Part shown: positions 1 to 13,444 of the stretch, piece by piece
Position numbering within the stretch: position 1 is the stretch's first letter
Layout of the letters: each line of letters begins with the position of its first letter
Source of the DNA: a virus
Taxonomy: Duplodnaviria; Heunggongvirae; Uroviricota; Caudoviricetes
Virus record (IMG/VR): IMGVR_UViG_2645727539_000014
Span: 1-13,444 of that record
Strand: one strand, 5' to 3'
Length of the DNA stretch: 13,444 bases
Position numbers and translations under genes: made by a program
Notes under the pieces: model-generated
Seen by the model: only the letters and a program-made list of their open reading frames with translations
Told to the model about the DNA's origin: nothing
Database searches by the model: none

Positions 1-1007
<1,007 letters not shown>

Positions 1008-1011
<4 letters not shown>

Positions 1012-1454
1012 TCGAAACCCTGCTGGATTTTTCGGGGCTGGAGGACATCAGCCGCGATTTGCAGCTTCTGAGTGGTGCGGAAAACAACCGGGTGTTGCGT
1101 GAGGCAACCCGCGCGGGGGCGAATGAACTGAAAGACGAAGTGGTGTCACGGGCACCGGTGCGCAGGGGAAAACTGCGCCGCAATGTGGTGGTCCTTTCCC
1201 GGCGTTCCCGCGATGGCGGGATGGAATCCGGTGTGCATATCCGTGGTGTTAATCCGGACACCGGCAACAGTGATAACACCATGAAGGCGGATAATCCCCG
1301 CAATGCCTTCTACTGGCGGTTTGTGGAAATGGGTACAGTGAATATGCCACCGCACCCGTTTGTGCGCCCGGCGTTTGATGTGCGCAGTGAACAGGCCGCC
1401 CGGGTGGCGATTGCGCGGATGAACCGGGCCATTGATGAGGTACTGAGACGATGA
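1008..1454 (+). CDS. HK97 gp10-like tail component (head-tail connector/neck protein)
   Basis: 148-aa ORF with strong RBS GGGAGGGG and ATGA overlap at both ends. The sequence (MIETLLDFSGLEDISRDL...NAFYWRFVEMGTVNMPPHPFVRPAF) resembles the HK97 gp10 family as recalled. Confidence 0.65.
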
Positions 1455-1795
1455 CGGAGGCAGATTTGTACCCACATCTGGCGCATCTTGCCGGCGGGCA
1501 GGTGTACCCGTATGTGGTCCCCCTGCTGGATGGCAGACCCTCTGTATCGTTACCGTGGGTGGTTTTCAGCCTGATTTCATCGGTATCTGCGGACGTGATG
1601 GGGGGGCAGGCAGAGTCATCGGTGTCGGTGCAGATTGACGTCTATGCGGTGACGCTCACACAGGCGCGTCAGATACGTCAGCAGGCCCGTGAGTCCATAA
1701 TGGCGCTGGCCCCGGAATCGGTCAGTGAAATGCAGAGCTATATTCCGGAAAACCGCTGTTACCGTGCAACCCTGGAGTTTCAGGTCACGGTGTGA
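1451..1795 (+). CDS. Tail completion/terminator-like protein (DUF3168-like) upstream of the major tail protein
   Basis: 114-aa ORF coupled to the upstream gene by an ATGA overlap, in the position conserved for the tail terminator/completion protein of siphovirus tail modules. Confidence 0.55.
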   Translation: MTEADLYPHLAHLAGGQVYPYVVPLLDGRPSVSLPWVVFSLISSVSADVMGGQAESSVSVQIDVYAVTLTQARQIRQQARESIMALAPESVSEMQSYIPENRCYRATLEFQVTV

Positions 1796-1824
1796 CGTTT
1801 TTCTTTTTTCTACAAAACCCATAC

Positions 1825-1846
1825 CCCGCCGCGTGCGGGTTTTTTA
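1825..1846 (+). terminator. Short GC hairpin plus T-run (intrinsic terminator/attenuator) between the tail-completion gene and the major tail gene
   Basis: CCCGC-CGCGT-GCGGG followed by TTTTTTATTAT, immediately upstream of the AGGAGG RBS of the major tail gene. Confidence 0.4.
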
Positions 1847-1861
1847 TTATCAGGAGGCAGA

Positions 1862-2575
1862 ATGTCTGCTTTGTATGAACGCTCACAGCTGACGCAGGTG
1901 ATGATTTCATCTACCCCGGCGACTGCTGAAACTATGGAGAAGGCGGAATATCTGCGTCTGGACTGTACCATCAAGGAGGTTCAGTTCACCGCCGGCCAGA
2001 AACAGGATATTGATGTGACCACGCTCTGCTCCACGGAGCAGGAGAACATCAACGGTCTGGGGGCGTCGTCCGAGATTTCCATGTCAGGCAACTTTTTTCT
2101 TAATCAGGCCCAGAACGCCCTGCGTGATGCCTATGATAATGACACGGTGTATGCGTTTAAGGTGCAGTTTCCGTCCGGTAAGGGCTTTAAGTTCCTGGCG
2201 GAAGTGCGTCAGCACACCTGGTCATCCGGTACCAACGGCGTGGTGGCTGCAACGTTCTCACTGCGTCTGAAAGGCAAACCGGTGTCCTATGTGGTACCGC
2301 TGGCGTTTGTGAAAAATCTGGATAAGACACTTACCGTGAATACCGGTGCGCTGCTGACAATGTCAGTCAGTGTCAACGGGGGAACGCCGCCTTATAAATA
2401 CGCCTGGAAGAAGGATGGTCAGCCGGTAGAGGGACAGACTACTGACACTTTCAGTAAAGCCAATACGCAGTCAGGTGATAAGGGGGCTTATACCTGCGAG
2501 GTAACGGATTCTGCAGAACAGCCGCAGAGCATTACCTCTGATGCGAGTACAGTAACGGTTAATGGTGCGGGCTGA
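1862..2575 (+). CDS. Major tail (tube) protein with C-terminal Ig-like domain
   Basis: 237-aa ORF with AGGAGG RBS 7 nt upstream, located before the chaperone pair. The C-terminal ~80 aa carry an Ig-like signature (PPYKYAWKKDGQPV...GDKGAYTCEVTD). Confidence 0.8.
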   Translation: MSALYERSQLTQVMISSTPATAETMEKAEYLRLDCTIKEVQFTAGQKQDIDVTTLCSTEQENINGLGASSEISMSGNFFLNQAQNALRDAYDNDTVYAFKVQFPSGKGFKFLAEVRQHTWSSGTNGVVAATFSLRLKGKPVSYVVPLAFVKNLDKTLTVNTGALLTMSVSVNGGTPPYKYAWKKDGQPVEGQTTDTFSKANTQSGDKGAYTCEVTDSAEQPQSITSDASTVTVNGAG

Positions 2576-2583
2576 TAAGGCTT

Positions 2584-2958
2584 ATGGCAAAAGATCTGAA
2601 AACACTGGCGCTGGCCAGACTGTCGGGGTTCCGTCATAAAACGGTGAAGGTGCCGGAATGGGGAAATGTCAGCGTGGTGCTGCGGGAGCCTTCGGCAGAG
2701 GCCTGGTATCTGTGGCAGGACGTGCTCAATGGTGATGGAGAGGATGACGATACCCTGTCGGTGGTGGCGAAAACCCGCCGTAACCTGGAAGCGGATGTGA
2801 CGCTGTTCTGCGATGTCCTGTGTGATACGGACCTGAAGCGGGTGTTCACTCCGGACGACCGTGAGCAGGTGCTGGCCGTCTATGGTCCGGTACATGCCCG
2901 GTTGCTGCGTCAGGCACTGGAACTGATCGCTGATGCAGAGTCGGCCAGAAAAAAGTAG
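2584..2958 (+). CDS. Tail assembly chaperone (lambda G-like)
   Basis: 124-aa acidic ORF directly upstream of the tape measure region, ending ...ESARKK with the slippery AAAAAAG in its last codons. Confidence 0.75.
   Translation: MAKDLKTLALARLSGFRHKTVKVPEWGNVSVVLREPSAEAWYLWQDVLNGDGEDDDTLSVVAKTRRNLEADVTLFCDVLCDTDLKRVFTPDDREQVLAVYGPVHARLLRQALELIADAESARKK
2949..2955 (+). other. Programmed -1 frameshift heptamer A_AAA_AAG producing the G-T fusion chaperone
   Basis: G frame reads AGA AAA AAG TAG. The -1 frame continues GTA GCC CGC CCG GAA ATT CGT TTT CTG ATG... into the 2982-3263 ORF. The frame arithmetic fits (2584 is 1 mod 3, 2982 is 0 mod 3). Confidence 0.7.
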
Positions 2959-3263
2959 CCCGCCCGGAAATTCGTTTTCTGATGCGACTTGCGCTCCGTC
3001 TGGGGCGCACCTTATCCGAACTGCGCCACAGCCTGAGTGCGAGCGAGGCGATGATGTGGATGGAGTTCGACAGGGTATCCCCGCTGGGTGATGAGCGCGG
3101 GGATATCCGTAATGCGCAGATCGTGAAAGCGGTTTTCGGGGCGCAGGGGATGAATGTTGCACTGAAGGACGCCATGCTCTGCTGGGGAGAGGATGAGGAT
3201 AAGCCGGAGGTGGATCCTTTTGCGGCTCTGGAAGATGCACTGTCATTCGCCGCAAAAAATTAA
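2955..3263 (+). CDS. T-like segment of the tail assembly chaperone, expressed as a G-T fusion via -1 frameshift
   Basis: Open in the -1 frame relative to G from the slippery site to the stop at 3261-3263. Same arrangement as lambda G/GT. Confidence 0.65.
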   Translation, partial: VARPEIRFLMRLALRLGRTLSELRHSLSASEAMMWMEFDRVSPLGDERGDIRNAQIVKAVFGAQGMNVALKDAMLCWGEDEDKPEVDPFAALEDALSFAAKN

Positions 3264-3326
3264 TATTGATTCCTTGTGGATTTATTAAAGTAACGTCGGA
3301 GGAAATTAACTGAACGGAGTCATTTT

Positions 3327-3740
3327 ATGAAAAAACTCATGCCGTTGATTTTCTCAGCAGTTTTTTTTCTGACGGGGTGTGCAACCATTGTCGGAGATAA
3401 AACGCAGACTGTTCAGGTAAACAGTAATCCAGCTGGCGCGGATTTTATTATTAAAGATGAGTCAGGGAAAACAATTTCTTCGGGCAAAACACCGCAGAAT
3501 GTAACACTTGAAAAATCTGACGGCAGTTACTTCGGGAAAAAGAGTTATCAGATCACATTCAGCAAAGAGAATTATCAGCCTGTAACGCTGCCGATCAAGG
3601 CATCGGCTAATGGATGGTACATTGGTGGTAACTTTGTCTTTGGCGGTATTGTTGGCTGGTTGCTTGTGGACCCATTCAATGGCGGTATGTATACGCTGAG
3701 TCCGGAAAGTCTGAACCCCGGACTGGTACCTGAAAGTTAA
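3327..3740 (+). CDS. Lipoprotein (moron) with PEGA-like beta-sandwich motif and Gly-rich hydrophobic C-terminal segment
   Basis: MKKLMPLIFSAVFFLTGC has a signal peptide and lipobox LTGC; Ala at +2 predicts outer-membrane sorting. The NPAGADFIIKDESGKTISSGKTPQNVTL...YQITFSKENYQPVT stretch is PEGA-like. The gene is AT-rich against GC-rich flanks and has GGAG 9 nt upstream of the ATG. Confidence 0.8.
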   Translation: MKKLMPLIFSAVFFLTGCATIVGDKTQTVQVNSNPAGADFIIKDESGKTISSGKTPQNVTLEKSDGSYFGKKSYQITFSKENYQPVTLPIKASANGWYIGGNFVFGGIVGWLLVDPFNGGMYTLSPESLNPGLVPES

Positions 3741-3760
3741 TCAATAATATGCTGATGAAT

Positions 3761-3788
3761 AAAACCTGCTTTGGCAGGTTTTTTTTCG
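3761..3788 (+). terminator. Rho-independent terminator downstream of the lipoprotein gene
   Basis: AAAACCTGC-TTTG-GCAGGTTTTTTTT: a 6-9 bp stem, 4-nt loop and T-run. It is flanked by A- and T-tracts, so it may act in both directions. Confidence 0.75.
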
Positions 3789-3803
3789 CCCGGAGAAAGG
3801 TTA

Positions 3804-6800
3804 ATGGCGACGTTACGTGAACTGATTATCAAAATTTCGGCAAATTCACAGTCATTCCAGTCGGAGATCCAGCGGGCTTCCCGCATGGGCAGTGAATATT
3901 ACCGGACCCTGCAGAATGGCGGGCGTCAGGCTGCCGCAGCAGCCAGGGAGCAGCGACGCGCCCTGGCAGAACTGAACAGCCAGTTGACGGACATTCGCGG
4001 TTCTGCTGTCGGAATGGCTGGCGCATTTGCCGGTGCCTTTGCCACCGGACACCTGATTTCACTGGCTGATGAGTGGAGTTCCGTGAATGCCCGTCTGAAA
4101 CAGGCGTCGCAGTCATCTGATGAATTTTCGTCATCACAGAAAGTGCTGATGGATATCAGCCAGCGGACAGGCACGGCATTTTCGGATAATGCGGCCCTGT
4201 TTGCCCGTTCGGCTGCCTCGATGCGTGAATATGGTTACAGTGCTGATGATGTGCTGAAGGTGACGGAGGCCATTTCGACAGGGCTGAAAATATCCGGTGC
4301 CAGTACGGCAGAGGCGGGTTCGGTGATCACCCAGTTCAGCCAGGCGCTGGCACAGGGTGTGTTGCGCGGTGAGGAATTTAATTCGGTCAATGAAAGTGGG
4401 GACCGGATCATTCGCGCACTGGCTGCAGGCATGGGCGTGGCCCGTAAAGATCTGAAGGCGATGGCGGACGATGGTCAACTGACGGCGGATAAAGTTGTGC
4501 CCGCGTTAATCAGCCAGTTGGGGGTATTGCGTGATGAATATGCTGCCATGCCGGAAACAGTCTCTGACGGGATCACAAAGGTGGAAAACGCCTTTATGGC
4601 CTGGGTGGGGGGCGCGAATGAAGCCAGCGGAGCGACGAAAACGCTCTCCGGTGTGCTGAACGGTGTTGCCGGTAATATTGATGCAGTGGCAACAGCAGCG
4701 GGGGCGCTGCTTACCGTCGGGGTGGCCCGGTACTTTGGCAATATGGTCGCAGGCGTGGGAAAGGCCACCACAGAGCTGATCGCGGCGAAGTCCGGGACGG
4801 TTGCCCTGGCAGCCGCACAGGCAGATGCGGCTGTTCAGGTGCAGCGTAAGGCGGCAGCTGACGCGCTGGCGGCCGAACGCGCCTGGCAACTGGCACAGGC
4901 TGAACTTGCACTTGCCAGAAATAGCAGTGCGGAGGCGCTGGCCACACAGAATGCCGTCGCAAAACGCCGGGCCATGATTGTGGCCAATGCTGAACTTGTG
5001 CAGTCGAATCAGGCAGTGGCGGCCTCGAGGAAGGCGCTGGAGAATGCCACGTCGGTTACAGGGATGCTGAAAAGTGGAGCTGCATCCCTGCTTTCTCTGG
5101 TCGGCGGGATACCCGGCTTACTGATGCTCGGGGCCGGTGCCTGGTACACGGTGTACCAGAATCAGGAACAGGCCAGGGAGTCTGCCCGTCAGTATGCATC
5201 GACGATTGATGAAATCCGGGCAAAGGTACCGGGAATGACCCTTCCTGAACTGGCTGATAATGAGGGTAAAACCCGCGAGGCACTGGAAGAGCAGAATCGT
5301 CTGATTGCTGAGCAGGAAAGTAAAGTCCGTGGACTGAAAACACAGATTGCTGACTATCAGCGCTGGCTGCAGGAAAATCCACAGGGTGGTTCAGGTGTGG
5401 AGATTATAACCCACGGCCTTGCGGAGGCAACTGGCAAACTGGCGGTTGAACAGTCACGACTGACACAGATGCAGGAAAAGGCGAAGTCTGTACAGGAAGC
5501 TCTGGCGTCACTGGAATACAACCGTGTGGCGAGGATACGCGAGGAGGCAGCAGAGCAGAACATAGCATACCAGGCATTGCTGCAGATGAATGTTCAGCAT
5601 ACGGAGTTCAACCGTTTGCTGGGGCTGGGGAATGAACTGCTTCAGCAGCGGCAGGGACTGGTGAATGTGCCGTTACGGCTGCCACAGGCCACCCTGGATG
5701 ATAAACAGCAGAGTGCCCTGACAAAAACAGAGCGTGAGCTGGCTCTGTCCAGACTGAAAGGGGAAGAAAAAGAGCGTGTCCGGCTGGGATATGCGGCGGA
5801 TGACCTCGGTTTTGTGGGGGATCCGTATCAGGAGGCGAGACAGCGTTATATCAGTAATGCCCTGGAAGCCTGGCGCAATAACGAGGAGAATAAACCCAAA
5901 TCACGGGGTGGAAAATCAGAGACGGAAAAAGCGGAAGGCAGTTTTTCCCGGCTGCTTAAGCAGCAGAAGGAGCAACTGGCACTGGCCGGTCAGAACACGG
6001 AGCTGGCGAAGCTGAAGTACCAGACAGCGCTGGGTGAGCTGAAAATCCTGACGGAGATACAGAAGCAGGAACTGCTGCGCAATGCGGCCCTGATTGACCA
6101 GCAAAAAATCCGGGAACAGTTGCGATCCCGGGAAGAGACCCTGAAAAATGATAATGCAGACGCAAGGGTATCAAATGAAGCCGAACTGCTGGGGTACGGG
6201 CAGGGGGAACGCGCCAGGGAACGCATGCGGGAGTTGCAGCAGATCCGCGACAGCTTCCGGCAAAAGGATTCGGACCTTCAGTCTCAGTATCAGACCGGGG
6301 ATATCAGTGAGGATTTTTACAGACAGGCTCTGGCACAGAATGCGCAGTATCTGAGTGAACGCCTTAAAGACCAGGAAACTTTTTATGCCGAATCGGATGC
6401 GCAACGCGCGGACTGGCAGAAAGGGTTACAGGAGGGGCTCAGTAACTGGGTGGATAATGCGTCCGATTACGCCTCACAGGCAGCACAGCTGGCGACAGAG
6501 GGGATCTCAGGACTGGTGAATAACATCACGGAGATGCTGAACGGGAACAAAGTGGAATGGCGCAGCTGGGCCTCGTCAATCCTGCAGGAAATATCAAAAG
6601 TCCTTATGAATGCCGCGATTGTCAACGGGATCAAGACGGCGGCAAACAGCATGTCCGGAGCGGGAGGATTTCTCGGCAGCATTGGTGACTGGCTTGGCGG
6701 GGCGGTGGCCAATGCAAAAGGCGGCGTGTATACCTCGGCAAACCTGAGTGCGTACAGCAACAGTATTGTGGACACGCCGACGTATTTTGCGTTTGCTAAA

Positions 6801-7070
6801 GGTGCCGGACTGATGGGGGAGGCCGGACCTGAAGCCATTATGCCACTGACCCGGGCGGCGGATGGCTCGCTGGGAGTACGCGCGGTGGGAAGTATGAACG
6901 GCAGTGCCGGTCTGGTGTATTCCCCGGTCTACCACATCGCCATTCAGAATGACGGGGTTAACGGACAGATAGGACCGGAGGCGGCAGGCAGTCTTGTGCA
7001 GCTGATTGACCAGCGGGTGCAGGCGGTGATGCTGTCCATGCGACGTGACGGGGGAATGTTGAGTGGCTGA
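3804..7070 (+). CDS. H: Tail tape measure protein (lambda H-like)
   Basis: About 1088 aa from ATG 3804 with RBS GAGAAAGG; the ORF-track start at 3771 is a TTG inside the terminator. It has a long Ala/Gln-rich coiled-coil centre, and its C-terminal region (...TPTYFAFAKGAGLMGEAGPEAIMPLTRAADGSLGVRAVG...) resembles the lambda H C-terminus as recalled. Confidence 0.9.
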   Translation: MATLRELIIKISANSQSFQSEIQRASRMGSEYYRTLQNGGRQAAAAAREQRRALAELNSQLTDIRGSAVGMAGAFAGAFATGHLISLADEWSSVNARLKQASQSSDEFSSSQKVLMDISQRTGTAFSDNAALFARSAASMREYGYSADDVLKVTEAISTGLKISGASTAEAGSVITQFSQALAQGVLRGEEFNSVNESGDRIIRALAAGMGVARKDLKAMADDGQLTADKVVPALISQLGVLRDEYAAMPETVSDGITKVENAFMAWVGGANEASGATKTLSGVLNGVAGNIDAVATAAGALLTVGVARYFGNMVAGVGKATTELIAAKSGTVALAAAQADAAVQVQRKAAADALAAERAWQLAQAELALARNSSAEALATQNAVAKRRAMIVANAELVQSNQAVAASRKALENATSVTGMLKSGAASLLSLVGGIPGLLMLGAGAWYTVYQNQEQARESARQYASTIDEIRAKVPGMTLPELADNEGKTREALEEQNRLIAEQESKVRGLKTQIADYQRWLQENPQGGSGVEIITHGLAEATGKLAVEQSRLTQMQEKAKSVQEALASLEYNRVARIREEAAEQNIAYQALLQMNVQHTEFNRLLGLGNELLQQRQGLVNVPLRLPQATLDDKQQSALTKTERELALSRLKGEEKERVRLGYAADDLGFVGDPYQEARQRYISNALEAWRNNEENKPKSRGGKSETEKAEGSFSRLLKQQKEQLALAGQNTELAKLKYQTALGELKILTEIQKQELLRNAALIDQQKIREQLRSREETLKNDNADARVSNEAELLGYGQGERARERMRELQQIRDSFRQKDSDLQSQYQTGDISEDFYRQALAQNAQYLSERLKDQETFYAESDAQRADWQKGLQEGLSNWVDNASDYASQAAQLATEGISGLVNNITEMLNGNKVEWRSWASSILQEISKVLMNAAIVNGIKTAANSMSGAGGFLGSIGDWLGGAVANAKGGVYTSANLSAYSNSIVDTPTYFAFAKGAGLMGEAGPEAIMPLTRAADGSLGVRAVGSMNGSAGLVYSPVYHIAIQNDGVNGQIGPEAAGSLVQLIDQRVQAVMLSMRRDGGMLSG

Positions 7071-7404
7071 GATAAAAACGCTGCATCTGGTCCCGCGTGA
7101 AGGGATGCAGGTGAGTGAAAAACCGTCGGTGGCGAGGGTACGGTTTGGTGACGGTTATGAACAGCGTCGGCCGACGGGCCTGAATGCCCAACTGAAGACG
7201 TTTCAGGCGGTGTTTCGGGTGACGGATGAACCAACCCGGCGCTGGCTGGATGAATTTTTATCGTGGCATGGTGGTTACCGTGCTTTTTTGTGGCGACCGC
7301 CGAAACATAACCGAACGGTAAAGGTTGTGTGCCGTGAATGGAGCGTTACGGATAATGCCCGGTACAGTGATTTCAGCTGTACGATTGAGCAGGTGGTGAA
7401 CTGA
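7063..7404 (+). CDS. M: Minor tail protein M
   Basis: Translation ...PSVARVRFGDGYEQRRPTGLNAQLKT...FLWRPP...EQVVN matches lambda gpM as recalled. The start is probably GTG 7063, overlapping the tape measure stop; ATG 7105 is the alternative. Confidence 0.85.
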   Translation: MAEIKTLHLVPREGMQVSEKPSVARVRFGDGYEQRRPTGLNAQLKTFQAVFRVTDEPTRRWLDEFLSWHGGYRAFLWRPPKHNRTVKVVCREWSVTDNARYSDFSCTIEQVVN

Positions 7405-8102
7405 TGCAGGATATTCATGAAGAAAGCCTGAACGAGTCGGTTAAAGCGGAGCAGTCTCCGCGGGTGGTGCTCTGGGAAATCGACCTGACGGTGCAGGGCG
7501 GTGAGCGGTATTTTTTCTGTAATGAACTGAATGAGAAAGGGGAGCCGGTCACCTGGCAGGGGCGGGAATATCAGGCATACCCGATTGAGGGCAGCGGTTT
7601 TGAGATGAACGGGAAGGGCAGCAGTGCCAGACCGTCGCTGACGGTGTCCAATCTGTTCGGTCTTGTCACCGGTATGGCGGAGGACCTGCAGAGTCTGGTG
7701 GGGGCCACGGTAGTCCGCCGTCGGGTGTATGCGCGTTTTCTGGATGCGGTGAACTTTGTGGCAGGCAATCCTGAGGCAGACCCGGAGCAGGAGCTGACGG
7801 ACCGGTGGGTGGTGGAGCAGATGTCAGAGCTGACGGCCATGACGGCCTCGTTTGTGCTGGCCACGCCGACGGAGACGGACGGGGCGCTGTTTCCCGGTCG
7901 CATTATGCTGGCGAACACCTGTATGTGGACCTACCGCTCTGATGAGTGTGGTTACACGGGTGGGGCAGTGGCGGATGAGTATGACCAGCCGACGCCCGAT
8001 ATCACAAAGGACAAATGCAGCAAGTGTCTGCGCGGGTGTGAGATGCGCAACAATGTCGGCAATTTTGGCGGTTTCCTTTCCATTAATAAACTTTCGCAGT
8101 AA
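7404..8102 (+). CDS. L: Minor tail protein L (tail tip complex)
   Basis: MQDIHEESLNE...VVLWEIDLT...GGERYFFCNE...GNFGGFLSINKLSQ closely matches lambda gpL as recalled. The ATG overlaps the M stop (TGATG). Confidence 0.9.
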   Translation: MQDIHEESLNESVKAEQSPRVVLWEIDLTVQGGERYFFCNELNEKGEPVTWQGREYQAYPIEGSGFEMNGKGSSARPSLTVSNLFGLVTGMAEDLQSLVGATVVRRRVYARFLDAVNFVAGNPEADPEQELTDRWVVEQMSELTAMTASFVLATPTETDGALFPGRIMLANTCMWTYRSDECGYTGGAVADEYDQPTPDITKDKCSKCLRGCEMRNNVGNFGGFLSINKLSQ

Positions 8103-8107
8103 ATCCA

Positions 8108-8851
8108 ATGACACAGACAGAATCAGCGATTCTGGCGCATGCCCGGCGGTGTGCGCCTGCGGAGTCGTGCGGCTTTGTGGTGAGAACGCCGGAGGGGGAG
8201 CGCTATATCCCTTGTGTGAATATCTCTGCAGAGCCGGAGGCGTATTTTCGTATTGCACCGGAAGACTGGCTGCGGGCAGAGATGCAGGGGGAGATTGTGG
8301 CACTGGTCCACAGTCATCCCGGTGGTCTGCCCTGGCTGAGCGAGGCAGACCGGCGACTGCAGATAAAAAGCGCACTGCCCTGGTGGCTGGTCTGCCGGGG
8401 TGACATTCACAAATTCCGCTGTGTGCCGCACCTGACCGGACGGCGCTTTGAGCACGGGGTGACGGACTGTTACACGCTGTTCCGGGATGCATACCATCTG
8501 GCGGGAATTGATATGCCGGATTTTGAGCGTGAGGATGACTGGTGGCGTAACGGTCAGAACCTTTACCTGGACAATATGGCGGTCACCGGCTTTTACCGGG
8601 TGCCCCTGTCCTCTGCACAGGCGGGCGATATCCTGCTGTGCTGCTTTGGCGCATCGGTGGCCAATCATGCCGCCATTTACTGCGGCAACGGTGAGCTGCT
8701 TCACCATCTGCCTGAACAACTGAGTAAACGGGAGAGGTATTCCGAAAAATGGCAACGACGAACGCATTCAGCCTGGCGTCACCGCCACTGGCACGTATCT
8801 GCCTTCACGGGGATTTACAACGATTTGGCCGCCGCCTCAGCCTGTATGTGA
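8108..8851 (+). CDS. K: Tail assembly protein K (MPN/JAMM plus NlpC/P60-like domains)
   Basis: The N-terminus MTQTESAILAHARRCAPAESCGFVV and the HSHPGGLPWLSEAD JAMM-like motif are lambda K-like, followed by a Cys/His NlpC/P60-like region. The ORF overlaps the I start by 103 nt. Confidence 0.85.
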   Translation: MTQTESAILAHARRCAPAESCGFVVRTPEGERYIPCVNISAEPEAYFRIAPEDWLRAEMQGEIVALVHSHPGGLPWLSEADRRLQIKSALPWWLVCRGDIHKFRCVPHLTGRRFEHGVTDCYTLFRDAYHLAGIDMPDFEREDDWWRNGQNLYLDNMAVTGFYRVPLSSAQAGDILLCCFGASVANHAAIYCGNGELLHHLPEQLSKRERYSEKWQRRTHSAWRHRHWHVSAFTGIYNDLAAASACM

Positions 8852-9429
8852 ACACGGCAGCGGAAGCCATCCGTGCCCTGTCGATGCAGATGCCTGGATT
8901 CCGCCGTCAGATGAACGAAGGCTGGTACCAGATACGTATTCGCGGTGAGGACACGGCACCGGAGGCGGTGTACGCCCGTCTTCACGAACAGCTGGGTGAG
9001 GGAACGATCATCCACATTGTGCCGCGACTGGCCGGGGCCGGAAAAGGTGGACTGCAGATTGTGCTGGGGGCGGCAGCCATCGTGGGCTCTTTCTTCACTG
9101 CCGGGGCATCAATGGCGTTATGGGGTTCAGCCCTGGCAGCCGGTGGTTTTTCTGCCACCACGATGCTGTTTTCACTGGGGGCCAGCATGATACTGGGTGG
9201 TGTGGCTCAGATGCTGGCCCCGAAGGCTAAAGTACCGGAGTACAAAAGCACGGATAACGGTAAACAGAACACGTACTTTTCGTCACTGGACAATATGATT
9301 GCCCAGGGTAACCCGATGCCGGTGCCTTACGGGGAAATGCTGGTTGGCTCCCGGCGAATCTCTCAGGACATCAGTACCCGTGATGAAGGCGGTGGCGGGA
9401 AGGTCGTGGTTATCGGGCGGCAGAGGTAA
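8749..9429 (+). CDS. I: Tail assembly protein I
   Basis: ...ARICLHGDLQRFGRRL...GGLQIVLGAAAIVGSFFTAG...NGKQNTYFSSLDNMIAQGN... matches lambda gpI as recalled. Confidence 0.85.
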   Translation: MATTNAFSLASPPLARICLHGDLQRFGRRLSLYVNTAAEAIRALSMQMPGFRRQMNEGWYQIRIRGEDTAPEAVYARLHEQLGEGTIIHIVPRLAGAGKGGLQIVLGAAAIVGSFFTAGASMALWGSALAAGGFSATTMLFSLGASMILGGVAQMLAPKAKVPEYKSTDNGKQNTYFSSLDNMIAQGNPMPVPYGEMLVGSRRISQDISTRDEGGGGKVVVIGRQR

Positions 9430-9469
9430 AAAGAATAAAAAAATCCCGCAGTGTTGCGGAGCTGCGGGA
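9428..9469 (-). terminator. Minus-strand-oriented intrinsic terminator in the I-J intergenic island
   Basis: Hairpin TCCCGCAG-(10 nt loop)-CTGCGGGA at 9444-9469. On the minus strand it is followed by TTTTTTTATTCTTTTT; on the plus strand there is no downstream U-run. Confidence 0.4.
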
Positions 9470-9599
9470 GAGTTACGAAGATTAACTATAGAGAATTATT
9501 CTTATGTCACGACAAAAAACATTAACGCAGAGAAATTATTAGTACCACAGTCAGTTTGTGAAAATGTGAAGATATTCAGAATTTTTATTCAGTGATGAT

Positions 9600-9630
9600 A
9601 CAGGCATCCTCCGGGATGCCTGTTGTTTTT
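9600..9630 (+). terminator. Plus-strand intrinsic terminator immediately upstream of J
   Basis: ACAGGCATCC-TCCG-GGATGCCTGT, a 10-bp perfect stem with 4-nt loop, followed by TGTTTTT. It lies about 35 nt upstream of the J start codon. Confidence 0.55.
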
Positions 9631-9664
9631 GTGCGTAACAGTTATCACAGTAAAGGGTGAGACA

Positions 9665-12600
9665 ATGGGCAAAGGTGGCGGCAAGGCGCACACGCCGGTT
9701 GAGGCAAAGGACAATCTTAAGTCCACGCAGATGATGAGCGTGATTGATGCCATTGGTGAAGGGCCGATTGAAGGTCCGGTGAAGGGACTGCAGAGTATTC
9801 TGGTGAACAAAACCCCGCTGACGGACACTGACGGCAATCCTGTGATACACGGTGTGACCGCGGTCTGGCGCGCCGGGGAGCAGGAGCAGACACCACCCGA
9901 AGGCTTTGAGTCCTCCGGGGCGGAAACCGCACTGGGCGTGGAAGTGACGAAGGCAAAGCCGGTGACGCGCACCATTACATCCGCGAACATTGACCGCCTG
10001 CGGGTCACCTTCGGGGTGCAGTCACTGGTGCAGACCACGTCAAAGGGTGACCGAAACCCGACATCCGTCCGCCTGCTGATTCAGTTACAGCGTAACGGTA
10101 ACTGGGTGACGGAAAAGGATGTCACCATTAACGGCAAGACCACCTCGCAGTTTCTGGCGTCGGTGATTCTGGATAATCTGCCTCCCCGTCCTTTTAACAT
10201 CCGGATGGTCCGGGAGACAGCGGACAGCACCTCGGACCAGCTGCAGAATAAGACGCTCTGGTCGTCATACACCGAAATCATCGATGTGAAACAGTGCTAC
10301 CCGAACACGGCGATTGTGGGGCTGCAGGTGGATGCGGAGCAGTTTGGCGGTCAGCAGATGACGGTGAACTACCATATCCGAGGTCGCATCATCCTGGTGC
10401 CGTCAAACTATGACCCGGAAAAACGCACTTACAGCGGCATCTGGGACGGCAGCCTGAAACCGGCATACAGCAACAACCCGGCCTGGTGCCTGTGGGACAT
10501 GCTGACTCACCCGCGCTACGGCATGGGAAAACGTCTGGGGGCGGCGGATGTGGACAAGTGGGCGCTGTATGCCATCGGGCAGTACTGCGACCAGACGGTC
10601 CCGGATGGTTTCGGGGGCACAGAGCCGCGGATGACCTTTAATGCGTACCTGTCACAACAGCGTAAGGCGTGGGACGTTCTCAGTGATTTCTGCTCGGCGA
10701 TGCGCTGTATGCCGGTATGGAACGGCCAGACGCTGACGTTCGTTCAGGACCGCCCGTCGGATGTGGTGTGGCCGTACACCAACTGCGATGTGGTGGTGGA
10801 TGATAACGGCGTGGGGTTTCGCTACAGCTTCAGCGCCCTGAAGGACCGCCACACGGCGGTGGAGGTGAATTACACCGACCCGCAGAACGGCTGGCAGACC
10901 TCCACGGAACTGGTGGAAGACCCGGAAGCCATACTGCGCTACGGGCGCAACCTGCTGAAGATGGATGCGTTCGGTTGCACCAGTCGCGGTCAGGCCCACC
11001 GTGCCGGGCTGTGGGTGATAAAGACCGGACTGCTGGAAACGCAGACGGTGGATTTCACGCTCGGGTCACAGGGGCTGCGTCACACCCCCGGTGACATCAT
11101 TGAAATCTGTGATAACGACTACGCCGGTACCATGACCGGCGGACGTGTCCTGTCCATCGATGCCGCCAGCCGCACCCTGACACTGGACCGTGAGGTGACC
11201 CTGCCGGAGACAGGTGCCGCCACGGTGAACCTGATTAACGGCAGCGGTAAGCCGGTGAGCGTGGCCATCACTGCACACCCCGCGCCGGACCGGATACAGG
11301 TCAGCACCCTGCCTGATGGTGTGGAGACATACGGTGTATGGGGACTCTCCCTGCCGTCACTGCGTCGTCGCCTGTTCCGCTGTGTTTCCATCCGGGAAAA
11401 CACGGACGGCACCTTTGCCATCACGGCGGTGCAGCACGTACCGGAAAAAGAAGCCATCGTGGATAACGGGGCGCACTTTGACGGCGACCAGAGCGGCACG
11501 GTGAACGGGGTCACGCCGCCAGCGGTGCAGCACCTGACCGCAGAAGTCACCGCAGACAGCGGGGAATATCAGGTGCTGGCGCGCTGGGACACGCCGAAGG
11601 TGGTGAAGGGGGTGAGTTTTATGCTTCGCCTGACCGTGGCCGCGGATGACGGCAGTGAGCGGCTGGTCAGCACGGCCCGGACGACGGAAACCACATACCG
11701 CTTCACGCAACTGGCGCTGGGGAACTACAGGCTGACAGTCCGGGCGGTAAATGCGTGGGGACAGCAGGGCGATCCGGCATCGGTATCGTTCCGGATTGCC
11801 GCACCGGCAGCGCCGTCACAGATTGAGCTGACGCCGGGCTATTTTCAGATAACTGCCACGCCGCATCTTGCGGTTTATGATCCGACGGTACAGTTTGAGT
11901 TCTGGTTCTCGGAAACGCGGATTACCGATATCAGGCAGGTTGAAACCACAGCCCGCTACCTTGGCACGGGGCTGTACTGGATAGCCGCCAGTATCAATAT
12001 CAAACCGGGCCATGATTATTACTTTTATATCCGCAGTGTGAACACCGTTGGCAAATCGGCATTCGTGGAGGCCGTCGGTCGGGCGAGCGATGATGCGGAA
12101 GGTTACCTGGATTTTTTCAAAGGCAAGATAACCGAATCCCATCTCGGCAAGGAGCTGCTGGAAAAAGTCGAGCTGACGGAGGATAACGCCAGCAAACTGG
12201 AGGAGTTTTCGAAAGAGTGGCAGGACGCTAACGATAAGTGGAATGCCATGTGGGGCGTCAAAATTGAGCAGACCAAAGACGGCAAACATTATGTCGCGGG
12301 TATTGGCCTCAGCATGGAGGACACGGAAGAAGGCAAGCTGAGCCAGTTTCTGGTTGCCGCTAACCGTATCGCGTTTATTGACCCGGCAAACGGGAATGAA
12401 ACGCCGATGTTTGTGGCGCAGGGCAATCAGATATTTATGAACGACGTGTTCCTGAAGCGCCTGACGGCCCCGACCATTACCAGTGGTGGAAATCCACCGG
12501 CATTTTCCCTGACGTCAGACGGAAAGCTGACCGCTAAAAATGCGGATATCAGTGGCAGTGTGAATGCGAACGCCGGGACGCTCAACAATGTCACGGTAAA

Positions 12601-13078
12601 TGAAAACTGTACGATTAAGGGCATGCTGGAGGCGACTCAGGTCAGAGGTGACTTCGTTAAAGCTGTATCCAAATCATTCCCGAAACAGGCTGGTACGTGG
12701 GGTAACACGGAAACACCAAACGGGACGGTTACAGTCACCATCAGTGATGATCATAACTTTGACCGTCAAATCATTATTCCGCCCATTATCTTTAACGGAA
12801 TAGCGTATAGCTATCCGGGAAGTGGTAATAACCCGGGAGGTACAAGTTACACGGGTTATGGTTTTGAAGTTCGCAAAAACGGTGTATTAATCGCATCCAG
12901 AGAAACTAAAGGGGCCATTCCCGGTAGTTACAGTGCAGTTATTGATATGTCTAGTGGTGGTGGTAGCGTCACTCTGGAGTTTAAGATTTTCCAGAAAGGC
13001 AATCAGGGGGCAGGCAATATCACCGACTGTACGGTGATTGTGACCAAAAAAGCGGCTTCCGGCATCAGTATTCGTTGA
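9665..13078 (+). CDS. J: Tail tip / central fibre host-specificity protein J, with a divergent C-terminal receptor-binding region
   Basis: N-terminus [39 protein letters not shown], and long stretches further in, match lambda J as recalled. About 1137 aa from ATG 9665 (RBS AAGGGTGAG); the ORF-track start at 9623 is a TTG inside the terminator. The last ~150 aa differ from lambda J. Confidence 0.95.
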
Positions 13079-13100
13079 AATATTTATAACCCCAATAAAT

Positions 13101-13126
13101 GGCGTCAGGAATGACGCCTTTTTTAT
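13101..13126 (+). terminator. Rho-independent terminator downstream of J
   Basis: GGCGTCA-GGAA-TGACGCC followed by TTTTTTATT. Confidence 0.6.
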
Positions 13127-13148
13127 TGCAGAAAAGCGAGAGGTAATT

Positions 13149-13444
13149 ATGCGTAAAGTTTGTGCAGCCATTTTGTCCGCAGCCATCTGTCTGTCCGTAT
13201 CCGGTGCGCCTGCATGGGCGTCTGAACATCAGTCCACACTGAGCGCGGGGTATCTTCATGCCCGGACGAACGCTCCCGGTAGCGATAATCTTAACGGGAT
13301 TAACGTGAAATACCGTTATGAATTTACGGACACGCTGGGGCTGGTGACGTCATTCAGCTATGCAGGAGACAAGAATCGCCAGCTTACCCGTTACAGCGAT
13401 ACCCGCTGGCATGAAGATTCCGTGCGTAACCGCTGGTTCAGCGT
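13149..13444 (+). CDS. lom: Lom/Ail/PagC/OmpX-family outer-membrane beta-barrel protein, 5' part only; continues beyond the window end
   Basis: [24 protein letters not shown] is a signal peptide with an AWA-S cleavage site. The following ...[10 protein letters not shown]...[24 protein letters not shown]... is typical of the first strands of Ail/Lom barrels. It sits immediately downstream of J as lom does in lambda, with a GAGAGG RBS. Confidence 0.8.

Follow-up and report, generated by a model that had tools for sequence, protein, structure and literature searches.

The segment 3264–3745 of the window, which is the whole stretch of 13,444 nt analyzed here (positions 1 to 13,444 of the Caudoviricetes record IMGVR_UViG_2645727539_000014 in IMG/VR), is a mobile and selected moron cassette, consisting of an AT-rich leader and one gene and residing in the prototype slot for this kind of element. 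The gene product is predicted to be an outer-membrane lipoprotein, and the best explanation as a whole, namely a mobile moron whose outer-membrane lipoprotein is autonomously expressed and contributes to lysogenic conversion of the host envelope, is considered probable.

[quoted passage not shown] The true start of the latter is the ATG at 3804, as in all relatives, and not the TTG at 3771 given in the mechanical ORF list, a codon that sits within the junction hairpin. In the initial annotation, the insert had been set apart from an otherwise abutting or overlapping operon, which is not correct, as I and J are separated by 237 nt with a hairpin within, and J is followed by a terminator and then by lom. 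Between T and TMP, the proposed ORF for a 137-aa lipoprotein was confirmed, its lipobox being canonical, and the leader is AT-rich as described, although it measures 63 instead of 64 nt. With a GC content of 0.44 and a GC3 of 0.445, the gene is indeed AT-rich compared to its flanks (GC of 0.58 for G plus T and 0.57 for TMP, GC3 between 0.61 and 0.67), and gene and leader together show the deviant base composition by which morons are recognized. Values for dN/dS among window-type alleles range from 0.08 to 0.21, and the lipoprotein gene is therefore maintained by purifying selection; the signal peptide and the last two residues account for about half of the amino-acid replacements.

Table 1. 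Features of the window relevant to the insertion between T and TMP; coordinates refer to the whole 13,444-nt stretch.
Feature	Position	Strand	Remarks
Head completion protein	starts 661	+	
HK97-gp10-like gene	starts 1008	+	
gp17-like gene	starts 1451	+	
Major tail V	starts 1862	+	
Tail assembly chaperone G, resident left flank	2584–2958	+	Pfam Phage_TAC_1, E 1.1e-60
T part of the G-T chaperone, left flank	2982–3263	+	Pfam Phage_tail_T, E 4.8e-19
T stop codon TAA, left edge of the insert	3261–3263	+	alignment of carriers and empty site
Cassette as indel (leader, ORF and few bases)	3264–3745	+	5 E. coli carriers versus 1244 without
AT-rich leader	3264–3326	+	63 nt, GC 0.33; Shine-Dalgarno GGAG at 3316–3319
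Candidate −10 element TAAAGT (TAnnnT)	3286–3291	+	invariant in 12 leaders; no convincing −35
Lipoprotein gene, 137 aa	3327–3740	+	PHROG 6823, E 6.7e-72
Junction hairpin ACCTGC-TTTG-GCAGGT plus T8	3761–3786	+	stem 3764–3769/3774–3779; terminator-like
Tape measure gene (TMP), right flank	3804–7070	+	ATG 3804; RBS GGAGAAAGG at 3792–3800
M, L, K and I	downstream of TMP	+	
I-J gap	9430–9666		hairpin within
J	from ATG 9667	+	downstream of M, L, K and I
lom	after J and terminator	+	only its start inside the window

When 5426 complete E. coli genomes were searched with a 2-kb query across the region, 1247 of them matched, whereas the insert was spanned in only five. Natural carriers include the E. coli strains JNEC-KY202, 48, 2012EL-2448, STEC299 and CFIAFB20120266. 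After removing 3264–3745 from the query, an alignment in one piece with 100% coverage was obtained at 2911 places in 1244 of the 1246 genomes matched, while for the carriers the alignment was split into two pieces. Likewise, the insert is present in none of the 179 phage records sharing the flanks, i.e., long-tailed Stx1a, Stx2a and Stx2c phages as well as BP-4795. The comparison with related prophages that had been recommended thus reveals a real indel polymorphism: the insert is extra DNA lacking a counterpart in close relatives and, given colinear empty sites in 1244 of 1246 genomes and only five carriers, an accessory cassette and not a part of the tail. With more than 99% of near-identical tail modules being devoid of it, the cassette is dispensable for the tail. 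In line with this, neither Pfam nor PHROGs return a match to a tail family, so that the expectation of the initial annotation that the protein is not a characterized tail component holds, and its moron call was right, the insert being an accessory, compositionally foreign cassette that encodes a predicted outer-membrane lipoprotein. In total, the gene was found in only 27 of the 5426 E. coli genomes, five times at the T-TMP junction, whereas the remaining 22 genomes bear a diverged allele, which in both of the two examined cases resides in a P22-like prophage.

The hairpin preceding TMP had been regarded as the insert's own terminator. Hairpin and T8 are real and fold at −13.9 kcal/mol, compared to −4.8 ± 2.1 kcal/mol for shuffled sequences (z = −4.3), but empty sites have a near-identical structure in the T-TMP interval, and it is consequently a resident feature of the junction outside the indel. 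Different cargos adjoin this resident hairpin position, as the lipoprotein gene, HK97 gene 15 and, in one E. coli genome, IS200C are all found at the T-TMP junction. In HK022, the tail module of which is unrelated, the junction has no hairpin.

The term moron was coined for gene 15 of HK97, which follows the genes for the tail assembly chaperone and precedes that for the tape measure protein (PMC3594210). Its product, gp15, is a YebO-family inner-membrane protein for superinfection exclusion that has diverged from YebO (PMC3594210). In the HK97 record, the T stop is followed by a 57-nt leader, gene 15, the hairpin CCCGCT-ATCA-AGCGGG with T8, which is annotated there as a terminator, and, after 12 nt, the ATG of TMP. 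The window shares this layout, with a short leader after the T stop (63 nt), one small gene for an envelope protein, a hairpin with T8, and the RBS and ATG of TMP within 12–17 nt past the T8 in both phages. Moreover, the TMPs of window and HK97 are homologous, with 57% identity overall and the first 22 residues being identical. Hence, the prototype moron slot is filled by another cargo in the window, and the position, deemed unusual in the initial annotation, is a known one. In contrast to this common layout, the cargos are unrelated (a 62-aa membrane protein in HK97 versus the 137-aa lipoprotein), the function of gp15 has been tested whereas that of the lipoprotein is a prediction, and the window-type hairpin is present at empty sites, too. 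The architecture is accordingly ordinary, an established moron site with a new cargo, and it is the cargo that deserves interest.

This cargo is not restricted to the window's type of phage. Among 106 related loci in IMG/VR, 80 could be classified by tblastn with reference flank proteins, five of which show the window-type arrangement. In a further group with lambda-like tails (L029–L033 and L035), a lipoprotein of 68–70% identity is again encoded between T and TMP, although G (52–61% identity), T (54–61%) and TMP (44–57%) differ considerably from their counterparts in the window, and these copies have their own AT-rich leader of about 70–120 nt as well as their own, different hairpin with a T-run directly before the TMP RBS. 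Altogether, the lipoprotein gene occupies the T-TMP junction of three or more divergent tail modules of lambda-like type besides that of the window. In locus L028, which encodes a Phage_TAC_4 chaperone, additional ORFs separate the gene from a Proteus-like TMP downstream. In Proteus prophages, where the chaperone likewise belongs to Phage_TAC_4 and is unrelated to that of the window, it immediately precedes the TMP gene, is bracketed by hairpins on both sides and is separated from the chaperone genes by other genes. By far the most frequent arrangement, however, is P22-like (about 67 of the 80 classified loci), in which ejection gene 16 and mnt flank the gene, as is also the case in Salmonella phage epsilon34 (gene 15), Escherichia phage Gally and vB_EcoP-720R6. 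The P22-like alleles are 98–100% identical to one another despite only 31–100% identity in the neighboring gp16 and gp20, which is explained by horizontal movement of the cassette. In every phage context sampled, the GC content of the gene (0.40–0.45) is below that of its flanks (0.49–0.58). Unrelated phage types carry the lipoprotein in their preferred moron slots.

In the epsilon34 genome paper, gene 15 was assigned to the 'ant moron' and described as a gene that 'matches numerous bacterial genes' (PMC2629481); the corresponding region is the sieA/immI locus, holding sieA in P22. Contrary to what had been assumed, the window protein is no newcomer to phages, since it belongs to PHROG 6823 (residues 3–136 aligned with profile positions 2–135 of 139) and shares 68% identity with both epsilon34 gene 15 and GALLYPH_14 (LF82_139). 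The copies of epsilon34, Gally and vB_EcoP-720R6 encode full-length homologs of 68% identity and, like the window copy, form AT-rich stand-alone cassettes; they are followed by a terminator, where the window has the terminator-like junction hairpin. Unlike the window, these phages are podoviruses having the gene between gene 16 and mnt, outside any tail operon, and the leader is longer and different. With 64–74% identity to all others, the window allele is an outlier of the family.

Outside phages, the protein has many relatives. Close homologs (348) were found in Enterobacterales and Pasteurellaceae, and when 1.84 billion cluster representatives (50% identity) were searched with a profile, 5379 matched at E ≤ 1e-3, of which 2002 reached E ≤ 1e-10 and 159 reached E ≤ 1e-30; the majority are full-length matches of 135–180 aa. 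On the chromosomes of Enterobacter, two Pasteurellaceae and Fukatsuia as well as on a metagenomic contig, the gene stands alone, and its neighborhoods there are non-phage and unrelated to one another. The chromosomal Enterobacter allele shares 74% identity with that of the window and 78–81% with the other phage alleles, hence being as near to phage alleles as these are among themselves, and phage copies keep the invariant residues C18, A19, I21, G23, Q27, N95, G96, N102, G110, D115, P116, G119, M121, Y122 and P126. The family is very large and mainly chromosomal, and the E. coli core genome is devoid of it. E. coli acquires this strongly conserved family of lipoproteins via prophages only, and assigning a function to the lipoprotein would cover a widespread prophage gene and a large bacterial family alike. 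A functional family was not retrieved in scans against Pfam, NCBIfam, PHROGs and PADLOC, with NCBIfam giving matches at the level of the signal peptide only, and a literature search on PEGA lipoproteins and lipoprotein morons of P22-like phages yielded nothing on this family.

The N-terminus of the predicted protein has all features of a lipoprotein precursor, i.e., a positively charged n-region, a hydrophobic h-region, a lipobox conforming to [LVI][ASTVI][GAS]C and a residue other than Asp at position +2. The signal peptide comprises residues 1–17 (MKK / LMPLIFSAVFF / LTG; MKKLMPLIFSAVFFLTG followed by C), with lipidation being predicted at Cys18 and Ala at +2. All 68 homologs compared share C18, A19 and I21, while conservation is at least 90% for G17 and T20. 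By the Lol rule, Ala at +2 predicts sorting to the outer membrane. As judged from these sequence features, the product would be cleaved between LTG and Cys18, lipidated and routed through Lol to the outer membrane, residing in its inner leaflet. Small phage-encoded lipoproteins of the outer membrane acting on the host envelope are well known, for example Bor (lambda), Cor (phi80, N15 and HK022) and Llp (T5). The window protein resembles them in size and predicted location, but a sequence relationship is not detectable and their genome positions are different.

An AlphaFold2 model calculated with an alignment of 68 sequences (mean pLDDT 79.6) predicts a transthyretin/PEGA-like sandwich at residues 26–94, with means of 84–98 for 10-residue blocks over residues 31–90, a conserved Gly/aromatic helix at 96–113, modeled with low confidence (pLDDT 55–72), and C-terminal strands at 121–137 folding back onto the sandwich (pLDDT 92–93). 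The PEGA-like fold suggested in the initial annotation is consequently supported at the level of the predicted fold class, whereas membership in the Pfam family is not, as PEGA, the sole Pfam match at E ≤ 0.1, scores 18.2 bits and so stays under the gathering score of 20.8; among 19 homologs scanned, PEGA appeared in six but never reached this score. In common with PEGA (PF08308), CarboxypepD_reg and transthyretin-like domains, the protein has a predicted beta-sandwich, whereas the invariant motifs CATIVGD at the N-terminus and NGWYIGGN..FGG..GW..DP.NGGMY at the C-terminus are specific to its own family. The hydrophobic segment GWYIGGNFVFGGIVGWLLV contains six Gly and five aromatic residues (mean KD 1.36) and forms a single helix of 18 residues in the model, with both ends on the same domain and without a GxxxGxxxG transmembrane hairpin. 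As the C-terminal tail packs on the sandwich, this helix is unlikely to cross the bilayer and may rather be interfacial or self-associating. For the same reason, and considering its hydropathy, a C-terminal transmembrane anchor, as in an inner-membrane protein, is improbable. The sandwich starts only eight residues past the lipid anchor and, according to the model, should therefore lie flat on the membrane. In glycine-zipper lipoproteins of the SlyB/Pcp type, a small beta-rich domain is combined with a lipid anchor and a hydrophobic helix rich in Gly. The window lipoprotein would consist of the same ingredients, but in reversed domain order and with one short helix instead of a two-helix hairpin, and the Pfam glycine-zipper families (Gly-zipper_* and Rick_17kDa_Anti) gave no match with the lipoprotein and its homologs.

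For expression in the lysogen, a promoter TTAATA-17-TATTAA had been proposed, but only 8 of its 12 positions match the consensus, the −10 hexamer lacks the T at position 6 and the site was not called in a consensus scan, which found no sigma-70 site on the plus strand. A better conserved candidate is TAAAGT, 3 nt further downstream. Alignment of 12 leaders from at least seven contexts (window-type, three other lambda-like, Phage_TAC_4, P22-like, Proteus and chromosomal Enterobacter) leaves only three invariant columns, which form TAnnnT about 30–37 nt before the start codon. Its role as −10 element is suggestive only, as TAnnnT is common in AT-rich DNA. A sigma-E type promoter was also considered for the leader motif TTTCTGAT of other cassette types but was rejected because the −35 matches are too weak. 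Since the window-type leader is short, differs from those of the other cassette types and has no recognizable −35, expression of the window copy in the lysogen is putative.

More can be deduced for the homolog GALLYPH_14 of Gally, a prophage of the adherent-invasive, Crohn's disease-associated E. coli LF82, for which RNA-seq data are available (S1 Table in PMC9928086). Values are given there as log2(fpkm+5) for LB, DMEM and macrophages, with MB6 denoting macrophages at 6 h post infection (PMC9928086). With MB1 assumed to represent macrophages at 1 h and B1 and B6 to represent DMEM, GALLYPH_14 reaches 6.22 and 4.79 in stationary LB cultures, 9.82–10.49 in B1/B6, 11.0 in MB1 and 9.4–9.5 in MB6, compared to 3.6–3.9, 3.6–3.7, 4.0 and 4.1–4.2, respectively, for the injection gene GALLYPH_12 (PMC9928086). 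In DMEM and macrophages, GALLYPH_14 is roughly 60–100 fold above the adjacent late genes, with structural genes being silent, and is among the most transcribed genes of Gally. Hence, the homolog is transcribed in the lysogen independently of the late operon in a conditional manner. As the upstream gene is divergently oriented in P22-like phages, it must have a promoter of its own there. In the original study, which did not list it as a moron, morons were scored in LB with a 5-fold cut-off and Gally was judged to have none, whereas its five rightmost genes were reported to be induced 6–40 fold in macrophages; Bor is likewise induced in DMEM in LF82 (PMC9928086).

Extrapolating from this homolog of 68% identity, the cassette gene in the window would be transcribed alone from the repressed prophage, and more so in host-like medium than in LB, and would also be read through during Q-antiterminated late transcription. 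The lipoprotein would be anchored in the outer membrane on its inner-leaflet side, keeping the sandwich close to the membrane surface, while helix 96–113 may dip into the leaflet or drive self-association. As to the function served, we tentatively favor, at slightly less than even confidence, a general envelope or host-interaction factor for lysogenic conversion that imports into E. coli the cellular envelope function of the family in other Enterobacterales, and not a receptor-specific blocker. This preference relies on the family being overwhelmingly chromosomal, on phage copies being undiverged and on unrelated receptor-binding proteins among carriers, traits that at the same time count against the main competing explanation.

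According to the latter, the lipoprotein would act in superinfection exclusion or receptor masking by blocking adsorption or DNA entry of incoming phages. Cor and Llp act at FhuA, whereas HK97 gp15 and P22 SieA act at the stage of DNA entry. Although we consider exclusion unlikely, it is a serious rival because the cassette occupies the slots of both gp15 and sieA, i.e., the HK97 gene 15 position and the interval from gene 16 to mnt of P22-like phages. Moreover, the product is a predicted envelope protein, its homolog is expressed from a prophage, and lipoproteins are well established as exclusion factors (PMC3594210). However, PADLOC matched none of its defense families and similarity to known exclusion families was not detected, the family is highly conserved outside prophages, and phage alleles have not moved away from chromosomal ones in the way HK97 gp15 has from YebO. 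The receptor-binding proteins of carriers, comprising lambda-like J, several P22-like tailspike types and those of Proteus siphophages, are unrelated, which argues against a single masked receptor. Slightly less likely again is a highly mobile and hitherto unrecognized class of prophage lipoproteins that would block phage entry at the level of the outer membrane or periplasm after capture from a housekeeping envelope gene, with expression tuned to host-like conditions and repeated installation in both exclusion slots, meaning the HK97 gene 15 slot before TMP and the P22 sieA slot before immI.

A purely lytic accessory function, with the gene being expressed by late read-through and, for example, sparing progeny from loss on cell debris, is improbable. 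It would agree with the gene lying inside the late operon ahead of the junction hairpin, with the 63-nt leader having no strong promoter and with the moron-free scoring of Gally in LB, but it is at odds with the strong expression of the Gally homolog in DMEM and macrophages, with the P22-like copies following a divergent gene and with TAnnnT being conserved upstream in all contexts. A virion or tail-assembly component of the window's phage, to which the recurrent place beside the tape measure gene in several tail lineages could point, is hardly credible considering the absence of the gene from 1244 of 1246 genomes with near-identical tail modules and from all 179 related phage records, the lipoprotein signal peptide, the non-phage chromosomal homologs and the occurrence in podoviruses, which have no tape measure. 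An envelope-conversion role of the lipoprotein remains the tentatively preferred explanation.

Concerning possible partners, a Slam plus TbpB-like pair adjoins the homolog in Actinobacillus succinogenes but was dismissed, as it was not seen in five other chromosomal contexts. When long family members were scanned for fusions, low-complexity tails prevailed, with the exception of one remote homolog fused to an OmpA-like barrel, an arrangement that would fit the predicted outer-membrane setting.

In the study of E. coli LF82, the P22-like prophage Gally was described as being without morons, a judgement made by an LB criterion (PMC9928086). According to S1 Table of the same study, GALLYPH_14, which is 68% identical to the lipoprotein of the window, and GALLYPH_13 reach log2(fpkm+5) values of 8–11 in DMEM and macrophages, and the adjoining structural genes are at about 4.

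The lipoprotein of the window belongs to PHROG 6823 and to an uncharacterised family. The viral contig IMGVR_UViG_3300028991_000009 (13495 bp), nearly as long as the window and possibly a close relative of its source, has a 99%-identical allele (L023, 3641–4051) with the replacement D115A, this residue being invariant in 68 family members. Among the long members, the remote P0140 (365 aa) ends in a C-terminal OmpA-like transmembrane beta-barrel (OmpA_membrane, E 2e-15), and others have Pro/Ala-rich low-complexity tails. In two Proteus prophages (L009, 5820–6480, and L010), a multi-gene island separates the tail chaperones from the tape measure gene; terminator hairpins are found on both sides of the Proteus lipoprotein cassette, and one island variant encodes a cI-like repressor together with a Bro-N protein. 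On an Actinobacillus succinogenes contig (L012, 6001–8364), a TbpB_B_D/FHBP_C-like lipoprotein gene and a Slam gene (SlipAM + TPR_Slam) follow a chromosomal homolog at a distance of 14 bp, an arrangement found in none of the 5 other chromosomal contexts examined.

The junction between T and the tape measure gene takes other cargo as well, as can be deduced from one E. coli genome in which IS200C is located at this hairpin-bearing site (NZ_CP024134.1, 3093053–3094676; match H58). Elsewhere in the window, the gene following J and its hairpin, cut by the window end, is a second, classical moron of the Ail/Lom type, and this region accounts for the GC dip at 12600–13200. The AT-rich interval preceding J, bounded by the J start at ATG 9667 (the listed TTG at 9623 is wrong), could be a further moron slot, either empty or RNA-bearing. 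The window's left end encodes an IS3-family transposase orfA where relatives possess a head–tail connector gene, and an IS may interrupt the head region of this prophage. The Rfam call for isrC falls within this orfA.

Features in the window and at the Gally locus (window positions unless a locus is named; (-), minus strand of the window)
Feature	Position	Strand	Details
IS3-family transposase orfA	274-621	(-)	HTH_Tnp_1, E 5e-12
isrC, Hfq-binding sRNA	467-589	(-)	Rfam, 150 bits vs gathering score 39
AT-rich gap between tail genes I and J	9430-9666		237 nt, GC about 0.43-0.46
Hairpin in I-J gap	about 9445-9470		
Terminator-like hairpin in I-J gap	about 9601-9632		ACAGGCATCC-tccg-GGATGCCTGT + T-run
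Hairpin 3' of J stop	13101-13125		GGCGTCA-ggaa-TGACGCC + T-run
Ail/Lom outer-membrane protein gene, start	13149-13444		Pfam Ail_Lom, E 5e-56
GALLYPH_14, lipoprotein homolog	L006, 5001-5420

Follow-up and report, generated by a model that had tools for sequence, protein, structure and literature searches.

The AT-rich gap between genes I and J in the window (the whole 13,444-nt stretch of viral DNA that was analysed) is very probably a self-contained moron of a lambdoid E. coli prophage, which lies antisense to the late operon and encodes a small RNA (sRNA) of the PasB / EcOnc22-24 family. Judged by its sequence, this I-J island is a new, divergent member of that experimentally detected family. 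The small RNA that the first-pass annotation had listed among several readings of the gap was borne out: the gap holds an sRNA gene on the minus strand, and PasB and EcOnc22-24 are its homologues.

The gap between I and J

The tail assembly gene I occupies 8749-9429 on the plus strand according to the ORF list and a Pfam match to Lambda_tail_I (E 2.9e-15), and the tip attachment / host specificity gene J occupies 9665-13078 on the same strand according to the ORF list and seven gpJ Pfam domains (matches to FNIII-A_GpJ, Ig_J, Phage-tail_3, Phage_Tail_Tip, and Ig_GpJ_C). Gene I ends with the TAA at 9427-9429 and J starts at ATG 9665, not 9666, so the gap spans 9430-9664, or 235 nt. Its GC content was 0.37 (measured over 9400-9599) versus 0.54-0.62, about 0.58, in the flanks. 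The AT-rich gap of this length had already been described at first pass together with a minus-strand terminator adjoining the I stop and a plus-strand terminator about 35 nt before J, and all three could be confirmed: the former is an 8-bp stem followed by U7 at 9443-9437, the latter a terminator-like hairpin at 9600-9623 with a folding z-score of -4.8. The gap was also said to hold no convincing ORF, and no conserved ORF was found there; the ATG at 9504 that opens the short plus-strand ORF noted at first pass is absent from the Sakai-type and 'type 2' alleles.

Three terminator-like sites were found versus 0.8 +/- 0.9 expected by chance, and two overlapping promoter-like sites versus 0.6 +/- 0.9. 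What had been overlooked is a minus-strand sigma-70 promoter that lies between both hairpins and is aimed at the minus-strand terminator. Because this promoter faces the I-proximal terminator, the two hairpins are parts of different units.

Promoter, body and terminator of the predicted sRNA

The sRNA gene was assigned to 9437-9528 on the minus strand using the covariance model match described below and alignments to E2348/69 PasB and a Sakai copy. Its sigma-70-type promoter (9535-9562, minus strand) combines a -10 box AATAAT at 9540-9535, a 16-nt spacer, and a -35-like TTCACA at 9562-9557, with 10 of 12 matches. Transcription would begin at this promoter, probably at G9528, and would stop at the intrinsic terminator next to the end of I, leaving a 3' end near 9437. 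The predicted primary transcript thus runs from 9528 to 9437 (about 92 nt); with the published 5' end of E2348/69 PasB, which falls at about 9513 here, it would be about 77 nt long. The expected product, about 80-90 nt long and ending in U7, would be suited to Hfq binding.

Comparing 66 unique units separated the parts of the gene sharply: the block upstream of the promoter, the -10 box, GCGUUA, GUUAAUCUUC, the terminator arms, and the U-tail are conserved, and the -35, the body, and the terminator loop are variable. Positions A2, T3, A5, and T6 of the -10 box are kept. GCGUUA (9523-9528, minus strand) hardly varies and follows the -10 box at a distance of 7 nt; the primary transcript is predicted to begin with it, the start site having been placed from the promoter. 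It is followed by the variable body (9487-9522, minus strand), which consists of a U-run at 9519-9514 and subtype-specific sequence and comes in several discrete sequence types. The single-stranded motif GUUAAUCUUC (9486-9477, minus strand), a candidate seed just 5' of the terminator, had a mean majority fraction of 0.90 versus 0.50 for the body upstream of it, and its location agrees with the proposed PasB seed, which was placed just upstream of the terminator in a 2026 preprint (10.64898/2026.05.13.724894).

The terminator (9437-9469, minus strand) has an 8-bp stem (9469-9462 / 9451-9444), a 10-nt loop (9461-9452), and seven U (9443-9437), which exceeds the U-tract of at least four used as a RIL-seq criterion; PasB also has seven. 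The helix was 93.5% paired across the 66 units and the U-tail 98% conserved while the loop varied freely, and the near-invariance of the stem left covariation uninformative. When the whole unit was folded with RNAalifold, a credible structure emerged only at the terminator, with predicted structure elsewhere not conserved, and the z-score of the fold was modest (-1.6 to -2.3).

The block upstream of the promoter (9561-9590, minus strand) had a mean majority fraction of 0.94 over the 66 units. These 30 nt are retained in the internal units of tandem arrays at a constant 24 nt from the -10 box, and they contain a CRP-like dyad, which reads on the plus strand as TGTGA (9565-9569), N6, and TCAGA (9576-9580). 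The pattern occurred once in the window versus 0.01 times expected, and TGTGA-N6-TCAGA is invariant although one half-site departs from the consensus. By the spacing rule that reportedly goes back to Gaston et al. in 1990, a CRP dyad TGTGA-N6-TCACA should be centred near -41.5, which puts about 29.5 bp between its centre and the start of the -10. The dyad centre was instead 32.5 bp from the -10, at about -44.5, in essentially all units, which is not class II CRP spacing. A conserved 30-nt block next to a poorly conserved -35 suggests an activator-dependent promoter, and it may be speculated that the activator is CRP.

Relation to PasB and EcOnc22-24

A covariance model was trained on 44 homologues of other subtypes, leaving out the window's own subtype. 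It matched 9437-9529 on the minus strand over the full model length (81.3 bits, E 6.3e-14), versus at most 12.8 bits elsewhere in the window. The window sRNA is 69-70% identical to PasB of EPEC O127:H6 E2348/69, with a different sequence type in the 5' two-thirds, and 65% identical over the RNA to the copies in EHEC Sakai.

PasB is an 83-nt, Hfq-dependent sRNA of the E2348/69 prophage PP6, with baseMean values of 482 and 1082 in two growth conditions, log2 fold changes of -6.8 and -2.4 in an hfq deletion, and 37 RIL-seq interactions, 30 of them with CDS or 5'UTR regions at other places in the genome (PMC8550237). The I and J genes flanking pasB were barely transcribed in the same study (baseMean 5 and 15), so the independence from the late operon was seen in the E2348/69 copy itself. 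PasB mapped to 1466343-1466261 on the minus strand, with I ending at 1466255 and J starting at 1466496, and its Northern probe AATCCCGCAGTGATCGCGGAGCT corresponds to the I-proximal hairpin read on the plus strand, from which the window differs only in the loop. The E2348/69 promoter (TTCACA, 16 nt, TATAAT) has 11 of 12 matches and predicts a start 15 nt upstream of the reported PasB 5' end. The window shares with this copy the I-J position, the strand opposite the late operon, the terminator hairpin and U7 tail, the motif upstream of the terminator, the position of the -10, and the upstream block. It differs in its -10 (AATAAT versus TATAAT) and in RNA sequence, and expression and Hfq dependence are known for the E2348/69 copy. 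No validated target or phenotype of PasB was found in PMC8550237 or in the preprint (10.64898/2026.05.13.724894).

EcOnc22, EcOnc23, and EcOnc24 are Hfq-CRAC peaks in prophages Sp15, Sp14, and Sp11 of EHEC O157:H7 Sakai (PMC4104026, Table S2), and EcOnc22 gave a Northern band of about 85 nt that was destabilised in an hfq deletion (PMC4104026). The three peaks were found inside I-J gaps, on the strand opposite the late genes, in three identical copies. The exact placement of EcOnc22, and with it the link to this RNA, comes from calibration between genome versions rather than from a published sequence, the published coordinates referring to an older version: AgvB gave a shift of +137 to +146 at 1.94 Mb, and a second calibrator, STnc100/EcOnc06, a shift of 99-227 at 3.49 Mb, while the STnc100 match near stx1 allowed no tighter calibration. 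After AgvB calibration, the EcOnc22 peak coincided with the terminator and roughly 40 nt upstream of it. Without calibration, the peak would be antisense to the plus-strand hairpin; this position was rejected as the shifts from AgvB and STnc100/EcOnc06 both move the peak onto the sRNA. The Sakai loci thus have the gap, the strand, and the unit architecture in common with the window, and differ from it in sequence and in that Hfq crosslinking is known for them. The link between PasB and EcOnc22-24 is absent from PMC8550237 and from the preprint (10.64898/2026.05.13.724894).

A gap conserved across standard lambdoid phages but yielding no discrete transcripts had been named at first pass as an outcome that would speak against a regulatory island. 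The sequence is indeed conserved, but discrete transcripts of its homologues have been published.

Distribution and insertion at the I-J junction

Among 5426 complete E. coli genomes, 1695 carried the sRNA unit, as did 149 phage records, most of them from Stx-converting phages. The exact allele of the window occurs, for example, in E. coli O55:H7 RM12579 and in strain A25. I and J flanked it at 155 of the 173 unit-bearing loci, and eight more loci were cut by a contig end.

In phage lambda, the I-J spacer is 60 nt long and carries no sRNA unit, and the unit is therefore a moron-like insertion. It is absent from the lambda junction, brings a predicted promoter and terminator of its own, and has a GC content of 0.37 between flanks of about 0.58. 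The moron concept for lambdoid phages was introduced by Juhala et al. (2000), as cited by Tree et al. (2014; PMC4104026). Like the known lambdoid morons lom, bor, and sodC, the island is a promoter-gene-terminator unit of atypical composition between genes that are adjacent in lambda. Morons are expressed in the lysogen, and so is the E2348/69 homologue of the island; the cargo of lom, bor, and sodC is a protein gene whereas that of the island is a non-coding RNA. The earlier suggestion of a remnant of a mobile insertion was therefore half right: there is a moron-like insertion, but it holds a live, conserved gene rather than a remnant.

Two variants of the junction were observed. Some phages carry tandem arrays of up to four sRNA units, with spacers that bear scars of the I 3' end and internal units that lack the plus-strand hairpin. 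In other phages, sodC occupies the I-J site and has replaced the promoter of the sRNA unit.

A wider and more tentative reading, to which I would give perhaps limited credence, is that the I-J junction is a recombination-prone cassette site for one modular sRNA family with an invariant activator-type promoter block and a fixed seed and terminator. On this reading, phages would exchange the 5' body, of which five or more sequence types exist, and a phage may carry as many as four units in tandem or have sodC in their place. Once the prophage is induced, the RNA might also pair with the late mRNA in cis. If the dyad were a true CRP or host-factor site, these prophages would have wired a nutrient-sensing host regulator to diversifying riboregulators.

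Mode of action and alternative explanations

In lysogens of homologous prophages, the RNA is produced although the late operon is silent, depends on Hfq for its stability, and becomes ligated on Hfq to dozens of mRNAs; by analogy, the same may hold for the RNA of the window. Given the Hfq dependence and the many mRNA partners of the homologues, trans base pairing would be the most likely mode of action, and it would probably proceed through the conserved GUUAAUCUUC just upstream of the terminator, the putative seed.

Alternatively, though this is unlikely, the RNA may be a cis-antisense regulator that pairs with the I-J segment of the late mRNA and elicits cleavage by RNase III/RNase E, silencing or uncoupling J and the downstream lom/stf. 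J would then be shut off despite leaky transcription of the late operon, much as cII is by lambda OOP RNA. Directly after the I stop, some 90 nt of the late transcript are perfectly complementary to the sRNA, whose I-J position is essentially invariant, and no second match to the seed motif turned up in the tail genes of the window; all of this would suit pairing in cis. However, the RNA overlaps neither coding sequence, and the J ribosome-binding site is more than 120 nt away. Moreover, 30 of the 37 Hfq-ligated partners of the EPEC homologue are CDS/5'UTR regions elsewhere, with I and J barely transcribed, and conservation is lowest in the body, where cis pairing would take place, while a short motif is kept, as expected for a trans seed. 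The sodC variants have also lost the promoter of the unit, yet these phages persist. The comparison with OOP, a 77-nt RNA antisense to the 3' end of cII, is instructive: each is a short phage RNA transcribed convergently with an operon of the phage, from its own promoter to its own intrinsic terminator, but OOP overlaps the coding sequence under its control, whereas the window sRNA overlaps intercistronic sequence only and its homologues have many trans partners.

The hairpin before J (9600-9631, plus strand) is a recurrent feature of the I-J junction that is separate from the sRNA gene. It consists of a 10-bp stem (9600-9609 / 9614-9623) with a 4-nt loop followed by TGTTTTTG, ends 34 nt before J, and folds at -20 kcal/mol, with none of 200 shuffled sequences being as stable. 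Its alleles showed one covarying pair (T:A to C:G), with both intermediates also present. Lambda has its own, unrelated hairpin in its 60-nt spacer, which a simple terminator scan missed and folding revealed, and non-homologous hairpins were found at the same place before J in both lambda and the class B gaps. The plus-strand hairpin probably acts on the RNA of the late operon, either as a terminator or insulator in the absence of Q, or as a 3' stabiliser.

The first-pass annotation had considered that the island is a checkpoint for J expression. In its strongest form, this would mean that the plus-strand terminator restricts J and the genes downstream to Q-modified RNA polymerase, and that the minus-strand features are incidental, which seems improbable. 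A strong hairpin with a T-run is certainly there, and finding unrelated T-run hairpins before J in lambda and in the class B gaps suggests selection for a hairpin at this place. As an explanation of the island it nevertheless falls short: a hairpin alone takes about 35 nt, as in the lambda spacer, leaving another 170 nt unexplained, and these carry the conserved promoter, sRNA body, and terminator. The class C (sodC) gaps lack a terminator-like hairpin over the last 650 nt or so ahead of J; the one hairpin they have is the sodC terminator, some 170 nt past the end of I, and it lacks a T-run on the plus strand. The single covarying pair, with both intermediates seen, is also compatible with recombination between two alleles. 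As the principal explanation of the island, a checkpoint is not supported.

An antisense pair, which had also been proposed, was not supported, as neither a plus-strand promoter nor a plus-strand RNA was evident and the internal tandem units lack the plus-strand hairpin. A plus-strand sRNA ending at the 9600-9623 hairpin is unlikely on the same observations, no plus-strand promoter having passed the scan; none of the EPEC table entries listed was a plus-strand intergenic entry for the I-J gap.

That the island is what an inactive mobile insertion left behind, or that it encodes a short peptide from the ATG at 9504, is very hard to maintain: the AT-rich composition, the mosaic alleles, and the scars of the I 3' end in tandem-array spacers do indicate horizontal origin, but functional elements are selectively conserved in 66 diverged units in which neighbouring positions vary freely, the homologues are abundantly expressed, and the ATG of the small ORF is missing from other alleles.

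Comparison with other prophage sRNAs and annotation status

AgvB and AsxR, carried by the same prophages, are among the closest parallels outside the family. They too are Hfq-binding sRNAs of lambdoid prophages in pathogenic E. coli, antisense to the late operon, and they combine a conserved 3' module with a variable 5' region. They differ in locus (downstream of Q/PR' versus the tail operon here), in their shorter length of 51-60 nt, and in being sponges of core sRNAs, a role that the evidence does not support for PasB. An identity with AgvB or AsxR was rejected since both sit at the PR' moron site and their Rfam models (RF02702 and RF02703) had no match here, while the same search recovered AgvB in the Sakai loci as a positive control. 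PasA, PasC, and PasD were rejected as they are located by the Q/holin region.

Searching Rfam over 9380-9720 at gathering and at permissive thresholds (E up to 10) assigned no family to the gap; weak matches to Arrc14, BTnc201, and snoRNAs (E above 1) were dismissed, as only the generic terminator shape fits. The gap is also unannotated in the RefSeq and phage records examined. With neither an annotation nor an Rfam model, an experimentally supported sRNA gene within a tail operon thus goes unlabelled in about one third of all complete E. coli genomes. In annotation terms, the island is simply one more member of an established family and calls for no new mechanism. Joining PasB from EPEC, EcOnc22-24 from EHEC, and divergent alleles such as that of the window unites two literatures and extends the diversity of the PasB family far beyond what near-identical BLAST variants suggest, and the conserved putative seed and upstream block offer starting points in the search for its targets and regulator. 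A scan of genome contigs returned only four loci, two of them in records titled Streptomyces and Clostridiales MAG, and added little.

The I-J gap and its predicted minus-strand promoter

The window, in plus-strand orientation, represents the tail-gene portion of a lambdoid E. coli prophage's late operon, in which K (8108-8851), the tail assembly gene I (8749-9429, stop codon 9427-9429) and the host specificity gene J (9665-13078, start codon at 9665) were assigned by Pfam. The AT-rich gap between I and J described in the first-pass annotation was confirmed (235 nt; GC 0.37 vs 0.54-0.62 in the flanks), as were the minus-strand terminator beside I (8-bp stem, 9444-9451/9462-9469, followed by U7 at 9443-9437) and the plus-strand hairpin before J (9600-9623; 10-bp stem and then, in plus-strand direction, TGTTTTTG; folding energy -20 kcal/mol, z = -4.8). 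A promoter scan added a predicted sigma-70-type promoter that the annotation lacked (TTCACA, 16 nt, AATAAT; 9562-9535, minus strand), which lies between both hairpins and is aimed at the minus-strand terminator ~60-90 nt away. The hairpins described as back to back both exist, but they are parts of two different units.

Rfam gave no family match within the gap. Matches to the gap sequence were found in 149 phage records, most of them from Stx1- and Stx2-converting phages, and in 1695 of 5426 complete E. coli genomes. O55:H7 RM12579 is one of the genomes that match at 100% identity. In the records inspected, the matches are flanked by an annotated tail assembly protein and J and are themselves without annotation.

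Relationship to PasB and EcOnc22-24

I-J junctions were gathered from viral contigs in two ways, by J similarity and by the terminator pattern alone, and 66 unique units extracted from them were aligned. A covariance model trained on the 44 of them with <78% identity to the window RNA gave a single strong match in the window, which was full length (9437-9529, minus strand; 81.3 bits, E 6e-14), while the runner-up reached only 12.8 bits. The small RNA proposed among other options in the first-pass annotation is thereby borne out, with PasB and EcOnc22-24 as homologues.

PasB is an 83-nt sRNA of prophage PP6 in EPEC E2348/69, encoded at 1466343-1466261 on the minus strand between E2348C_1436 and E2348C_1437 and probed on Northern blots with AATCCCGCAGTGATCGCGGAGCT (Pearl Mizrahi et al. 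2021, PMC8550237, Table S6). In the E2348/69 genome record these two genes are I (ending at 1466255) and J (starting at 1466496), and the gap between them can be aligned with that of the window over its full length. The probe corresponds to the plus strand of the I-proximal hairpin, and its mismatches to the window are confined to the loop. Because of the covariance-model match and identities of 69-70% to the E2348/69-type PasB and 65% to the Sakai type, the window RNA is, judged by sequence, a divergent member of the PasB family.

EcOnc22, EcOnc23 and EcOnc24 are three homologous Hfq-CRAC peaks in the EHEC Sakai prophages Sp15, Sp14 and Sp11 (Tree et al. 2014, PMC4104026, Table S2), with a Northern band of ~85 nt that is destabilised without Hfq (Tree et al. 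2014, PMC4104026). The coordinates in that table refer to an older Sakai genome version and not to NC_002695.2, so that mapping the published EcOnc sRNAs onto the latter needs an offset correction: AgvB, whose position was fixed with Rfam, is shifted by +137 to +146 at 1.94 Mb, and EcOnc06/STnc100 allows a shift of 99-227 at 3.49 Mb. All three peaks fall within 240-nt I-J gaps at any offset, on the strand opposite I and J. After this calibration, the EcOnc22 peak spans the terminator hairpin plus the preceding ~40 nt, and so marks the same RNA as PasB. A 2021 review gives the target of EcOnc22 as unknown, and the PasB papers (PMC8550237; 2026 preprint 10.64898/2026.05.13.724894) draw no link between PasB and EcOnc22-24.

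Anatomy and conservation of the predicted sRNA gene

Conservation was scored as the mean majority fraction across the 66 units, and elements are given here in RNA orientation on the minus strand. An upstream block (9590-9561; 0.94) is followed by a poorly conserved -35 region (~9561-9555; 0.65) and a -10 box (9540-9535) in which A2, T3, A5 and T6 are conserved. GCGUUA, 7 nt downstream of the -10 box (9528-9523; 0.93), precedes a moderately conserved U-run (9519-9514) and a body that occurs as several discrete sequence types (9514-9487; 0.50). Next come the GUUAAUCUUC motif (9486-9477; 0.90), a linker (9476-9470; 0.51), the terminator arms (9469-9462 and 9451-9444; 0.92 and 0.99) around a variable loop (9461-9452; 0.37), and the U-tail (9443-9437; 0.98). 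In the terminator helix, 93.5% of cells are paired, with almost no covariation because the helix is nearly invariant, and no secondary structure beyond the terminator is common to the family. A conserved promoter, short single-stranded motif and terminator with variable sequence elsewhere form a pattern that points to a base-pairing sRNA gene. A seed 'just upstream of the terminator' has been proposed for PasB (Zhu, Shabalina and Storz 2026 preprint, 10.64898/2026.05.13.724894), a placement independent of the conservation analysis made here.

On the plus strand the upstream block reads AAATGTGAAGATATTCAGAATTT and contains an invariant CRP-site-like TGTGA-N6-TCAGA, and its distance to the -10 box is 24 nt in essentially all units. 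The block is also carried by the internal units of tandem arrays and is therefore part of the sRNA gene, not merely linked to J. An activator-dependent promoter would be in keeping with the degenerate -35 region and with the stronger expression in LB, which lacks glucose. The dyad centre, however, lies 3 bp farther from the -10 box than in canonical class II CRP promoters, and for this reason its reading as a CRP site is left unproven.

Expression, proposed mechanism and alternative readings

In EPEC lysogens, baseMean values were 482 and 1082 for pasB, against 5 and 15 for the near-silent I and J; the pasB level dropped by log2 6.8 and 2.4 without Hfq, and its expression was higher in LB than in DMEM (PMC8550237). 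For PasB, RIL-seq recorded 37 interactions, of which 30 involved CDS or 5'UTR regions (EPEC; PMC8550237). The window allele would be transcribed from near G9528 to an end at 9437-9443, its U-tail and AU-rich body would contact Hfq, and the GUUAAUCUUC motif is a candidate seed that may pair with host or prophage mRNAs. In E2348/69, an 11-of-12 promoter match predicts a start 15 nt upstream of the reported PasB 5' end, which was derived from RNA-seq coverage; processing of the 5' end or falling read coverage could explain the difference.

A purely cis-antisense action on late mRNA is disfavoured as the main role of the minus-strand RNA, which has many trans partners, overlaps no coding sequence or ribosome-binding site, and is least conserved in its long complementary body; it may act in this way as a second function. 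An antitermination checkpoint for J, also put forward in the first-pass annotation, could account for the 35-nt hairpin at most, but not for the rest of the island. An inert remnant, such as the mobile-insertion remnant suggested earlier, or a small peptide gene is contradicted by the selective conservation of elements and, for the peptide, by an ATG missing from other alleles.

The plus-strand hairpin and variant junctions

The plus-strand hairpin comes after the J-proximal unit only, and its alleles differ by one pair, T:A to C:G, with both intermediates seen too. The commonest gap class (class B, 336-343 nt) has an unrelated, stronger hairpin instead. The I-J spacer of phage lambda (NC_001416 15445-15504; locus L213) is 60 nt long and has a GC hairpin with a U-run ~20 nt before J, AAACCGCC-UGCG-GGCGGUUU followed by UGUCAUUU, which was missed by a simple terminator scan and found by folding; it is an unrelated counterpart of the hairpin at 9600-9623. 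No hairpin lies immediately before J in the sodC-carrying gaps (class C). The interpretation favoured here is that such hairpins recur at I-J junctions and exert their effect on RNA of the late operon, where the one in the window might terminate or insulate against polymerase lacking antitermination, or else stabilise the 3' end of the preceding message. The sRNA unit would then have been inserted upstream of this hairpin.

In class B gaps, ~180 nt of unrelated sequence (e.g. L029 1021-1200) replaces the plus-strand hairpin, and the hairpin found there, CCCCGGUAUC-UGCU-GAUACCGGGG, is very stable (z = -5.4) and terminator-like in both directions. These gaps have an additional minus-strand promoter-like site adjoining J, and a second small transcription unit is possible.

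At L021, L054 and related loci, where the I-J gap measures 848-852 nt, the same site is taken up by a moron with sodC (Cu,Zn superoxide dismutase) on the minus strand. Homology to the window ends at ~9533, just before the -10 box; therefore, the sRNA body and terminator persist past the sodC terminator while their own promoter is absent.

In some phages, three or four tandem PasB-like units lie between I and J (L148 319-1200, L137 4417-5042 and L142 96-705), and upstream block, -10 box and terminator are repeated in every unit. Between the units are spacers of ~60 nt that resemble leftovers of the 3' end of I, a sign that unequal recombination may have produced the arrays. One tandem unit has a different terminator stem (CUCCCGU/ACGGGAG).

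Novelty and other observations

The PasB family had already been detected experimentally, named and, in 2026, surveyed, although neither Rfam nor genome annotation includes it; the window holds a divergent, uncharacterised allele. The present analysis adds that PasB and EcOnc22-24 are linked, that the family is modular and diverse, that tandem arrays reach four units, that sodC can displace the promoter, that a dyad is conserved upstream of this promoter, and that a hairpin recurs before J, lambda included.

The sole Rfam gathering-level match in the window was isrC (RF01387; 150 bits, 467-589, minus strand). It lies inside an ORF (277-621, minus strand) with Pfam transposase HTH domains (HTH_Tnp_1) and is therefore transposase coding sequence. 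The ORF is presumably an IS3-family orfA, and the window apparently opens, over ~640 nt, with the end part of an IS element.

Two short contigs (L089 and L091), with record titles naming Streptomyces flavalbus and a Clostridiales MAG, carry a PasB unit and an E. coli-type J at 95-98% identity; the likeliest explanation is E. coli prophage DNA that was mis-binned or got in as a contaminant.

What the first reader, a model, noticed from the sequence alone, without database searches (positions are those of the whole stretch)
12600..13078. Mosaic J: divergent, AT-rich C-terminal receptor-binding region
J matches lambda J closely over most of its length, but similarity is lost in the last ~150 aa (from about ...[27 protein letters not shown]...), and the DNA there is visibly more AT-rich. 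In lambda the C-terminal region of J determines receptor specificity (LamB). A swapped C-terminus therefore predicts a different outer-membrane receptor and host range.
Basis: partly seen in the sequence, partly recalled or inferred. Interest (0 to 1): 0.5.

Follow-up and report, generated by a model that had tools for sequence, protein, structure and literature searches.

The report
Phage-434-type receptor-binding tip on J
The tail-tip protein J of this E. coli prophage ends in the well-known phage-434 version of the receptor-binding domain, which points to the porin OmpC rather than lambda's LamB as receptor; it is a real but ordinary, already catalogued module swap.

Summary
J (9665-13078, 1137 aa) is 92-100% identical in DNA to lambda J over nt 11459-12574. 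From about nt 12585-12616 to the stop, DNA identity falls to about 50% and protein identity to 26-44%. GC falls from 0.59 to 0.47 and GC3 from 0.72 to 0.46 (chi-square p = 2.5e-7).

The divergent part is still the same domain, Pfam Ig_GpJ_C, and its model matches the lambda gpJ receptor-binding domain fold. It is not new. It is 92% identical, without gaps, to the receptor-binding domain of phage 434 J, the classical OmpC-using lambdoid phage, and 98-99% identical in DNA to phages Evi and 2B8. The next domain class is below 50% identity. This domain type occurs in 2,088 of 5,426 complete E. coli genomes. The identical J protein is in E. coli O55:H7 RM12579, and the whole gene is 96% identical to J of Stx2c- and Stx1a-converting phages.

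J is a three-part mosaic: an EHEC-phage-type N-terminus, a lambda/434-type shaft and a 434-type tip. Novelty: already known. Interest: low.

The parts
9665..13078 (+). Gene J (tip attachment / host specificity protein, central tail fibre), 1137 aa plus stop codon
   Evidence: Translation. Pfam order is FNIII-A_GpJ, Phage-tail_3, Ig_J, Ig_J_second, Phage_Tail_Tip, Ig_GpJ_C. The identical protein is in O55:H7 RM12579 and three other assemblies.
9665..11458 (+). N-terminal module of J (hub domains and first Ig/FNIII), EHEC/Stx-phage type
   Evidence: 91-100% DNA identity to phage 2851 and Stx2c_PV98-693, but 57-87% to lambda, 434 and Evi. Breakpoint at nt 11429-11500 with chi-square 160-389.
11459..12574 (+). 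Middle module of J (second Ig/FNIII, helical shaft, beta-prism fibre), lambda/434 type
   Evidence: 91-100% DNA identity to lambda, 434 and Evi, but 40-78% to phage 2851. Domain names follow the lambda structure paper PMC11101478.
12490..12600 (+). Conserved joint (...[35 protein letters not shown]...) where receptor-binding modules are exchanged
   Evidence: Nearly identical in all J classes compared. Breakpoints against lambda (12616) and phage 2851 (12536) flank it. The same point, lambda aa 964, was used to build functional gpJ chimeras (PMC11338833).
12575..13075 (+). 434-type receptor-binding region (aa 971-1137); Pfam Ig_GpJ_C covers aa 1001-1136 (nt 12665-13072)
   Evidence: 92% aa identity to 434 J without gaps; 98% to Evi/2B8, 96% to Stx2c phage, 94% to phage 2851, 44% to lambda, 50% to A8/phi330. 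Pfam E = 6.9e-25. AlphaFold model has pLDDT 81, and its best PDB matches are lambda gpJ 8xck/8xcj and A8 gpJ 9wca/9wcb. GC3 is 0.46.
12686..12715 (+). Loop aa 1008-1017 ([10 protein letters not shown]), longer than in lambda and phi330; candidate OmpC contact
   Evidence: Aligns with phi330 loop T918-Y921. PMC12502783 reports from AlphaFold3 that the longer 434 loop contacts OmpC. Positions 1008/1009 are polymorphic within the class.
12809..12847 (+). Hairpin aa 1049-1061 ([13 protein letters not shown]), an insertion relative to lambda; candidate OmpC-barrel-entering loop. Carries the allele-specific changes D1050Y and R1061S.
   Evidence: Aligns with phi330 hairpin E953-S962, said to point into the OmpC barrel. 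In the model, the two strands at model residues 107-110 and 119-122 (J aa 1047-1050 and 1059-1062) flank the loop. Y1050 and S1061 co-occur here and in P0002; almost all the others have D and R.
12950..12967 (+). Loop aa 1096-1101 (SSGGGS), with serine in place of a proline that is near-invariant in all J tip classes (DMP motif)
   Evidence: 16 of 17 sequences of the 434 class have P1096, as do lambda, A8 and phi330. The codon is TCT at 12950-12952.
12986..13009 (+). Loop region aa 1108-1115 (IFQKGNQG), polymorphic within the class; candidate OmpC-rim contact
   Evidence: [quoted passage not shown] Variants I/V1108, Q/H1110 and G/W/R1115.
13101..13126 (+). Intrinsic-terminator-like hairpin and T-run after J
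   Evidence: 7-bp stem with 5 GC pairs, followed by TTTTTTATTG. A terminator is annotated at the same place in phage 434. This intergenic DNA is of the 434/Evi/2851 type (82-98%), not the lambda type (37%).
13149..13444 (+). lom (Ail/Lom outer-membrane protein), cut by the contig end; 434 type, so the segment that differs from lambda continues past J
   Evidence: Pfam Ail_Lom E = 5e-56. 86-100% DNA identity to 434 against 27-77% to lambda.

Best explanation
Nt 12575-13075 encode the distal receptor-binding domain of the J trimer, the central tail fibre of a lambda-like siphovirus tail, in its phage-434 allelic form.

Shown here:
- It is an Ig_GpJ_C domain.
- Its model matches the lambda gpJ and A8 gpJ receptor-binding domain fold.
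- It belongs to the same tight sequence class as the tip of phage 434 J.
- It is joined to the rest of J at a conserved linker where other J alleles also switch.

Inferred from established knowledge:
- Like 434 and lambda h434, a virion carrying this J would bind the trimeric porin OmpC instead of LamB.
- As seen for lambda with LamB and A8 gpJ with OmpC, insertion of the distal loops into the porin would spread the three domains, twist the beta-prism fibre, flip the helical shaft and open the tail tip for DNA ejection.

The low GC and GC3 are a shared trait of this exchangeable module, not a recent event. The module circulates by homologous recombination among E. coli lambdoid prophages.
For: Identity to lambda J:
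- DNA identity is 0.92-1.00 up to nt 12574 and about 0.5 after it. The breakpoint is at 12616-12629, chi-square 194 against a permutation maximum of 28.

Class membership:
- The last 174 aa are 92.0% identical to phage 434 J, 97.7% to Evi/2B8 and 96% to Stx2c/Stx1a-converting phages.
- The distribution is bimodal: 74 phage records at 90-99%, all others below 60%.
- Pairwise identities are 434 0.92, lambda 0.44, A8/phi330 0.50. There are no gaps against 434, and J has the same length of 1137 aa.

Domain and fold:
- Pfam Ig_GpJ_C covers aa 1001-1136, 88 bits against a cut-off of 26.
- The AlphaFold model has pLDDT 81. Its top four PDB hits are lambda gpJ (8xck, 8xcj) and A8 gpJ (9wca; 9wcb, the complex with OmpC), E = 1e-14 to 1e-17.

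Receptor:
- Phage 434 uses OmpC, and lambda with the 434 J allele binds OmpC (PMC3509688; PMC11101478).
- Lambda and 434 J are identical at 942 of 961 positions before the tip and about 50% identical in DNA after it.
- The sequenced lambda h434 imm21 hybrid carries this tip (99.6% identical in DNA to that of 434). Its 434-derived DNA starts at J aa ~711.
- Swapping only the region after lambda aa 964 is enough to retarget lambda particles from LamB to OmpC, shown for the gpJ variants A8 and 1A2 (PMC11338833).

Distribution and composition:
- The tip type is present in 2,088 of 5,426 complete E. coli genomes.
- GC3 is 0.46-0.49 in all five 434-type tips against 0.62 in lambda.
Against: - No experiment ties this exact allele to OmpC. 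It differs from 434 at 14 of 176 positions.
- Three of those changes (D1050Y, R1061S, P1096S) are absent from the four phage alleles compared. The first two lie in a candidate receptor-contact hairpin and the third in a neighbouring loop.
- OmpC recognition among J variants can be allele-specific: 1A2 uses EDL933 OmpC but not K-12 OmpC.
- The classical h434 segment also carries 434 lom and side-tail-fibre genes. The old genetics alone therefore do not map OmpC use to the tip only.
- No solved structure of a 434-type tip was found.
- The contig is 13.4 kb and flanked by an IS fragment, so it is unknown whether the prophage is functional.
Confidence: 0.85

Rival explanations
1. It is a 434-class tip, but this allele has shifted specificity. 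It would recognise only a subset of OmpC alleles (for example the O55/O157 type and not K-12), or another porin such as OmpF, because of its private changes in the contact loops.
For: - D1050Y and R1061S flank the hairpin that aligns with the phi330 loop reported to enter the OmpC barrel.
- P1096S replaces a proline conserved in all classes.
- Most common polymorphisms within the class fall in the candidate contact loops.
- gpJ variant 1A2 discriminates between OmpC alleles.
- Single J mutations let lambda and phage 21 use OmpF or OmpC (PMC11336670).
Against: - Overall identity to the 434 tip is 92%, and 98% to Evi/2B8. Evi's host is not recorded.
- The loops keep their length and most of their sequence.
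- Loop contacts are taken from an AlphaFold3 model of a different class published elsewhere. They were not measured for this class.
Confidence: 0.1
2. The AT-rich tip marks a recent import of foreign (non-Escherichia) DNA into this particular prophage. On this view it is not a standing E. coli phage module.
For: GC3 of 0.46 is far below the rest of J (0.72) and below the other tail genes (0.57-0.70).
Against: - The same low GC3 (0.46-0.49) is seen in every 434-type tip examined, including phage 434 itself, isolated from a Paris sewer in the late 1950s.
- The type is in 38% of complete E. coli genomes, and fragments also come from Shigella sonnei and E. albertii.
- The phi330/A8 tip is also low in GC (0.48).
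- The whole J is 96% identical to J of Stx2c phages, with no breakpoint at the tip.
Confidence: 0.02
3. The gene is a relic in a defective prophage. The tip is never assembled into virions and so has no present role in host range.
For: The contig starts with an IS3-family transposase fragment next to the head-tail connector genes, and no head genes are present in the window. Many EHEC/EPEC lambdoid prophages are defective (general knowledge).
Against: - J is an intact 1137-aa frame, identical in four independent assemblies.
- All tail genes in the window are intact open frames in the normal order.
- Contig ends at IS and lom repeats are what a draft assembly is expected to produce.
Confidence: 0.15

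Closest known systems
Phage 434 central tail fibre J (UMO75286.1, OL657226), receptor OmpC
   Same: Same J length (1137 aa). The receptor-binding region is 92% identical with no gaps, including the 434-specific loops GTWGNTET and PGSGNNPGG. The middle of J is 91-100% identical in DNA. The terminator and lom downstream are of the same type.
   Different: The N-terminal ~600 aa are only about 76% identical in DNA. There are 14 substitutions in the tip, including D1050Y, R1061S and P1096S.
J of Stx2c- and Stx1a-converting phages of E. coli O157 (LC727876-LC727902), phage 2851 vhsJ, and the prophage J of O55:H7 RM12579
   Same: The RM12579 protein is identical. The Stx2c/Stx1a phage genes are 96.0-96.4% identical over the whole length, with the same three-part arrangement. 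Phage 2851 shares the N-terminal module and the tip.
   Different: Phage 2851 has a different middle module (40-78% identity). In RM12579 the same L-K-I-J-lom block is joined to a lambda-like tail tube and tape measure instead of the HK97-like one here.
Lambda gpJ (P03749; PDB 8iyk, 8xck, 8xcj), receptor LamB
   Same: Same domain order and the same tip fold. Same gene neighbourhood M-L-K-I-J-lom. Near-identical shaft, aa ~600-970.
   Different: The tip is 44% identical, with two loop insertions here (2 and 6 aa) and two deletions (1 and 3 aa) relative to lambda. LamB specificity is therefore not expected.
A8 gpJ chimera / phage phi330 J tip (PDB 9wca, 9wcb with OmpC; PV189401)
   Same: Same fold and same position in J. 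Experimentally an OmpC binder.
   Different: A different sequence class: 50% identity, with shorter first loop and different hairpin sequences. Any use of OmpC by both classes would rest on non-identical contacts.

Membership tests
Lambda-like tip attachment protein J (central tail fibre) | Domain order: hub domains, two Ig/FNIII domains, tail-tip fibre domain, C-terminal Ig-like receptor-binding domain | tested here: met
   Pfam FNIII-A_GpJ (aa 86-207), Phage-tail_3 (330-498), Ig_J (610-714), Ig_J_second (716-818), Phage_Tail_Tip (845-972) and Ig_GpJ_C (1001-1136), all far above their cut-offs.
Lambda-like tip attachment protein J (central tail fibre) | Position in the tail-tip gene block: M, L, K, I, J, then lom | tested here: met
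   Pfam calls on neighbouring genes: Phage_min_tail, Phage_tail_L, NLPC_P60, Lambda_tail_I, J, Ail_Lom. Same order as lambda.
434-type J receptor-binding domain (OmpC class) | High sequence identity to the phage 434 J tip and clear separation from other tip classes | tested here: met
   92% aa identity to 434. 74 phage records lie at 90-99% and all others below 60%. Identity matrix.
434-type J receptor-binding domain (OmpC class) | Class-specific loop lengths (no insertions or deletions relative to 434) | tested here: met
   Gap-free alignment of 176 aa with 434, Evi, 2851 and the Stx2c phage. Lambda and phi330/A8 need gaps at three or four places.
434-type J receptor-binding domain (OmpC class) | Fold of the lambda gpJ receptor-binding domain (Ig-like beta sandwich) | tested here: met
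   Model pLDDT 81. Top Foldseek hits are 8xck, 9wca, 8xcj and 9wcb, probability 1.00. The monomer model has TM of about 0.6, lowered by the extended linker.
434-type J receptor-binding domain (OmpC class) | Infection or adsorption depends on OmpC and not on LamB | not testable with these tools
   Known for phage 434 and lambda h434 only from the literature. Needs adsorption or plating assays on ompC and lamB deletions.
Lambda-type (LamB-binding) J receptor-binding domain | Close identity to lambda J aa 962-1132, including loops L1-L4 | tested here: not met
   44% identity, with loop insertions and deletions.
A8/phi330-type (OmpC-binding) J receptor-binding domain | Close identity to the tip solved in complex with OmpC (PDB 9wcb) | tested here: not met
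   50% identity, while phi330 and A8 are 99% identical to each other.

The most novel reading that the evidence does not exclude
The allele in this window (identical in O55:H7 RM12579) carries a coupled D1050Y/R1061S change at the base of the candidate porin-entering hairpin, plus P1096S at an otherwise near-invariant proline. These changes could retune the 434-type tip to a particular OmpC allele or to a different porin. That would give a natural example of how few loop changes redirect an OmpC-class J protein.
Probability: 0.1. Interest if true: 0.35.

Novelty: already known. Interest (0 to 1): 0.12.

Why it matters
It allows a confident receptor prediction (OmpC, not LamB) for a prophage tail found in EPEC/EHEC-lineage E. 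coli. It also illustrates the conserved joint at about J aa 960-975, where lambdoid phages and phage engineers exchange receptor-binding tips. It adds no new biology. The module, its receptor in the type phage, its fold and its wide distribution are all already documented.

Tried and rejected
- I looked for the sequences of the engineered gpJ variants 1A2 and A8 in the supplements of PMC11338833, to see whether 1A2 is of the 434 class. No sequence text is held. A8 was recovered from PDB 9wca instead and is the phi330 class.
- I searched the paper library for 'h434' with OmpC (no hits) and for receptor data on mEp332, Stx2c phage 2851 and long-tailed Stx phages. I found no receptor experiment for a 434-class tip other than 434 itself.
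- I first assumed phage 21 was a native OmpC user. It uses LamB and only evolves OmpC use.
- A hit in a strain labelled DH5alpha raised the possibility that phi80, which uses FhuA, carries this tip. The locus is a lambda-like prophage at the Qin site, not phi80.
- The large protein-database search returned mostly contig-end fragments and added little beyond host range (E. coli, Shigella sonnei, E. albertii) and material for the alignment.
- Foreign origin as the explanation for the AT-richness was rejected because the composition is common to the whole class.
- The alternative-frame and minus-strand ORFs inside the region (12600-12803 +, 12427-12624 -, 12887-13186 -) were not pursued. They lie within a conserved, intact J reading frame.
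Full report
**What the window is.** The 13,444-base window is a whole contig (JHSD01000126.1, assembly GCA_001265815.1) of a draft E. coli genome. It carries the tail genes of a lambdoid prophage, in this order:
- head-tail connector genes;
- a major tail protein, the chaperones G and T, and a small AT-rich lipoprotein gene;
- a 1088-aa tape measure;
- M, L, K, I, J and the start of lom.

J runs from the ATG at 9665 to the stop at 13076-13078 (1137 aa).

**Check of the observation.** I aligned this J with lambda J (NC_001416).
- Protein identity in 50-aa blocks is 68-88% for aa 1-500, 48% for aa 501-550 and 82-100% for aa 551-950. It then falls to 74, 42, 26 and 30% in the last four blocks.
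- DNA identity is 0.92-1.00 for nt 11459-12574 and 0.47-0.57 from nt 12575 to the end.
- A maximum chi-square scan places the change at nt 12616-12629, with chi-square 194 against a maximum of 28 in 1000 permutations. The first cluster of mismatches begins at about nt 12585.
- The last 504 nt have GC 0.468 and GC3 0.464, against 0.589 and 0.721 for the rest of J. For 12600-13078 against the rest, chi-square is 26.6, p = 2.5e-7.

Three refinements apply.
- The tip is still homologous to lambda's: 40% identity, E = 2e-26.
- Only aa ~600-970 are close to lambda. The N-terminal 600 aa are about 75% identical in DNA.
- The GC decline starts at about nt 11840, inside the lambda-like part, and deepens in the tip.

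**What the segment is.** Pfam assigns aa 1001-1136 to Ig_GpJ_C, the C-terminal receptor-binding domain of tip attachment protein J (88 bits, cut-off 26). The rest of J has the full lambda gpJ domain order. An AlphaFold model of aa 941-1137, built on an alignment of 24 sequences, has mean pLDDT 81. Its four best matches among solved structures are:
- the lambda central fibre, closed (8xck) and bound to LamB (8xcj);
- the A8 gpJ fibre, closed (9wca) and bound to OmpC of E. coli EDL933 (9wcb).

**Which tip it is.**
- A translated search of 50,697 phage records with the last 174 aa gives a sharply bimodal result: 74 records at 90-99% identity and all others below 60%.
- The high group includes phage 434 (92.0%), Evi and 2B8 (97.7%), Stx2c- and Stx1a-converting phages (96%), Ayreon, phage 2851 (94%) and mEp332, all. 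Phage cdtI joins them by DNA identity (97.3%).
- A direct comparison gives identities of 0.92 to 434, 0.98 to Evi, 0.44 to lambda and 0.50 to the phi330/A8 tip. The alignment with 434 has no gaps, whereas lambda and phi330/A8 need several.
- The tip type occurs in 2,088 of 5,426 complete E. coli genomes, with up to seven copies per genome. Fragments also come from Shigella sonnei and E. albertii.
- The identical J protein is present in E. coli O55:H7 RM12579.
- The whole gene is 96.0-96.4% identical to J of 27 Stx2c- or Stx1a-converting phage records.

**J is a three-part mosaic.**
- Nt 9665-11458 match phage 2851 and the Stx2c phage (91-100%) but not lambda, 434 or Evi (57-87%).
- Nt 11459-12574 match lambda, 434 and Evi (91-100%) but not phage 2851 (40-78%).
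- Nt 12575-13078 match Evi (97-99%), the Stx2c phage (92-99%), phage 2851 (89-99%) and 434 (88-97%), but not lambda (about 50%).
- The breakpoints are strongly supported, with chi-square 112-390.
- The joint before the tip (...[35 protein letters not shown]...) is conserved in all classes. It is the point, lambda aa 964, used to build working gpJ chimeras (PMC11338833). It is the likely site of homologous exchange.
- Relative to lambda, the replaced DNA does not stop at the end of J. The terminator (13101-13126) and lom are also of the 434 type.

**Receptor inference.**
- Reviews and the lambda-LamB structure paper state that phage 434 uses OmpC, and that lambda carrying the 434 J allele binds OmpC instead of LamB (PMC3509688; PMC11101478).
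- Lambda and 434 J are identical at 942 of 961 residues before the tip and about 50% identical in DNA within it. The tip is thus the only substantial difference inside J.
- The sequenced lambda h434 imm21 hybrid carries the 434 tip (99.6%). Diagnostic sites show its 434-derived DNA begins at J aa ~711 and continues through lom and the side-fibre genes. The classical genetics alone therefore do not isolate the tip.
- That gap is largely closed by engineering work. Replacing only the part after lambda aa 964 retargets side-fibre-independent lambda particles from LamB to OmpC (PMC11338833).
- Side fibres are dispensable for plaque formation in lambda (PMC12617516). This argues that an absolute need for OmpC reflects J.

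I conclude, with about 0.85 confidence, that this tip binds OmpC.

**Mechanism by analogy (inferred, not shown here).** The mechanism follows the lambda-LamB and A8-OmpC structures. The distal loops of the three domains enter the porin trimer. The domain bottoms spread, the beta-prism twists, the helical shaft flips, and the tail tip opens.

**Variation inside the class.**
- This allele differs from 434 at 14 positions.
- At three positions (D1050Y, R1061S, P1096S) it differs from all four phage alleles compared.
- Y1050 and S1061 occur together here and in one database cluster, while almost all the others have D and R.
- In the model these two residues sit on the two strands of the hairpin PGSGNNPGG.
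- That hairpin and two other polymorphic loops (aa 1008-1017 and 1108-1115) align with the phi330 loops that an AlphaFold3 model in PMC12502783 places in contact with OmpC.
- P1096S replaces a proline conserved across all tip classes.

This leaves a modest chance, about 0.1, that the allele prefers particular OmpC variants. Such allele preference is documented for gpJ variant 1A2.

**Composition.** Low GC3 (0.46-0.49) is shared by all five 434-type tips, against 0.62 for lambda's tip and 0.55 for phi330's. It is a trait of the module, not evidence of a recent foreign import into this genome.

**Verdict.** The finding is correct and its interpretation is supported, and the receptor can be named as most likely OmpC. 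It describes a known, very common allele of a textbook modular protein. Novelty: already known. Interest: low.

Noticed in passing
window 3327-3740 (+): A 137-aa ORF with a lipoprotein signal (MKKLMPLIFSAVFFLTGC...). It is the most AT-rich gene in the window (GC 0.44, GC3 0.44) and is inserted between tail chaperone T and the tape measure. It matches PHROG 6823 (unknown function) and has only a sub-threshold PEGA hit. It looks like a moron; a role in superinfection exclusion is pure speculation.
   Followed up: partly
window 7385 (M/L junction); window 7385-13444 against L006 7721-13780: The L-K-I-J-lom block is 98.4% identical to a prophage of O55:H7 RM12579. Everything upstream differs: here a different (non-lambda) major tail protein and an HK97-like 1088-aa tape measure, there lambda-like V/G/T/H with an 859-aa tape measure. 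The same tail tip is therefore combined with two unrelated tail tubes.
   Followed up: partly
window 274-621 (-) and 467-589 (-): The left contig end carries an IS3-family transposase orfA fragment (HTH_Tnp_1). An Rfam isrC sRNA hit (150 bits) overlaps it, directly next to the head-tail connector genes.
   Followed up: no
window 9430-9664: The I-J spacer is 235 nt and AT-rich (GC about 0.43-0.46), against 60 nt in lambda. It has a hairpin plus T-run at about 9603-9632, immediately upstream of the J ribosome-binding site. The same spacer is present in the RM12579 prophage.
   Followed up: no
window 11165-11308 (J aa ~501-550): A short patch inside the N-terminal module where identity to lambda, 434 and Evi drops further (0.57-0.59 in DNA, 48% in protein). 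It remains 97-99% identical to phage 2851 and the Stx2c phage. It is a second local hypervariable spot in J.
   Followed up: no
window 12812-12814, 12845-12847, 12950-12952: Allele-specific codons Y1050, S1061 and S1096 in the tip. The first two co-vary (D/R in almost all other alleles) across a hairpin. The third replaces a proline that is near-invariant in all J tip classes.
   Followed up: partly
L012 (lambda h434 imm21, OM418627) record nt 17619-17637: In the sequenced classical hybrid, the crossover from lambda to 434 DNA lies inside J at about aa 711. The 434 segment extends through lom, stf and beyond, so the historical h434 host-range allele is much larger than the receptor-binding tip.
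   Followed up: yes
L010 (NZ_CM135829.1, strain labelled DH5alpha) 555880-596368: This assembly has a complete lambda-like prophage with a 434-type J at the Qin locus (between nohA and pinQ/ydfK). That is unexpected for a K-12 DH5alpha derivative, so the strain label or its history may deserve a check.
   Followed up: no
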